This document shows positions 1 through 64,000 of a DNA stretch of 64,000 nt, piece after piece. The DNA comes from a virus, in IMG/VR virus record IMGVR_UViG_3300027833_000016; one strand, written 5' to 3'. The notes under the pieces are model-generated. The model was not told the DNA's origin and did no database searches. It was given only the letters and a program-made list of their open reading frames with translations. The first letter of the stretch is position 1. Each line of letters begins with the position of its first letter. The position numbers were made by a program, and so were the translations under genes.

Positions 1-1
1 A

Positions 2-1186
2 GAGAACAAGAACACTCACATGACTCACATCGAAGATAAGGTTATCTACGGTGGGGTTAAGGGCACACGCGAAGCAATCAATGCTCTACGCGAACTCCGT
101 GATGTGTTGGCAGGTGGTGGTAAAGCAAACCTATCTACTAAGTGGGATGGTGCCCCTGCTATCTTCGCAGGTACCGATCCTAGTGACGGTAAGTTCTTTG
201 TGGCAAAGAAGGGTATCTTCAATAAGAACCCACAGATCTATAAGACTCCTGCTGATTGTGATGAGTTCCTATCTGGTGACCTCGCAGTTAAGATGAAGGA
301 TGCGTTGAAGTATCTACCTGAACTGGGTATCCAAGGTGTCATCCAAGGTGATTTCTTATTCGGTGCAGGTGATGTTGAAACCAAAACAATAGAGGGTACG
401 AAGTATACAACCTTCCACCCCAACACGATTGTATATGCCATACCTTTCGATCAGTCTAAGATAGTACGAGACGCGAAAATCGGCATAGTGTGGCACACTA
501 CATATAAGGGTAAAGACTTTGAAAACATGAGTGCAACTTATGGTGTCGAAGTATCCAAACTTAAACGAAGTAAGAATGTCTGGAGTCAAGACGCAATGTT
601 GCGTTCTGTTGATGCTACCATGACACAAAAAGAAACGGAGCAAGTAAATGACCTATTATCAAAGATTGGTAAACTATTTAACCAAATTGCGGGATCGACT
701 CTTAGAGTTCTTGAATCAAACCCCACCCTTGCCGGAACCATTGAAACCTACGGTAACACCCTCGTCCGTAAAGGCACCTACATCCAAAACCCCAAAGCGC
801 ACACGCGCTCCCTCATCGCGTACATCCAAGGGAAGTACCAAAAAGAAATCGACAAGCGTAGCACCGAAAAGGGCAAAAGCGTCCAAATCGCAAAACTCGA
901 AGAAGTAATGAAGTTCTTCTCTCCGCAGAACCGAGCATCTTTAGAAAAGATGTTCGAAATGCAGAAGTTGATCGTTCTAGCAAAACTGAAACTTATAAAT
1001 AAACTAAACAGTTTAAAGAAAATTGACACATTCGTTAAGACCCGACAAGGTTTTAAAGTGACATCCGAAGAAGGATATGTGGCAATCGATAAACTTGGTG
1101 GTGATGCTGTGAAACTTGTTGATCGTATGGAGTTCTCATACAACAACTTTTCACCCGATATACTAAAGGGTTGGGAGAAATCTTAA
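2..1186 (+). CDS. Conserved T4-like phage protein (DUF6267-like) with ATP-dependent ligase-like motifs; probably 5'-truncated by the window edge
   Basis: Frame is open from base 2 (ENKNTHMTHIED...). KWDG, QGDF, EEGYV and VKLVDR motifs. Lies upstream of an HxGH nucleotidyltransferase as in marine T4-likes. Confidence 0.7.
   Translation, partial: ENKNTHMTHIEDKVIYGGVKGTREAINALRELRDVLAGGGKANLSTKWDGAPAIFAGTDPSDGKFFVAKKGIFNKNPQIYKTPADCDEFLSGDLAVKMKDALKYLPELGIQGVIQGDFLFGAGDVETKTIEGTKYTTFHPNTIVYAIPFDQSKIVRDAKIGIVWHTTYKGKDFENMSATYGVEVSKLKRSKNVWSQDAMLRSVDATMTQKETEQVNDLLSKIGKLFNQIAGSTLRVLESNPTLAGTIETYGNTLVRKGTYIQNPKAHTRSLIAYIQGKYQKEIDKRSTEKGKSVQIAKLEEVMKFFSPQNRASLEKMFEMQKLIVLAKLKLINKLNSLKKIDTFVKTRQGFKVTSEEGYVAIDKLGGDAVKLVDRMEFSYNNFSPDILKGWEKS
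994..1001 (+). promoter_or_regulatory. T4-type late promoter (TATAAATA), internal to the upstream CDS
   Basis: Exact TATAAATA about 220 nt upstream of the next gene. Confidence 0.45.
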
Positions 1187-1220
1187 CTCGCTAATGGGAA
1201 GAATCAAAGAGGAACCAAAA

Positions 1221-1613
1221 GTGGCAGATAAACCGCTTAGATTTAAAGAGTTTGTAGAGATCGAAGAATCTCCAGACGAAGCATTGAATATGACGCAACG
1301 TCTTGCGCGTGGTCGTACCTTCAAGAAGAACAAAGCAAAGATTGCTATGGGTCGCAAACGTGCGTCTCGTAAGATAGCATCTATGGATACCCTCAAGAAA
1401 CGTTCTCGCAAAGCGGCACGAACCGTACTCCTAAAGAAAATGACCAAAGACGTGCCCAAGGGTGAGTTGTCATTGTCTCGTAGACAAGATATAGAGAAGC
1501 GATTAGAGAAGAAGAAAGGGGTTATCGATAAGATGGCAAAGAAATTGTTGCCACAAGTTCGTAAGAAAGAGATGATGAAGAAGAAAGGACAAGGATCTAA
1601 TAATGCCAATTAA
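1221..1613 (+). CDS. Highly basic putative internal head/core protein
   Basis: GTG start after GAGGA (ORF track starts at 1194). LRFKEFVEIEE resembles a capsid-targeting sequence. K/R-rich body. Confidence 0.6.
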   Translation: MADKPLRFKEFVEIEESPDEALNMTQRLARGRTFKKNKAKIAMGRKRASRKIASMDTLKKRSRKAARTVLLKKMTKDVPKGELSLSRRQDIEKRLEKKKGVIDKMAKKLLPQVRKKEMMKKKGQGSNNAN

Positions 1614-3312
1614 GAATTTCTCTTCGTATTTGATCGAAGAGAACAGAGAAGTATACTTCACCTTTGGTCGTATGAATCCTCCTACTATCGGTCACGGTAA
1701 GGTGATGGATGTACTCGCGTCCAAGTCAGGTAAGTCTGACTATAAAGTATACCTGTCGCAATCAGTGAACCCTAAGAAGGATCCACTGACGTATGCAGAC
1801 AAGGTTAAACACACAAGAAAGATGTTTCCAAAACACGCACGTCAAGTTATACTAGACAAGGGTGTTAGGAGCGTGTTCGATATCGCAGTCAAACTATATG
1901 ACCAAGGTTACACTAAGGTCAACATGGTTGTGGGCGCAGACCGTATTCGTGAGTTCGAAGTACTGTTAGCAAAGTACAACGGAACTAAAGCACGTCATGG
2001 GTTCTATAAGTTTCAGAAGATCAGTATCATATCGGCAGGTCAAAGAGATCCCGATGCTACTGGTGTTGAAGGTATGTCTGCGTCTAAGCAACGAGACAAT
2101 GCCTCAAAGAATGACTACACCACGTTCTCCCAAGGTGTACCAACGTCTATGTCTGATGCAGATACACGGAAGTTGTTCAATGATGTTCGGAGTGGAATGG
2201 GTCTCAAGGAAGAGCATCAATTCTCAAGACACATACAGTTAGAGACAGTATCCGAGACGCGTGAAGCATACGTCAAAGGATCCCTGTTTGCTGTAGGTGA
2301 CGAAGTGGTAATCAAAGATACAGACGAGTTGGCAACTGTTGCAGTACTAGGTACCAACTATGTTATCATCGAATCAGACGGTAAGAAGATGCGCAAGTGG
2401 TTGGATGCCGTTGAGTTGATCGAGAAGAAACATCCCTGTAAGGGACTATCCGAAGACGATCCATGTTGGGACTCGCATAAGCAAGTCGGCATGAAGACTA
2501 AGAACGGAAAGCAGGTTCCTAACTGCGTACCCAAAGAAGATGCCGATGATAAGTTCGGTAAGAAGAAAGGTATGGGGTTTCGCGCACACGCTACTAAGAT
2601 CGAAGAAGATGTGTCACAGAAAGAACTCAATGACCTAGAGAAGTTTGCTGATCGTTTGTTAAATAAGTTTGATGTTGATATCGAATTCACACGTCACTTC
2701 GCTGATCGTATGAATGACAAGCGTAACAAACCTGCCATTACTGTCGCAGAGTTACAACGTTTGTTTAAGAAGATGGCAGACAACAAGGGTAAGAAGATTA
2801 AGAAGCACGGTAACAGTGAAGCAATCCTAAAGGATATGCAGTCTGATCTAAACCTACCTGTAGTGATTAACTGGAAGAACGGTGAGTTCGAAGTTGTTAA
2901 CAAAACAATAATGCGCAAGAAAGCATTCAAGTCACCTGATCCCGAACTCAAGTATGAAGGAGTTGAATTGGACGAGAATTGGTTTACTGATTGGGTTGCA
3001 GGGTTAAGTGCTAAGTCTGTACAGAAGTCTGACTATGCTAAAGCGGCAAAGTGGGTTGAGGCAGAGATCAAGAAGTCTAAGGGTAGACACGGAGCAGACT
3101 ACTACGCACAAGAACTTATCCGTAAGTCTGGTGCTAAGATGAACCGTAAGCAGATTGTGTCATTGGTTTCTACAACCGAAGCAGTTGATCATATGGCAAA
3201 GGCAGATAAGAAGATAGATAAAGAGGTCGAAGCAGATAAGAAGAAGCATGACCGTATCTTAGATCGTGCTAGACTTGCTCGTGCTAGGCAGAAGAACAGG
3301 ACAACCAAGTGA
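1603..3312 (+). CDS. Cytidylyl/adenylyltransferase-like (HxGH) protein with appended C-terminal modules
   Basis: TFGRMNPPTIGH and MSASK motifs. C-terminal modules include PCWDSHKQVG..VPNCVP and EFTRHFADRMND, separated by x-x-E sites. Confidence 0.8.
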   Translation: MPIKNFSSYLIEENREVYFTFGRMNPPTIGHGKVMDVLASKSGKSDYKVYLSQSVNPKKDPLTYADKVKHTRKMFPKHARQVILDKGVRSVFDIAVKLYDQGYTKVNMVVGADRIREFEVLLAKYNGTKARHGFYKFQKISIISAGQRDPDATGVEGMSASKQRDNASKNDYTTFSQGVPTSMSDADTRKLFNDVRSGMGLKEEHQFSRHIQLETVSETREAYVKGSLFAVGDEVVIKDTDELATVAVLGTNYVIIESDGKKMRKWLDAVELIEKKHPCKGLSEDDPCWDSHKQVGMKTKNGKQVPNCVPKEDADDKFGKKKGMGFRAHATKIEEDVSQKELNDLEKFADRLLNKFDVDIEFTRHFADRMNDKRNKPAITVAELQRLFKKMADNKGKKIKKHGNSEAILKDMQSDLNLPVVINWKNGEFEVVNKTIMRKKAFKSPDPELKYEGVELDENWFTDWVAGLSAKSVQKSDYAKAAKWVEAEIKKSKGRHGADYYAQELIRKSGAKMNRKQIVSLVSTTEAVDHMAKADKKIDKEVEADKKKHDRILDRARLARARQKNRTTK

Positions 3313-3581
3313 TTAATTTTAAGAAATACCTTGACGAAGGTCGCTATAAGAGTTATAATACTCTTGACATTGGCGAGTCTCCTGATGGTATCTCTGGTAA
3401 GGCAAAGAAATCAGGCATATCCACAGACATACTAAATAAGGTATATGACAGAGGTTTCGCGGCATGGAAGACATCCCACCGTGCAGGAACCACACCCCAA
3501 CAATGGGCAATGGCACGAGTTAATAGTTTCATTGCTAAAAAGAAATCTGGTAAGTTAAACCACGACAAGGATCTAGCATAA
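3309..3581 (+). CDS. Small conserved viral protein (DUF5824-like)
   Basis: VYDRGFAAW..HR...QQWAMARVNSF motif. N-terminus MINFKKYLDE. Confidence 0.65.
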   Translation: MINFKKYLDEGRYKSYNTLDIGESPDGISGKAKKSGISTDILNKVYDRGFAAWKTSHRAGTTPQQWAMARVNSFIAKKKSGKLNHDKDLA

Positions 3582-3582
3582 C

Positions 3583-4866
3583 ATGAGAACGTTTAAAGAT
3601 ATACGAGAGAGTGCCAAAGGCATGGTAGGTGGTTTCTCAGTAGAGATACCCAAGCAAACTATCTCTGGTAAGACTATAGGTGGCGGTAAGAATGGTATCT
3701 TTGTTAAGGCAAAGACTGCTCGTCAAGCAATCAGCATGGCGGCAAAACGTCTGGGTGTTGATTTCAAGATGCTTAAAGTCGGTAAGGTAATTAAAGAGTC
3801 TGTCGAGTCATTAGACGAAGCATATCAGCAATTCTTGGATAAGTCGCCTAGTAACTGGGGTGAGGAAAAGGTAGTCGCTTACGGAACCAAGAAAGGTTAC
3901 AAAGTGATCGGTGTATGTGGTCATGGTAGAATAGACGGTATTGTATTATTCGGTCTTGATGCGAGTGATAAATCATATGTTGGTAAGGAAGCAAAGGTTA
4001 AGACTGGTCAAACAGTATTCCGTTATGCTACTCGCAATAGTATGGCAGGTGACATCTTTCCTTTAGTTAAGATTGATGTTAAGAAAGGTCTTCTATATAA
4101 CCTATCTCAGAAGTCAAGTGAAGGTGAGATCGAACACGCAGAGTTTGAGACCAAAAGTGTTAAGTTGCGCTATCTGCGTCTTGCCGCGACTGCGAACCTC
4201 CGTGATATTACTGGGTTCGATCCCGGATTCGGTTCAATGAAAGAGTCTGTTGACCTTGAAGAAGCAATGGGCAAGTTAAATGCCAAAGGCGAGATCGAGA
4301 TGACTGCAAAGAACTTTGCCAAGGTTCATAAAGATTACAAGACTAAGATGAAAGGCGTTCCATATGCTATGCAGATCGATCCTAAAACTGGCGGTTCTGC
4401 ATTATACCCAGTTAAGATCATCAAAGAGTCTGTTGAAGAAGGTAAGAAACCAGTATCACAGATGACTCCTGCCGAGAAGAAAGCAGATGCAAAGAGACGT
4501 AAAGAATACAATGCGCATCAAAAGTCAAAGCGTGAGTCACTTGACCTCGAAGAAGGGAAGATGAAAGACTTCCACGATATGGTAAAGAGAGGCATGACTG
4601 CCGCACAGATTGCTAAGAAGATTGGCATGAAAGAGAAAGATGTTGCGGAGTTTATGAAAGGTATGAATGAAGCAAAGGATAATTCTTACACTGTTGTTCA
4701 TGCTAAGAAAGGTAAGGTAGTAGTTACTGCACCCACTTCATATGATGCGGCACAGAAAGCGGCAAAGCAATGGAAACTAAAGTCTACTGGCGGTGTTGAT
4801 GCTTATCTTATGAAAGAGTCTGTTGACCTTGATCTGACGCGACTGAAATTACTACTGGGTAGATAG
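3583..4866 (+). CDS. Modular putative internal head polyprotein
   Basis: N-terminus MRTFKDIRE. Recurrent linkers KESV(D/E)(L)EE and ESLDLEE. Confidence 0.6.
   Translation: MRTFKDIRESAKGMVGGFSVEIPKQTISGKTIGGGKNGIFVKAKTARQAISMAAKRLGVDFKMLKVGKVIKESVESLDEAYQQFLDKSPSNWGEEKVVAYGTKKGYKVIGVCGHGRIDGIVLFGLDASDKSYVGKEAKVKTGQTVFRYATRNSMAGDIFPLVKIDVKKGLLYNLSQKSSEGEIEHAEFETKSVKLRYLRLAATANLRDITGFDPGFGSMKESVDLEEAMGKLNAKGEIEMTAKNFAKVHKDYKTKMKGVPYAMQIDPKTGGSALYPVKIIKESVEEGKKPVSQMTPAEKKADAKRRKEYNAHQKSKRESLDLEEGKMKDFHDMVKRGMTAAQIAKKIGMKEKDVAEFMKGMNEAKDNSYTVVHAKKGKVVVTAPTSYDAAQKAAKQWKLKSTGGVDAYLMKESVDLDLTRLKLLLGR
4237..4832 (+). repeat. Exact 23-bp direct repeat ATGAAAGAGTCTGTTGACCTTGA (4237-4259, 4810-4832); partial copies at 3793, 4423 and 4534
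   Basis: Read directly from the sequence. Confidence 0.85.
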
Positions 4867-4868
4867 AC

Positions 4869-5219
4869 ATGAAGAGTTTCAAAGATGTGGAACGCATTGA
4901 CGCACACTGTGAATGCACAGACTTGTATGAGGACTTGATGATTACTGAGTCTGAGTATCAGGGTAAGAAGGTTAAGTTGAACGACCCTATCCGTACATCC
5001 GAGAACCCAAACAAGAAGTTCAAGGTGTATGTGAAGAACGATCAAGGTAACGTAGTTGTTGTACGTTTCGGAGATCCTAAGATGTCGATCAAACGAGATG
5101 ATCCTGCAAGACGGAAGTCTTTCAGAGCAAGGCACGATTGTGCGAATCCGGGCCCAAAACATAAGGCACGGTATTGGAGTTGCTATCAATGGCGCGGAAG
5201 TGCCAAGGTAGACAGTTAA
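4869..5219 (+). CDS. DUF6321-like protein
   Basis: KKFKVYV...RFGD...RRKSFRARHDC...ARYWSC motif. Confidence 0.7.
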   Translation: MKSFKDVERIDAHCECTDLYEDLMITESEYQGKKVKLNDPIRTSENPNKKFKVYVKNDQGNVVVVRFGDPKMSIKRDDPARRKSFRARHDCANPGPKHKARYWSCYQWRGSAKVDS

Positions 5220-5224
5220 ATAAG

Positions 5225-5247
5225 TATAAATAGATGTTATATAAATA
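5225..5247 (+). promoter_or_regulatory. Tandem T4 late promoters (TATAAATA at 5225 and 5240)
   Basis: Two exact consensus matches in an intergenic gap. Confidence 0.8.
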
Positions 5248-5275
5248 ACATTATATCCTATGGGAACCCTGAACA

Positions 5276-5554
5276 ATGGCACAAGCAGACGATGCCCGAC
5301 TAGATCGGATCGAACAGAAAATCGACAAGTTAGCAGATGCTATGGTATCACTTGCTCGTACCGAGGAAAAGATTCTTGCGATGGAAGAGAACCATCGTAA
5401 TCATTACGAACGTATGAATAGATTCTCACAAAAGTTAGACGCAATAGAAATTAAAGTAAACGAAAATGCTCACACCGTGAGTATCATTAATAAAGTTACG
5501 TTTGTCGGGGTTGCCGCTATTATCGGTGCCATCGTTAAAACGTTCTGGTTCTAG
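5276..5554 (+). CDS. Coiled-coil protein with C-terminal transmembrane helix (holin/XhlA-like candidate)
   Basis: Heptad-rich N-terminus and hydrophobic C-terminus VTFVGVAAIIGAIV. Confidence 0.5.
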   Translation: MAQADDARLDRIEQKIDKLADAMVSLARTEEKILAMEENHRNHYERMNRFSQKLDAIEIKVNENAHTVSIINKVTFVGVAAIIGAIVKTFWF

Positions 5555-5566
5555 GAGACCGTAAGC

Positions 5567-6454
5567 ATGAAAGGTAAAGATATGAGTAAGACAATGGAGG
5601 CATATTTGTCTATGGTCTCCGAAGCAAAAGCAAAGTTGGATCCAGTAGACGATAAGGCAAACGATAAGAAGTTCAAGGATCGTAAAGACAAAGACATCGA
5701 TAACGATGGCGATGTTGATAGTTCTGATAAGTTCTTACATAAGAAGCGTAAGGCAATCGACAACGAGATTGACGGTGGAGAGAAACCTGCCGACAATGCT
5801 AAACCTAAGAAGGGTGTTAATCCTTTCAAGAAGGAAGAAGTTGAGATTGACGAAGCACGTCAGATGAAAGATCCTAAGAAAGACTCTATGGTCACTAAGG
5901 GTAATAAGACTATCGTAATCGACAAGTCTAAAGAGAAAGAATACCTCAAGAAGGGTTGGACTCTATCCGAAGCACAGGATGATACCGAAGCAGAGAAAGA
6001 CGATAAGAAACCTTTCCCACCTAAGAAGAAGAAAGAGAAGGGTGGAGCAGACGATGGTGAGACCGAAGCAGAAGCAGAAGATGATGAAGAAGCACCTGCT
6101 GAAACTGATGGTGAACCTGAGAACGATGATCCTAAGAAGAAGAAGAAGTCTGGTAACCCTAAGACTGATGACGGTACCGCAGAGATCTCTAAGATTGAAA
6201 GCACTAGTCACAAAGCATTCATTGAGATGTGGTCACAGATCGAAGAAGCAGTTAGTGGTGGAGCAAAACCTGCACCTGCCGAGAAGATCGATGACAAAGA
6301 GTCACCGAAGGGTAAAGAGTTCATTGCTTTACATAAGGTCGATAAGAAAGAAGTCGAAGATCTTCAAGGTGTTGAGAAACCCAAAGAAGTTAAGTTAAAG
6401 AAAGAAGCAAGTGAGTTTGAAGTAATTCGTGCCCTTCTATCTGGCAAAATCTAG
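5567..6454 (+). CDS. Charged low-complexity late protein with an EF-hand-like DxDxDGDxD loop
   Basis: DIDNDGDVDSSDKFLH. Several x-x-E sites (VEIDE, TLSE, QIEE). Confidence 0.6.
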   Translation: MKGKDMSKTMEAYLSMVSEAKAKLDPVDDKANDKKFKDRKDKDIDNDGDVDSSDKFLHKKRKAIDNEIDGGEKPADNAKPKKGVNPFKKEEVEIDEARQMKDPKKDSMVTKGNKTIVIDKSKEKEYLKKGWTLSEAQDDTEAEKDDKKPFPPKKKKEKGGADDGETEAEAEDDEEAPAETDGEPENDDPKKKKKSGNPKTDDGTAEISKIESTSHKAFIEMWSQIEEAVSGGAKPAPAEKIDDKESPKGKEFIALHKVDKKEVEDLQGVEKPKEVKLKKEASEFEVIRALLSGKI

Positions 6455-6470
6455 TAGTATTGCTTAACAC

Positions 6471-6500
6471 AAAAGAACCTCACTTAGGTGGGGTTTTTTT
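6471..6500. terminator. Rho-independent terminator, probably bidirectional
   Basis: AAAAGAACCTCAC-TTAG-GTGGGGTTTTTTT between convergent genes. Confidence 0.8.
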
Positions 6501-8058
6501 ATGCCCCCAGTTTGTTGATACGGTATTGGGCGAGTTTCTTATCCCATATGTCTTGATCAGATGATGAGAAGTGTTGCGCTCCGTTTCTTTCTCCATATAC
6601 GATATCAGGATCCTTTCCAAGTGAAGTGACCCAAGGCAGTGACCAGATACTTGGCATTCCATGATACGATTCATCGTACCACTCTCTCTGTAATTTTCTC
6701 ATATCACCTTCGGTATATCCATATTGGGGGTGAACCCATTGGTTCTCTCCGAATACGGTCTGCCATCCATAGGTACCCTGAAGAGATATCTTAGAGGACA
6801 CGTCCACCCTATTCTCATGCGATGGTTTATCTATGTACAATGGATACATATTAACGTGTCTATGACTGAAATTCTCTCCCAACCACTTCTGAGTGTTTCT
6901 CATAGAATCTATAGTCTCGTGTGGCAGACCTAAGATAAAGGACATATTAACCTCGAAGTGTTTGTCAAGCATAAGCAACCCTTCCTTTACCCTATCAGAT
7001 GCCATGCCCTTCCCAATTGCCTTTGCGCTTTGATGATTAAGAGATTCAACTCCATACCAGTGTCCCATAATCCCCATTTCTAAACAAGCATCTATTTCTC
7101 TTTGTCCTCTACTAATGAGTAGATCTGATCTCATGTATCCGTGGAACCTTGCCTTGAATGGTAAAGATTTTACAACCGCACCAAACTTCTCTATTTTCTC
7201 TGTCCGATCATTAATGGTTTCGTCTGTAAGAAGATAGTTTGTAACCCCCCACCTGTCATAGTTTTCTTGCATCTCAGACTCAAAGTCATCAACATCTCGT
7301 GTCCAGTCTCCCTTGACTCCTAGTGGATAGTATTCGCAAAACGCACAATGGAACCTACACCCTCGTGATAGTTCTATTGTCAAAGTCTCATTAGATTCGA
7401 TGTAGTCTCGTTCTTCATATGATACCTTCACAGTACGCTTGGGTTCTGCGGGATAATCATATCGACAATCGATCAACTTATACTGCTTAGAGTATAATCC
7501 ATGTCCATGCGTGTTTCTGGTCATCTTTTTAAACTTCAGATCCGATCCAGAGTTAGTTAGATATTTGCAGAGGGCATCCATACCATGCTCACCTCTACCT
7601 ATCATATGGTAGTCTGCGTCTGTACCAGAGATTGAATTGAACATCATACCACCTGCCACGGTAGTCACCCAAGGGTAGTTAGTTTTAATATAGTGGTTTA
7701 AGTTTATCTGTTTACCGTATCTCCCATTGAACGGCATACTGAAACCAACGAAGACTGTATCCTTGTGGATACGACTATCGACCAGTGCCTTTAGATCTTG
7801 CCAAGAGAAAGCATTCCAGAAGTCTATGACCTCCACATCCCATTCACCCGAATCACGCAGATGAGATGCTATTTTATGAGAACCTGCACTACGAGAGGAC
7901 TGTATCTTCCACTGCTTTGCAGGAAGACCAAACTGAGTGACCGCGCCATGTTTATCGCTTGCGTAAAGTTCCCAATTAGACTCAAGACCCTTTTCTGGTT
8001 CTAGGTTATCAATAGGATATTCTACGTTGAATATAGAAAATATTATACCATGATGCAT
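6499..8058 (-). CDS. B12-binding-domain radical SAM protein
   Basis: ELSRGCRFHCAFC (CxxxCxxC), upstream AGG..GRGE segment, GVESLN and FILGLPHET. Confidence 0.85.
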   Translation of the reverse strand: MHHGIIFSIFNVEYPIDNLEPEKGLESNWELYASDKHGAVTQFGLPAKQWKIQSSRSAGSHKIASHLRDSGEWDVEVIDFWNAFSWQDLKALVDSRIHKDTVFVGFSMPFNGRYGKQINLNHYIKTNYPWVTTVAGGMMFNSISGTDADYHMIGRGEHGMDALCKYLTNSGSDLKFKKMTRNTHGHGLYSKQYKLIDCRYDYPAEPKRTVKVSYEERDYIESNETLTIELSRGCRFHCAFCEYYPLGVKGDWTRDVDDFESEMQENYDRWGVTNYLLTDETINDRTEKIEKFGAVVKSLPFKARFHGYMRSDLLISRGQREIDACLEMGIMGHWYGVESLNHQSAKAIGKGMASDRVKEGLLMLDKHFEVNMSFILGLPHETIDSMRNTQKWLGENFSHRHVNMYPLYIDKPSHENRVDVSSKISLQGTYGWQTVFGENQWVHPQYGYTEGDMRKLQREWYDESYHGMPSIWSLPWVTSLGKDPDIVYGERNGAQHFSSSDQDIWDKKLAQYRINKLGA

Positions 8059-8065
8059 TTATGTG

Positions 8066-8094
8066 TTGACTTCTATCAGTACTTAGGTTATAAT
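8066..8094 (+). promoter_or_regulatory. Sigma70-like promoter
   Basis: TTGACT-N17-TATAAT. Confidence 0.7.
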
Positions 8095-8127
8095 ATATAT
8101 ACTATATAGATCAACACAAGGATATCA

Positions 8128-9051
8128 ATGAAATTCTACATACTTACATCTTCTCTCCTAGAAGGAGTACACCGCGCAACGAAGGTAATCCCTTCCAAAG
8201 ATATGGTGGTAGTAATAAACACAACCGACAAGGAATATGTCGAACGTGCCGTGGACTATTGTAATGAAAACGAACTCGAATACTATGTGACCGAATCAGA
8301 TGGTACTCCTGCCACAGGTAAGAACTCCGTACTGAAGTTGTTCCTAGAGAGTGACAACGACTACATGGTACACGTTGATGGTGATGATATAATCACACAT
8401 CATGGTTATCGACTATATACACGAATGGCAAAGCACGAGTCACCGCCCGACATGGTTGTTTTATACAGACAACCTCAGATCAGAGATATAATAGACTTCG
8501 ATTATGTACTAAATGAAGTCCAGAATCTAAACGAGCAAAAGGCGTTAAACCTTAATATCAAGTATCCTTATGATAAGTCTGACCCAACCTTTGGTACTAT
8601 CGACCACGAATACCTGATATATTACTTTAAGAAGTACTTTTTAATAAAAGACAAGACCGCAAACAGATGGGCAACTGATAGGGTAGAGTTCGCGAATATG
8701 ATGAACAAGTACTCTGAGTCTAAAGAGTTTATGGCAAGGATGGTATTCATCTCTCGTAACATTGCTCAAGAGATGTATTATGATCCTGTTCTTAGTGTTG
8801 GAGAAGATACCATACAGTTCTTGAAATTAAAACGACTTGCGGTAGAAGGGAAGTATAATATTATAAGAAGAAAAGAAAAGAACGTTCCTACATATATAAG
8901 TAACTATAACGAAAATTCTATTACTAACATAGTAGGACGGAAGGGTAACGACTGGGATTGGATAAGACCTCTCGTAGACGAGATCCTAAAATTGGGCAAC
9001 CTGCCCGAAGATATTAATTTACCAGAGTTAGATGATGCAACTTACCTATAA
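8128..9051 (+). CDS. GT-A (family 2-like) glycosyltransferase
   Basis: GTPATGKN...VHVDGDD and GED motifs. Confidence 0.6.
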   Translation: MKFYILTSSLLEGVHRATKVIPSKDMVVVINTTDKEYVERAVDYCNENELEYYVTESDGTPATGKNSVLKLFLESDNDYMVHVDGDDIITHHGYRLYTRMAKHESPPDMVVLYRQPQIRDIIDFDYVLNEVQNLNEQKALNLNIKYPYDKSDPTFGTIDHEYLIYYFKKYFLIKDKTANRWATDRVEFANMMNKYSESKEFMARMVFISRNIAQEMYYDPVLSVGEDTIQFLKLKRLAVEGKYNIIRRKEKNVPTYISNYNENSITNIVGRKGNDWDWIRPLVDEILKLGNLPEDINLPELDDATYL

Positions 9052-9400
9052 AACATTTCAACTGTATGCCGCACAGCACTACGAGAACCCTACCTGTATA
9101 GATTCAGAAGAGTTCTTTAATGACTTGAAGAGATTCAAGTATATTAAACGACTATTGAATCGATACTATTCTTCGGGTGAACTCAGTGAGAGACTAATCC
9201 TGAACCACCTGATTGTCATATTCAACTGTTGGGGTTACGAAAACGGAATAGAGATGTTGGCACTGAAGATAGATCCACCTCACTGGAGTGCATTGAAACC
9301 ATTCCTAGTGTACCTTAAAGCAGTAGAGAACGAAGACCTCACTGGTATCCCAATGGATGCTAATGTAATTACTGTATTACGAGCAATGAGACAGTTATAA
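9032..9400 (+). CDS. Conserved T4-like hypothetical protein (DUF7207-like)
   Basis: YAAQHYENP.C...EF..DLKRFKYIKRL...RLILNH motif. Confidence 0.75.
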   Translation: MMQLTYKTFQLYAAQHYENPTCIDSEEFFNDLKRFKYIKRLLNRYYSSGELSERLILNHLIVIFNCWGYENGIEMLALKIDPPHWSALKPFLVYLKAVENEDLTGIPMDANVITVLRAMRQL

Positions 9401-9401
9401 T

Positions 9402-9932
9402 ATGGATGATGATGAACAACAACGCAAAGAAGGGTTTATTGAAACAGTTAGTATCGGTAACGAGTGTGGAACTTGTACTGCTTGTTGTACCTCCTTGGGG
9501 TTTACAGGATCCAGTGAAGAGTTTGATCCGAATCCCGAAGGAACTAAAGCACTTGGTATAGACTATGATTTTGGCAACATATGTAATAAGGTATGTGACT
9601 ATGGTTGTACTATATACAACATGAGACCCGAACCATGTCGTTCGTTTGAGTGTGCGTATATTTTGCACGATCTGCCATTCGAACATAGACCCGATCAGTC
9701 GGGCGTGATTACTGAGGTTAAGAAGTTCTGGAACGGTGGCCCTAGTTGGGTACAGGGTGTTGTTATGACAGTAGAGAAGTCTGGTGTTAGTGGCATAACG
9801 TCAACTGAGTTTAGAGATAAGAACCGAGAGTTGCTTGAAGATATAATAGTACAGACAGGAATATCTTTAGGTAAAAAACAGGATATGTTCTACTTGGTTT
9901 CGAAGAAAGAACAGATAGTGGTGTGGCGATGA
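9402..9932 (+). CDS. YkgJ-like CxxCxxCC cysteine-cluster (Zn/Fe-S) protein
   Basis: CGTCTACC...CTIYNMRPEPCRSFEC. Confidence 0.75.
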   Translation: MDDDEQQRKEGFIETVSIGNECGTCTACCTSLGFTGSSEEFDPNPEGTKALGIDYDFGNICNKVCDYGCTIYNMRPEPCRSFECAYILHDLPFEHRPDQSGVITEVKKFWNGGPSWVQGVVMTVEKSGVSGITSTEFRDKNRELLEDIIVQTGISLGKKQDMFYLVSKKEQIVVWR

Positions 9933-11344
9933 GATTCATAGTAACAGATCAGAAAGAACTATTAGAGCATTGTTCTCATTTACAAACCAAGAAGTTTAAT
10001 CGTTGGACAATCTACCATGATGATGAAGTAGAGGTATATGAAGGTGGGGATCATATTGTACTCTATGCAGGGTATGGTATAGAACAACCTCTCTGGATGA
10101 ACATACCAGACTTTGATTCACTGAGAGACTTCAATGGCAACTTCTTTGCGGTTAAGATTGGGTGGGATGAGGTTCAGGTTCAACTAGACTATTTCAACAA
10201 CCATAAAATATTCCATGCAGATAAGTATTTCCAAGAATGGTCTAACCATCTACCGTGGATGACAAAGACCGAAGAGGATATAGTAAGGACGTGGTTAGCA
10301 TACGAACCATTGCTACAGCGCGAGTATGCTCCAGACCAAGTTTTAACATTCTTTGGTCATATTAATAGTCTGCTTCCTGACTATGATTATATGCAAGACA
10401 CTAAGGACGCATATAATTCTGAGACACGGACAGACCCAGATAAATTGGTAGAGTATATACACAAGTGTATGTTCGAACATTCTAATGTGATTAAGTCTCG
10501 TTATAAAAACAGGTTTATATCATTGAGTGAGGGTATCGACTCTGCTCTCCAGTCACATTACTTCCCAGATGATCCTCAGTATATGTACTCTCTGTCAGAG
10601 TGTGATGCAGGAGATGATGGTAAGAAATATAAGAAACTAGTAGAGAATGATTATACTAACGTCACGCACGAAGTATTCCCTACTGACAGATTCAGAGAGT
10701 ATACCTTTAAGTATCTCCATGACTCTGCGACCCGATGGGGATCGATTCTTCCTACAATGAAACAGGTTGCTGATTGTGAAGTCAAACCAGATATTGTCAT
10801 GTATGGTGTTAACGGAGATGAGATGTTCTTCCGAGACCTTATACCTCATATGCAGATGTTGGCACTAGAGTATTGGGATGAAGATCGCGACAGGACTGTA
10901 CACAGTGTACTAAATGACCTGATGTGGAAGAAGCACCAGTATGGTGCGTGTTATACTCTGGGTACTGATCCTTCATTCGAGTGGCACGTTGATGACTTCA
11001 TTAAGCAATGGTTCTATAAGGATCGCACTAAAGAAGCAGGATTGGATATTATGGCAAAGTGGATGACACCTAAGATGTACACAAGAACCATTTCTCAAAA
11101 CAATGATGTACTTACCGCATCCCTATATAATGATAGAAGGATATATCACGAGATACTGAAGTTGCCCAAACAATATCTGATTGAGTTCGCAATGGATACT
11201 CCTATACAGAAGAAGATCCTCAAAGATAAGTTTGACTATGTATGTCGGACTCCACACAAAGATGCGCTATACGCAGACTACGAAGGAATATTCTACAGCA
11301 TATATGATGCAACAATGCCTCAGTGTATGTCTAAGAATGTATAA
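9923..11344 (+). CDS. Asparagine-synthase-like PP-loop ATP pyrophosphatase
   Basis: SLSEGIDS (SGGxDS-like) and GVNGDE motifs, with a degenerate N-terminal domain. Confidence 0.6.
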   Translation: MAMRFIVTDQKELLEHCSHLQTKKFNRWTIYHDDEVEVYEGGDHIVLYAGYGIEQPLWMNIPDFDSLRDFNGNFFAVKIGWDEVQVQLDYFNNHKIFHADKYFQEWSNHLPWMTKTEEDIVRTWLAYEPLLQREYAPDQVLTFFGHINSLLPDYDYMQDTKDAYNSETRTDPDKLVEYIHKCMFEHSNVIKSRYKNRFISLSEGIDSALQSHYFPDDPQYMYSLSECDAGDDGKKYKKLVENDYTNVTHEVFPTDRFREYTFKYLHDSATRWGSILPTMKQVADCEVKPDIVMYGVNGDEMFFRDLIPHMQMLALEYWDEDRDRTVHSVLNDLMWKKHQYGACYTLGTDPSFEWHVDDFIKQWFYKDRTKEAGLDIMAKWMTPKMYTRTISQNNDVLTASLYNDRRIYHEILKLPKQYLIEFAMDTPIQKKILKDKFDYVCRTPHKDALYADYEGIFYSIYDATMPQCMSKNV

Positions 11345-11347
11345 ATA
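11340..11347 (+). promoter_or_regulatory. T4 late promoter
   Basis: TATAAATA 5 nt before an ATG. Confidence 0.7.
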
Positions 11348-11352
11348 GACTC

Positions 11353-11946
11353 ATGGGAATATTAAAATCAGCGGCAGACCTCGTATACACGATACGATTC
11401 TTAAAACTTTTAGTGACTCCGTTCGAAAAGACGGATGCATTCGAGGCAGGGATCATCGATGCCGATGGAAAGAAGAACAAAGAATTTACTCTAAACGACA
11501 TGGACGATAGGGACGCATACCGCAGTTACTACACCCCCTTCCATAGACTTGTTTTCAATCTAAAGAAGATCATGGCAAAGGTACCGGGAGGTTCCTCTAT
11601 TGTTGCACGTTATGGTGCCGCACTTGCATTGATCAAAGAACATGGTGAACTATCAGATGCCAACGTAGACAGGATCCATGCCAAGACTGGTATCGACCTC
11701 CTTGATTGTCTGGCAGAAGAATCACAGTGGTTTATGACAGAAGGACATAGTATTAGTCCGGGAATGTATAAGATGAAGAATGAATCATTGACTGACAAGG
11801 CAGATGAGATCATCTCTAAAGGTGATCAGATCAGAATCACTACCACAGACCCAATAGACGAAGTACTTGGATTGCCTATCTACGAAGCAATTCATGTGCG
11901 AAGCAATCAACGTTTGTTAGTCACTACCTCCGAGATAACAAAATGA
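11353..11946 (+). CDS. Conserved T4-like hypothetical protein (late)
   Basis: FLKLLVTPFEKTDAF..GIID..GK...FHRLVFNLKK motif typical of marine T4-likes. Confidence 0.7.
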   Translation: MGILKSAADLVYTIRFLKLLVTPFEKTDAFEAGIIDADGKKNKEFTLNDMDDRDAYRSYYTPFHRLVFNLKKIMAKVPGGSSIVARYGAALALIKEHGELSDANVDRIHAKTGIDLLDCLAEESQWFMTEGHSISPGMYKMKNESLTDKADEIISKGDQIRITTTDPIDEVLGLPIYEAIHVRSNQRLLVTTSEITK

Positions 11947-12557
11947 CTCTACAAGACAAATATGACCTAGTGTTTCTTAACGAGATCCGTGGAATCTCTC
12001 TAGAAGGTCATATGGAATTGACTGCTAACACCGAGAAGACAATGGTAGAACTCTTGGATAAAGTTAAACCTAAGAGAATGTTAGAGATTGGTTTCAATGC
12101 AGGACATAGTGCCTTTATGTGGCAGACCCTTGGTACCACTCTAGAATACTTTCATGCAGTTGATATATGCCAACACCGATACACCAAACCATGTTCACAG
12201 ATAATGCAGACAGTATTCCCTGAGTTTAAGTTTGGTGAGATGGACTCTAAGAACCTTGGTGAGACACGCAGTCTTATAGAATATGACACAGTATTCATTG
12301 ACGGTGACCATAGCGCGGAAGGATTCGCCTCAGACCTTCGTTCGTGTATGATGGGACAGGTAGATAACATCATAGTAGATGATTGGGACTTATCCAGAGG
12401 AGTTAGACATACTCTTGCATCTGTGGTCAATGACGTTAACAATCCTTACCAGATCACAGGATTCTACAAGTACGATAACGATAATATAGTTAGGGGTGGT
12501 AGAACAAAATCTGTCATCGCACTAGTACAAAGGATAATACCAGATGATACCGTTTAA
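11943..12557 (+). CDS. Class I SAM methyltransferase (Methyltransf_24-like)
   Basis: LEIGFNAGHS and FIDGDH motifs. Confidence 0.8.
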   Translation: MTLQDKYDLVFLNEIRGISLEGHMELTANTEKTMVELLDKVKPKRMLEIGFNAGHSAFMWQTLGTTLEYFHAVDICQHRYTKPCSQIMQTVFPEFKFGEMDSKNLGETRSLIEYDTVFIDGDHSAEGFASDLRSCMMGQVDNIIVDDWDLSRGVRHTLASVVNDVNNPYQITGFYKYDNDNIVRGGRTKSVIALVQRIIPDDTV

Positions 12558-12708
12558 AAGATGGACAGAAGACACCACTACCGCATCCGTGGTAGGTACA
12601 GGTGATGACAATGAGACTGTAGTCATGCGCAAGAAGTACGACAAGAAGAACAAACGTAAAGACCAACTTGACGTGTTAAAGAGATTTATTAAAAAGACAC
12701 AGAAATAG
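12544..12708 (+). CDS. Small basic protein (54 aa) with capsid-targeting-like N-terminus
   Basis: Hand-translated MIPFKRWTEDTTTASVVG...; below the ORF-track cutoff. Confidence 0.55.
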   Translation: MIPFKRWTEDTTTASVVGTGDDNETVVMRKKYDKKNKRKDQLDVLKRFIKKTQK

Positions 12709-12709
12709 A

Positions 12710-12739
12710 TTGACATAGCAGTGCGTGATGTGTTATACT
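12710..12739 (+). promoter_or_regulatory. Sigma70-like promoter upstream of the nrd operon
   Basis: TTGACA-N18-TATACT. Confidence 0.6.
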
Positions 12740-12764
12740 GAACTCTTATTATTAGGAATATATT

Positions 12765-13118
12765 ATGGAACAAGCACAGCACAGAGGTTACACTGTATGC
12801 ATCTTCGATGAAGAAGATGACTACTCTTGGGTGTTTCAAACTCAAGATCAAACAGATAGAAATAAGTTGATATTAGTTCCAACTGAAGGTTACACGGGAA
12901 CTAAATACCTTCACCCCGATAGATTTATTATCAAGAATCACGCGGCATCTCTAGTCAACCACTTCATGTGGGAGGGATTAGTGTCGGCAGAAGAACACGA
13001 TTCGCGGATGTGGTCAATGATTAATAACTTCATTGATACGAATAAGCAGTACCTTATAGAAGACTACACGTTCGTTGAAGACGAACCCTTTTACGATTAC
13101 AGTGGCGGCAGGGATTAA
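12765..13118 (+). CDS. Hypothetical protein
   Basis: ORF with AGGA RBS, abutting nrdA. Confidence 0.6.
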   Translation: MEQAQHRGYTVCIFDEEDDYSWVFQTQDQTDRNKLILVPTEGYTGTKYLHPDRFIIKNHAASLVNHFMWEGLVSAEEHDSRMWSMINNFIDTNKQYLIEDYTFVEDEPFYDYSGGRD

Positions 13119-15101
13119 ATGAAGATAGATAAAAAGAAAGATAAGTTACTAGCAGATTATGCAGTTGGAATGTTAAAGGACTTTTATTTGAATGAGAATG
13201 AGAAGAGTCCACAAGAAGCATATGCTCGTGCGGCAACCGCATGGAGTACCTACAAAGAGACCTTAGACGAAGACTTAGCAGAACGTCTATACTCATATGT
13301 GTCAAACAAGTGGTTTATGTTTGCATCACCAGTTCTATCGAACGCACCTAACGGAACCAAGAAAGGCAAAGGTATGCCTATCAGTTGTTTCCTAACCTAT
13401 GTACCTGATACCCTAGAAGGATTGATCGAACACTCGTCTGAGTTACGATGGTTGTCCGTTATGGGTGGTGGTGTAGGTGGTCATTGGTCAGATGTTCGTA
13501 CTGTATCTGATGTAGCACCGGGCCCGATGCCGTTCATTCATACCGTAGATGCAGACATGATTGCCTACCGTCAAGGCAAGACTCGTAAGGGATCTTATGC
13601 GGCATACATGAACGTAAGTCACCCTGACATTATCGAGTTCCTTAATATGCGTATCCCTACTGGTGATGTGCAACGTAAGGCATTGAACTTGCATAATGCA
13701 ATCAACATCTCAGATGAGTTCATGGAAGCAGTTACTACTGGCGGCACGTTCGATCTAAGAGATCCTAAAGACCAGTCTGTTAAAGAGACTATCAATGCTC
13801 GTAAGTTATGGGAACGTATTCTTGAAACAAGATTCCGTACTGGCGAACCATATCTGAACTTTATAGATACTGCTAATAGGGCACTTCCTCAACCTCTGAA
13901 AGACCTTGGTCTGAAGATCCACGGAAGTAACTTGTGTAATGAAATACACTTACCTACCTCTGCGGAACGAACTGCCGTATGTTGTTTGTCATCATTAAAT
14001 TTGGAATACTATGAAGATTGGAAAGATACATCTATTGTTAGGGATCTCGTCCGTATGTTGGATAATGTCCTTCAGTACTTTACCGAGAATGCACCAGACT
14101 CTATCAGTCGTGCAAGATTCTCTGCCGAACGAGAACGTTCAATCGGATTGGGAGCAATGGGGTTCCACTCACTTCTCCAAAAGCATGGAGTTGCATGGGA
14201 ATCCGAAACTGCCAGAGAGATCAACAAAGTTGTCTTCGAGAGGATCCAGTCCGAAGCAATTGCCGAAACTGAATTGCTTGCGACTGAACGAGGAGAATAC
14301 CTTGATGGAGTTGGTTCTGGAAGACGGAACAGTCATCTCCTTGCCATCGCACCAAATGCTTCCAGTGGAGTTATACTGTCAACCAGTCCCTCTATTGAAC
14401 CAACCAAGGCGAATGCATATACCCACCGTACTCGCGCAGGGTCGTTCCTCGTAAAGAACCCATACCTAACTCAGTTGTTAGAAGATAAGGGTGAGAACAA
14501 CGAGTCCAACTGGACAAGCATTATCACCAACAAAGGATCGGTACAACATTTGCCATTCCTTAACGAAGGTGAGAAGTCTATATATAAGACTGCCCAAGAG
14601 TTAGATCAGAAGTGGGTAGTGACACACGCGGCAGACCGTCAACCGTTTATATGTCAGGGTCAGTCGGTCAACGTATTCTTCCCTAGTGGTGCTGATAAGT
14701 CCTATGTAAATCAGGTACATATCAAAGCATGGAAGGAAGGATTAAAAGGATTATACTATCTCCGTACCGAAGCAAAGCAACGTGCAGAGAATGTATCCGA
14801 GAAAGTAGAACGTGTAGTTATGCAGGAAGATACTAGATCATTGGTCTATACTAAAGCAAACTGTCCGTACTGCGCACTGGCAATGGAAGAGTTGAAGTTA
14901 CGCGGAATACCATTTGATAAGATTGATCTTAAAGAAGTAGGTAAGACAGCGGCAGAAGTTACTGGTCGCAAAGACGTAAAGACTGTACCACAGATATACA
15001 TTGCAGGTAAGTATGTCGGTGGATACGAAGACTTAATGGAATATTTAAACAAACCAATAGAGACAAGCGAAGACGATGAATGTCGCGCTTGCGAAGGATA
15101 A
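13119..15101 (+). CDS. nrdA: Class I ribonucleotide reductase alpha subunit with fused C-terminal glutaredoxin
   Basis: ASPVLSN, ISCF, SNLCNEI, IAPNASS and GLYYLR motifs, then CPYC..TVPQI..GGY Grx domain and terminal CRACEG. Confidence 0.95.
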   Translation: MKIDKKKDKLLADYAVGMLKDFYLNENEKSPQEAYARAATAWSTYKETLDEDLAERLYSYVSNKWFMFASPVLSNAPNGTKKGKGMPISCFLTYVPDTLEGLIEHSSELRWLSVMGGGVGGHWSDVRTVSDVAPGPMPFIHTVDADMIAYRQGKTRKGSYAAYMNVSHPDIIEFLNMRIPTGDVQRKALNLHNAINISDEFMEAVTTGGTFDLRDPKDQSVKETINARKLWERILETRFRTGEPYLNFIDTANRALPQPLKDLGLKIHGSNLCNEIHLPTSAERTAVCCLSSLNLEYYEDWKDTSIVRDLVRMLDNVLQYFTENAPDSISRARFSAERERSIGLGAMGFHSLLQKHGVAWESETAREINKVVFERIQSEAIAETELLATERGEYLDGVGSGRRNSHLLAIAPNASSGVILSTSPSIEPTKANAYTHRTRAGSFLVKNPYLTQLLEDKGENNESNWTSIITNKGSVQHLPFLNEGEKSIYKTAQELDQKWVVTHAADRQPFICQGQSVNVFFPSGADKSYVNQVHIKAWKEGLKGLYYLRTEAKQRAENVSEKVERVVMQEDTRSLVYTKANCPYCALAMEELKLRGIPFDKIDLKEVGKTAAEVTGRKDVKTVPQIYIAGKYVGGYEDLMEYLNKPIETSEDDECRACEG

Positions 15102-15104
15102 TCA

Positions 15105-16103
15105 ATGGCACTACTAGACTTTAGTCAAACATATAAACCTTTCCTGTACCCTTGGGCAGTAGAGTTAACAAAGAAGCACGAAGAGATTCACTGGACAGAG
15201 GATGAGGCAGATTTATCTGAAGACATCCAAGATTGGAAACTTAAACTTAGCGAAGGTGAGAAGGAATTCATTACTCAGGTACTACGATTGTTCACACAGT
15301 CAGACGTACAGGTTGGTGAGAACTACCACGAGTTGATGATCCCTAAGTTCAAGAACAACGAGATACGCAATATGCTATCATCGTTTGCTAACCGTGAGGG
15401 CGTACACCAACGTGCGTATGCTCTACTGAATGATACCCTTGGTCTACCAGACGAAGAGCATTCGGCATTCATGGAATACACAGAGATGGCAGACAAGATT
15501 GACTTTATGAAAGAGGGTGACATTCACTCTCATACAGGACTGGCACTAGTACTCGCACAGTCTGTATTCAATGAAGGTATGTCTCTGTTCGCATCATTTG
15601 TTATGCTACTGAACTTCCAACGTTTCGGTAAGATGAAAGGTATGGGTACTATTGTTGAGTGGTCTATCCGTGATGAGACAATGCACGTCCAAGGCAATGC
15701 TAAGTTATACCGTGAGTTCTGCGAAGAACATCCTCGTATCATCAATGACGAGTTGAAGTCTAAGATCTACGAGATGGCAAAGAATGCTGTTAAGTTAGAA
15801 GATCGATTCATTCACCTTGCGTATAAGTCTGGTGAGATTGAAGGACTATCCGAAACAGATGTTAAGCAATACATTCGACACATTGCTGATCGTAGACTAC
15901 TACAACTTGGCATGAAACCTAAGTTTGGTGTAAAGGAAAATCCATTACCGTGGTTGGACTGGGTACTGAATGGCGCGTCACACGATAACTTCTTTGAGAA
16001 ACGAGTTACTGAATACTCTGTAAATGGTATGGAAGGTGACTGGGGATGGGCAGACGAGGCAGAAGAAGTCTGTGCAATTGACGATAAAGGATGTGCCGCA
16101 TGA
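15105..16103 (+). CDS. nrdB: Ribonucleotide reductase beta subunit
   Basis: EGVHQRAY, NEGMSLF, RDETMH and NFFEKRVTEY motifs. Confidence 0.95.
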   Translation: MALLDFSQTYKPFLYPWAVELTKKHEEIHWTEDEADLSEDIQDWKLKLSEGEKEFITQVLRLFTQSDVQVGENYHELMIPKFKNNEIRNMLSSFANREGVHQRAYALLNDTLGLPDEEHSAFMEYTEMADKIDFMKEGDIHSHTGLALVLAQSVFNEGMSLFASFVMLLNFQRFGKMKGMGTIVEWSIRDETMHVQGNAKLYREFCEEHPRIINDELKSKIYEMAKNAVKLEDRFIHLAYKSGEIEGLSETDVKQYIRHIADRRLLQLGMKPKFGVKENPLPWLDWVLNGASHDNFFEKRVTEYSVNGMEGDWGWADEAEEVCAIDDKGCAA

Positions 16104-16252
16104 CCCTATACGAAATAGAATGTCCTGTATGCGACATTAAAACTACCGTAGCAGTACACTACGAAGAAGACCGTCCTGCGTGTTGTCCTATGTGTGGACA
16201 AGATAACATCGATGCAGATTCCAGTGATGCGGATATTATATATAATGCATGA
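16100..16252 (+). CDS. Small Zn-ribbon protein (50 aa)
   Basis: Hand-translated; CPVC...CPMCG; ATGA overlaps at both ends. Confidence 0.65.
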   Translation: MTLYEIECPVCDIKTTVAVHYEEDRPACCPMCGQDNIDADSSDADIIYNA

Positions 16253-16698
16253 CATGGAAATTATTTAACGAAGTATACAACCCCGATGAAGACGTACTCA
16301 AAGAGTACGTTGGATTCGTGTATCTGATTACCGAACTAGATACGAACAAGAAATATGTGGGCAAGAAGTTCTTCTGGTCTACTCGAAAACTACCACCTCT
16401 TAAAGGTGCCAAGCGAAAGCGAACAGTCGTTAAACAATCTGATTGGCAGGACTACTACGGTTCGTCCGAACACCTGAAGGAAGCACTAGAACAAAAAGGT
16501 GCCGAAGCATACCACCGAGAGATCCTACATCTCTGCAAGACCAAAGGCGAATGCTCCTACCTAGAAGCAAAGGAACAGTTTGATCGTGATGTACTATTAC
16601 GAGATGACTACTATAACGCATTCATTGGTTGTAAGATCCACGCCAAACATCTCCCCACATCTCTTAAACCTAAGTGGCAACGATCTCTTATTCCTTAA
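16249..16698 (+). CDS. GIY-YIG endonuclease (T4 EndoII/DenA-like)
   Basis: GFVYLIT...KKYVGKK...YYGSS...E..YYN. Confidence 0.8.
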   Translation: MTWKLFNEVYNPDEDVLKEYVGFVYLITELDTNKKYVGKKFFWSTRKLPPLKGAKRKRTVVKQSDWQDYYGSSEHLKEALEQKGAEAYHREILHLCKTKGECSYLEAKEQFDRDVLLRDDYYNAFIGCKIHAKHLPTSLKPKWQRSLIP

Positions 16699-16719
16699 TG
16701 TTACCCTAACATTATAAGT

Positions 16720-16785
16720 ATATGACCAAATAGTCTAAAGGAGTCACCGGAAAGACTTGCTTTAATTACAATACTAGGGTATAAT
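16720..16785 (+). promoter_or_regulatory. Early promoter with upstream AATAGTCTAA box
   Basis: Box 16720-16738; TTGCTT-N17-TATAAT. Confidence 0.7.
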
Positions 16786-16817
16786 ACTTGTATTGAATTG
16801 ATTGAGAGAACTAAATT

Positions 16818-17009
16818 ATGAAGAACTTACCTACTGTCTGCGGTTACTTAGGAGCGATCCTAATGGCAATCTTTGCCTTTCACATGAACCCTGTCATTGC
16901 TATAGTAGGTCTGTGTCTGTTGTCTGTTCAAAGTTTCAATGCTCGACTGTGGAACCTAGTAGCACTAAACTTTATTAGTGTCTGTGGATTCATTACTCAA
17001 CTGATCTAA
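16818..17009 (+). CDS. Small membrane protein
   Basis: Hydrophobic 63 aa ORF after promoter and RBS. Confidence 0.6.
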   Translation: MKNLPTVCGYLGAILMAIFAFHMNPVIAIVGLCLLSVQSFNARLWNLVALNFISVCGFITQLI

Positions 17010-17021
17010 GGAAAATATATT

Positions 17022-17204
17022 ATGATGAAAGCAAAAGATTTATATGAAGCGAAGTGTAAAGCAATCGAGTACTTCAAAGTCCCCAAGAGCAAGAAGAACC
17101 TTGTTGCAGTGGAACCGGGATACGAAGACGATGGAATTTGTGTAGGGTGGTTCGCATTCTACAACCAAAAGAAAGTCGCAATTATGAGGGAGTACTTAGT
17201 ATGA
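17022..17204 (+). CDS. Hypothetical protein
   Basis: AAGGA RBS; operon context. Confidence 0.55.
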   Translation: MMKAKDLYEAKCKAIEYFKVPKSKKNLVAVEPGYEDDGICVGWFAFYNQKKVAIMREYLV

Positions 17205-17371
17205 GAGCATTACTTGGATTGTTTTTAATTATGGGTGCCGTTGGTAGTCAAGACTATGCAATCGAAGCAGGTGAGGTTGCTCCGTCTTTGTGGTTGACTG
17301 TTGGGTACTGTGTTGCAGGTTTCACCTTAGTGTATTATGGACTAAGAAAGCATATCGTTATAGCAAAATAG
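17201..17371 (+). CDS. Small membrane protein (MRALLGLFLIMGAVG...)
   Basis: ATGA overlap with the previous gene; two hydrophobic segments. Confidence 0.55.
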   Translation: MRALLGLFLIMGAVGSQDYAIEAGEVAPSLWLTVGYCVAGFTLVYYGLRKHIVIAK

Positions 17372-17413
17372 TCTAACTAAACAGTTGACTTCTTGTTATG
17401 AATATGAGATAAT
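17327..17413 (+). promoter_or_regulatory. Early promoter with tandem 19-bp boxes
   Basis: Boxes 17327-17345 and 17358-17376; TTGACT-N17-GATAAT. Confidence 0.7.
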
Positions 17414-17466
17414 ACTTGTACAGATTGAGAAAGACCTTTGTTAATTATTGAGAGAGAGAAAAGATT

Positions 17467-17991
17467 ATGGCGTATATTAGTCAAGAAGAAAAGAAAGAAT
17501 TTGCTCCTGCGATCAAAGCAGTCCTAAAGAAGTATGGCATGAAAGGTACCCTTGGTATCCGTCACCACAGCACTCTTGTTTGTCGCATCACTAAAGGTGA
17601 TCTAGATATCATCGGTTGCAACAACAAGTCTACTATGCAAAGCACTCGCTTCTACGACAACAATGTCTATGACCTTCGTGGTAAGATGGCACGTCTTAAA
17701 GAGCAGTACATTGACGTTAACCCACACTGGATCGAAGAGAACTATCGTAGTGATACTCGTGTTATTTCTTTCCTCCAAGAACTCAAGACTGCAATGGAAG
17801 GGCCACGTTACTTCAACGAAGATGATAGCATGACTGATTACTTCCACCGTAGTCACTACACTGATATCATGGTTGGTTCTTGGTGCAAACCTTACGAGTG
17901 TACTAACGAACAGTATGACATTCAAGATGACCTTGATATGCTTCAGGGACGCATTGATGACCTAGAGCGTGAAGATAAGATGGTTGCATAA
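17467..17991 (+). CDS. Conserved phage early hypothetical protein
   Basis: MAYISQEEKK..APAIKAVLKKYGMKG...DDSMTDYFH motif; strong RBS. Confidence 0.7.
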   Translation: MAYISQEEKKEFAPAIKAVLKKYGMKGTLGIRHHSTLVCRITKGDLDIIGCNNKSTMQSTRFYDNNVYDLRGKMARLKEQYIDVNPHWIEENYRSDTRVISFLQELKTAMEGPRYFNEDDSMTDYFHRSHYTDIMVGSWCKPYECTNEQYDIQDDLDMLQGRIDDLEREDKMVA

Positions 17992-18043
17992 CCCTTTCGA
18001 CCAGTCCGAATATTGCTATGAATTGCTATGAGACTGGATATTT

Positions 18044-18068
18044 CCCCCCTTAATCGGGGGGTTTTTTT
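18044..18068 (+). terminator. Rho-independent terminator
   Basis: CCCCCC-TTAATC-GGGGGG followed by T7. Confidence 0.85.
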
Positions 18069-18142
18069 AACACTTAATACATTTATAAGTAGGTGTACAA
18101 ACTCTTAAAACCCTATATACTATTAGAAACAGGAATTATTTA

Positions 18143-18571
18143 ATGGCACATTACCGAACTTACGAGGTCTACGAAGTCTTTGACCTCTTCACCAAAACAA
18201 CTAATAACGCAGAACGTGTTGCGTTGTTACAAAAACACGACACTCCTGCCTTGCGAGATGTCCTGCGCGGAACCTTCGATGATCGACTTGTGTGGATCTT
18301 GCCTGAAGGTGCGCCTCCCTATACCCCGAATCGTCCAGAGTCATCTCCGCAAAGTCTCCATAAAGCACATAAAGAATTTGGATACTATGTCAAAGGTGGT
18401 TATGGTAATAACATGAACTCCATAAAGAGAGAATCCATGTTTATGCGTATGCTCGAAAGTGTACACCCTTCCGATGCAAATATAATTTTGTCTATGGTCG
18501 CTAAGAAAAGACCAGTGAAATACCTCAACAAGAAACTAACACAGGAGACTTTCCCTAACTTAATACCATAA
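18143..18571 (+). CDS. Conserved T4-like protein (DUF6433-like)
   Basis: WILPEGAPPY...KRESMFMRMLESVHP motif; usual position upstream of FmdB/phoH. Confidence 0.7.
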   Translation: MAHYRTYEVYEVFDLFTKTTNNAERVALLQKHDTPALRDVLRGTFDDRLVWILPEGAPPYTPNRPESSPQSLHKAHKEFGYYVKGGYGNNMNSIKRESMFMRMLESVHPSDANIILSMVAKKRPVKYLNKKLTQETFPNLIP

Positions 18572-18604
18572 CCTTAAACTCACAACCCACCAAGAGAGGT
18601 GTTG

Positions 18605-18769
18605 ATGTCGAAGAACCAAATAGATCGATTGAAGAAGGACAACAAAGAACTAGGTCATTACATTGCTAAACTTCATAAGAAGGGCAAAACAGACTTAGCA
18701 TATAAGATGTCCAAGAAGCAAGACTTTTTAAATCAAACTATTGCAGATACTCTGCAAATGACTCAATAG
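18605..18769 (+). CDS. Small basic hypothetical protein (54 aa)
   Basis: GAGG RBS; hand-translated MSKNQIDRLKKD... Confidence 0.6.
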   Translation: MSKNQIDRLKKDNKELGHYIAKLHKKGKTDLAYKMSKKQDFLNQTIADTLQMTQ

Positions 18770-18838
18770 GAAGGTGATCCATATCTCTTCACTCCCCCTC
18801 ACAAGGGGGGTGTCGTATGGACAGTTAGGACAAATATT

Positions 18839-19075
18839 ATGCCATTATATGACTTTAGAAACATAGATACCGATGAGATTACCGAAGCAGTAATATCCAT
18901 TGCAAACTATGATCAATACCTCATCGATAACCCCCATCTAGTAAGGACGTTCACCAAGGCACCTAGTCTGGTGTCAGGTAGTAAGTCTGCTCTGAGTATG
19001 GCGGGGTCGGGACACCGTGAACTACTACAACGAATCAAAGACGGTTCGGGAGAAGGGAATACTATTAAGACATGA
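18839..19075 (+). CDS. FmdB-like small protein (Cys-less variant)
   Basis: MPLYDF N-terminus; directly upstream of phoH. Confidence 0.65.
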   Translation: MPLYDFRNIDTDEITEAVISIANYDQYLIDNPHLVRTFTKAPSLVSGSKSALSMAGSGHRELLQRIKDGSGEGNTIKT

Positions 19076-19809
19076 AACCAAAACTCGCGCATAAACCTAA
19101 GTTGCTACGCATAGATGATCTGCTTACCGTAGATCCAATGACAACAGGACAGGAAGAAGTATTCAAAGGATACAAGTCTGGAGATCACATTGTGATGTCT
19201 GGTAGTGCAGGAACAGGTAAGACGTTCACTGCTCTTTATCTGGCACTCGAAGAAGTGTTGGATAGAAGTAATCAATATTCACAGGTTGTTGTGTGTAGGT
19301 CAATCGTACCTACAAGAGAGATCGGATTCCTTCCGGGAACATTGGAAGAGAAGATGGATGCGTACACCGCACCCTACAAAACAATTTGTGCTGAGTTGTT
19401 TGATGACAGCGAAGCATACTCGAAACTTGCAGAGAATGGAAGTATAGAGTTTATTAGTACATCTCACATCCGTGGTACCACTATCAATGATGCGGTAATC
19501 GTGGTAGATGAAATGCAGAACTTGACATTCCATGAGTTAGATAGTATAATAACTCGTGTGGGTCAGAACTGTAAGATCATATTCTGTGGAGACTACTACC
19601 AGTCTGACTTCGTTAAAGACGGAGACAAGAATGGTATCATCCGTTTCATGGATATCCTTGAGATGATGAAAGGTTTCACAGTAGTAGAATTTACTTGGAA
19701 AGATATTGTACGTTCGGACTTCGTTCGTGACTATATAATGACTAAGGAAATGATTGGAGACAAACAAGATGCTCGTAGACCAAACGGCAAGAAATTTCTC
19801 AAGGGGTAA
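19072..19809 (+). CDS. phoH: PhoH-family ATPase
   Basis: GSAGTGKT, IGFLPG, RGTT, DEMQN, GDYYQSD and DIVRS motifs. Confidence 0.95.
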   Translation: MKPKLAHKPKLLRIDDLLTVDPMTTGQEEVFKGYKSGDHIVMSGSAGTGKTFTALYLALEEVLDRSNQYSQVVVCRSIVPTREIGFLPGTLEEKMDAYTAPYKTICAELFDDSEAYSKLAENGSIEFISTSHIRGTTINDAVIVVDEMQNLTFHELDSIITRVGQNCKIIFCGDYYQSDFVKDGDKNGIIRFMDILEMMKGFTVVEFTWKDIVRSDFVRDYIMTKEMIGDKQDARRPNGKKFLKG

Positions 19810-19811
19810 AT

Positions 19812-19991
19812 ATGCCAACTAAATTTAAAGAGAGTAGTGTGATTCGTGCGAAAGGATCTGGTAAGAAATCAGTTCAGCACTTCTACATGAAGGACACACC
19901 GACTCAAGTATTAGAAGAAGCACTTGAACGTGCAATACCTAAGATGAAGCAGAAGATCAACAATGAGTTGGTCAAGCGGAGTAATGCGTAA
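19812..19991 (+). CDS. Small hypothetical protein (59 aa)
   Basis: Hand-translated MPTKFKESS...ELVKRSNA; fills the gap with a TAATG overlap. Confidence 0.6.
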   Translation: MPTKFKESSVIRAKGSGKKSVQHFYMKDTPTQVLEEALERAIPKMKQKINNELVKRSNA

Positions 19992-20614
19992 TGCAATACC
20001 CTGCCTACGATCCTGATGGTAACGTTGTTCGTAATGCTGTTTATAGCGAGGAACTGATAAAGAGACGTTATAACGCTTGGCACACCTACGAGGAAGATCT
20101 TCTTAATCTAGGTTGGTGCGCACATGAGAAGATGGCAGAGGTAATGAATGCCCTACCAGATATCGAACAACGAACAGACAAAGCAGACTTAGCGTGTGGT
20201 ACTGGTCTTCTTGCCAAAGCATGGCGAAGACAAGACATGGTTGGATACGATCTTAGTTATAGGATGGTAGAATTATCAAGAGCAAGCGGAAGATATGCTC
20301 GTGTGTCCGAACTTAATATCAATAGAACACCTCTGCCAAAGAAGTACGACTTGATCACCGCGTGTGGTTTATTCGGAGTAGAGATGGCAACTGCTATATG
20401 TTTACCTAATATAGCGGCAAGTCTCAAAGACGATGGTATTCTTCTAACGACAATGCCACAACACCAAGGATACTATGACGAAGCAGGTTGGCAATTCCAA
20501 ACCTCTTTTGAACTAATAGACGAAACCGAAGAGTTCCAATCGTGGTTAGGCGAGAATAGCGGAACACCTAAATATCATAAGATACTAACATGGAGAAAAG
20601 TAAATGAGCAGTAA
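19991..20614 (+). CDS. Class I SAM methyltransferase
   Basis: DLACGTG, GYDLS..M and YDLI motifs. Confidence 0.85.
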   Translation: MQYPAYDPDGNVVRNAVYSEELIKRRYNAWHTYEEDLLNLGWCAHEKMAEVMNALPDIEQRTDKADLACGTGLLAKAWRRQDMVGYDLSYRMVELSRASGRYARVSELNINRTPLPKKYDLITACGLFGVEMATAICLPNIAASLKDDGILLTTMPQHQGYYDEAGWQFQTSFELIDETEEFQSWLGENSGTPKYHKILTWRKVNEQ

Positions 20615-21056
20615 ACAAAGAGAAGAGATTTTCGAAACCCTAAAGATAGACGAAGGAGTCAAGTATGAAATCTATGCCGATCACCTCGGTTACCCTACTT
20701 TCGGAGTCGGCCATCTCGTACTCGAATCGGATGCGGAAAGCGGAATGGAACTCGGAACACCTATTAGCGAAGAACGTGTTGCACAATGTTTCGATGCAGA
20801 CCTTGACCTATCCATCGCAGAATGTGTTGCTCTATACGGAGACGGGTTCAATGACTTCCCGGATACCGCACAGCAAGTACTGGTTAATATGATGTTCAAT
20901 ATGGGACGTACACGTCTTAGTAAGTTCAAGAACTTCCGTGCCGCATTAGAAGACCATGACTGGAAACGCGCAGGTGTCGAAGGACGAGATAGTCTGTGGT
21001 ATAAGCAAGTAACAAACCGTGCCGAACGATTAATGGTACGATTAGAATCAATCTAA
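20604..21056 (+). CDS. T4-type lysozyme (GH24) endolysin
   Basis: DEGVKYEIYADHLGYPTFGVGH; NMMFNMG; SLWYKQVTNRAER. Confidence 0.9.
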   Translation: MSSKQREEIFETLKIDEGVKYEIYADHLGYPTFGVGHLVLESDAESGMELGTPISEERVAQCFDADLDLSIAECVALYGDGFNDFPDTAQQVLVNMMFNMGRTRLSKFKNFRAALEDHDWKRAGVEGRDSLWYKQVTNRAERLMVRLESI

Positions 21057-21069
21057 AGGACACCCAATC

Positions 21070-21210
21070 ATGGCAAAGTACACACGCCACGATGATAGTA
21101 ATAAGAAACGTGATAAACATAAGAAGTTGTACCAATCAGGTGCAACTAAATTAAGGATCAAGGACGTAGACACTGAGCGTCCTAGATCCAAGAAACTATT
21201 GATGAGATAA
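21070..21210 (+). CDS. Small basic hypothetical protein (46 aa)
   Basis: AAGGA RBS; hand-translated MAKYTRHDDSNKKRDK... Confidence 0.55.
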   Translation: MAKYTRHDDSNKKRDKHKKLYQSGATKLRIKDVDTERPRSKKLLMR

Positions 21211-21211
21211 T

Positions 21212-22039
21212 ATGAAGAACGCGATATTCCAGTACATGGTAGTTAATGATAAAGTTGATGAACGTGGGATGATCAAGGACAGGAAGAGAGGTGAACTGTA
21301 TCTAGAAGTTGCAGAACATTCTCGGAGATCTTTCGAACAGTATGCCTTAACCATAGGTGCCGATCATCACTATGCTGATACACTGGAGTTCGTTAAATCA
21401 GATAACAGTACTGCATTGTTGTTTGAATGTTTACGCGTAATCTATGACCCTATGTTCGACCAGTACGACAAGGTATTGTTTGCTGATACTGATATCATGG
21501 TCAACACAAACGAGGACATCTTTGATCTCTGCGAAGAGGGAGAAGTCTTTGGTGTCCTAGAGAGTGACTATGTAACCTCCACTGGGGGTGGATATAACTC
21601 TTGGGACTATAAGAAGCAGAACTTTGCAGACTTCTCTGCCAAGTATCAATATCACGACATTCCTGTCGTGCCAGTATTCGCACCAAACAAACCATCCAAG
21701 ATCACCATCCTTAATACAGGCATGGTCATATGGACTAAGGAAGCACGTCTTCGTGCGCGTGAGTTATTCATGGACTGGGAAGAATGGTTCTTCGCACCAG
21801 AGGAAGCACAGTACCATATGTCTATTATGAACGACCAACCTTACATCTCAGGTCAGTTGATGCAACATGACTTTGATCTAGTAACCATTCCCCAGACGTG
21901 GAACGACTCCCCACACTATAACTCAGAGAAAGAATTCTTTGAGACTGCCAAGATGTGTCACTACACAGGTGGTGAGTGGAAGTTAGATATGCTACGTCAC
22001 ATCGAAGAAGGTCGATTCAGTCAGTACTACAAACAGTAA
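21212..22039 (+). CDS. GT-A glycosyltransferase (GT8-like)
   Basis: FADTD, NTGM, NDQ, WN and HY motifs. Confidence 0.75.
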   Translation: MKNAIFQYMVVNDKVDERGMIKDRKRGELYLEVAEHSRRSFEQYALTIGADHHYADTLEFVKSDNSTALLFECLRVIYDPMFDQYDKVLFADTDIMVNTNEDIFDLCEEGEVFGVLESDYVTSTGGGYNSWDYKKQNFADFSAKYQYHDIPVVPVFAPNKPSKITILNTGMVIWTKEARLRARELFMDWEEWFFAPEEAQYHMSIMNDQPYISGQLMQHDFDLVTIPQTWNDSPHYNSEKEFFETAKMCHYTGGEWKLDMLRHIEEGRFSQYYKQ

Positions 22040-22077
22040 TCTGGTCACGCTTAATTGAAATTAATTCTCGAAAACAC

Positions 22078-22106
22078 TTGACTTGAAAACAATAGTAGGG
22101 TATAAT
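22078..22106 (+). promoter_or_regulatory. Sigma70-like early promoter
   Basis: TTGACT-N17-TATAAT. Confidence 0.75.
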
Positions 22107-22135
22107 GGTTGTATAAATTGAGTTAAGAGAGAGAA

Positions 22136-22342
22136 ATGATTATGAATGAAGCACAAACTGTTGAGAAGATGATTGCCAAAATCAAAGCAACTGGCGGTTC
22201 TTCTGCCAACCACGAATCTGATGGTGGTGCCAACTATATGTTGGGTTACCTCAGTTCAATGATGGTATCACTTGCCACTAAGTACCCCGAAGTACTCAAA
22301 GAAGTTCACGACACTATTGATTGGTTGGAGGCAAACGCATAA
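22136..22342 (+). CDS. Early hypothetical protein
   Basis: GAGAGAG RBS after the promoter. Confidence 0.65.
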   Translation: MIMNEAQTVEKMIAKIKATGGSSANHESDGGANYMLGYLSSMMVSLATKYPEVLKEVHDTIDWLEANA

Positions 22343-22485
22343 TGGAACATACACCTAGATATGTTAGATTCAATGACGGAGTGGAGTTCATCTCAGAAGG
22401 TGAGTTCCATATTTTGGCAAAATGGTTCTGGGAGTTGAGAGATTACTACCCAGTTGGTTACAAGAAAAGAGAGAATTATGTATAA
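22342..22485 (+). CDS. Small hypothetical protein (47 aa)
   Basis: TAATG coupling; hand-translated MEHTPRYVRFND... Confidence 0.45.
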   Translation: MEHTPRYVRFNDGVEFISEGEFHILAKWFWELRDYYPVGYKKRENYV

Positions 22486-23059
22486 CGATGAGAAAATAAT
22501 ATTAACAGACATTGATGGCGTAGTCCTTAACTGGGCATACGCTTTCCATGTTTGGATGTCCGAACAAGGACAGGTGATTAAAAAAGAACACTGCTACGAC
22601 ATATCAGAGACATATGGTTTATCATATCCTGAAGGTAAGTTCCTAGTAAGAATGTTCAACGAGAGTGCTATGATGGGGTTCCTACCTCCTCTTAGAGACG
22701 CAATGCATTACATGAAGAAGTTGCACGAAGAGCATGGATATGTATTCCACGCGATCACTAGTCAGAGTAATCAACTCAATGCACAGAAGTTGAGGATTAT
22801 GAACCTAGAGAAGTTGTTCGGTGAGACCCTGTTCGAGAAGTTTATCATTCTTGGATGTGGTGATGACAAGGACGAAGCACTAGAACCTTACAGAGACTCT
22901 GGATATATCTGGGTAGAAGACAAGGTTAAGAATGCTGAGTTAGGTGTTGAGTTAGGACTAGACTCTATACTGATGGAACATAGTTTCAATATGCACCACG
23001 AGACTATCAAACTTGCCAAGAACTGGAAAGACATCTACGAATACATAACAGGTATCTAA
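22478..23059 (+). CDS. HAD-family phosphatase (T4 30.2-like / 5'(3')-deoxyribonucleotidase-like)
   Basis: ILTDIDGV, AITS and WVEDK motifs. Confidence 0.8.
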   Translation: MYNDEKIILTDIDGVVLNWAYAFHVWMSEQGQVIKKEHCYDISETYGLSYPEGKFLVRMFNESAMMGFLPPLRDAMHYMKKLHEEHGYVFHAITSQSNQLNAQKLRIMNLEKLFGETLFEKFIILGCGDDKDEALEPYRDSGYIWVEDKVKNAELGVELGLDSILMEHSFNMHHETIKLAKNWKDIYEYITGI

Positions 23060-23098
23060 AGCATATATACTCTCATAGACAACCCATGAGAATATAAT

Positions 23099-24532
23099 AT
23101 GAGATACGTTGGTTTTAGTGAAGACTTCCATGACTCTGCACTATCAATAATAGACAAAGGAGTGGTGACCTATGCGTCCCACTCCGAACGCTATTCCAAG
23201 AAGAAGAACGACAAGAAAATCCACGAAGATCTCTGGAAAGAGGTTCGATGGGATGACTCGCTTTCATTCTACGAAGGTGATAGAATATCACCCAGTGGTT
23301 TTATCCACAAAAGAAACACCTCCCATCACGGAAAAGCATTACAATCAATAAACTACCACAACCATCACAAGTCGCATTGTGCTATGGCATTCTACACACG
23401 TCCGTGGGAATCTACCAAAGATACCGTAATGGTTTCTATTGATGGAGTAGGAGAAGGTCAGTGTGCTACCATATACAACCACAAGTTTGAGTTACTACAC
23501 AAATGGGATAACCCTAAGTCTGTAGGATTAGTCTACACTACTGCCACAGATCTGTTGGGTTTACGTCCACTTGAAGATGAGTATGTTGTTATGGGACTAA
23601 GTTCCTATGGCACCGCACCCCCAGATATGGTAAAATACCTTATCGGTTGGTGGAACAGTATTCGAGACTTCCCAGAACATAAATCAGATGCCGAAGTCAT
23701 AAGACGTATGGACTGGAGAACTGCAATGAGAAACGAACTGACTAAGTTCCTTGCAGTCAATGGCAGAGAAGACTTTGCGGCAGGTATCCAAGAGTTTGCT
23801 AAGTATGGCATAATGACAGTAATGACACTCGCAAGACAGTGGGGATCCAAAGTTGTCTACGGTGGCGGTTGCGCACAGAATGTTGTTATCAATACATTAA
23901 TACACAAGATATTCGATGAGGTACATATTGCTATCTCACCCACAGATGCAGGATCGTCTCTGGGTTGTGCGGCATTGCAGTGGGCAGAGGAAACTGGAGG
24001 AGATCGATTAACTTGGTCACCATATTGTGGTTACAACATAATAAGAGAGGTTAACCCTCGTCTAGTAGTCGATCACCTGTTAGACGCTAAAGTATGCGGT
24101 CTGGCGAACGGTAAAGCAGAGTTTGGCCCAAGAGCGTTAGGTAATAGATCTTTGATAGCAGACGTGCGCTATGACGTAAAGGACACAGTAAACGATATAA
24201 AACGCAGACAGAAGTACCGTCCATTCGCCCCTGCTATCCTAGAGGAGTATGCAGATGAGTACTTCTCTGGCCCTATGAATGAATATATGCAATACACCTC
24301 GATTGCCAAACACGACTATGATTCAGTCACCCACGTTGATGGTACTGCTCGTGTGCAGATAGTCAAGAGGGATTGCAAGTCAGTCTTCCGTAAAGTCATC
24401 GAAGAATACTATGAGAGGACAGGAGTTCCTATGTTACTAAATACTAGTCTAAACATTCGTGGAAGACCGATGGTTAACGATGAACATGATGCACACCTAT
24501 GGGAACAGAAGTACGGAGTAAAGGTATTTTAA
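23099..24532 (+). CDS. Carbamoyltransferase (NodU/CmcH/TobZ family)
   Basis: HDS, HHKSH, DGVGE, MGLSSYG, EFGPRALGNRS, RPFAP, HVDGTARVQ and LNTSLN motifs. Confidence 0.92.
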   Translation: MRYVGFSEDFHDSALSIIDKGVVTYASHSERYSKKKNDKKIHEDLWKEVRWDDSLSFYEGDRISPSGFIHKRNTSHHGKALQSINYHNHHKSHCAMAFYTRPWESTKDTVMVSIDGVGEGQCATIYNHKFELLHKWDNPKSVGLVYTTATDLLGLRPLEDEYVVMGLSSYGTAPPDMVKYLIGWWNSIRDFPEHKSDAEVIRRMDWRTAMRNELTKFLAVNGREDFAAGIQEFAKYGIMTVMTLARQWGSKVVYGGGCAQNVVINTLIHKIFDEVHIAISPTDAGSSLGCAALQWAEETGGDRLTWSPYCGYNIIREVNPRLVVDHLLDAKVCGLANGKAEFGPRALGNRSLIADVRYDVKDTVNDIKRRQKYRPFAPAILEEYADEYFSGPMNEYMQYTSIAKHDYDSVTHVDGTARVQIVKRDCKSVFRKVIEEYYERTGVPMLLNTSLNIRGRPMVNDEHDAHLWEQKYGVKVF

Positions 24533-24533
24533 T

Positions 24534-25058
24534 ATGTTTGATTATATAAAGAAGTATAAGATTAAAGACTTTGACAGATTGCAAAACGAAGTGTTAATGG
24601 CAATCGAGATGATCAAAGCAGATAACGAAACCAAGTATGCCAAGATGAGTGCCTCTGATTATAAGGTAGATCTGAATGGTGGAGAGGAGTTGTATCGGAA
24701 ACAAGTTCACGAGATGGTGAATGAGTGCGTAGAAGATTATATGTCAGGGTGGAGATGCTCGGATTGGGAAATGCAGAACTGTTGGTTCGCAGAGTACCGT
24801 AACGGTGCAGACTTTGATTATCACACACACGAAGGATGTAATATGTCTGGTGTTATATCACTAGTACTAGACGAACCTCGTAATGGCACAAAACTAATGG
24901 GGTCGGATATCCAACCCTCGGAAGGAGAAGTCGTATTATTTCCCGGTATGTTACCACACAAGAGTCCGTATGTATATGAAGGTGAGAAGATCGTTATAGG
25001 ATTCAACTGGAACATGATGGGAAGTGACGTTCATTCAACAGGAATAAGGGAAGAATAA
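24534..25058 (+). CDS. 2OG-Fe(II) oxygenase-like protein
   Basis: HTH...SGV...LFPGMLPH...IGFN double-stranded beta-helix pattern. Confidence 0.75.
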   Translation: MFDYIKKYKIKDFDRLQNEVLMAIEMIKADNETKYAKMSASDYKVDLNGGEELYRKQVHEMVNECVEDYMSGWRCSDWEMQNCWFAEYRNGADFDYHTHEGCNMSGVISLVLDEPRNGTKLMGSDIQPSEGEVVLFPGMLPHKSPYVYEGEKIVIGFNWNMMGSDVHSTGIREE

Positions 25059-25059
25059 A

Positions 25060-25401
25060 ATGGCAGATAAGAAAGTATTAACAGTAGACTCGGACGGTTC
25101 GATGATGGGTGCAGACGTTGACGGTGATGGACATATCACTGAGACAGAACTCTCTATGCACCTAGAGTTTAAACGTAAGGAATTAGAAGACGCAGATGCA
25201 ATGCGTGATGCACAACGTAAGATGGCATGGTTTGCTCTCTACGGTATGTTGTTGTATCCGTTCGCAGTTGTGCTTGCATCTCTTGCAGGTTTGTCCGAAG
25301 CAACGAGTACATTAGGTTCAATGGCACCCACATACTTTGTATCAGTTGCCGCGATAGTTGCCGCATTCTATGCGAAGGAAGCAATGGGTACGAAGAAGTA
25401 A
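25060..25401 (+). CDS. Two-TM membrane protein with EF-hand-like loop (holin candidate)
   Basis: DVDGDGHITETE; QRKMAW followed by two hydrophobic helices. Confidence 0.55.
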   Translation: MADKKVLTVDSDGSMMGADVDGDGHITETELSMHLEFKRKELEDADAMRDAQRKMAWFALYGMLLYPFAVVLASLAGLSEATSTLGSMAPTYFVSVAAIVAAFYAKEAMGTKK

Positions 25402-25402
25402 G

Positions 25403-26269
25403 GTGGAGATTATATCATGGCGTGGTACTCCCGGAGTAGGTGATTTTATGTGGGCACTTAATTGTGCCCATAACCATGCCTATGAGACTGGCACAAAGGT
25501 CGAGTTAGAGTTTCATTGGGAACATGATGAGAGTCACAACCATCATTTCGAGGATCCAGAGACGATCATCGAACGGTGTGACTATCTGCATTCGTTCTAT
25601 AACAGACAAGATGATGTAACGATCAAGCACGTCTACGAAGCATACAGTCGCTACAGAGATTGGAAGTTCGGAGATGATGTAGTAGAAGAGGCAGATGGTA
25701 GTAAGCGTATTGCCGCGATCCAACGTAAGAACAAAGCAAGGTTCTGGTTTCAGAATGGTAGGTATGATGATAAGGAAGGATCTGACATACCATGTAATGA
25801 TTGGGGATTCAGACAAGATGCGTTCAGGGATATCGACAAACGTAAAGTAGTTATCTGGAGACCAACGTTTAATGCAGAAACTCCAAGAACATGGAAAAAA
25901 GAGTTGACAAACGATGAATGGGATGTTATAATAAGACAGTTGTCTGCGGCAGGATTATATGTAGTAGAGTTGACTTATAGGACACCAGTGAGAGAAGCAC
26001 TGTATCACATATCAACCTGTAGACAGATCGTATGCTATGATGGAATGTGGCATTACATTGCTCGTAACTTATATAGACCTATGTTAATTATAAGTAGAGA
26101 GGGTATCACTAAGTATCATACACCCCATGCCATTACAACAACCTATGATAAAGGTAGGAATATATGGTCATGGTTAGATGACATGAAAGACCTACTAGGT
26201 GCAAGTAAACATAAAGCAAGACACTTCGAAAAGAAAGATGAGAAATATTATTATGACAATGCCCGATGA
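25403..26269 (+). CDS. GT-B-like glycosyltransferase (GT9/heptosyltransferase-like)
   Basis: GVGDF near the N-terminus and CYDGMWHYIA near the C-terminus; GTG start inferred. Confidence 0.5.
   Translation: MEIISWRGTPGVGDFMWALNCAHNHAYETGTKVELEFHWEHDESHNHHFEDPETIIERCDYLHSFYNRQDDVTIKHVYEAYSRYRDWKFGDDVVEEADGSKRIAAIQRKNKARFWFQNGRYDDKEGSDIPCNDWGFRQDAFRDIDKRKVVIWRPTFNAETPRTWKKELTNDEWDVIIRQLSAAGLYVVELTYRTPVREALYHISTCRQIVCYDGMWHYIARNLYRPMLIISREGITKYHTPHAITTTYDKGRNIWSWLDDMKDLLGASKHKARHFEKKDEKYYYDNAR
25904..25932 (+). promoter_or_regulatory. Perfect sigma70 consensus promoter inside a CDS
   Basis: TTGACA-N17-TATAAT preceded by an A-tract. Confidence 0.6.
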
Positions 26270-26462
26270 AAGATACCAAGCACTAAAGCGTACCGCAGAG
26301 TTCTTGAAAGAGTTACAGACTCCTAGTGGTAAGTACAAGAGAGATGATATAAAAGAGATACGAAGAATGGCATCCTCTTGTCTACGTCATTACCCTTGGG
26401 ATATGTACTTAGAAGATTTAGCAGAGATAGCACCACACATACTGGAGAATAAAGATGGGTGA
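26253..26462 (+). CDS. BPSL0761-like small protein
   Basis: MTMPDERY.A...FL..L...A..CLRHYP motif. Confidence 0.65.
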   Translation: MTMPDERYQALKRTAEFLKELQTPSGKYKRDDIKEIRRMASSCLRHYPWDMYLEDLAEIAPHILENKDG

Positions 26463-27438
26463 CATAAAGATTGATAGAGCAGTAATCGAAGTTAACGGAG
26501 CGTGTAACTTTGACTGTACTATGTGTCCTCAAGATAAACGTGTCGGTGGTAGACATAAAGGATTCCTTGCAAAGATGAACCTTATGGAGTTCGAAGATAA
26601 CCTTCGGGACTGTAAGCAACATGGTATGCGAGTAGTCAACCTAGACGGATCAGGTGAAGCAACCCTTAACCGTAACCTCCCTATGTACATTGCATTAGTT
26701 AAGAAGTATGATTGTCAAGCAGTCATCTTCTCTAATGGTTTCAAGATGCATGGTCAGTTTATGAAAGACTGCGTGGATGCAGGTCTAGACTTCTTTAGGT
26801 TCTCATTCGTAGGATCTAACCCAGAGAAGTATCAAGAGTGGATGAACAACACGCGTGGATCATCCTACCATATTATCAAGAAGAACATCGAAGAGATGAT
26901 GGCATACGTCAAAGAGACAGGTAGTACCTGTGTGGTAGAGACATATCATCTAATCACAGACAATGCCAACATCGATGCAGAACTAGACGAGTACAAAGCA
27001 TTAGTAGAAGAACTTGGTTGTAAGACTGAGATCTGGAAGATGCACAACTGGTCTGGGGCATATGACATAGGAGATAACAAAAGAGAGGGTACAACTAAGA
27101 CTTGTGGAAGACCCTTCTCTCCAGATGTTGTAATCCGTGCAGGTGGTATTGACGGTGGCAGGGGTGCAGTTCATCCTTGTTGTCAGGTACTTGGACGAGA
27201 CGAAGAGGCAGTCATGGGTCATACCTCTCACAATACAATCGAAGAGATCATCCGTGGCCCAGAGTACTCTGCTTTGCGCGAGTCTCATCGAACTGGTGAG
27301 TATACAGATTATTGCGGAGATTGTGACTTTTTACTTGACGATCCCGAAACTTTAGTGTATACTAATAATAATAGAGCAACACAAAAAATGATCGGTACAG
27401 ATTTCAGTCTGGAAGATTATAGGAATGGTGGAGTATGA
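26455..27438 (+). CDS. Radical SAM protein with SPASM/twitch domain
   Basis: CNFDCTMC, GSGEA, CGRPF...PCC...CGDC. Confidence 0.88.
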   Translation: MGDIKIDRAVIEVNGACNFDCTMCPQDKRVGGRHKGFLAKMNLMEFEDNLRDCKQHGMRVVNLDGSGEATLNRNLPMYIALVKKYDCQAVIFSNGFKMHGQFMKDCVDAGLDFFRFSFVGSNPEKYQEWMNNTRGSSYHIIKKNIEEMMAYVKETGSTCVVETYHLITDNANIDAELDEYKALVEELGCKTEIWKMHNWSGAYDIGDNKREGTTKTCGRPFSPDVVIRAGGIDGGRGAVHPCCQVLGRDEEAVMGHTSHNTIEEIIRGPEYSALRESHRTGEYTDYCGDCDFLLDDPETLVYTNNNRATQKMIGTDFSLEDYRNGGV

Positions 27439-27665
27439 ATAAGATAAAGAAGTGGATCAAGGATGTATTCCTTGAGGTATACGTTCTGACTATCTGGTAC
27501 AAAGAGGTCAAAGACTTCGAGACCAAGATTACCAAGCGAGTATACAACATGAAGAAGATTAAGAAAGCAACTGCCAAACACGTCATTGGTATTAAGTCAG
27601 ATGGTAATATGTTAGAGATTAAGACAGTCGAACCCTTTGACTATCAAATTGAGAAGATACATTAA
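27435..27665 (+). CDS. Hypothetical protein
   Basis: ATGA-coupled ORF. Confidence 0.55.
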   Translation: MNKIKKWIKDVFLEVYVLTIWYKEVKDFETKITKRVYNMKKIKKATAKHVIGIKSDGNMLEIKTVEPFDYQIEKIH

Positions 27666-28457
27666 ATGAAACGACTGATCTATCAGGTATGTCTAGGCGA
27701 ACAATACAAGAGTAAACTCTACTCACATTGTATTCAGAGTGTTGCAGACTATTGCGAGAAGCATGACATAGAACACTATGTACTGCGCACCCCCAAGTTA
27801 AGAATCAAACCTGATCCTTTCTCTGGTAATCGAAGCACCGATTCGTATATGAAGCACGGTGGTTACCTTCCTATCTATGAGAAAGAGAATGCATTTGACG
27901 AACTAGACAACTACGATCAGATTGCTATTGTTGACAGTGATATCTATATCAGACCAGACGCACCGAACATCTTTGATGATATGTCTACAGAAGATGCATT
28001 TGGTTGTGTATTTGAGCGTGAAATGCCGTTGACTGATCAGTACAAGACTAAGATCTTGAACTACTCTCGTATGCAATACAAACCCATCCACGATACTGGT
28101 ATTGATTTCAAACCAAGTGCTAATGGTTATGAGTTTGCCAACATGGGTATGATCTTGTTGAACTGCCAGTTATTCAAACCCTATCTACAAGGGCAGACTG
28201 CAAAAGAGTTTCTGACTCGTATGGAGTTCAAGGACTTTGTTGATGGTCTTGCGGCATGGAAGTGGTCTACTGACCAGACGTTACTAAACTTCTTCCTAAA
28301 GAAATATAACGTGCCTGTGAAGCATATGGATCATGTATGGAATGGTCTGTATGGCGCAAACACAAAGGTTGATGAGTGTCACTTCATACACTTCTTCCTA
28401 AAGACATTACTGCCTGATCAGGGGGAGAATGTCGAAGAATTGATGAGAAAGATATGA
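27666..28457 (+). CDS. GT-A glycosyltransferase (GT8-like)
   Basis: IVDSDI, NMGM, DQTLLN, WN and FIHF motifs. Confidence 0.8.
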   Translation: MKRLIYQVCLGEQYKSKLYSHCIQSVADYCEKHDIEHYVLRTPKLRIKPDPFSGNRSTDSYMKHGGYLPIYEKENAFDELDNYDQIAIVDSDIYIRPDAPNIFDDMSTEDAFGCVFEREMPLTDQYKTKILNYSRMQYKPIHDTGIDFKPSANGYEFANMGMILLNCQLFKPYLQGQTAKEFLTRMEFKDFVDGLAAWKWSTDQTLLNFFLKKYNVPVKHMDHVWNGLYGANTKVDECHFIHFFLKTLLPDQGENVEELMRKI

Positions 28458-29026
28458 AGCAATGGCAGTATAAAGACTACGAAGAGTACGAAGCAGAACA
28501 GGTTGCCGCCAACGTTAGAAAGATAAAGTATGTTTGGATGAGAAAGCAGACTGCCGAAAGAATTCAATATAGGTATCCAGTTGCATCTAGTATATTATGT
28601 CATGGTGCAAGGAATGGTACTGAGATTGAATACTTTCGAGAATACTATGGACTAGATACAAAGATCATGGGCACGGACATATCACCTACTGCCGAAGATT
28701 TCAAAGATATGGTCACTTGGGATATGCAGGAACCCAACGAACATTGGATAGGTAAGTGGGAGATTGTATATTCGAATTCGTTTGATCATGCTATGTATCC
28801 AGAGAAGTGTGTTGAGACTTGGACTAACCAAGTGGCACCCGATGGTATATTGGCAGTGGAACTAATGACTGGTGGGAACAACCACTCAACTGCGATGGAT
28901 CCGTTAATGATAAGTAAGGATGAGTTCCTTGCAATGACAGAACCACATGGGTTTAAACTAGTCAGCGAATTCTTCGTTGACGCTAAGATAGGAAGCAGTC
29001 GCGTACTGCTATGTAAAAGAATATGA
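28454..29026 (+). CDS. SAM methyltransferase-like protein
   Basis: LCHGARNG, GTDIS, WDM and YSNSFDH motifs. Confidence 0.7.
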   Translation: MKQWQYKDYEEYEAEQVAANVRKIKYVWMRKQTAERIQYRYPVASSILCHGARNGTEIEYFREYYGLDTKIMGTDISPTAEDFKDMVTWDMQEPNEHWIGKWEIVYSNSFDHAMYPEKCVETWTNQVAPDGILAVELMTGGNNHSTAMDPLMISKDEFLAMTEPHGFKLVSEFFVDAKIGSSRVLLCKRI

Positions 29027-29766
29027 AAGCATTTGTAATTGCGTTAGTGGATCAATCATACGAACCACTAACAAGTAGTATTGAGAAGACAGAATCACCT
29101 TTGGAGTTACATTGGTTACCTGCAACCACACCCCTAACTATTAAAGATGACCGTAAGGCATTCCCTAAGTTCCGATGGACTTGGCCAATGCTTGCGACTC
29201 AGGATGGTCTCTGTATGGAAACAGGAGTATTCAAGTTCGTCTATCAGGCAAAGGAGTACAGCAAGAAGATTGCCTGTTCGCTGAGTCATATGAAAGCATG
29301 GCAGAAGTGTGTTGATCTAGATGAACCTATTGTCATATTCGAAGCAGACGCAGTAGTCAAAAGAAAGATAGACCATTACTGGTGCGAACGAACGTGCCGT
29401 AGGGGGGTGCGCCTTGGTAACCTTGCACCTGATCCTGATCAAGCATTAGTGATTGGTCTTAACGATCCTCGTGGTGCAACCAGACGTGCAGGTACCTATC
29501 ATGCCAAACAAGTTGAGTACGGAGAAGGAATCAATCCTGTATCCACAGTCAATGAATCTGGAGAGAATCCAGTACCCCAAGGATTGGCAGGTAACAGTGC
29601 CTACTATATAACACCAACAGGAGCAAAGAATTTACTCCAAGGTGCAGAAGAATACGGTATGTGGCCAAATGACGCATTCATGTGTAAGGAATTGTTTCCT
29701 TTCTTACGACAAGCATACCCATATTACACAACAATCAGTGGAACTGAATCCACAACAACTAGGTGA
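29023..29766 (+). CDS. Glycosyltransferase family 25-like
   Basis: ACSLSH...W...IFEADA; AYYITP.GAK.L; PND. Confidence 0.8.
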   Translation: MKAFVIALVDQSYEPLTSSIEKTESPLELHWLPATTPLTIKDDRKAFPKFRWTWPMLATQDGLCMETGVFKFVYQAKEYSKKIACSLSHMKAWQKCVDLDEPIVIFEADAVVKRKIDHYWCERTCRRGVRLGNLAPDPDQALVIGLNDPRGATRRAGTYHAKQVEYGEGINPVSTVNESGENPVPQGLAGNSAYYITPTGAKNLLQGAEEYGMWPNDAFMCKELFPFLRQAYPYYTTISGTESTTTR

Positions 29767-30041
29767 ATGAAATGAGCGAAAGAGTATTAGGTGATAATGT
29801 ATTAGTCACAGAACGTAAAGAAGCAGGTGAGACACAAACCGCAGGTGGTATTATCCTCAGTGGTGATCTATCTACAGGTAACAAACCTGCATTGGTATTA
29901 GCAGTTGGCCCAGATGTCACAGATGTTAAGTCTGGTGATGTATGCTATCTCAAATGGTCTGAAGCAATGCCAGTAGAATTAGAAGGTGTCAAGTGTGGCA
30001 TCATTGCACAAGAGTTTATTAAGATGGTTGTGGATGCGTGA
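29763..30041 (+). CDS. groES: Co-chaperonin GroES (gp31-like)
   Basis: GDNVLV...TAGGIIL...VLAVGPDV. Confidence 0.85.
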   Translation: MNEMSERVLGDNVLVTERKEAGETQTAGGIILSGDLSTGNKPALVLAVGPDVTDVKSGDVCYLKWSEAMPVELEGVKCGIIAQEFIKMVVDA

Positions 30042-30691
30042 AAGCATACGTCATAACAATACTGGATAATGCATTATCGCAAGAAGCGGCAGATACTTGT
30101 ATTGCTAGTGCCAAAAGGTACGGCATTGAGGTAGAGAAGTTTCCTGCTATTACCCCTCGCACAGAGGGGTTCGAACATAGGGTAACATTAGCAAACCTAG
30201 ACATAGAAGCATTCTCTGGTGGATGGTCGAGGGTAGAGAACGCATTAGCGTGTTTCCTATCCCACCGTGAGTTATGGAAGATGTGCAATGAGACGCGTGA
30301 AGACATTATGATTCTTGAGCATGATGCAATATTCAAAGATGGCATACCCAAGAACTTCGCATTCAATAAGTGTATTACTCTTGGTAGACCGTCTTACGGT
30401 ACGTTCGAGACTCCTACTGGATTCGGGGCACAACCATTGTCCCAAGCAAAGTACTTTAAAGGGGCACACGCATATATCATCAAAGCATCTGCGGCAGAAG
30501 ACTTTCTAATGAGTGTCATTTCTAGACCAACCGATATCTTTCTTAACACGTTTAACTTCCCATACTTAGAAGAGTATTACCCTTGGGTGGTTGAGGTTGA
30601 CGATACTTTCTCTACTATTCAAAACAAGAAAGGGTTGGAAGCAAAACATACCTATGTGGCAGGGAGAGATGTTAAGGTGGTAGCGGCATGA
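30038..30691 (+). CDS. Glycosyltransferase family 25-like
   Basis: ACFLSH.LW...ILEHDA; GAHAYII. Confidence 0.8.
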   Translation: MKAYVITILDNALSQEAADTCIASAKRYGIEVEKFPAITPRTEGFEHRVTLANLDIEAFSGGWSRVENALACFLSHRELWKMCNETREDIMILEHDAIFKDGIPKNFAFNKCITLGRPSYGTFETPTGFGAQPLSQAKYFKGAHAYIIKASAAEDFLMSVISRPTDIFLNTFNFPYLEEYYPWVVEVDDTFSTIQNKKGLEAKHTYVAGRDVKVVAA

Positions 30692-31395
30692 GCAAGCAAA
30701 AGATTAACTTTATAACAGTATGTACAGACGCTTATCCTATGGACTATGCGCGTAAGATAATAACTCAGTTTGAGAAACTATCTAACTTCAATGTAACTTC
30801 ATACTGTATAACAGACCGACCAAACGAGATCTCTGACATTGCCATTCCTATTGCCCCACCCTTCGGTGATGGTAAAGGTTGGTGGAATAAGATGTATCTC
30901 TATAGCAAGGATATGCCCAAAGGTATCAGCGTATACTTGGACATAGACACAGTTCTAATTAAGAACTTTGATGAAGAGATCACCAACTGTATTATTGAGT
31001 TAACGTTTGGTAGAAAGATATCAGTCGTATCGGATGCGATCATGTGGAAGGACAACAAGTACAGTTCTTCTATGATGGTTATGAAGCACGGTAGGATGGT
31101 AGATATATGGGAGAAGTTTGAAAAGAACAAGGAGTCTTTGTACGGTTACGATGGGGGAGACCAAGTATGGACAGGTCACCAGTTGAACGACAGTGATGTA
31201 TTCTATATCGATGAGTCATTCCCCAAGTTAAAGATGAATTTAAAATTCCACTTAGGTAAGAAGATATTTGGTCAATGGGACTTTCCCAAACGACTGCCAG
31301 TGGGTACTAAGATAGTTGATTGTGGCGGCAAACCTAAACCACATGAACTGAGTTACTTACACTATGTAAAGGAGAACTGGCACGATGTTGAGTAA
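30688..31395 (+). CDS. GT-A glycosyltransferase-like protein
   Basis: GWWNK, YLDID, SSMM, GDQ and GKPKPH motifs. Confidence 0.75.
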   Translation: MSKQKINFITVCTDAYPMDYARKIITQFEKLSNFNVTSYCITDRPNEISDIAIPIAPPFGDGKGWWNKMYLYSKDMPKGISVYLDIDTVLIKNFDEEITNCIIELTFGRKISVVSDAIMWKDNKYSSSMMVMKHGRMVDIWEKFEKNKESLYGYDGGDQVWTGHQLNDSDVFYIDESFPKLKMNLKFHLGKKIFGQWDFPKRLPVGTKIVDCGGKPKPHELSYLHYVKENWHDVE

Positions 31396-31780
31396 ACTAT
31401 TTGCAGGAGTCATCCTTGCTATGAGTATTACAGGTTACCTGTTTTACACGCAAGTGCATAAACCCCTTCTAGGGGAGATGAAACAACAAGCGGCAGTGAT
31501 TGCCGCACAAGAGATCCGTCAACAAGAACAGATCAAAACTCTCGAAGCACTACAAGCAAACTTCATTAAGACAACCGAAGCACTCAATGTAATGAGCGCA
31601 AAGAATGCAGAGATCGAAGCAGAACAAGCAAGATACCTCGACATATTCAAACGTCATAATCTAACTAAACTTGCCGCGGCCAAACCGGGACTAATAACGA
31701 CTAGAATTAATAGGGGGACAAAAAATGTATTCGATTCGATTGAGAACGATTCTACTTTCATTGATAGTCTTGACGAGTAG
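31385..31780 (+). CDS. Inner-membrane spanin candidate (Rz-like)
   Basis: N-terminal TM helix plus coiled coil; overlaps a downstream lipoprotein gene. Confidence 0.65.
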   Translation: MLSKLFAGVILAMSITGYLFYTQVHKPLLGEMKQQAAVIAAQEIRQQEQIKTLEALQANFIKTTEALNVMSAKNAEIEAEQARYLDIFKRHNLTKLAAAKPGLITTRINRGTKNVFDSIENDSTFIDSLDE

Positions 31781-32153
31781 TGGGTGTACTACATTAGGCA
31801 ACTTCTTTGCTGATGACATACCACCCCCTGTAGTTGAGATTCGTACCATAGAAGTAAAGATACCTATCACGCACCCTGTGATGCCTCGTGCTATTGATCT
31901 AAAAGACCCTGAGTTCTTTGTTGTGTCTGAGAAGAATGTCGAAGAGTTTATGATCGATATAGAGAAACGTGCAGGAACTTTAGTTTTTGTTGCAATAACA
32001 GTTGACGATTACGAGTTAATGAGTTATAATATGCAAGAGATCAAACGTTATGTTAATCAGATGAAGGAAGTTATCGTGTATTACCGTACCATCAATGACT
32101 TTGAAGAAGAACCTAAACCCGAAGAGCAACCAATAGAGGAAACCGAAAGATGA
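31725..32153 (+). CDS. Outer-membrane lipoprotein spanin candidate (Rz1-like)
   Basis: Lipobox LTSSGC, Pro-rich region, overlap with the Rz-like gene. Confidence 0.65.
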   Translation: MYSIRLRTILLSLIVLTSSGCTTLGNFFADDIPPPVVEIRTIEVKIPITHPVMPRAIDLKDPEFFVVSEKNVEEFMIDIEKRAGTLVFVAITVDDYELMSYNMQEIKRYVNQMKEVIVYYRTINDFEEEPKPEEQPIEETER

Positions 32154-32491
32154 AAACGCTTGTATTTGCATCATTGTTATTAGTAGGATGTCATGCAGTA
32201 TCAGCACCTTATGTTGAATTTAAGAGTAAAGCAAAGGTCACTAGTGACTCTTATGCAGTGTCTTATTTTACAAACGATGCTGTCAACCACATACGGTTGG
32301 GTAATACATGGAAGAATATATACTTTGAAGGCGGTAAGATGACCAATGGTGTATCCACCGAAGCAGGTTATAAGTTCAAGAACTTAGGTGGATCAAACTT
32401 TACTTTGAAAGGTAAGGTAGAGAGTACTAAGTTAGATGCAGGTCAGTGGAAGCACGGAGTTGAAACAGAACTTCGTTACACCTTCGATTAA
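32150..32491 (+). CDS. Secreted small beta-strand protein (OMP-like)
   Basis: Signal peptide, alternating beta pattern and C-terminal LRYTF. Confidence 0.5.
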   Translation: MKTLVFASLLLVGCHAVSAPYVEFKSKAKVTSDSYAVSYFTNDAVNHIRLGNTWKNIYFEGGKMTNGVSTEAGYKFKNLGGSNFTLKGKVESTKLDAGQWKHGVETELRYTFD

Positions 32492-32539
32492 CAAATCATA
32501 TACATACATACAGAGAATAAATAATAAGGTTCGAAGAAT

Positions 32540-33016
32540 ATGTATGAATATAGTGCAAAAATTGTTAGAGTGGTTGATGGCGATACTGTGGACGTTGACC
32601 TTGATCTTGGTTTCGGTATCGTGTATGCTAATCAGCGGATTCGTCTATATGGTATCGATACTCCTGAGTCGCGTACAAGAGATCTGGTCGAGAAAGTCTT
32701 TGGGAAGATTGCATCAAAGTTCCTTGAAGGAAAACTTGGGGAGCGATGCAAGATCCGTACTCGAAAGGACGGAAAGGGAAAGTACGGACGTATCCTCGGA
32801 GAGTTTGTTGTCTACGATCCAACGACTGATTCGGAGATGACCGTCAATGATATTATGATCCGCGACCACTATGCGGTTGCATACTTTGGTCAGAGTAAAG
32901 AAGATATCGAAGAAGAACATATTATCAATCGCGCAAAGTTGGCAGAACATTACGGTCACCCTAGCGAAGATGGACAGTACACACAATTGAAAGAATCATT
33001 TGGATTAGACTTTTAG
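32540..33016 (+). CDS. Thermonuclease (SNase) family nuclease
   Basis: VVDGDTV, RIRLYGIDTPE and GKYGRIL motifs. Confidence 0.9.
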   Translation: MYEYSAKIVRVVDGDTVDVDLDLGFGIVYANQRIRLYGIDTPESRTRDLVEKVFGKIASKFLEGKLGERCKIRTRKDGKGKYGRILGEFVVYDPTTDSEMTVNDIMIRDHYAVAYFGQSKEDIEEEHIINRAKLAEHYGHPSEDGQYTQLKESFGLDF

Positions 33017-33024
33017 GATAGATT

Positions 33025-33654
33025 ATGAGATGGAATGTACTTGGTAATGGGGACAATGCCCATATGTTTGAACGTGGGCAAGATGGTAGGTTACTGATAT
33101 GTAATATGCCTCCCTTCGAAATACCCAACAGTGAAGTCTATGCAACCTGCATGGTAGATTACAAGATGATGTTGGCACTAGCACAGGGTCACATCAAACT
33201 CGATATGTATGATTGGGTTCTTGGTATGCGTCCCAGACATTGGATGGAGATGAACCCTGCGTTCTATCTCAAGTATGCTCAGAAGATCAAAGCAATGCAT
33301 ACACACATACCTCAGTATGCACAATTGGAAGGACAAGACGCAGGACAGGCATCCACTAACTATTCCTGTGGACATATGGCAATCGACTATGCTTGTCGTG
33401 TTAAGGGCGCAACAGAAGTACACATCTATGGTTTTGATGCTATGTTCGATACTAACCTCAGATCTTATACAGACCTATTGTTAGAATCAGATCGTAGTGA
33501 ACAGAACACCTATAGGATTGCCAACAACTGGAGACCAGTATGGACTGGACTCTTTAAAGAGTTCAAGCACGTTAAGTTTTACTTGTATCACAAACATGAT
33601 AGACTGCAAGTGCCAGTAGGTAAGAACGTAACCGTAATAGTAAAGGAGAGATAG
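33025..33654 (+). CDS. Sialyltransferase/MptE-like Rossmannoid protein
   Basis: VLGNG...ICN...SCG.MA...IYGFD pattern. Confidence 0.5.
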   Translation: MRWNVLGNGDNAHMFERGQDGRLLICNMPPFEIPNSEVYATCMVDYKMMLALAQGHIKLDMYDWVLGMRPRHWMEMNPAFYLKYAQKIKAMHTHIPQYAQLEGQDAGQASTNYSCGHMAIDYACRVKGATEVHIYGFDAMFDTNLRSYTDLLLESDRSEQNTYRIANNWRPVWTGLFKEFKHVKFYLYHKHDRLQVPVGKNVTVIVKER

Positions 33655-33655
33655 T

Positions 33656-33805
33656 ATGCCAAGTAAAGAAGATCTAGTAGTAGTATTGGGTAAGTTAAGC
33701 AACTTCATAGGAGACACATTGAGTGACTTCGTTTCGTGTTGGAGAATATACCCTAACGTACTTATTTGGTGTGGACTTGCATTCTTAATTGCCGCATTTG
33801 TATAA
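33656..33805 (+). CDS. Small membrane protein (49 aa)
   Basis: Hand-translated; hydrophobic C-terminus. Confidence 0.45.
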   Translation: MPSKEDLVVVLGKLSNFIGDTLSDFVSCWRIYPNVLIWCGLAFLIAAFV

Positions 33806-33808
33806 ATA
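33801..33808 (+). promoter_or_regulatory. T4 late promoter
   Basis: TATAAATA 35 nt upstream of the kinase ATG. Confidence 0.75.
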
Positions 33809-33843
33809 AACGTATATTACAAACCATTACATACAGGTCACCC

Positions 33844-34536
33844 ATGCAGAAGTTTAAGACATTCACCGAACAAGTAGAGTTACAAGAAGGGGTCAATGAT
33901 CCTGCCATCTTTAAAGCAGTATTCCTAGCAGGTGGGCCCGGTTCGGGTAAGTCATTCATAGCAGGTAAGACTGGTCTTGGATCTTTCGGATTCCGTGTCA
34001 TCAACTCCGATGACGCGTTCGAGAACTCTATGAAGAAAGCAGGAATGGAGATGTCACCCGAAGAGATCTTCTCGGTCAAGGGTCAGGAACTTCGTGGTAA
34101 GGCAACAGAGATTACTGCCAAGAAGAAAGAGATCTATCTTAAAGGTCGGTTGGGTATTGTTATTGATGGTACTGGTAAAGACTTTGACAAGTTAAACAAG
34201 CAACGCAAAGAACTAGAGAAGTTGGGTTATGATTGTGCGATCATCATAGTCAACACTAACTTAGATACTGCCGTAGGTCGTGACCAAGCACGAAAACGTA
34301 CTATCGGTAAGAAGATGTTAGAACCAATGTGGCAAGCAGTGCAAGACAATATTGGTAAGTTTCAGACCGCATTCGGGCGAAGCAAAACCTTTATCGTAGA
34401 TAACTCAGACGGTAAAGACTACGAGAAAGAAACAATGGCGGCATACAAAGGCGTTGGTGTCTGGGCAAAGAAAGCACCAGACAACTCCAAAGCGCGTAAG
34501 TGGATTGCCAGTGAGACAAAGAAGAAGACTCGATAA
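33844..34536 (+). CDS. Zeta-toxin/AAA_33-like P-loop kinase with capsid-targeting-like leader
   Basis: FLAGGPGSGKS, NSDD, IDGTG and RxxxR lid; N-terminus MQKFKTFTEQVELQE. Confidence 0.8.
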   Translation: MQKFKTFTEQVELQEGVNDPAIFKAVFLAGGPGSGKSFIAGKTGLGSFGFRVINSDDAFENSMKKAGMEMSPEEIFSVKGQELRGKATEITAKKKEIYLKGRLGIVIDGTGKDFDKLNKQRKELEKLGYDCAIIIVNTNLDTAVGRDQARKRTIGKKMLEPMWQAVQDNIGKFQTAFGRSKTFIVDNSDGKDYEKETMAAYKGVGVWAKKAPDNSKARKWIASETKKKTR

Positions 34537-35451
34537 TTACTCGAAGTCATATCCCGATGGGTAAGTAATACCTCCGGGAGTTTTGTGGCAGTCAATCATA
34601 GTATCTAGTATAGAGTATTCTATGTTCCTGTCTGCCTCAGACTCTTCTCTGAATCTATCATCCCAGATAGTCCGACTAACAAACACCTCGTTCAACCAAT
34701 CAGAATTATTCTCACGGACACCACCAATGTATTTGTCGTGGTCTTTGTCCTGATAGTTAATATCAATGATCTCAAATCCTTCACAACATATTGGCGAGAA
34801 CGTAGATCGAATGTGATGTTCGGTGAATCCCTCGTCTTCTCCAGTCTTAGGTACACCTGCAAACACAACCGCATCATACATTGTATTATGTGGGGGTGTT
34901 ATAGTAACATTACCACCGTGCTTGTATTGCTCGGATGCAGGAACAAGATCAATCTCGTATCGTTTATATAACGAGTGCATCAACTGAGTGAACCTAGACT
35001 CTGGTGGTTTGGCAGTATGCATTTGGAAGTCTCTGTAACCCATTGCCATCTTGACAATAGGAAGAAACTGAATCCAGATGTTAGGATCTACCATAGTAGT
35101 ATCGGCAGACTTGAACGTTGGAGTTGGATGTAGGTTACGATCAGACTTACGAGGATATGTCCAAGATGCTTGTGCCGCATTGAAGTGACCAACAAACAAC
35201 ACCTTATTGAATCCCTTCAACGAAAGATAGTTAAGTACCATAGGGCAGTAGTTGAACACATCATTAACAGTATGAGAGTCGGCATCCTTCCATCGTGTAA
35301 CTAGATCATTGGTACGCACTTCTGCATCTATGATGTAGTTTAACTTACCCCATTGGTTCTGCTTATCTTTCTTATGGATATAATTCCCAACAGATGATCC
35401 TGCCGACCTTTTACCCTTCTGAAGAAGTTCATTCACTGCTCTATATTGCAT
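34537..35451 (-). CDS. Hypothetical protein
   Basis: 304 aa ORF with AAGGA RBS. Confidence 0.7.
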   Translation of the reverse strand: MQYRAVNELLQKGKRSAGSSVGNYIHKKDKQNQWGKLNYIIDAEVRTNDLVTRWKDADSHTVNDVFNYCPMVLNYLSLKGFNKVLFVGHFNAAQASWTYPRKSDRNLHPTPTFKSADTTMVDPNIWIQFLPIVKMAMGYRDFQMHTAKPPESRFTQLMHSLYKRYEIDLVPASEQYKHGGNVTITPPHNTMYDAVVFAGVPKTGEDEGFTEHHIRSTFSPICCEGFEIIDINYQDKDHDKYIGGVRENNSDWLNEVFVSRTIWDDRFREESEADRNIEYSILDTMIDCHKTPGGITYPSGYDFE

Positions 35452-35454
35452 GGT

Positions 35455-35718
35455 TTATCCTTTATAAATCTTTTGTATGTGAGTCTCGAATAGTTCGATC
35501 TTCTCTAGTCGTTTTGGCCACAGGATATAATCCTTCTCAGGATTCTGTTTTAAGTTGTTCAGCAATGGTTGGATGCCATTGTACAACTTGTCTAGTCGTT
35601 CTTTGTATGTATCCACTTCGTCAGAGGTAGCACTGGCACTAGCAACGGCACTTTGTACTGCCTCTAGTTCGTCCTCATCTACAATGGTAAATCCAAAGTC
35701 AAAGATCTCGTCACTCAT
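35455..35718 (-). CDS. Conserved T4-like small protein
   Basis: FDFGF..VDEDEL...PLLNNLKQNPEKDYILWP motif. Confidence 0.7.
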   Translation of the reverse strand: MSDEIFDFGFTIVDEDELEAVQSAVASASATSDEVDTYKERLDKLYNGIQPLLNNLKQNPEKDYILWPKRLEKIELFETHIQKIYKG

Positions 35719-35746
35719 ATTTATACCTTTATTTTGCGTTTACCTT

Positions 35747-35795
35747 TATTTATACCTTGACAAAGTTCCAAAAATACTATATAATGGTATAAATA
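35747..35795. promoter_or_regulatory. Divergent promoter region
   Basis: Minus-strand TATAAATA (35747-35754); plus-strand TTGACA-N17-TATAAT (35757-35785) and TATAAATA (35788-35795). Confidence 0.7.
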
Positions 35796-35809
35796 AGTGG
35801 AGAATTAAC

Positions 35810-35995
35810 ATGAGTGCAATAGGTAGCGTAATACAGCAGGTACAGGAGTTTGTAGATCCTATGTTATATAGTGGGTATACGAACAAACAGATCTTAGATG
35901 AGTTCCAGATAGTATATCAAGACGATCCGAACTTCTTCTATATGAACAAGATTATCACGGAACAACTCCGTGGTCGATCACTTCTAACGGAGTAG
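35810..35995 (+). CDS. Hypothetical protein
   Basis: GGAG RBS; MSAIGSVIQQ start. Confidence 0.55.
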   Translation: MSAIGSVIQQVQEFVDPMLYSGYTNKQILDEFQIVYQDDPNFFYMNKIITEQLRGRSLLTE

Positions 35996-36004
35996 ATACA
36001 ATCA

Positions 36005-36190
36005 GTGAAGAACTGGGACAACAAACAATCCAAATGGACAATTTGGAAACACGCACTTGGGTCATTCTCCGATGAACAGACCTATGGGCAAGACGATAAG
36101 ATTGCATTGATCAGAACGATCATTGTGGGTAGCAACCTATTGTGTGCGTATTTGTTTATGATTAATATTGTAGTAGGATGGATGGGATGA
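36005..36190 (+). CDS. Small membrane protein (WxIWxxALG family)
   Basis: WTIWKHALG...IALIRT plus TM helix. Confidence 0.6.
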   Translation: MKNWDNKQSKWTIWKHALGSFSDEQTYGQDDKIALIRTIIVGSNLLCAYLFMINIVVGWMG

Positions 36191-36354
36191 GACGTGGTAC
36201 CCAACCACTAGCAGTTCGTGCCAAGCAACACATATCTATTTGTTGTAAGACTCTCTGCGAAAGAGAGATAGTAGAAGAATATATTAATCAATTAGAAGAG
36301 AGAGTAAAAGAACTTGAGCAAATGGTGGAGAATCTGGGCAAAGAGTCTAGGTGA
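36187..36354 (+). CDS. Small hypothetical protein
   Basis: ATGA-coupled; hand-translated. Confidence 0.45.
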   Translation: MRRGTQPLAVRAKQHISICCKTLCEREIVEEYINQLEERVKELEQMVENLGKESR

Positions 36355-36493
36355 GAAAGTTGGTGAGACGGACAAGCAAGCAAACACGATTGCAGGTGTC
36401 CGTACCGTGTGGTGGTTTACCCATATGGCAACCTGTGTCGCAATCATCCTTAATGCCATTGCCAATCACGGTTGGGGTCTGTTAGGACTGTGA
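36314..36493 (+). CDS. Small membrane protein, paralog of 36005-36190
   Basis: Hand-translated WRIWAKSLGEK...IAGVRT plus TM helix; TTG start. Confidence 0.55.
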   Translation: MSKWWRIWAKSLGEKVGETDKQANTIAGVRTVWWFTHMATCVAIILNAIANHGWGLLGL

Positions 36494-36837
36494 TCACCGT
36501 AACACCAGATGCATTAGTCGTTTTACGACAGAGATTAGTCTCGCGTCCTGACTGTAATGGTATTAGGTTAGAAGTTAAAGGTGCAGGTTGTAGTGGGTAC
36601 GCATATCATATGGAGTACTCATACGCAAGAAAGCATGATGATGTTATTGTTCCACTAGAGGAAGTGTCCCTAGTGATAGACCCCAAGAGTATGTTATTTA
36701 TGACTGGAACACGGTTAGAATATGTAGTCGAAGGATTCAGTGAAGGATTTCAATTCGTCAACCCCAATGTGACAGGGGAATGCGGATGTGGTGAGAGTTT
36801 CTATTATGATGGCGAAAAAGTACCAACTAGCGAATAA
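36490..36837 (+). CDS. iscA: Iron-sulfur cluster A-type carrier
   Basis: GCSGYAY and NPN...CGCGESF motifs. Confidence 0.92.
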   Translation: MITVTPDALVVLRQRLVSRPDCNGIRLEVKGAGCSGYAYHMEYSYARKHDDVIVPLEEVSLVIDPKSMLFMTGTRLEYVVEGFSEGFQFVNPNVTGECGCGESFYYDGEKVPTSE

Positions 36838-37432
36838 CTACCAACTAAGAGGTTGGGAACTGATATCTGAAGTGATACCGAAATCACAGATTGATGCTAT
36901 CAAAGAAAACGCATTACCTATGCGACACAAAAGTCGTGAGTTCTCTAAGTGGGACGGAATATCATGTGCAGGTAGATTCAACGGTGACTTGATGGAGTTT
37001 TATACTTCAGATGCCATGAGGTCAGTTGCAGAGAGTATTCTTGGTTCCAAAACATATCTATTCAACGATCAAGTAGTATACAAGTTGCCACATGATGGTA
37101 TGACCTTCGAAGCACACTTTGATAACCAGTATGGCACGAACATCGATGGGTCTATACATACAGTCAATCTCAGTGTTGTACTAGACGACTTTACTCCTTG
37201 GAACGGAACCTTGTCATTACAGAACGAAGACGATGGTGAGTGGGTAACGGTCTATCCAAAAGCAGGGGATATTATTGCCATAAGAGGATCTACCTTACAT
37301 AAGTCTACTGAGAACATTTCAATGAGTCCACGAGGACTGTATGCTTGCGTATACACTGAATCACCTATGAATATGACTGGGTTCTATAACACCTTATTCG
37401 AAAAGGTTATAAGAAAGTGTCATGTTATATGA
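36806..37432 (+). CDS. PhyH-family 2OG-Fe(II) dioxygenase
   Basis: K.P...HFD...LDD....NG.L...GD.....LHKS..N.S..R. Confidence 0.82.
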   Translation: MMAKKYQLANNYQLRGWELISEVIPKSQIDAIKENALPMRHKSREFSKWDGISCAGRFNGDLMEFYTSDAMRSVAESILGSKTYLFNDQVVYKLPHDGMTFEAHFDNQYGTNIDGSIHTVNLSVVLDDFTPWNGTLSLQNEDDGEWVTVYPKAGDIIAIRGSTLHKSTENISMSPRGLYACVYTESPMNMTGFYNTLFEKVIRKCHVI

Positions 37433-37480
37433 TAATAGTCTAAGAAAGGGGTTGCGCGGTACATAGAATGGTGGTATAAT
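37394..37480 (+). promoter_or_regulatory. Early promoter with tandem 19-bp boxes
   Basis: Boxes 37394-37412 and 37425-37443; TTGCGC-N17-TATAAT. Confidence 0.7.
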
Positions 37481-37507
37481 AGTACCCTATTCAGTGATAA
37501 AGAGAAG

Positions 37508-37810
37508 ATGATTATGAAAGACAGAATATTCAACTATGCCAAGACAATTGATACTAACGTGTTCTACTTCAATCGTGTTGCAGATGCGTTTACTTCTAAG
37601 TTAGATTGGTATGATAACGATGACGTTGATATGATTGTCGTTGACGCGACCAACACCTCACAAGAGACTGACAACATCTTCTCTTTCCTTTACCAAACTG
37701 AACCTAACACTGATCAAGTATGGATGCGCTTTGCCAAAGAGTACGAAGTGACCAATGCTGATCTGATTCTTGATCCAACTAAACCTTCTTATATGATACA
37801 GGTGAAATAA
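37508..37810 (+). CDS. Early hypothetical protein
   Basis: ORF directly after the promoter. Confidence 0.65.
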   Translation: MIMKDRIFNYAKTIDTNVFYFNRVADAFTSKLDWYDNDDVDMIVVDATNTSQETDNIFSFLYQTEPNTDQVWMRFAKEYEVTNADLILDPTKPSYMIQVK

Positions 37811-37812
37811 AT

Positions 37813-38169
37813 ATGTTTAATAATTATACTGCTCAAGCAACAACTGGTGCCGCAGGGGGATTCACTCTCGCTTTCGGTGGTCTTGATATGGCGGCACTTC
37901 GTGTCGAATGTGTTCTAGGTGAGACTCCTATGGTTGACAAAGAAGTATCTCTGTCTGCCAAGAAATACGATGTCGCTTCACTTATGATCGGTGAGAAGTT
38001 TATCTCTTACGATCTGATACTACGCATGATGCTCAAAGATGGTGTTATCACTCGACAGAGCAAAGTTAAGATCGGTGCTACTGGAAGACTTCGTGAAGTC
38101 TATGACTGTAAGACACAGAAAGCATACCGTATGTGGGGTAAGACTTACTATGGGTGTGTGACAAAATGA
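37813..38169 (+). CDS. Early hypothetical protein
   Basis: AGGTG RBS; operon context. Confidence 0.65.
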   Translation: MFNNYTAQATTGAAGGFTLAFGGLDMAALRVECVLGETPMVDKEVSLSAKKYDVASLMIGEKFISYDLILRMMLKDGVITRQSKVKIGATGRLREVYDCKTQKAYRMWGKTYYGCVTK

Positions 38170-38273
38170 TTGACTTTATCGCATCACTAACATTCGGTGA
38201 GGGGTTATCCCTCCTCATCCTGTTTGGCGTGTTTATCTTGTGGGTAGAGATTAAAGGGAGAGACGAGCAGTGA
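38166..38273 (+). CDS. Small single-TM peptide (35 aa)
   Basis: ATGA-coupled; hydrophobic. Confidence 0.45.
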   Translation: MIDFIASLTFGEGLSLLILFGVFILWVEIKGRDEQ

Positions 38274-38413
38274 GTAAACCACGCAACCCTGTTGCTAAGT
38301 TCCAACGCAAGTACAACAAGGCAAAGGTATTTCTTGATCGCAAGCGTGAAGCAAAGAAGCAAGGCAAACTTGTGTATGCCGAATACCCACCACTAAAGGA
38401 TAGTGACCAATGA
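38270..38413 (+). CDS. Small basic protein (NPVAK family)
   Basis: GTGA-coupled; RNPVAKFQRKYNKAKVFLDRK. Confidence 0.55.
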   Translation: MSKPRNPVAKFQRKYNKAKVFLDRKREAKKQGKLVYAEYPPLKDSDQ

Positions 38414-38979
38414 ATATATTTAGATTAGATAATGATCCTGTTGTTGCCGCACAGATGATGTGTGATAAGCACGTTGTCAAAATGGTGACCGAATATGGTC
38501 AACTACTTTCTACTGCTCACCGTGTATTAATGGGTACTCCAGAGAAACGTCTATCCAAGTCTGGCAAGCGTATGGTCGATCACTATGTAGTAAAAGGTGC
38601 CGCCAAAGAACGACTGCTATATAAGGTTGCCCATAAGAATCATCCGTCTGCTATCTGGGCACGAGAGAATAACGAAAACTACCGATGGTTATACAAGCAC
38701 TTCCAAGCAACCGCGAAGGAGTACGAACATCGTTATGGACGTGTACACAAGACATATAAAGATCTAGGTGGTATGTTATGGTTCTCACCTATCGTACCAG
38801 ACGGTACTGATTACCGATGGGCACGAGAGACAGAGATGCCTCAGTGTATGCCTGATCACTGCAAGCAAGACGATGTGGTTGATGCTTACCGGAAATACTA
38901 TATAGAGGAGAAGAAAGGTTTTGCTAAGTGGACTAAAAGAAAGACACCCGACTGGTTTCACAAAGAAGATGTCGGTTAA
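38410..38979 (+). CDS. Pyrimidine-dimer DNA glycosylase (DenV-like)
   Basis: MNIFRLD...CDKHVVKM..E..QLLS; HPSAIW; EY..RYG; AYRKYY. Confidence 0.8.
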   Translation: MNIFRLDNDPVVAAQMMCDKHVVKMVTEYGQLLSTAHRVLMGTPEKRLSKSGKRMVDHYVVKGAAKERLLYKVAHKNHPSAIWARENNENYRWLYKHFQATAKEYEHRYGRVHKTYKDLGGMLWFSPIVPDGTDYRWARETEMPQCMPDHCKQDDVVDAYRKYYIEEKKGFAKWTKRKTPDWFHKEDVG

Positions 38980-39112
38980 GGAAGTCATCGCCACAGCAAT
39001 CCTATTGGTATGGTTATCTGCGTCATTAAACAAGTATGACGAACTATATGGAGTAAGAATGTCAATGCGTAGAATGAATGAGTGCCGGAAAGTGTTGACA
39101 ACCCCAATCTAG
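38969..39112 (+). CDS. Small membrane peptide
   Basis: MSVKEVIATAILLVWLSAS... Confidence 0.4.
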   Translation: MSVKEVIATAILLVWLSASLNKYDELYGVRMSMRRMNECRKVLTTPI

Positions 39113-39123
39113 CGTGGTATAAT
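39095..39123 (+). promoter_or_regulatory. Sigma70 consensus promoter
   Basis: TTGACA-N17-TATAAT. Confidence 0.8.
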
Positions 39124-39152
39124 ATAAACTTAATACACAGACAAGGATACCA

Positions 39153-39323
39153 ATGAACAAGCGACTCAGACATTTGCAACTTAGATCAGCGCAGACTGCG
39201 CAACAAAGTAGAAGAAGAATGATGAGACTGAATGTGTTATTTGAACAAGAAATTAAATCAATTGAAGGAGAAGATCCGTTATGGCCTATACAGAAAAACA
39301 GTGGAAAGCAGATGTCGAAGTAG
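39153..39323 (+). CDS. Small basic hypothetical protein
   Basis: AAGGA RBS after the promoter; hand-translated. Confidence 0.45.
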   Translation: MNKRLRHLQLRSAQTAQQSRRRMMRLNVLFEQEIKSIEGEDPLWPIQKNSGKQMSK

Positions 39324-39592
39324 CAAAGGGCGTTCTGAAAGAAACTTATGTGAACAACATCGTCTACGTTCAAGAACGTGTTAAAGATGGTGCTAAAGAA
39401 GATGAATTGAAACAGATCGAAGATCTGATCATGGCGAACGAGCGACTTATCGTTTACTTTGATGAAGGTGATGAGTGGGTTAAAGAATTACATGAACAGG
39501 CAAAAGGCGATGGTGCCGATGATGCCGAATTTGAGGAAGTAAAAGATGATGAAGACGAAGTTGCAAGAATTGACAATGCCAGAAACTCCTGA
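39281..39592 (+). CDS. Acidic hypothetical protein
   Basis: GAAGGAG RBS. Confidence 0.65.
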   Translation: MAYTEKQWKADVEVAKGVLKETYVNNIVYVQERVKDGAKEDELKQIEDLIMANERLIVYFDEGDEWVKELHEQAKGDGADDAEFEEVKDDEDEVARIDNARNS

Positions 39593-39887
39593 AGAAATTA
39601 ACATCGAAGAGAAAGCAGACCATCTTCAAGTTATAAAGAATGGTCTTGTTGGTGCGTTACGCGATGGTGTGACACACTTACAGTTCAGGAAGGTTAACGG
39701 TGACACGCGCAATATGATTGCCACCCTGAAGACTGACTTGATCCCCGAAGATAAGATCCCCGAAGCAGGTAAGGAACGTAAAGAGTCTGTTGCACTAGTT
39801 GTGCTGTATGACCTTGAAGTTGCTGAATGGCGTTCACTGCGAACCGAGAACCTTGTCGAATATCGGTGTGAAGCATGGCAAGCGTAA
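39576..39887 (+). CDS. WYL_2/SH3-like beta-barrel protein
   Basis: F.KVNGDTR.M.ATL...YDLE...WRS.R motif. Confidence 0.75.
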   Translation: MPETPEEINIEEKADHLQVIKNGLVGALRDGVTHLQFRKVNGDTRNMIATLKTDLIPEDKIPEAGKERKESVALVVLYDLEVAEWRSLRTENLVEYRCEAWQA

Positions 39888-40444
39888 AGCGCAAACGGAA
39901 ACCCATGTCCGAAGAGCAACGTCTCGCGGCAGTCGAAAGACTTGCCAAGGCGCGTGAAGCACGAGGACATGATGGTTCCAAGAGCGTCCATCCCTTGTTA
40001 TTGGAACAAGACGAGGATAGTCCTATCCATTGGAAGAAGGTTCGAGTATGGGTCAAGGAGATCCAGTCAGAACTTACCTCAATGAAAGCAAAGAGACTGT
40101 CCAAGGATACTAAAGAGAGACACGAGTATCAGATACTTGAAGTCTACCTTGGTAACCTGAAGAAGTTCCTAGAGTCTAGCATATGGTTAGACATGAGATA
40201 CGGAAGACATCGTGAAGGAAGGATGAAGACTGTCGTTACGACAATGGCATACTTTCCGTGTGGAAGACCTAAGAGGACTGTAGGTCATTATTATAAAGAT
40301 GTTGGTGTTTACACCGAGGAAATGAAACATGACGATGACAGAATTTACAGTACAGACAACTACACCCCAGACCCCAGACAACTTTATGAACAAGAAGAAG
40401 TTCTCGAAGATGGTGGAGAGGACGGTGAGGAACTCTGGACTTAA
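39875..40444 (+). CDS. Conserved T4-like hypothetical protein upstream of gp33
   Basis: KRKPMSEEQR..A.ERLAKAR...W.D..YG...GRPKRTVG motif. Confidence 0.7.
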   Translation: MASVKRKRKPMSEEQRLAAVERLAKAREARGHDGSKSVHPLLLEQDEDSPIHWKKVRVWVKEIQSELTSMKAKRLSKDTKERHEYQILEVYLGNLKKFLESSIWLDMRYGRHREGRMKTVVTTMAYFPCGRPKRTVGHYYKDVGVYTEEMKHDDDRIYSTDNYTPDPRQLYEQEEVLEDGGEDGEELWT

Positions 40445-40595
40445 TTACATGGATTCTATTGTGCATATGTGCGATAAGAATAACATGGAAGTAGAGGACG
40501 TTAAGAAGTATTTGACTACCTCTATCATTGACTGCCTTGAAAGTGAGGCAATGAGTTTGAACTTTCTAGAGAAAACTAATTCACTAGATGTTTAA
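40329..40595 (+). CDS. 33: Late transcription coactivator gp33
   Basis: FS..VE......YMD.I...C.....E.E.V...L...I...LE.EA..LNFL pattern; adjacent to gp32. Confidence 0.85.
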   Translation: MTMTEFTVQTTTPQTPDNFMNKKKFSKMVERTVRNSGLNYMDSIVHMCDKNNMEVEDVKKYLTTSIIDCLESEAMSLNFLEKTNSLDV

Positions 40596-40602
40596 ATAAC
40601 AC

Positions 40603-40631
40603 TTGACTTATGTGTATAAATAGGTTACAAT
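40603..40631 (+). promoter_or_regulatory. Nested early and late promoters for gene 32
   Basis: TTGACT-N17-TACAAT enclosing TATAAATA (40615-40622). Confidence 0.75.
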
Positions 40632-40711
40632 ACTATGGTACAATAAAGTACAAAGTGAAAATACGCTGTGTAACACAACTGTAATACAATGCATATACTG
40701 GAGAAAATAAT

Positions 40712-41629
40712 ATGTCTTTTGCAAACCTAAAGTCTCGATCAACCGATATGAGCAAACTAGTAACTGCCGCGCAAGAAGCGTCAGGTCAAACAACCAAAAC
40801 CAATAAGTACGATGATGATCGCAAGTGGAAACCTACCGTTGATGATAACGGCAATGGTTACGCTGTGATTCGTTTCCTCCCTGCAATGGAAGGGGCAGAT
40901 ATGCCTTGGGAACGATATTGGGATCACGGATTCAAAGGCCCGGCAGGTCAGTGGTATATTGAGAAGTCTCTCACTACCATTGGTCAGAAGGATCCTGTGT
41001 CCGAACTGAATTCACGTTTGTGGAATTCGGGTATCGAAGACGATAAAGAAACTGCTCGTAGGCAGAAACGTAGACTACACTATGTGTCAAACATCTTAGT
41101 AGTAAACGATCCAACTAACCCCCAGAACAATGGGAAAGTATTCTTCTATGAGTATGGTAAGAAGATCTTTGATAAGATCATGGATATGATGCAACCACAG
41201 TTTCCCGGTGAAACTCCGATTAACCCATTCGACTTCTGGGCAGGTGCAGACTTTGAATTGAAGATTCGTAATGTTGCAGGATATCGCAACTATGACAAGT
41301 CTGAGTTCAAATCAACTACTGCTCTATATGACTCAGATGAAGTTAAGTTGGAAGCAACTTACAACCAACAGTATGACCTACATGAATTTGTAGATCCTGC
41401 TAACTACAAGTCTTTTGATGAACTTTCTTCTAGATTAGAATTAGTTCTTGGAACGGCAGTTGGTGGTAATGTAACACAAAAGAATGAAGCACTCACTCAG
41501 ACTGCTGAGATGAATGTGGGACGTTCTGCTCCTCAACCAGAGATCGTTTCTGCTCCTGCCCCAACGGTAGGTGCGGCATCTGATGAAGAGGATACTCTAT
41601 CTTACTTTGCTAAGATGGCACAAGAATAG
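40712..41629 (+). CDS. 32: Single-stranded DNA-binding protein gp32
   Basis: GNGYAVIRFLP, HGFKGP, YGKKIFDKI and YRNYDKSEF motifs; acidic tail. Confidence 0.97.
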   Translation: MSFANLKSRSTDMSKLVTAAQEASGQTTKTNKYDDDRKWKPTVDDNGNGYAVIRFLPAMEGADMPWERYWDHGFKGPAGQWYIEKSLTTIGQKDPVSELNSRLWNSGIEDDKETARRQKRRLHYVSNILVVNDPTNPQNNGKVFFYEYGKKIFDKIMDMMQPQFPGETPINPFDFWAGADFELKIRNVAGYRNYDKSEFKSTTALYDSDEVKLEATYNQQYDLHEFVDPANYKSFDELSSRLELVLGTAVGGNVTQKNEALTQTAEMNVGRSAPQPEIVSAPAPTVGAASDEEDTLSYFAKMAQE

Positions 41630-41762
41630 GTGATTGGAACTCAGTGAGTGAAAATCTGCTGATATTAAACTCACCTTTAACTAAAACACTAAACCAGACG
41701 TGGGTCACGGAGAAGTTTCGAACCAGTTGATCGGGTGTAGGGATGGAGTGATAAGTGTTTAT

Positions 41763-41795
41763 AAGGGGTATGACTGGATGTCATCCCCTTTTTTT
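41763..41795 (+). terminator. Rho-independent terminator after gene 32, convergent with iscU
   Basis: AAGGGGTATGAC-TGGAT-GTCATCCCCTT followed by a T run. Confidence 0.75.
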
Positions 41796-42164
41796 ATTCC
41801 TGTAATCTGCTATCGCAGTCTTAATCGCGTCCTCTGCTAGGACAGAACAGTGTATCTTAACAGGTGGCAATGCTAACTCTTCTGCCAATTCTGTATTCCG
41901 TATGGTGTTTGCTTTATCCAAGGACTGACCAATGACCCATTCGGTAAGTAGACTACTAGAAGCAATAGCACTACCGCAACCGTAAGTCTTGAACTTCGCA
42001 TCTTCTATTATTCCTTCTTCGCTTACTCTTATCTGTAGTCTCATAACATCACCACACGCAGGGGCACCTACCATACCAGTGCCCACGTTCTTATCGTGTT
42101 CGTCCATCTTTCCCACGTTTCGGGGATTCTCGTAATGGTCTAGTAACTTCTCACTGTATGCCAC
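41781..42164 (-). CDS. iscU: Fe-S cluster scaffold IscU
   Basis: AYSEKLLDHYENPRNVG, PACGDVM, GCGSAIAS and LPPVKIHCS motifs; GTG start inferred. Confidence 0.95.
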   Translation of the reverse strand: MAYSEKLLDHYENPRNVGKMDEHDKNVGTGMVGAPACGDVMRLQIRVSEEGIIEDAKFKTYGCGSAIASSSLLTEWVIGQSLDKANTIRNTELAEELALPPVKIHCSVLAEDAIKTAIADYRNKKRG

Positions 42165-42165
42165 T

Positions 42166-44226
42166 CTAGTTAATCCATTCCATGTCGTGGAAACTTCTAT
42201 CATTGTTATCTTGGGTTGGTAGATTATTATCAATGATTGCCGCAGTGTTACTGTTACTATTGTTTGTTACTGTCGATGTCTGGGGAGCAATCATAACGGC
42301 ATTAGTACCACCTGCCGCTTGCGCGTTCTCCTTAGACATTGCATCTAACTCAGCACCTCTTCTTGCTTTGATGTCTTCAATATGTGCAAGTTTGCTATCG
42401 GTTTGACCCAAGATGCGTTTGCCAAATGCGCTGTCTTCTTCTAGTTGCACACCCTTGAACTTACCAGTAGACTTGATCTTTAACAGTTTCTCTTCGTCTC
42501 TGAGCAATTTATCTTCGGCACGTCGATCCCTGTCTGCTCTGATCTGGGCACGTTTCTTTCTCTTTGCTTCCTGATCTTTTTGGTATGCAGGATCGTCTAG
42601 ATCTTTAAGGAATTCCGCTGTGGCCGCGTTCATTGGTTTCTTAGGATTAGTATCACTTGCCGCTTTAGTCTTCGTAACTTCTACAGGAAGTTCAGGAATC
42701 TCAGATTCGTTCTTTTCTACAGGAAGTTCAGGAATCTCAGATTCGTTTGTATTCTCTGCTCCCACTGCTTCTACAGGTGGGGGTGGAGCAACATTAACAT
42801 AATCGTAGACTGCATCTGGTACTAGTTTACCTAACAGTGAGTCTGCGTCTGGTAGTATACTACCTATCAGTTCCTTTAGTTTATTCAATGCCATTAACGC
42901 GAAGTCACCGACTGCACTCTTGGCATCATCAAACTTACCCTCAAGACCGAGCAACTGAAGGATCTTTGTGAATGCTCCAGTGACCAACGTCTTGATAGTA
43001 TTCCAAATCCTAGTAGGAAGTTCTAGTAACCATTCGAAAGTAAACCCTTCCCCATCTAACCCAAGCATATCACCAACCGCAGAGAACCAATCAGTGATTC
43101 CTTGTATAGCATTTTGTATGATCAAGTCAAACTTTAGTTTGAATATCTCTCCTGCATTATCTGTGTTGGTGAATATGTCACCAATACTACCAAACAAGTC
43201 TCCAATCAAATCCATTAGACTGAATTCCGAGACCATCTTTCCAAACTCTTCAAAACCAAGAGTCTTTAATACGAAACCCATAATCTTCTTTGGTATCCAC
43301 AGTACAAGATCAACCAAACCACCAATAATATTCTTTGCAAGAGAACCTAAGAAGTCAACGATACCTCTTGTCATCTTCTTTCCGAACCCACCTTCCTGCT
43401 CCTTGAATCCTTTGAATCCATCAAACAGACCGATTAAACCACTGATGACTTGACCAACGATAGGAATCTTAGTACCGAACACTTTGAATGCATTAAAGAC
43501 TTTTCCTAAAGTTCCACCCTTAGAAAACATATTACCAAACCCACTCAACAACTTCGTAGGGCCAGCGAACAGGTTCTTGAAGGTTGCCACTATTTTTGCT
43601 AACAGACCACCTGCTTTCTGACTAGACTCTATTGACTTACCAACGGCACGGAAGGGAGTCAGTAAGAATCGTATCCCTTTACCAATATTATTCATTATCT
43701 TAGACATCGTGCCCATAGGTTTGAATGCACCATTGACACCCTTACCCATACTCTTGAAACCTCTAGTACCTGCCATGAATGCATTACTAACGTTCTTCAA
43801 GTTCCTACTTAGACTCTTTACTCCCTTGGCAATAGAAGAACGGAATCCTGCTGTTGCTTTATCAATCCAAGTACCTTTGAGTAATTTAGAGGCAAACCCA
43901 CCTAACCAAGTTGCCACACCAGTGACGAATCCTGCGACTGCCGCACCGAGAGTTAGGGCAAATCCTGCGATACCCATTCCACCAGTGAAGTCATCTTTCT
44001 GGAAACCTTTGATAGGAGAAGACTTGGGTTTATCGCCCTTACCTTTCTTATCGTCTCTGCGCTTCTCTTCATCGTCAAGTTTATCCCCCGCAAACGACTT
44101 CAAGAACTTTTCCATGTTCTTGTTTAGGTTCGTTAACTGGGTAGTAGTCGCTTTATCTCCACTCTTCGTTGTATCGTTGAGTTCTCTTAAACCGACTGCT
44201 ACTTGTTTTAGGTTGGTCTCTGCCAT
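42166..44226 (-). CDS. 29: Baseplate hub/tape-measure protein gp29-like
   Basis: Long helical Gly/Phe-rich protein with N/T-rich C-terminus, downstream of gp26/gp51. Confidence 0.7.
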   Translation of the reverse strand: MAETNLKQVAVGLRELNDTTKSGDKATTTQLTNLNKNMEKFLKSFAGDKLDDEEKRRDDKKGKGDKPKSSPIKGFQKDDFTGGMGIAGFALTLGAAVAGFVTGVATWLGGFASKLLKGTWIDKATAGFRSSIAKGVKSLSRNLKNVSNAFMAGTRGFKSMGKGVNGAFKPMGTMSKIMNNIGKGIRFLLTPFRAVGKSIESSQKAGGLLAKIVATFKNLFAGPTKLLSGFGNMFSKGGTLGKVFNAFKVFGTKIPIVGQVISGLIGLFDGFKGFKEQEGGFGKKMTRGIVDFLGSLAKNIIGGLVDLVLWIPKKIMGFVLKTLGFEEFGKMVSEFSLMDLIGDLFGSIGDIFTNTDNAGEIFKLKFDLIIQNAIQGITDWFSAVGDMLGLDGEGFTFEWLLELPTRIWNTIKTLVTGAFTKILQLLGLEGKFDDAKSAVGDFALMALNKLKELIGSILPDADSLLGKLVPDAVYDYVNVAPPPPVEAVGAENTNESEIPELPVEKNESEIPELPVEVTKTKAASDTNPKKPMNAATAEFLKDLDDPAYQKDQEAKRKKRAQIRADRDRRAEDKLLRDEEKLLKIKSTGKFKGVQLEEDSAFGKRILGQTDSKLAHIEDIKARRGAELDAMSKENAQAAGGTNAVMIAPQTSTVTNNSNSNTAAIIDNNLPTQDNNDRSFHDMEWIN
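42679..42747. repeat. Tandem 33-bp duplication (36-bp period) encoding NESEIPELPVE twice
   Basis: 42679-42711 is identical to 42715-42747. Confidence 0.9.
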
Positions 44227-44228
44227 TG

Positions 44229-44396
44229 TTACTGCCCTTGTTGTTCTTGTTTAATTCTATCGTTCTCTTCCTTTACATAATCAATTAACATACTTACATA
44301 TATCTCCCTTTCCCACGGCATCATTGTATCTATTTCTGCTAGATTATAATGATGGTGTTGCATCAACGAAAAGTTGGTCTTATAATGATTGACCAA
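44229..44396 (-). CDS. 51: gp51-like baseplate hub assembly protein, probably made as a frameshift extension of gp26
   Basis: Hand-translated LVNHYKTNFSLMQHHHYNLAEIDTMMPWEREIYVSML; only a TTG start, no RBS. Confidence 0.8.
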   Translation of the reverse strand: MVNHYKTNFSLMQHHHYNLAEIDTMMPWEREIYVSMLIDYVKEENDRIKQEQQGQ

Positions 44397-44413
44397 GTTA
44401 TCGTGAGAAAGGT

Positions 44414-45139
44414 TTATGACAAAAAATCAGATATCCCTTTCAGTTTCCTTTCTACCGTCTCTCCGCAACCTTCACACGCAAATTTAAGATCATGTTCTAT
44501 TGCAGGTAGTTCACTTAGGAACTTTGACACACCTGCAAACTGGTCTGATGTCATGGACTCAATGAAGTCAATCAACTCTTCTTGTGTTGATTCACTGGCA
44601 TCGATCCTTTCGTCTTCGGTTAGGATGGCGGCAATTGATTGTGCTAACATAGCAAAACCCATCTCCGTCTGATCACCCTCTTCGAGATCCATCTTCAGTA
44701 CATCCGAGTACTTTGGGTATTGCATCTCTACTGATATATTGTCTGTTATCTCAATTGTGCTTTCCTGATCTTCGGGGAACTTAACTTGAATTGCCGCGAT
44801 GTCTAGCGACACTTCGTTCTTATGTCCACACCCTTCATGGGAGCAAGGTACCACAATAGTCGCACTCTCTCCAACTGACTTAGATCTAACCTGAGTAAAC
44901 AGATACTCTACGTCAAATGTCGTTAGACTTCTTGCATCTATGTTTTCAATACAAGCGTCTAGTGTATTGACGATTGCATTCAATGCTTCTTTCTGATGAC
45001 CAGTCTCAAATGCAATCATTAGTATCTTCTCTTCTTTGACCAAGTATGGTCGGTAACTGACAGTATCTCCAGTAGAAGGGACTTTACAAGTGTATTGCGG
45101 TGATTCGTTTAGTTTTGGTAATGCCATAATATTCTCCAA
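44414..45139 (-). CDS. 26: Baseplate hub assembly protein gp26
   Basis: ALPKL..P.Y..PST...YRPYLVKEEKIL, FD.EY.F...RSKSVGE and CxxC motifs. Confidence 0.9.
   Translation of the reverse strand: MENIMALPKLNESPQYTCKVPSTGDTVSYRPYLVKEEKILMIAFETGHQKEALNAIVNTLDACIENIDARSLTTFDVEYLFTQVRSKSVGESATIVVPCSHEGCGHKNEVSLDIAAIQVKFPEDQESTIEITDNISVEMQYPKYSDVLKMDLEEGDQTEMGFAMLAQSIAAILTEDERIDASESTQEELIDFIESMTSDQFAGVSKFLSELPAIEHDLKFACEGCGETVERKLKGISDFLS
44420..44426 (-). other. Putative -1 ribosomal frameshift heptamer T TTT TTG
   Basis: Last codons of gp26 (GAT TTT TTG TCA TAA); the -1 frame is open into gp51. Confidence 0.7.
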
Positions 45140-45152
45140 TATTAAATAATAA

Positions 45153-45887
45153 TTAAATCTTTCCTAATAGAAAGTTTGTTAATGATGAAATAGCACCACG
45201 ACCAATTGCTTCGCCTGTGCCTGTATGTTGTCCTACCGTGCTTTCCCAATCAGTGTACGATAGTTGTACTGTCAATTCCATTACACCTTCTTCTGCATTA
45301 CCTAACTGTTGATCAGAGATCGTAGTTGGGTAACACTCTCGTAATGAAACCGAGTATGTCTTCTTCTCATTGAAACTTGCACCTGCATCTATCTCGCCTT
45401 GCTGTAGATCAATCGGGCCAACCTTGGGTAGTCTGTTCCGTAGGAAGGATGGGATCTTATCTACGAACCCCAACTGCTTCTTGAAGATAGACAATCTAAG
45501 TCCTCTCTCTATTAACGCAATCTTCACTGGGTATGTATAATCTTCGAAGTAACCTACGGTACGACTCACTGGATCGTGTGCCTCTGCTTGCCATGCTTCG
45601 AAGTACTGTCGTGCCACATGATCGTTTCCTACCAAGAAGGTCAATGTTAGATCTGTAGTAGCATAACCATTAGCAATCTTGCGTAAGGTTGTTCCCATTT
45701 GCTTATCGATGGATGTGATCTGCCGTCCCGGTAATGACGCAACCGTACAGAAAATGTTCAATGCCTGTGCGTCTACAGGAAAGGTAGATAGTTGGGGTAG
45801 TTGAACCATGAACTGATTCGCCTTTGCCAAACCACCCGACTTACTGAGTTCTGCTTTTAATGTTTCTATTGATGAACCTGCACTCAC
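45153..45887 (-). CDS. 54: Baseplate-tail tube initiator gp54-like
   Basis: GGLAKANQF.V, C..ASLPG, YFEAW and YP...L....V.LSY tube fold. Confidence 0.75.
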   Translation of the reverse strand: MSAGSSIETLKAELSKSGGLAKANQFMVQLPQLSTFPVDAQALNIFCTVASLPGRQITSIDKQMGTTLRKIANGYATTDLTLTFLVGNDHVARQYFEAWQAEAHDPVSRTVGYFEDYTYPVKIALIERGLRLSIFKKQLGFVDKIPSFLRNRLPKVGPIDLQQGEIDAGASFNEKKTYSVSLRECYPTTISDQQLGNAEEGVMELTVQLSYTDWESTVGQHTGTGEAIGRGAISSLTNFLLGKI

Positions 45888-46468
45888 TGAATCTGACTCC
45901 TACTATCGTAATGTACTTTATAACTGTTTGCCTTACGGAACTGAGCAGTAGGTAAGAAGATTGCAACTTCCCATTCTGGTGCTAGTACTTCCGCGAACTT
46001 ACTTGTTACCTGTGAGTTCAAGTAATGCTTTAGACAAGGTTTGAAGTATCTTAAACCAGAAGACTTCTTCAACATCCTATAGGTCAATGAAAACTTGGCA
46101 TCATCTGTCAACTTACTACCCTGTATATCCATTAAGTTTGCGAAGAACTGCATACGCAACTTAGGTGGCAGGTAGTGTAAGTTAAGTCCCATAAACCCAC
46201 CTTTGGCAGGGCCGAGTACGATGACCAATGGAAAGATATCATAGTACGGTAATTTGTCTTTATGTTTAGGATCATACATAAACATCTGCATAGAACCGAT
46301 GATCTGCTTGGCACCTTGCTTCAACTCATCTTCTTGCATTAGTGCCGTTCTATTGATCGACCTCATATTCTGTGCTTTCTTTAAAAACCACTCACGACTT
46401 TCTTTGGTGCGAGGTGTTATACCTGCACGGAATGCTTGTCGTTCTAGTCTTTGTAAAATCTTAGACAT
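45884..46468 (-). CDS. 2: DNA end protector gp2
   Basis: YDPKHKDKLPYYD.FPL, GLNLHYL, KHYL and LPTAQF motifs. Confidence 0.92.
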   Translation of the reverse strand: MSKILQRLERQAFRAGITPRTKESREWFLKKAQNMRSINRTALMQEDELKQGAKQIIGSMQMFMYDPKHKDKLPYYDIFPLVIVLGPAKGGFMGLNLHYLPPKLRMQFFANLMDIQGSKLTDDAKFSLTYRMLKKSSGLRYFKPCLKHYLNSQVTSKFAEVLAPEWEVAIFLPTAQFRKANSYKVHYDSRSQIQ

Positions 46469-46495
46469 TGTTAATCCTGTAATAACTCATGTGTT

Positions 46496-46503
46496 TATTT
46501 ATA
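46496..46503 (-). promoter_or_regulatory. T4 late promoter
   Basis: TATAAATA on the minus strand upstream of gp2. Confidence 0.75.
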
Positions 46504-46509
46504 TGAATA

Positions 46510-47043
46510 TTAACGCTTTGCTCGTGGTTTCTTTACACGAGTCTTTGCTTTAGGTCTGAATGGGGGTAAAGGTTTAATAGGTTTCTTTGATCGTAATGGT
46601 TTAGGCATCAACCCCATTGCTTGAAGTTTCTGTTCAGTCCAGATCTCGAAGTGCCACCCCCTATCTGCCGCATACTTGGTTGCTTCTTTCCACTTACTCT
46701 GGTTCTTAATATAAGTCATACCCTCGTTCAGGACGATACGTCTGGATCTACCTTGACCAGTTTTGGGTGGTAATGTCTGGGCATGGGGTTTCACCTCTAC
46801 CAATACGGTACGACCATCCCTGAACTTTATCAAGAAATCCATGAAGTACCGATGAATTCTCTTGTCAGTCTCGCATAAGTATGGTATAATGACTTCTTCG
46901 GAGTTCCACTTAACTACCTGTGCGGAATCGTCACACCACTTCATAACGTGCCTTTCCCACATACTTCGATACTGCACCTTGGTGTGATCGCCTAGATACT
47001 TATCTTTATTCGAAGGTTTGTATCTTCCCTTGTAAGTTTTCAT
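46510..47043 (-). CDS. 4: Head completion nuclease gp4 (TnsA-like)
   Basis: YKGRYKP.N..KY.GD...YRS.WE, HRYF.DF, EVKP and NQ.KW motifs. Confidence 0.92.
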   Translation of the reverse strand: MKTYKGRYKPSNKDKYLGDHTKVQYRSMWERHVMKWCDDSAQVVKWNSEEVIIPYLCETDKRIHRYFMDFLIKFRDGRTVLVEVKPHAQTLPPKTGQGRSRRIVLNEGMTYIKNQSKWKEATKYAADRGWHFEIWTEQKLQAMGLMPKPLRSKKPIKPLPPFRPKAKTRVKKPRAKR

Positions 47044-47050
47044 ATAAATA
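47043..47050 (+). promoter_or_regulatory. T4 late promoter for gp48
   Basis: TATAAATA. Confidence 0.75.
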
Positions 47051-47088
47051 GAATCATAAGAATTTAAACCTATTTATGGATTAGTTAA

Positions 47089-48210
47089 ATGCTAGATAAA
47101 TTAAAGACAAAAGCACAACAAAAAGCGGATGAACTAAAAGCAGGTGCTACTGGTTCCTATGAAGGAGGTGCTACCACTCCCAATACTGCTGAAGTTGCTT
47201 CTGGCAGTAAGAGGTTATCATACCCTTTAGATGATACCGACTATAAAGCAAGGGTTATCTTTAGTGTGCTTGGCACAGAGGATACTGGTATTGGTGATAG
47301 TTTCAGTCAATTGGCAAAGGTCGATGATAGTAAAGCAAAGGCAATCAAGGCACAGATCCAAGATAAGATTGATGAGGCAAAGGCAAATTCAAAGAATGGG
47401 GAACTTCGCCAGTCTGATATCGATGACGTTGAGGAACTAGTTGCCGAGGGTAAACAACTCAAAGCACAACAAGCACAGTTCGAAGGTCTATCAAAACAAG
47501 CAAACACCAAATCATCTATTGATGATGTGGGTGACAAAATATCATTGTACCTTCCTATGGGTCTTGCATTTCGAGACAACGTAACCTATGAGAACTTCGA
47601 TCTAGGTGTTGTTGGGGGTGCGATAGCACAGGGCGCAGGTATGGCAAGTGCTATGACAGACGGCATTGGTTCATTCATTAGTGGACTAAAAGGGCCCGGT
47701 GGTAATGATCTTGCCAAACTAGCAGGTGTTCAGTTGGCAAAGAAAGCAGGTTCGTTTGGTGCAGAAGCACAAGCGGCATTAAAGATTCAGGGTGGCGTAA
47801 CACTAAACCCTAACTCGCGTATTATGTTCAAGCAACCTAACATACGAGAGTTCGCATTCGCATTCAAGTTTATCGCAAGGTCAGCAGAAGAACAAAAGTC
47901 AGTCAATGAGATCATTAAGATATTCCGCACTGAACTATACCCTTCTAGTATTGATGCTCAAATTGGTGGACAAACTATTTCATTGGGTTACAACTTCCCA
48001 AAGAAATTTCAACTCTCTTTTGAGTATGATGGAGGAGAAATTCCCGGACTGGCAAAGATAAAACCTTGTTATCTCCGTGACGTATCTACTACATTCAACT
48101 CATCACAAATGGCAATGCACGAAGATGGTAACTTCATGGAAGTCGATATGACTCTAAGTTTCCAAGAGACTGCCGCATTGACCCAATCAGATATTGAGGA
48201 CGGATTTTAA
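47089..48210 (+). CDS. 48: Baseplate tail-tube cap gp48
   Basis: YP, LYLP, NP....F.....R.F.F.F and L.FQE pattern; synteny. Confidence 0.82.
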   Translation: MLDKLKTKAQQKADELKAGATGSYEGGATTPNTAEVASGSKRLSYPLDDTDYKARVIFSVLGTEDTGIGDSFSQLAKVDDSKAKAIKAQIQDKIDEAKANSKNGELRQSDIDDVEELVAEGKQLKAQQAQFEGLSKQANTKSSIDDVGDKISLYLPMGLAFRDNVTYENFDLGVVGGAIAQGAGMASAMTDGIGSFISGLKGPGGNDLAKLAGVQLAKKAGSFGAEAQAALKIQGGVTLNPNSRIMFKQPNIREFAFAFKFIARSAEEQKSVNEIIKIFRTELYPSSIDAQIGGQTISLGYNFPKKFQLSFEYDGGEIPGLAKIKPCYLRDVSTTFNSSQMAMHEDGNFMEVDMTLSFQETAALTQSDIEDGF

Positions 48211-49271
48211 TGTCATACTTTAAGAACTTCCCACCTGCTCTATACAAGTTTGGTGACGAACAATCCTTTGCGCTTACGACTAACTTGTCCCAGTATGTGG
48301 ATCTGATTGATCAGGTGAAGGTCAATGATATTTTCCTTCAGGACTATCTTATTCCTGCCAACGAGAGACCCGATCAAGTATCATTTAAAATCTATGGTAC
48401 TACTGACCACTACTGGACACTGTTTCTTGCGAACGATCATATCAGAGAGAATGGTTGGCCGTTAACCCTGAATGAAGTAGACACTGCCGCGATTAAACGA
48501 TATCCGCACAGGCAGGTTACTGTAAAGATTAAACAACAAGATGTCGTGGACTACTACGATGATGATAACAAACCAATCTTTAGAACTAAACTTGTAGGTA
48601 CTTCGCCTGATCAGTTTCAGATTGGTTCTAAGGTTACTGGTAACGTCTCTGGTACTCAGGGTATCATACTAAAACGTGATCTTTCATTAGGTACCTTTAT
48701 CATTGATACTATTAATGTGTCTAACCTATCTGAGATTATTGAACAAGTGGTCGTTCCTAACGGTAATGGTATTGTTGTTTTAGAAAGAACAGATGTTAAC
48801 GAGGCAGAGACATTTGACTTACCACTCCAGTGGGTGTTACTAAAGGATGATGTTCCTGTTAACGTAACAAAGACACTAGATCCCTTTAAACGTAAGGCAA
48901 CAATAAGCGGTATACCGTTTAGTCCTACTTCAGTATATAAATTGTCTTACTGGTTAAGTACCAAGAACTTGACAGACGGTAAGTTTACTGCGAACGAAGA
49001 ACTATCCTATCGTAACCCAGATGGATTCGATACTTCAATGATCGTTGAGTCTGATGTTGAACAATATAAAGGTACTCATCACTACGAAGATGCGACTGGT
49101 GCATGGGTGGATATTGATCCGCTATCCCAGACGATACCTTCGGGGGCGGTAAAGGTAACTTTCCTAGACAACCTACGAAAGAACAACGAGAAGTTGAGAC
49201 AAATTAAGATACTAAAACCTTCTTCTATTAAAGGTTTGGTGAATGAGTTCGCAAAAGTAATGAGTGAATAA
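48210..49271 (+). CDS. 53: Baseplate wedge gp53
   Basis: YFKNFP, ERPDQVS..IYG....W, WP, HHYE and N...R.IKIL motifs. Confidence 0.88.
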   Translation: MSYFKNFPPALYKFGDEQSFALTTNLSQYVDLIDQVKVNDIFLQDYLIPANERPDQVSFKIYGTTDHYWTLFLANDHIRENGWPLTLNEVDTAAIKRYPHRQVTVKIKQQDVVDYYDDDNKPIFRTKLVGTSPDQFQIGSKVTGNVSGTQGIILKRDLSLGTFIIDTINVSNLSEIIEQVVVPNGNGIVVLERTDVNEAETFDLPLQWVLLKDDVPVNVTKTLDPFKRKATISGIPFSPTSVYKLSYWLSTKNLTDGKFTANEELSYRNPDGFDTSMIVESDVEQYKGTHHYEDATGAWVDIDPLSQTIPSGAVKVTFLDNLRKNNEKLRQIKILKPSSIKGLVNEFAKVMSE

Positions 49272-50620
49272 TGGAAAGACAATCCCAGTTTAAATACAAG
49301 GTAGCAAAGATTACGTCCGATAGGATGGGTGATCAGTTTACCTTGGATGTTCGTCCATTGATTGTTGAACTCGTGTTCTTCGAATCTTTGGACAAACCAT
49401 ATGTGACAGGACAGATTGCGATCTCTGATGATCAAGCAATCTTTGATAGTATTACATTCTCTGGTACAGAAAGAATTAATCTCCAAATGATGAGTGAGTT
49501 GTCTGCTAGTGAGAATGAAGATGTTGTTATGGATAGAAGTTTTGTTCTAACAGGCATTGACACTATTGTCAAGTCATCTAACTCTGGTTCTTCTTCGATC
49601 TATGTGTTCTCCTTTATGGACGAACACGCAATGATCAGTAAGACCAAGAACATCTCTCGCTCAGTAAAGGATGACCTCAATACCGAGATTTTAAAGTTAT
49701 GTGGTAATGAGTGTGGTGCTGATGTTGATATGTCTTATGCGTCTGAGTCTGTCCAAGGTAACTTCCGTGGTATCATACCCTATATGCATCCATTAGAAGC
49801 GGCATCATGGTTGTGCGGTAAAGCAACAACTAACCTTGGTATGCCATTCTTCTTATATGGTACTGCATTCGACAAGAACATAAGACTTGGTTCTTTGGAT
49901 AAGATGTTGGAGCAACCTGCATGGAATGAAGATATACCATTCCTGTTCTCTCCTGCCAATACACAGAAGCAAGAGTTGACTGGCGATCCTACGTCACAGT
50001 ACTTCCAAGTACAGAGTATGAAGTCTACGTCATTACAGAATACATTTAAACAACTACAGACAGGTGGTATCGGTTCAAGATATACTGTTACTGATATATC
50101 TAACGGACGTAACACTTCACAGCATTTTAGTATAGATCGTATGATTGATCAAGCAAATGAGGCAGGTCTTATTGATAAGACTAAGCAGAACATATACGAT
50201 CCCGAATATAAGACTCCTGACTTTGATGTTGTTAACATCTCTGGCGATCATCTACATGACACAGACGCACAGATATTCCACAATGTAGTTTCTCGCGGAG
50301 TGTATGGTGATAAGAAATCTTTGCATGACGAAGTAAGTCCTGCTATGTTCCTCAAGAAGATAGAGAATCTGGCATACCGTAATGCAATCTATAAGAATAT
50401 GATTGACGTTACATTACCGGGACCGGGATTCATTAAGTCTGGTGGTACTGTCGGTGACAAGATTAAGATCAATGTATTGAATGATGATAACGGTAAGGAT
50501 GGTGGACTTGATAGACTAAGGAGTGGTGATTTCCTTGTTTACAATACAAGACATACCTTTAAGAATGCTCGTCACGATGTGGCACTTACCGTGTTCAAAT
50601 TAGAGAAGGGATCAAAATGA
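49271..50620 (+). CDS. Baseplate hub protein (gp27-like)
   Basis: FESL..P..TG and SG..LV....H motifs; position between gp53 and gp5. Confidence 0.6.
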   Translation: MERQSQFKYKVAKITSDRMGDQFTLDVRPLIVELVFFESLDKPYVTGQIAISDDQAIFDSITFSGTERINLQMMSELSASENEDVVMDRSFVLTGIDTIVKSSNSGSSSIYVFSFMDEHAMISKTKNISRSVKDDLNTEILKLCGNECGADVDMSYASESVQGNFRGIIPYMHPLEAASWLCGKATTNLGMPFFLYGTAFDKNIRLGSLDKMLEQPAWNEDIPFLFSPANTQKQELTGDPTSQYFQVQSMKSTSLQNTFKQLQTGGIGSRYTVTDISNGRNTSQHFSIDRMIDQANEAGLIDKTKQNIYDPEYKTPDFDVVNISGDHLHDTDAQIFHNVVSRGVYGDKKSLHDEVSPAMFLKKIENLAYRNAIYKNMIDVTLPGPGFIKSGGTVGDKIKINVLNDDNGKDGGLDRLRSGDFLVYNTRHTFKNARHDVALTVFKLEKGSK

Positions 50621-51483
50621 TTAAGTATTATGGAGACAAGACACGATGGTTCGTGGGCGATGTCATTGACGGAACACCCCCTTATGGTTATGAAGGTAGG
50701 GTACGAGTGCGCATACACGGTGTACACAATCCGTCTGCACGTCAAATAGCACAGAACGATCTACCTTGGGCACAGGTTGTATTGCCTACTACCGAAGGTG
50801 GCGTGTCTGGTTTGGGTACTACTCCAAGAATAGAAGCAGGGGCACTAGTCTTTGGTTTCTTTATGGACGGAAAACAATCTCAGGTTCCTTTGATCCTTGG
50901 GTCAATACCTCGTACCGAATACCCTAGTCCAGTACAGAAATCTGTTGCATATCAAGATCTAACCGAAAGAACTGATCCTAACGTAGAGTTCTACAATATA
51001 TCAAAATCAGGTATCAATGAGAAGGATCCTTCTCTTGGCAACGAATTGTCTATGCAACCTATCACAGAAGTGATGGCAAAGTATCGTAGAGATATTGCTG
51101 TAAGATTCTTTTTGTCAAATGGTTACACAATCAAGCAGTCGTGTGCTATCGTGGGTGTTATGGCAGAGACAAATCCTACATTCAATACTACTTATGAGAA
51201 TGCAGGTGGTATTGGATTGATGGGATGGAGCGACATAAGATTAACTCGACTCAAACAGTTTAGCACATCTTGGATGTATTTTAGCGTACAACTTGCCTTC
51301 ATTATGTTTGAACTAAATACTACAAAGGTAGATGCAAACGTTCGTATACTTAACTCTGATGTTATTGATAAGAGTAAAGGTAAGTCTTTAGGTGAGATAC
51401 TTTCTAGATTCTATGCTCCTATTGTAAACGATTATAGTTCCCAAGTCAAGAGAGTATATGAAATATATGCTAATAAGGTATAA
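50617..51483 (+). CDS. gp5 N-terminal OB domain fused to a tail-lysozyme-like domain
   Basis: WFVG.V...GRVRVRIHG.H...LPWA...V.GFFMDG...Q.P.ILGS; C-terminal G.T..Q..AIVG...E...G.GLM.W...R. Confidence 0.85.
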   Translation: MIKYYGDKTRWFVGDVIDGTPPYGYEGRVRVRIHGVHNPSARQIAQNDLPWAQVVLPTTEGGVSGLGTTPRIEAGALVFGFFMDGKQSQVPLILGSIPRTEYPSPVQKSVAYQDLTERTDPNVEFYNISKSGINEKDPSLGNELSMQPITEVMAKYRRDIAVRFFLSNGYTIKQSCAIVGVMAETNPTFNTTYENAGGIGLMGWSDIRLTRLKQFSTSWMYFSVQLAFIMFELNTTKVDANVRILNSDVIDKSKGKSLGEILSRFYAPIVNDYSSQVKRVYEIYANKV

Positions 51484-51485
51484 CG

Positions 51486-53480
51486 ATGTCTAAGATAGAT
51501 ACAATCAATGCTAAACTTGCCGCCAATGCCAAACAGGTCGGAGCAGAGTCGCACACTGGTAATATTTTACAAGCGGCAAAGAACGCTACCGAAGTAAAGA
51601 AAGCAAACACGTTGACCGTGCTTGGTAGTGATGTGGGTGCGGTGACGAATGGTTATCAGAGTTTAGACAACTGTCCTATTAGTCAGACCGATCCAAGCAA
51701 ACTACTAAACAATGTATTATCAGGTGATACCTCTAGTAAGTTGACTCAGGTGATGCCTAGTGCTACTGCATTCCCTAGTACTGATCCTGCCGCATTCAAG
51801 GTAAAGACACTGGGTGCCGCGACTACCTCAATGGTAGCACAGGTTATCCAAACAAATGTATTCGATAGTGCAGGTGATCTAATAGGTCACGATTCTGCAT
51901 CCTTGGGATCATTGGTTCCTACCGTGACACTTGGTGCTGATGTAACTCAGACGGTAAATGAAGTAATGACTTCCTTGACTGGAATCGTACCTCCACTGGA
52001 ACCAATTACTATTGTGTCTTTGGGTGGGTCTGCCGTAGATGCTATCGCAGGTGCTATAGTAGAAGCAAAAGAATCTAAAGCAACTATCCTCGCTAAGATC
52101 AGCACCGTGGCAGGTGAAGCAAGTAAACAAGCAGGTGGGGTTGGACAAGATTCATTGAAAGGCAGTGCCGACATGAAGAAGGTAATGCAAGAAAAGGATA
52201 CATTAGTCGGTGAGGTTCTGGGTGCAGTAAGTGCCGTAGAAGGTCTTGCTGATACTGCCGCTGAAACTGCCGCAAATGCTGTAGGATCTGCGCTTGGTGG
52301 ACTACAAGACAAATTAGAAACTAGTGTCGGTGACCTTACTGCATCTATTGAAAATGGAATGTCTGATGTATTGGATGGTGTTGCCAAGGCAGTAGGCGAA
52401 GGTCTTTCTAATATTGTTGGTCAAGTTGCGGATGGATTATCTGATGTGGTAGGTTCGTTACAAGTATTGGGAGAACAATTGACAGGTGCATTGAAGAGTG
52501 CTTTCGCAGGTGCGATAGGTGGGTTGCCATTATCTGATGAAAAGATTTCCGAATTAACATTGCTTATGCAAAAGGGTGATGATGTTTCCAAGACTAAAGC
52601 GGCAGTGATACTGGCGCAAGCGGCAGATCCTAGTCCTGCTATGAAGAAGGTTATTGCAGACGCAGGTGATAATGCCTCTACTGTAACTGGTTTTAAAGAA
52701 CTAGTAGAGTCTAAAGCAAGGGCGGCAGGTATTCCTACCGCAGAAGTACAGAAGTTTAGTGCTACTCAAGACAAGATTGAAGCATCATTAGAAGCAGTGA
52801 CTACTACTATTGCAGGATCTAATGTATCCGAAGCAGGTACATTCTATAAAGAAGAAGTAGATCTAGCAGAACTTGCCAAAAGATATAAAGAATCAAGTAC
52901 TAAAGTATTCCCTTATGTTAACTCTAAGGAAGAACTTCAGTTAGAGATCCGCAAGACAACTCGTGATGTTAGTGAGATCGTAGTCCATGCCACCGAGAGT
53001 TACACCAATGCTAATATCGGTAGTGAAGAGATTCATATACGACACATCGAAGCAGGGCATGATGGTATTCAATATCACTATGTCATTAGACGCGATGGTA
53101 CACTACAACGTGGTATGCCAACGGATACTCCGAGTACTGCCAGTGCTATTCTGGGGCACGACAAGAACTGTATTGATGTTGCATTGGTCGGTGGTGTTAA
53201 CGTACCGTCCGAAGCAGACTATCCATTGTTAAATTTAAGTGCATCATCATTTACCCAAGCACAGATGAAGACTCTAGAAGCAGTATGTGAATCATTCTAT
53301 CTGAAAGTTTCGGGTGGTCAAGTGATGGGTCACAATGCTATAGATAGAAACTCTCAAGATCCATACTTTGATGTTGTGTCTTATGTCGAAAACAAGTTCG
53401 GCAAGAAGAGTGTGTACAAAGACCTTCTGACCGAAACATCATTATCACTGAAAGACTTGATTACGAAGAGAGCAGTATGA
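51486..53480 (+). CDS. Long helical protein with C-terminal N-acetylmuramoyl-L-alanine amidase (T7-lysozyme-like)
   Basis: IVVHAT, YHYVIRRDG, LVGG, FT.AQ and GHN...P.FDV motifs. Confidence 0.8.
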   Translation: MSKIDTINAKLAANAKQVGAESHTGNILQAAKNATEVKKANTLTVLGSDVGAVTNGYQSLDNCPISQTDPSKLLNNVLSGDTSSKLTQVMPSATAFPSTDPAAFKVKTLGAATTSMVAQVIQTNVFDSAGDLIGHDSASLGSLVPTVTLGADVTQTVNEVMTSLTGIVPPLEPITIVSLGGSAVDAIAGAIVEAKESKATILAKISTVAGEASKQAGGVGQDSLKGSADMKKVMQEKDTLVGEVLGAVSAVEGLADTAAETAANAVGSALGGLQDKLETSVGDLTASIENGMSDVLDGVAKAVGEGLSNIVGQVADGLSDVVGSLQVLGEQLTGALKSAFAGAIGGLPLSDEKISELTLLMQKGDDVSKTKAAVILAQAADPSPAMKKVIADAGDNASTVTGFKELVESKARAAGIPTAEVQKFSATQDKIEASLEAVTTTIAGSNVSEAGTFYKEEVDLAELAKRYKESSTKVFPYVNSKEELQLEIRKTTRDVSEIVVHATESYTNANIGSEEIHIRHIEAGHDGIQYHYVIRRDGTLQRGMPTDTPSTASAILGHDKNCIDVALVGGVNVPSEADYPLLNLSASSFTQAQMKTLEAVCESFYLKVSGGQVMGHNAIDRNSQDPYFDVVSYVENKFGKKSVYKDLLTETSLSLKDLITKRAV

Positions 53481-54916
53481 CTACAACAACTAAAAAGGTA
53501 TCGATAGGTGACAATCCCGCAGTAGAGAATACTGAAGGGGTACCAATTGATGGTTTCCAAGATCCCACAGGTGAGTATCCCAAGAGAGAATACCACTACG
53601 GATCATCGATAAACAAATCTGCTCGTGGACTAAAGGTAGAGAACCTTTATCTGGGTGGTGGTACCGAAGGGGTATCGCTGAATCTAGAAGACCAAGAACC
53701 TTCTCGTTTCCCTTTCAACCAAGTCAAGGAGACTTCCTCTGGACATATCATCTCATACGATGATACTCCCGGTGGTGAACGCGTACTTATCAAACATCGT
53801 ACAGGTGCAGGTGTAGAAGTTCGGGCAGATGGATCTGTCATTATCTCTTCTTTGAATAATAAGGTTGAAGTAACTGGGGGTGACCAAACTGTTATTGTTG
53901 AAGGTAATGGTAAGTTGGTGTATAATGGTAACCTCAACCTAGAAGTTACTGGAGATTACAATGTCAATGTTGGGGGCGACTACAACGTCAACACCAACGG
54001 CAATCAAAACACCAAGGTAAGAAAGAACAACATAACCGAAGTAGGATTGAACACAAACTATCTTACCAAAGGGACTCATGTCCAGAAGACAGTAGAACAC
54101 GAGTCGCGTATCGTATTAGGTAACGAGAATCATATCGTTAAGGGATACTGGAGAAACCAGATTGGTGCAGAGATCGAAATGTTCACTGGTAACCGTTTCC
54201 AAGTATCTGCTGAAGAAGAGTTTGCAATCACTGCACTTCAAGGTAATATCTCTGCGACTGAACTCTCAGTAATTGGTATGAAGGGTGTGATTGGTGGTGA
54301 GGCAGTTGAGTTTACATCTCCTGTCTATATGGGGCCAATGGGTGCCACACCATTTACTTCGGGTGCATCTTTCTATGGTTCATTCCACGGACAGGCACTA
54401 GAAGCAATCAAATCTAACTATGCATACAAAGCAGAGAATGCCAAGACTTCCGAGAAAGCAAGTAAGGAAAGTCCGGGACAACCAAGTGGTGGTGCCCCAG
54501 AAGTACCTACCAATATGGAAAGTCTTACCCCTGTTAAACCAGTACCAATTTGTGATGCGGTTTCGGGTATACTTTCTGATGGACATCTTTCTATCCGTGC
54601 AGTTTCAATCGATCCGCTTGATGCATTGAGAAACTCGTTATTATTACGAGACGATTATGCAGGGTTGTTTGAGAAAGATCCAACCATTGATGAGATTAGA
54701 TCAACGCTAAGAGACGTTGCCAACCGAACAATTAAGAATGAAGAAGATCAGAAGTTCGTTGATATACTAATACAGAACGAAGTGATAAGTGCCCAATGGG
54801 AAGCACCATTACCATTTAAGATAGGTCGTGTTGCAAAAGGAACTGCTACAACTCCAACATTCGGATACACCGCATTAGGTAACTCAATAGACCATAGAGG
54901 AAAGATATTCAAATGA
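53477..54916 (+). CDS. gp5 C-terminal portion (beta-helix spike)
   Basis: GFQDP.G.YP, PFNQV.ET.SGH...DDTPG.ER...H..G and VxG repeats. Confidence 0.85.
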   Translation: MTTTTKKVSIGDNPAVENTEGVPIDGFQDPTGEYPKREYHYGSSINKSARGLKVENLYLGGGTEGVSLNLEDQEPSRFPFNQVKETSSGHIISYDDTPGGERVLIKHRTGAGVEVRADGSVIISSLNNKVEVTGGDQTVIVEGNGKLVYNGNLNLEVTGDYNVNVGGDYNVNTNGNQNTKVRKNNITEVGLNTNYLTKGTHVQKTVEHESRIVLGNENHIVKGYWRNQIGAEIEMFTGNRFQVSAEEEFAITALQGNISATELSVIGMKGVIGGEAVEFTSPVYMGPMGATPFTSGASFYGSFHGQALEAIKSNYAYKAENAKTSEKASKESPGQPSGGAPEVPTNMESLTPVKPVPICDAVSGILSDGHLSIRAVSIDPLDALRNSLLLRDDYAGLFEKDPTIDEIRSTLRDVANRTIKNEEDQKFVDILIQNEVISAQWEAPLPFKIGRVAKGTATTPTFGYTALGNSIDHRGKIFK

Positions 54917-55518
54917 TAGTTTTACCTGACCAGAAGTTCAACCCTAACTTCCAAGACATAATATCGTCTAGTACGAAACTAGCACCGGGAGTTTCACTTG
55001 CTAAGTTCCTTGGCACCAAAGGCAACCCATGTAGTTTGACAACCGTACCCAAGTATCAGAATGACCAGACAGAACGGAAACAACTAGCACGGAACCTATA
55101 CCTCCACGCAGAACTGTTCCGTAGTGTTAATGGTAATACTGATATGTTCAAGGACGTTCGTTTGATTGTGACCGAAAGTGTCTACCGTGGTGGCCCAATA
55201 GAAACAGTTGCAGGTGATAACCTCACTAAGCAAGAAGGTCGATTGGTAGTATATAAAGTAGTGGGAGAAGACGGAAAGATCGATTATGAGAGAACGTTTG
55301 ATCTAGCAGTGTTTTGGAAAGACTACATGAACTATGATAAACTCTCATTAGAATACGATATGTGGAATCCCAATGGTGTACTGAATGCGCAGATTGCAGT
55401 CGAAACACCCAAGGTACCAGAGTCTTTTGATGTATCATTTGGTGGTAAAGTACAGACTAACTTTAATGGGTCGCTTTTATCGGCAGATGAACTCACAGAA
55501 GTTCTAGAAGATGTATAA
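54913..55518 (+). CDS. Baseplate-associated hypothetical protein
   Basis: ATGA-coupled to gp5C; LAPG.SL.KF...LA.NL...YR pattern (possibly a degenerate peptidase M15). Confidence 0.55.
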   Translation: MIVLPDQKFNPNFQDIISSSTKLAPGVSLAKFLGTKGNPCSLTTVPKYQNDQTERKQLARNLYLHAELFRSVNGNTDMFKDVRLIVTESVYRGGPIETVAGDNLTKQEGRLVVYKVVGEDGKIDYERTFDLAVFWKDYMNYDKLSLEYDMWNPNGVLNAQIAVETPKVPESFDVSFGGKVQTNFNGSLLSADELTEVLEDV

Positions 55519-55521
55519 ATA
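55514..55521 (+). promoter_or_regulatory. T4 late promoter
   Basis: TATAAATA upstream of gp25. Confidence 0.8.
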
Positions 55522-55548
55522 GAACTATAAGAATTTTAGGATAGTAAG

Positions 55549-55998
55549 ATGGCAAGAGCATTCTCAGTAGAAGACGGTAAACTTGATAACCAAGTCACGT
55601 TAAACGCTACAAACAACCGCGAGTACATAGACATTGATATGTCTTTCTCTGCGAAACCGACTGGTGACATTTATAAAAAGAATGCTGTGGCGGCAGTTAA
55701 GCAGTCACTCAAGAACCTATTAATGACAGCACGAACCGAGAAACCATTCCAAGCATACTTTGGATGTAATCTCAATTCGTATTTGTTTGAACTTGCAGAC
55801 GCAGGTACAGTAGGTGAGATCAAGATTGCTATCCGAGAGAATGTAAGAGTGTATGAACCAAGGGTCGATCATAAGAAATTGGTCATCCGATGTGTATTGT
55901 CTCCAGACGATAACACTCTTACAATAACATTAGTTTTTAACGTATTGAATTCTGGCGAACAATCAGAGTTCACAACACGACTGAATAGGTTACGATAA
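55549..55998 (+). CDS. 25: Baseplate wedge gp25
   Basis: DID.SF, AVKQSLKNL..T...EKPF...FG and YEPRV motifs. Confidence 0.92.
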   Translation: MARAFSVEDGKLDNQVTLNATNNREYIDIDMSFSAKPTGDIYKKNAVAAVKQSLKNLLMTARTEKPFQAYFGCNLNSYLFELADAGTVGEIKIAIRENVRVYEPRVDHKKLVIRCVLSPDDNTLTITLVFNVLNSGEQSEFTTRLNRLR

Positions 55999-57977
55999 TG
56001 GCAACAACAATACACAGTTCTTCTTTAGACTTCACAGCGATAAAGAATAATTTAAAGACATACTTACAGCAACAGTCTGAGTTTAAAGACTACGACTTTG
56101 AAGCGGCAGGTCTTTCAAATATTCTTGATGTGTTGGCATACAACACGCACATGAATGGACTGACTGCCAACTTTGCCTTGAACGAATCGTTCTTGAATAC
56201 TGCACAGTTGAGATCCAGTGTTGTGTCACACGCAGAGACTTTGGGTTATGTTCCTGCGTCTAAGACTGCCGCACAAGGAACAGTCAACCTATCCTTCAAC
56301 ATTGGTATCGACCAAGAAGATGTACCTGAGAAATTACAGGTATCTTCTGGTTATAAGTTTACCTCTTCTGTTAACGATGCGTCATATACATTCCAAACTC
56401 AAGAGTTAATCGAAGCAACTAACGATGGCAATAACTTCTTTCAGTTTCAGACACTAGATGGATCCACAGAGATTCCTGTCTTCGAAGGTATTGCTAAGAC
56501 TAAGACATTCTTCGCAGGTGAAGATACCGAAGGTACGCTGTACATAATCCCAGATGTAAACATGGATCGATCTACTGCTGTAGTAAAGGTATACGAGAGT
56601 GCAACGTCTGGCGACTTTACCTCTTTCATTAACCTAGAGGTTGCGAACAACATTGACGTAACAACTCCTGCATATATCCTCAAGGAAGCACCTAATGGAT
56701 ACTATGAGTTGTCGTTCGGTAATGGTTCTACTTTAGGTGCAGTACCTACCGCAGGTTCCAAGGTCACAATAGAATACTTATCAGTAGATGGTTCTAATGC
56801 CAACGGTGCGAGATTATTTGAACCAGTTGATACTATCGAAGTAACCGAACCCACGAGTGGTATCGGTCTCGAACGATTACCTGTCGTATCTACTACTAAC
56901 CGATCAGTCGGTGGTTCTGCCAAAGAGTCACTCGCATCTATTCGTAAGAACTCTCCGTATCGATATGCCTCACAGAACAGAATGGTAACCCATGCTGACT
57001 ATGCTTCCTTAGTACTTCGTACATACGGTTCATTGATTGATGACATCATTGCATGGGGTGGAGAAGATAACCTAGTACCAGAGTATGGTATGGCATTCCT
57101 CTCTATCAAGTTCAAGTCAGACGTAACTGACAGTCTCAAAGAAGTAACTAAAGACAACATCCGTGTGTTGGTTGATCAATTGTCAATTGCCTCCTTTGGA
57201 TTGAAGTACACAGATCCAGTAGTAACTTTTATTGAAAACAATGTGTTCTTTCAATATAACCCAGATTACACTAACTTGTCAATCAATGCTTTACAGGAAT
57301 CTGTAAGAAACGTGATGACTAATTACTATACGACTAACACTGGTAAGTTCGGACAAGCATTCAGACGTTCGCAACTACTCGCATTGATTGATGACGTGAG
57401 TCCTGCTATCCTATCTTCTCGTGCAGATGTTAGTATGCAACAACGTTTCACCCCCTCTGGTGGCGTAGAAGGTAACTTCAGTTTTGACTTCCCGACTCCG
57501 ATATCTAATCCTCTGATTGATCAGAAGGTTATTAGGTCTTCGGTATTCAAAAAGACTACTGCCAAAGGATTATTGAACTGTCAAATAGTAAACAAAGAGA
57601 CAAAGAACATCGTAACAATTGATACGCTAACATCGAACGTAATTGTTGTTGGTAAAGTTAATACAGTTACTACTGCCGCACTTGGCGAGAACAATATAAC
57701 TACCACGTCCTCTAGTACTCAAGAAGTTCAACAAGGTCTAGTATTACAGATCATTGATACTGGTACAGGTGATGTTGTTGTAGATAACGTAGGATACTAT
57801 ATTCCCGGTGCAGGTATAGTGCATCTAGTAGGATTCAAAGCAGACGAATCTATTGAGATCAAGATTAGTGCTATACCTGCCAACCAGAGTGCGATAGTAC
57901 CAAATAGAGAATACATTCTCGAATACGATAACACTAGACTAAGTGCTAAAGGTCTGCGTACTACAGCGAGTAACTAA
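55998..57977 (+). CDS. 6: Baseplate wedge gp6
   Basis: LDF..IK.NL, DYDFE, LAYNTH, ESFL.TAQLRSS, QNR.VT..DY and WGGE motifs. Confidence 0.95.
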   Translation: MATTIHSSSLDFTAIKNNLKTYLQQQSEFKDYDFEAAGLSNILDVLAYNTHMNGLTANFALNESFLNTAQLRSSVVSHAETLGYVPASKTAAQGTVNLSFNIGIDQEDVPEKLQVSSGYKFTSSVNDASYTFQTQELIEATNDGNNFFQFQTLDGSTEIPVFEGIAKTKTFFAGEDTEGTLYIIPDVNMDRSTAVVKVYESATSGDFTSFINLEVANNIDVTTPAYILKEAPNGYYELSFGNGSTLGAVPTAGSKVTIEYLSVDGSNANGARLFEPVDTIEVTEPTSGIGLERLPVVSTTNRSVGGSAKESLASIRKNSPYRYASQNRMVTHADYASLVLRTYGSLIDDIIAWGGEDNLVPEYGMAFLSIKFKSDVTDSLKEVTKDNIRVLVDQLSIASFGLKYTDPVVTFIENNVFFQYNPDYTNLSINALQESVRNVMTNYYTTNTGKFGQAFRRSQLLALIDDVSPAILSSRADVSMQQRFTPSGGVEGNFSFDFPTPISNPLIDQKVIRSSVFKKTTAKGLLNCQIVNKETKNIVTIDTLTSNVIVVGKVNTVTTAALGENNITTTSSSTQEVQQGLVLQIIDTGTGDVVVDNVGYYIPGAGIVHLVGFKADESIEIKISAIPANQSAIVPNREYILEYDNTRLSAKGLRTTASN

Positions 57978-59128
57978 TGCCAAACCATACTATCTTAGAT
58001 AAAACATTAGTAGACACGAATAGACGTGACATCAATCTTCGGGAACCCCAAGTTGAGTCCGTCTTACCCGATCATATTCTAGCAGAGTATCCGAAGTTTG
58101 TCTCGTTTCTAAAACACTACTATGACTTTGAGTCACAGAATACATCCTTAACTCGTTTCTTAAACAATATGTTCGAGACGAGGGATGTTACACAGACTGA
58201 CAAAGATCTACTAAGTTATTTCGAAGACGAGTATCTATTAGGTCAGAACTACTTCAAAGGTTTCGTAGATAAGAGGACTGCTGTTAAGTACTCTAGTTAT
58301 CTCTACAGAACCAAGGGTACTAGATACTCTATACAACAATTCTTCAAGACATTCTTTGACATTGAACCAGATGTAGTGTATACTAAACAATATATATTTA
58401 CATTAAATGAATCAAAGGTAGGTGCAGAATCATCTAGATATATCACCGACAACAAATTATATCAAACCTTTGCTGTACAGATTAGATCAGAATTATCTAT
58501 CGCGCAGTGGAGAGATGCCTATAAGTTGATCGTGCATCCGGCAGGAATGTATCTTGGTGGACTTACACAGATCGTAGGTGCCGCAGGATTCGATAATGCT
58601 CAGTACGATCCGGGCGAAGCAATTAAACCACCAATCGTATTGGAAGGTCAGGCAGGATTCGAGAATCTGGCGTTCGAGCAGAACACCGCACTATTCGACT
58701 TTGGTATAACAAGTGACGCAGGTGCCGTATTGAAATTCAGAACTAGATTGGGTAGTAGCGCAGGTAAGGCACAAGATAGTGCAGATCTTGCACTAGGTAT
58801 TCCACGCGGTAATGATTGGTCAGATCTTGAGAATCTTACTGTCGATAACCTTGATAGAATGTATTCTAGTCTTGGTGAGTACCTCACTCCAGATAGTCCA
58901 ACGTTGGATGATGATAGTGATGGATCAACATTGTACAGTGGATTCGACTTATCTTCTAGCGAACTGATCGACCAAGAGACATTCACTTGGAACCCTGCTG
59001 TGACTAGGTTCGACTCTGCTAACTCTGCATTGCTAGTTACAGATACAATAAATAGAGGAGCAATACGCTCCGTAGGCGATTCTGATTCTGAGATATCTTT
59101 GCGTGAGATAATCAGAAGAGGGATGTAA
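57977..59128 (+). CDS. 7: Baseplate wedge gp7-like (short form)
   Basis: LP.....YPKF..FL..YY, Y..KGT..S and HPAG motifs. Confidence 0.75.
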   Translation: MPNHTILDKTLVDTNRRDINLREPQVESVLPDHILAEYPKFVSFLKHYYDFESQNTSLTRFLNNMFETRDVTQTDKDLLSYFEDEYLLGQNYFKGFVDKRTAVKYSSYLYRTKGTRYSIQQFFKTFFDIEPDVVYTKQYIFTLNESKVGAESSRYITDNKLYQTFAVQIRSELSIAQWRDAYKLIVHPAGMYLGGLTQIVGAAGFDNAQYDPGEAIKPPIVLEGQAGFENLAFEQNTALFDFGITSDAGAVLKFRTRLGSSAGKAQDSADLALGIPRGNDWSDLENLTVDNLDRMYSSLGEYLTPDSPTLDDDSDGSTLYSGFDLSSSELIDQETFTWNPAVTRFDSANSALLVTDTINRGAIRSVGDSDSEISLREIIRRGM

Positions 59129-59135
59129 ATAATAG

Positions 59136-59143
59136 TATAAATA
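59136..59143 (+). promoter_or_regulatory. T4 late promoter
   Basis: TATAAATA. Confidence 0.8.
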
Positions 59144-59168
59144 GAAGTAATAATATTCGGGAAGTAAG

Positions 59169-60188
59169 ATGACTAGACAAGTATTAAACAGAGGAACGAT
59201 TGCGAATGATGGCACAGGCGATACGCTTCGCGGTGCCGCATTAAAGATCGAACAGAACATTATCGAGATCTACAATAAGTTAGGTGACGGTGATGCACTG
59301 ACTCCTCTTATTGACTTCGATTCGGCAGGGATTATCTTTAAAGATTCCGCAGGTGGATCATTCTCGTCTCGAATTGGTGTTGTTGCTCCGACTGGTAATA
59401 ACCTAATCTATGTCCCGAATGCTTCGGGTCAGTTGGTTATGGATGCCGCAACTCAGACACTCACCAATAAGACTCTGACTAGTGCGGTTCTTACCACTCC
59501 TCAGATCAACGACACTAGTGCTAATCACCAGTATGTTGTTGCAGTAAGTGAACTTGCCGCAGACAGAACAGTCACACTCCCATTGTTGGGTGCCGCAGAT
59601 GAGTTTACATTCAATAGTCATACACAGACACTTGTTAACAAGACACTTACTGCTCCACGAATAGATAATATTCGTATGGGTGATGGTGATGGTATACTTG
59701 ATAGTGCAGGTAACGAACAACTATTATTTGTTGCAGACTCCTCTTCTCCAGTTAACTATCTTCGCATTACAAGTGGACGTACCAATGTTGCACCGATACT
59801 TAAAGCAGTAGGCGAATCTACTACTTCATTGTCATTGCAAGGATCTGGTAATGGTGCTGTACAAATTGACTCTAAACTTGTTCTTAAAACACAAAGTGTG
59901 GGTGGTGCAGGTGCGTTAAGTGTTAATGTTCCAGTATCAGTTATCGTGAATAATTCTGGTGCAACTTATACTCTACCTAATGGTACTCAGACTGGTGAAG
60001 TGAAGTATATAACCAACACAAAGAATGTTAATGCCGTTATCACACCAACATCATCTAACATTGGTGCAGTTTCTACTATAACATTGACACAAAATGACTC
60101 AGTAATGCTTATGTGGTTCACCAACCAATGGGCAATAATAAATACATATGGTGCGTCTACTGGATCCTCTGATCCGGCAGTTGCCTAA
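59169..60188 (+). CDS. gp9/gp10-like N-terminus fibre/connector protein
   Basis: G..ANDGTGDTLR....I..N..EIY; QTLTNKTLT repeats. Confidence 0.75.
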   Translation: MTRQVLNRGTIANDGTGDTLRGAALKIEQNIIEIYNKLGDGDALTPLIDFDSAGIIFKDSAGGSFSSRIGVVAPTGNNLIYVPNASGQLVMDAATQTLTNKTLTSAVLTTPQINDTSANHQYVVAVSELAADRTVTLPLLGAADEFTFNSHTQTLVNKTLTAPRIDNIRMGDGDGILDSAGNEQLLFVADSSSPVNYLRITSGRTNVAPILKAVGESTTSLSLQGSGNGAVQIDSKLVLKTQSVGGAGALSVNVPVSVIVNNSGATYTLPNGTQTGEVKYITNTKNVNAVITPTSSNIGAVSTITLTQNDSVMLMWFTNQWAIINTYGASTGSSDPAVA

Positions 60189-60211
60189 CAACATAAATTA
60201 GGAATAGATAA

Positions 60212-61582
60212 ATGCCAGTAGTAACCGATACATTTAAAAAACAAGTCTTGGACGATCTCCTTGCTGATCAAGTCAATGCGTCCATAAGATATTATGCCGC
60301 AATTGGTAGATCAGAAGACTGGAACGATTCGGATGTGGCAACTGTTCCTACGAATGATGCCGCAAGTGCGCGAGATGCTCGTGGTGGTTTCCAATCACTC
60401 AAACTTATTGAGGATGCTTCTTATGTTATTCCTCGTAGAATTTGGATTGCTAACCTGATCTACTCTGCCTATGATGACAATGATGTTGGGTTCCCAGTGA
60501 ATCCTTTCTATGCTATCAACGCTAACAACGAGATCTACATTTGTTTGGAGCAGGGTAAGAAGCAGGATGGTACATCTCAGTTGTCTACCATTCAACCTAC
60601 AGGTAATACTATTGGTACTCCTTTCCGTACTGCGGATGGATACACTTGGAAATTCCTATACTCTATTGGTGCATTGAGAGCAGACAAGTTCTTATCCTCT
60701 GCATATCAACCAGTACGGTATGTTGCCTCAACTGACTCAGACAGTCCTGCCGAAGATCTTCAACAAGAGATCGTACAGAACAATGCAATTCCGGGACAGA
60801 TCGTAGGATACGCAATCACCAATGGTGGTTCGGGTTATACTTCTACTCCTACAGTAAGCATTATCGGTAACGGTACTAACGCAAGAGCATATGCAGTTAA
60901 GTCTGGCGAAGTAATCATCGACATTAAAGTTGTAGCAGATAGTTCTGGCAACTCTAGTGCGTCTTACTTCGGTAAAGACTATGACTATGCTAACGTAGTT
61001 ATTACTGGTGGTGGTGGTACCTCGTGTACTGCACGTCCTATTATAGGACAACGTGATGGTATCGGTGCTAACCCAGTAATTGATCTTAAATCAAATGGTA
61101 TGATGTTTAATACAAAACCAGAAGGAATAGAAGGTGGTGACTTTGTTACAGGTGATGAGATCTTCCGTCAAGTATCACTCGTTCGTAATCCTCGTGTTGA
61201 CTCTGCAAATGGGACTCTTCTCACTTCTACCACCGCTAGGGTTTTAGACAAGATTCGATTCAACTCTGGTGCGTTCTTGAAGTCTACTGTACAGAAGTCT
61301 ACCATTAGTGGTGCGACCTCTGGTGCTACAGCAATTCTTGATGACACAAATGATTCGGATACTGTATGGTATCACCAGAACACAACAACAGGATTTACGC
61401 CTTTCGCAGTAGGAGAAACTGTGTCGGTAGTTGGTAATGCATCTATCACTGGAGTTATTGCCGCAAAGACTCAGGGCGAAGCAGATCCTTACTCTGGAGA
61501 TCTCCTATATATAGATAACCGATCACCAGTAACACGATCTACCGACCAAACCGAAGACTTGAAAATAGTAATCACTATCTAG
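60212..61582 (+). CDS. 8: Baseplate wedge gp8
   Basis: IGR...W, FY.......Y.CL, DGY.WKFLY, FRQV.L..NP and SG..LY.DNR....R...Q.ED.K motifs. Confidence 0.9.
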   Translation: MPVVTDTFKKQVLDDLLADQVNASIRYYAAIGRSEDWNDSDVATVPTNDAASARDARGGFQSLKLIEDASYVIPRRIWIANLIYSAYDDNDVGFPVNPFYAINANNEIYICLEQGKKQDGTSQLSTIQPTGNTIGTPFRTADGYTWKFLYSIGALRADKFLSSAYQPVRYVASTDSDSPAEDLQQEIVQNNAIPGQIVGYAITNGGSGYTSTPTVSIIGNGTNARAYAVKSGEVIIDIKVVADSSGNSSASYFGKDYDYANVVITGGGGTSCTARPIIGQRDGIGANPVIDLKSNGMMFNTKPEGIEGGDFVTGDEIFRQVSLVRNPRVDSANGTLLTSTTARVLDKIRFNSGAFLKSTVQKSTISGATSGATAILDDTNDSDTVWYHQNTTTGFTPFAVGETVSVVGNASITGVIAAKTQGEADPYSGDLLYIDNRSPVTRSTDQTEDLKIVITI

Positions 61583-61591
61583 GATTAAGAA

Positions 61592-64000
61592 ATGCCAAAT
61601 ACGTTTACAGAACAGACAATGAGATCGACCTATAAGGACGATTATAAAGATAGTGATAATTACTCACAGATCTTATTCAACGCAGGTCGTGCGCTTCAAG
61701 CGCGTGAACTTACGCAGATGCAGACTATCATCCAGAAAGAAATCCAACGGTTTGCTAATAATGTATACACCAAAGACGGTGTGGCAACTCAGACTGGTGG
61801 TATAACTGTTCAGAACTGGCAGTTTGCCAAGATCTCGAATGATGCGAACAACACGTTCGATACTACTGATAACCTTAACGGTGTTGTCCTTACTGGTTCG
61901 GTGTCTAGCATTAAGGTAAAGGTTTACCGTGCAGTCGCGGCAACTGGTACTGATCCAGATACAATCTACATTCAGTATCTAGAAGATCCTACTGCTCGTA
62001 GTCCTGCTACTACTTTCCTAGAACCTGCTCGTGTAACTCCGGGAGAAGTTCTTTCTAATGGATCGAACATCAACCTGACAGTACAGACTACTAACACAAC
62101 TGTAAACCCTGCTATTGGTACTGCGTGTGCGGTAGAAGTCGGTTCTTCTGAATTCTATGTTAAAGGACACTTTGTATTTGCACCAAAGCAAGAGTTGATC
62201 GTATCTAAGTATTCGGCAGATGCAACGGCAGACATTGGTTATAAGATTGTACAAGATGTTGTTACTGTATCAGATACAGACGCATTATACGATAACCAGA
62301 ATGCAACTCCTAACCGTTCAAGTCCCGGTGCTGATAGACTACGAATCAGACTTACTTTGGCAAAACGATCATCATTGGTCGCAGGTGAGACCTTCGTATA
62401 CTATGCTACTATGTTCCGTGGTGTTATGGAGAACGAAGTAACTCAGACAGAAAACTATGGTTTCCATGATCATGTCGCTACACGCGTCCGTGAGATTCAT
62501 GGTGACTTCATTACAAAATATTGGAAGATTGGTATTGCTCCAGACGCAAATAGTACAACCAACTTCATCATGCGAGTAGATCCGGGAACTGCATATATTG
62601 ACGGTCACCGTATTGCTACTAAGCAAACTCAAAGTCTTATTGTTCCTCGTGCTACTGATACTATTGTTCGTGAAGAAGATCAGGTTGGTGTTGACTACGG
62701 CAACTACTTCTACTTCAACGATGGTGTTGGTATGTTGGATATCGATGTCTGTGAAGCAGTTAACCTTTATAAAGGTACGGCAGGTCAAGACTCAGTAATT
62801 GGTACTGCTAACATTCGTGCAATCACCGAAGGTTCTTCGGGTACAAGAGTAGATGGAAACTCTTACGATAGCGTACCTGCATATAAGGCACACCTATTCA
62901 ACATTAACCGTACTAACTTTAACTGGTCACTTGCAGACGTTTCGTCTATCAAGTCTGTTGCAAACACTCATTATGTCAATACTGTTAAGACAACTAGTAG
63001 TGGCAATGCGATTAACAGTGCGGCACTACTTCACGAACCAAAGAAGAATGCTTTAATCTTTGATACGCCTTTGCGTAGACCAAAGAACTTCTCTGATGTC
63101 ACTATGACATTTATGAAGAAGTATAACTTCACTTCTAGTGGTACCACTCACTTGATTAATCTAACTGATGCAGGTGAATCATTCGTTCGTGCTAGTGATG
63201 TGATTGTCGCATCTACTACAGATTTTAATCCGAACGGTGTATCTGCCGCGATCTCTACCGCAGGTAATAAGAGAATAACTTTCTCTGGTCTTACTGGTAG
63301 TGTCGCATACGAAGTTATCGTATTCATTAAGAAGACTAATGCTACTGTTAAGTCCAAGACCCTAACGTCTGCGACTGTTACTGCCGCATTGGATTCTGAT
63401 GGTCAAGGTCGTTACTACTTAGATCTTGGTCAATCAGATGTCTATAGTGTTGAACGTATTCGTAAGACTGACTCCGATGGATCAGATCTCTTTACTAACT
63501 TCTTGTTTGATGCAGGTAACCGTACTACTCACCAAGCAGATGGTAAGTTAATCTGGTCTGGTGGTGGTCTTGATAGTTCTACAGATGGTCAAGTCTTTGC
63601 TCGATACAAGTACTTCGCAAACTCTACCGCAGGTTCATTCTTTGCAGTCAACTCTTATGATGGTCAGTTAGACTATCTTGATGTTCCTGCTCAGAGTCTA
63701 CCTACTGGTGGCAAGGTATCTTTGCGTGACGCAATCGACTTCCGTCCTTCAATGAACGGTTCTGGTGCGTTTAGTGCAACTGATGTGCCACCTTTACCAG
63801 TACCATCTGATACAATTATCGCAGATGCCGAATACTACTTGCCTCGTGCAGACCGTTTGGTTATCTCAGACAAGAGCGAACTACGTTATATTACTGGTTC
63901 ATCTTCTCTTAATCCTAAGTTCCCTGACATTCCAGTGGATTGTATTGATCTTTATAAGGTTAAGTTAGGGGCGAACACTCTACACACCCAAGATCTCAAA
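61592..64000 (+). CDS. VrlC-like (DUF4815) large virion structural protein, 3'-truncated
   Basis: Hand-translated MPNTFTEQ...YKDD...ILFNAGRALQARELTQMQ; PGADRL motif; appears to run off the window. Confidence 0.85.
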   Translation, partial: MPNTFTEQTMRSTYKDDYKDSDNYSQILFNAGRALQARELTQMQTIIQKEIQRFANNVYTKDGVATQTGGITVQNWQFAKISNDANNTFDTTDNLNGVVLTGSVSSIKVKVYRAVAATGTDPDTIYIQYLEDPTARSPATTFLEPARVTPGEVLSNGSNINLTVQTTNTTVNPAIGTACAVEVGSSEFYVKGHFVFAPKQELIVSKYSADATADIGYKIVQDVVTVSDTDALYDNQNATPNRSSPGADRLRIRLTLAKRSSLVAGETFVYYATMFRGVMENEVTQTENYGFHDHVATRVREIHGDFITKYWKIGIAPDANSTTNFIMRVDPGTAYIDGHRIATKQTQSLIVPRATDTIVREEDQVGVDYGNYFYFNDGVGMLDIDVCEAVNLYKGTAGQDSVIGTANIRAITEGSSGTRVDGNSYDSVPAYKAHLFNINRTNFNWSLADVSSIKSVANTHYVNTVKTTSSGNAINSAALLHEPKKNALIFDTPLRRPKNFSDVTMTFMKKYNFTSSGTTHLINLTDAGESFVRASDVIVASTTDFNPNGVSAAISTAGNKRITFSGLTGSVAYEVIVFIKKTNATVKSKTLTSATVTAALDSDGQGRYYLDLGQSDVYSVERIRKTDSDGSDLFTNFLFDAGNRTTHQADGKLIWSGGGLDSSTDGQVFARYKYFANSTAGSFFAVNSYDGQLDYLDVPAQSLPTGGKVSLRDAIDFRPSMNGSGAFSATDVPPLPVPSDTIIADAEYYLPRADRLVISDKSELRYITGSSSLNPKFPDIPVDCIDLYKVKLGANTLHTQDLK

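Follow-up and report, generated by a model that had tools for sequence, protein, structure and literature searches.

The internal proteins of phage T4 are the classic example of proteins that are packed in the head and injected to disarm host defences, and prohead proteases of the gp21 type cut after the glutamate of hydrophobic-x-Glu motifs. Each of the three T4 internal proteins has since been shown to block GmrSD-type restriction enzymes (PMC12373910), and in the capsid-targeting CTS of T4, MKTYQEFIAE, residues 4 and 7 are involved in targeting and residues 8 and 10 in processing (PMC8442874, PMC9026906). Further features of the T-even internal proteins and of Alt used below for comparison are taken from PMC8442874, PMC9026906, PMC3012670 and PMC12373910. 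Regarding the shuffling of T-even internal proteins, one account at least (PMC2839356, citing Repoila 1994) attributes it to intergenic promoter and stem-loop elements, and PeSL-mediated modular shuffling has been described in T4-type phages (Arbiol et al. 2010, PMC2839356; Comeau et al. 2014, PMC4122927). Also described are the polyvalent proteins of phages and conjugative elements (Iyer et al. 2017, PMC5512222) and the propeptides of giant phages; in one of these, SPN3US, gp53 and gp54 share an N-terminus, MANFVKSKLARESVE, which contains RESVE with two candidate sites (PMC5694885) and resembles the [KR]-E-S-V-E of the linkers reported here.

The window analysed here, a stretch of 64,000 nucleotides, comes from an uncultured marine T4-like phage. 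It contains the ORF of the original prediction, which is made up of six basic modules (pI 9.2-10.6 for all six) and five linkers with acidic cores, with the following features:

3583..4866, + strand: polyprotein ORF, 427 aa, pI 9.7
3583..3609, + strand: leader MRTFKDIRE (aa 1-9), T4 capsid-targeting-like, ending in I-R-E
3610..3792, + strand: module M1 (aa 10-70), basic, retained with high conservation across many architectures; secondary structure predicted as strand-strand-helix-strand
3793..3819, + strand: linker 1, KESVESLDE (aa 71-79)
3820..4239, + strand: module M2 (aa 80-219), autonomous alpha/beta domain (predicted structure), with no Pfam, PHROG or PDB relative
4240..4263, + strand: linker 2, KESVDLEE (aa 220-227), inside the exact 23-nt repeat copy 4237-4259
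4264..4422, + strand: module M3 (aa 228-280), basic, also found alone as a 58-aa protein
4423..4440, + strand: linker 3, KESVEE (aa 281-286)
4441..4530, + strand: module M4 (aa 287-316), very basic predicted helix
4531..4554, + strand: linker 4, RESLDLEE (aa 317-324), partner of linker 2 in a crossover in locus L004
4555..4674, + strand: module M5 (aa 325-364), HTH-like, ending in M-N-E↓A (↓, candidate cut)
4675..4812, + strand: module M6 (aa 365-410), basic, also found alone in proteins of 52-87 aa
4813..4833, + strand: linker 5, KESVDLD (aa 411-417), final Glu replaced by Asp, overlapping the second exact 23-nt copy 4810-4832
4834..4863, + strand: C-terminal tail LTRLKLLLGR (aa 418-427), conserved in orthologues whichever module precedes it (26 proteins)

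The five linkers read exactly as claimed from the first inspection of the sequence and follow the consensus [M/I]-K-E-S-V-[E/D]-L-[D/E]-E. They also double, as proposed, as DNA repeats: ATGAAAGAGTCTGTTGACCTTGA is exact at 4237-4259 and 4810-4832, with copies of 70-74% at 4420 and 4528, and AAAGAGTCTGT(C/T)GA is found at 3793 and 4423. Across all six frames of the window, [KR]ES[VL] followed by acidic residues is encoded by this ORF alone, and among 255 homologues the linker motif is about 11 times commoner than composition predicts. Moreover, codon choice in the linkers is more uniform than their amino acid sequence demands, with AAA for 94% of Lys (44% in the background), TCT for 85% of Ser (36%) and GAG for 68% of Glu (38%), a uniformity that shared descent rather than selection could explain, as the copies of the linker are not independent of one another. 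The linker joints sit within the ORF, and none of them overlaps a promoter or terminator consensus.

That the linkers act as recombination points, as was first suggested, is strongly supported. The best-matching stretches of 508 homologues begin or end at aa 68-80, 218-229, 281-289, 313-327, 358-370 and 409-417, and each module also exists by itself (52-150 aa) and recurs in differently ordered proteins, the longest of 1704 aa, architectures that exclude an invariant module content. Of 51 distinct blastn endpoints in syntenic loci, 45 fall within 12 nt of linker zones representing 21% of the gene (p ~1e-24). Comparison of orthologous loci, which the original prediction had called for, revealed gain and loss of modules at the linkers, together with replacement and permutation with joints inside them. 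In L004, whose flanks are 99.3% and 98.1% identical to the window locus, a crossover between linkers 2 and 4 has led to the loss of M3 and M4, M6 is replaced, and linker 1 carries a 63-nt insert encoding a 21-aa Cys-rich stretch between KESV and LDE, both linker halves being kept. Other loci (L011, L014, L025, L028 and L032) contain modules in permuted order with joints overlapping a linker. As the joints are translated within the ORF, each exchange must preserve the reading frame, and does so.

The predicted structures exclude a single-domain fold: M2 modelled alone reaches a pLDDT of 89 and is predicted to fold by itself, and the AlphaFold model of the whole chain is poor (pLDDT 45, pTM 0.23) and uninformative on linker conformation or exposure. 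M2 also exists as stand-alone proteins of ~130 aa bearing a leader. Searches with M2 and 19 stand-alone homologues against Pfam, PHROG and PDB-sequence profiles gave no match, Foldseek found none in the PDB with E below 0.7, the best Z of a wide structural search was only 3.8 and the ESM Atlas gave weak leads only. At the fold level, BFVD returned uncharacterised proteins of Vibrio phage nt-1, Klebsiella phage KP15 and RB43, and a profile search of these three genomes gave no sequence match; a known fold can neither be claimed nor excluded for M2 from these models. Regarding the HTH-like module, weak matches cover aa 331-373 (PHROG E 2e-3 to 8e-3; Pfam IF2_N E 0.04), and the motif V.A.T...A...AAK noticed in two modules corresponds to a weak profile alignment of M1 with M6 (hhalign probability 60%, E 8.8e-5, 21 columns). 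Apart from the weak HTH matches, no Pfam domain reaches threshold in the polyprotein, none of the conflict domains of polyvalent proteins (ArdC-N, methylase, SNF2 helicase, MuF, zincin-like peptidase, others) was found in it, and no module was found to be homologous to a known internal protein. The injected anti-defence effectors that had been envisaged find no evidence here, five of the six modules having no recognisable family or fold and the sixth being HTH-like.

Six contigs, the longest of 149 kb, carry a protein identical to the product of 3583..4866 (P0001). In the window, its gene belongs to a putative late operon, alongside other leader-bearing genes:

994..1001, + strand: T4-type late-promoter motif TATAAATA, predicted from the motif, ahead of the operon 1194..5219, whose genes are tightly packed and include that of the polyprotein
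1194..1613, + strand: very basic protein of 139 aa, pI 10.8, with an internal leader-like stretch, RFKEFVEIEE
1603..3312, + strand: cytidylyltransferase-fusion protein with a leader-like N-terminus, MPIKNFSSYLIEE
3309..3581, + strand: DUF5824 protein with a leader-like N-terminus, MINFKKYLDE
4869..5219, + strand: DUF5754-like protein with a leader-like N-terminus, MKSFKDVE (in relatives, MKKFKQYIAE)

The TATAAATA motif has 13 copies in the window for 4.1 expected, further copies being located ahead of baseplate genes (47043, 55514 and 59136). Leader-type N-termini are present on four consecutive genes of the window and on 4-8 such genes in relatives. A sigma70-like match at 3331-3359 falls within the stretch that encodes the DUF5824 leader (YLDE), probably by coincidence. 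The window contains no head genes, the polyprotein gene standing here without adjoining ones. The whole polyprotein had no match by tblastn in 50,697 deposited phage genomes, and the sole match of 12 kb by megablast was of 236 nt, to Phage C48C1.

By sequence resemblance, MRTFKDIRE follows the T4 CTS pattern (~10 aa, aromatic at position 4, hydrophobic at position 7). Within the family, N-termini read MK[TSQK]F[KSQ][ED][LI]RE, some being MKKFKSFIAE↓AYQQF, with MKTYKQFIA and MKTFKEFLEE as further variants. A strict leader starts only ~43% of the multi-linker homologues with distinct N-termini; among the others, some are fragments and one group starts with MFKKPEDISPLP. Leader and linker are equivalent ahead of modules: every module family is directly preceded by hydrophobic-x-E from one or the other, the L-x-E of the 10-aa leader of stand-alone M2 proteins aligns with the linker's SLDE, and the divergent linkers KEEVALDE and NESVEQVDE still place hydrophobic-x-E directly ahead of the module. 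In relatives, a 65-aa protein starting with MKTFKHLRE or MKKFRDLRE is encoded between a gp67-like gene and the protease; its body has no significant similarity to that of M6, the match being confined to the leader. The likeness to the T4 CTS and the leader shared with this neighbour of gp67 and gp21 in relatives both support the capsid-targeting leader of the original prediction, and suggest that the polyprotein may be targeted to the capsid.

All six [LI]-x-E motifs of the polyprotein are located in the leader or the linkers. The leader I-R-E↓S and the linkers L-D-E↓A, L-E-E↓A and L-E-E↓G fit the gp21 motif followed by a small residue; a final Asp, as in linker 5, blocks processing in the T4 CTS (PMC9026906). 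Three relatives carrying the orthologous locus encode a Peptidase_S77 (E ~1e-40), and at the position of FLTE↓A in T4 gp23 their capsid protein retains FLTE↓T or FLAE↓S; for the window phage, this is an extrapolation. Inside module families, hydrophobic-x-E is not depleted (M2: 45 observed vs 36 expected), so the motif alone cannot define cleavage. The proposed release of the modules by a gp21-type protease agrees with the motif fit, the protease of relatives and their conserved capsid-protein site.

We favour, with some confidence, the view that this gene encodes a late-expressed head-cargo polyprotein, targeted by its leader and cut by a protease at leader and linkers, whose modules are shuffled at the linker DNA. 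MRTFKDIRE would direct the full-length chain to the scaffolding core of the prohead, and a gp21-type protease would cut at the leader and at every acidic linker, with two candidate sites per linker ([M/I]-K-E↓S and L-[D/E]-E↓[A/G]). This would free six small proteins, all of them basic (pI 9.2-10.6), which would remain with the DNA and, by analogy with T4 internal proteins, presumably be ejected into the host. As DNA, the linker (core AAAGAGTCTGT, then GA-rich codons) forms a short homology patch at which phage recombination deletes, replaces, inserts or reorders modules in frame, from a pool of dozens of families common to related marine T4-like phages. We would give even chances to a dual use of the linker, i.e., as an in-frame recombination joint in DNA and, in protein, as the cutting site that yields separate injected proteins, an integron-like arrangement in a single reading frame. 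A single leader, promoter and protease could then serve an open-ended and fast-reshuffled effector set. Literature text searches (linker peptides; phage polyproteins and prohead proteases) retrieved no description of this arrangement.

The chain could also function uncleaved, as a beads-on-a-string multidomain protein (basic, nucleic-acid-binding or regulatory, packaged or not) whose linkers are spacers kept as in-frame recombination joints. One module is indeed HTH-like, homologues are labelled predicted transcriptional regulators by their sources, conservation of the linkers extends to their codons and the modules are not depleted in hydrophobic-x-E, all of which would suit such a protein. 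However, it leaves unexplained why stand-alone modules bear a leader like the T4 CTS, with an L-x-E that aligns to the linker's, why hydrophobic-x-E persists before modules in divergent linkers, and why the same leader is found on a protein encoded beside the prohead protease; we consider this explanation rather unlikely. Resemblance of the linker to the second half of an extended leader (MKQFSDLRESLVESVELDE↓A) and the existence of stand-alone leader-bearing versions would suggest instead gene-fusion fossils, i.e., remnants of the leaders of once-separate internal-protein genes, in which case the N-terminal leader alone would still be processed and the cargo be packaged as one chain. Fossils should decay, whereas the linkers are strongly conserved over hundreds of proteins and many module families, and a module can insert between linker halves with both halves retained, which makes this origin improbable.

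Very little credit can be given to an artefact, either of metagenome assemblies that joined strains at short repeats or of internal translation starts at ATGAAAGAG that make the modules separately. While repeats are common to different strains, the stretch shared here, of only 11-23 nt, is below the k-mer length at which assemblies usually end, and identical architectures occur on many independently assembled contigs from several sources (6 for P0001, 52 for P0038 and 58 for P0098). As for internal starts, Met precedes the linker Lys in 28% of linkers, but most linkers have Ile, Val, Lys or Thr at this position, and no Shine-Dalgarno-like sequence lies ahead of the ATGs at 4237 and 4810.

If marine T4-like phages, which are abundant, do deliver shuffled polyprotein cargo, cargo genes and mature boundaries would be predictable from the leader/linker grammar alone, and nature would provide here a clear viral example of exon-like shuffling in frame. 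The small module families, dozens in number and without a known fold, would then be candidate early-acting effectors in ocean phage-host conflicts. Moreover, the stereotyped leader and linker could serve for multi-protein packaging in T4-type capsids.

Compared with known systems, the locus shares with the propeptides of giant-phage ejection proteins (phiKZ, 201phi2-1, SPN3US) cleavage after Glu, here proposed and in their case at small-x-Glu, and several neighbouring sites, in their case within one propeptide and here candidates; these propeptides, however, belong to another phage group, have a P3 preference for A/S/G and are removed from single proteins instead of joining shuffled cargos. 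As in polyvalent proteins, many unrelated domains are found per chain in variable combinations, predicted to travel with DNA into the host and proposed to be processed by a peptidase. Polyvalent proteins are however large, with recognisable enzymatic or anti-restriction domains and often their own peptidase, whereas here modules of 30-140 aa without known domain are linked by one stereotyped joint motif and a separate prohead protease is proposed. Like PeSLs, the linkers are short conserved sequences on either side of variable cassettes, in a plastic region of T4-like genomes; in both cases recombination deletes, inserts and replaces these cassettes, and the breakpoints coincide with the conserved element. 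PeSLs are intergenic elements of ~100 bp with a sigma70-like promoter and a stem-loop terminator, whereas the joints here are of 11-23 nt, inside the ORF and translated. Finally, the T4/T-even internal proteins (IPI, IPII, IPIII, >30 variants) and Alt resemble the present system by a ~10-aa leader near MKTYQEFIAE with a hydrophobic-x-Glu end, basic products (here the predicted mature modules), a T4-like lineage with a gp21-type protease, and a hypervariable locus with several leader-bearing genes where unrelated cargos stand behind a shared leader. T-even internal proteins are encoded by separate genes, each with its own leader and cut once, whereas the cargos are here fused in frame behind one leader and the repeated joint is a coding sequence resembling the processing half of that leader. 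We read this locus as the T4 internal-protein system in another form, an in-frame cassette array in place of separate genes.

The open reading frame at 3583..4866 (+) encodes 427 aa organized as modules (M1 to M6) joined by five acidic linkers (L1 to L5) that are also DNA repeats; the original prediction had described the linkers and repeats correctly.

Layout of the polyprotein encoded at 3583..4866 (+), in residues
1-9: leader, MRTFKDIRE
10-70: M1, basic
71-79: linker L1, KESVESLDE
80-219: M2, alpha/beta domain
220-227: linker L2, KESVDLEE
228-280: M3, basic
281-286: linker L3, KESVEE
287-316: M4, very basic helix
317-324: linker L4, RESLDLEE
325-364: M5, HTH-like, with C-terminal M-N-E|A
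365-410: M6, basic
411-417: linker L5, KESVDLD
418-427: tail, LTRLKLLLGR

Each of the six modules is basic (pI 9.2-10.6, net charge +3 to +10) and the linker cores are acidic (net -2 to -3). The linker consensus, drawn from 156 distinct contexts, is [M/I]-K-E-S-V-[E/D]-[L/E]-[D/E]-E-[A/G]; this motif is ~11 times commoner than composition predicts and, in a six-frame translation of the 64 kb, is confined to the polyprotein ORF. Divergent proteins have KEEVALDE, KEDVELDE or NESVEQVDE as linkers, the part kept everywhere being the hydrophobic-x-Glu immediately before the next module. At the DNA level, a 23-mer occurs exactly at 4237 and 4810 and as 70-74% copies at 4420 and 4528, and AAAGAGTCTGT(C/T)GA is found at 3793 and 4423. 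The linker core AAAGAGTCTGT (3793-3803, 4240-4250, 4423-4433 and 4813-4823) includes GAGTC, a GANTC site of the type that CcrM-type methylases and HinfI-type enzymes recognise.

Recombination at the linkers, which had also been proposed, is borne out by clustered blastn endpoints, by a crossover in L004 (a contig of a related phage) and by permuted module orders elsewhere, and module shuffling by this route is thus shown. Indeed, 45 of 51 distinct blastn endpoints lie <=12 nt from linker zones, which represent 21% of the ORF length (p about 1e-24). L004 is the clearest case: it matches the window at 99.3% and 98.1% identity in the flanks and at only 89% in M2; M3 and M4 are missing through a crossover in GACCT(T/C)GAAGAAG, common to linkers 2 and 4, another module stands in place of M6, and the C-terminal tail is kept. 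Its linker 1 contains a 63-nt insert (L004:908-970, aligned to window 3805-3809) encoding a 21-aa Cys-rich mini-module, GGCECEDCKCDPCTCSTCPAP, located exactly between KESV and LDE, from which it follows that the linker halves act as separate cassette borders. In further contigs, the same modules are permuted, and the joints overlap the linker. The linkers vary less in codon choice than their amino-acid sequence would allow (Lys AAA 94% vs 44%, Ser TCT 85% vs 36%), which fits frequent recombination or gene conversion; as linker copies are non-independent, this uniformity is not proof of selection on DNA. That the mosaic reflects assembly errors or internal translation starts is highly improbable; several sources provide the same architectures, on as many as 58 contigs, which argues against misassembly.

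An exhaustive phmmer search retrieved 508 relatives, whose best-matching stretches start and stop at linkers, as do BLAST endpoints. Every module is also found by itself as a small protein (M2 ~130 aa, M3 58 aa, M6 52-87 aa) and occupies different positions in proteins as long as 1704 aa, and segment clustering revealed many orders, M1-M2-M3-M4-M5-M6 here vs M3-M4-M5-M2 or M6-M3-x-M2 elsewhere. Profile comparison shows a weak relationship between M1 and M6. Modeled alone, M2 has a confident predicted fold (pLDDT 89, pTM 0.84); the full chain reaches a pTM of 0.23 and hence gives no sign of a single global fold. No relative of M2 was found in Pfam, PHROG or the PDB, and its fold-level neighbours are only uncharacterised proteins of the T4-like phages Vibrio nt-1, Klebsiella KP15 and RB43 (model m5e77ffcd1a67, window 3820-4239; Foldseek probability 1.0, TM 0.53-0.69), cultured phages in whose genomes no sequence match was found.

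Across the family, the N-termini define a tight leader, MK[TSQK]F[KSQ][ED][LI]RE, with the versions MKKFKSFIAE, MKKFKQYIAE and MKTYKQFIA approaching the T4 capsid-targeting sequence (CTS), MKTYQEFIAE, in which positions 4 and 7 are needed for targeting and 8 and 10 for processing, and which causes any protein fused to it to be packed and cut (PMC8442874, PMC9026906). The strict leader starts only ~43% of multi-linker homologues. Stand-alone M2 proteins have a 10-aa leader whose L-x-E aligns with SLDE of linker 1, the linker thus resembling the processing half of the leader, and M2 begins AYQQFLDK straight after Glu behind leader and linker alike.

The T4 prohead protease gp21 cleaves on the C-terminal side of Glu, for example in ITE, LTE and LIE (PMC5694885, PMC9026906). 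In the polyprotein, 6/6 [LI]-x-E motifs lie in the leader or linkers; hydrophobic-x-E is not depleted inside modules. Three large relatives with an orthologous locus encode a Peptidase_S77 protease, and their capsid protein has FLTE|T or FLAE|S aligned to the cleavage site FLTE|A of T4 gp23. In the slot of the T4 core protein gp68, with the gp67-like gene on one side and the protease on the other, these relatives encode a protein of 65 aa whose N-terminus reads MKTFKHLRE or MKKFRDLRE. This protein (L055:17481-17678 (-) and L051:1254-1451 (+) in two related contigs) has the same leader as the polyprotein and no PHROG match.

From this comparison, in which the protease evidence comes from relatives, we infer that targeting and cleavage of the polyprotein are well motivated and fairly probable. 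On this best reading, the prohead protease would cut a polyprotein of head cargo into mature pieces that, as with T4 internal proteins, are small and basic. An uncleaved multidomain protein, with linkers as mere spacers and recombination joints, is a less likely but serious alternative, while it is rather unlikely that the linkers are fossil leaders left by gene fusion, with the N-terminus alone processed. If the polyprotein is cleaved, one end may escape: Asp at the final position blocks processing in T4 (PMC9026906) and L5 ends in Asp, so the tail may stay attached. The tail (window 4834-4863), preceded by ES-x-DLD with Asp replacing Glu, is retained as LDL(A/T)RLKLLLGR in 26 orthologues irrespective of the preceding module, and might serve as an uncleaved anchor or as a second targeting element, by analogy with the T4 Alt C-terminal propeptide. 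An anti-defence role might be envisaged solely by analogy with T4 IPI-III (PMC12373910); DNA-binding roles would equally fit the HTH-like M5 and the basic modules.

The window derives from an uncultured T4-like myovirus, with baseplate hub and wedge genes at 47-64 kb; its gp6-like wedge protein is closest to that of Phage C48C1 (38% identity), followed by Methylophilales phage Melnitz, Pelagibacter phage HTVC008M and cyanomyoviruses, and some homologues originate from Tara samples. The polyprotein ORF belongs to a tightly packed gene run (starts at 1194, 1603, 3309, 3583 and 4869) preceded at 994 by a T4-type late-promoter motif, of which the window has 13 copies (4.1 expected), including further ones 5' of baseplate genes. 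Within the DUF5824 gene, 224 nt 5' of the polyprotein start, the stretch 3331-3359 comes close to a sigma70-type promoter consensus (TTGACG, 17 nt, TATAAT), probably by coincidence; its -35 hexamer corresponds to YLDE leader-motif codons and its -10 reads TATGAT in relatives.

In 48 IMG/VR contigs, the locus is syntenic (cytidylyltransferase fusion, DUF5824, polyprotein, DUF5754). Several leader-bearing genes follow one another: window 2-5219 contains six consecutive + strand genes with apparent CTS-like leaders. Among them are a ligase-like ORF1 (starting just beyond the window edge; its L016 homologue, in a related contig, starts MTMNFKEFITE) and genes for a strongly basic protein of 139 aa (pI 10.8), a cytidylyltransferase fusion of 569 aa, and DUF5824 and DUF5754-like proteins. 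This region looks like an entire head-cargo locus, enzymes included. Just 3' of it, a radical-SAM-like gene at 6499-8058 (-) breaks the + strand late gene run; the related contigs L008, L016 and L025 instead have, a few kb downstream, a small gene starting MKTYEEF.

Our literature search found no paper on this polyprotein arrangement. The closest system is that of the T-even internal proteins, with which it has in common the leader, the protease rule, basic cargo and a hypervariable locus. However, T-even cargos are separate genes shuffled via intergenic promoter and stem-loop elements (PMC2839356, PMC3012670), whereas the polyprotein connects its cargos by in-frame fusion, through a joint that is itself coding sequence. 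Polyvalent proteins (PMC5512222) likewise embody the idea of a single injected chain with many activities, but the polyprotein lacks their hallmark domains. Finally, the tandem-site propeptide of SPN3US, MANFVKSKLARESVE, is analogous to the linker (PMC5694885).
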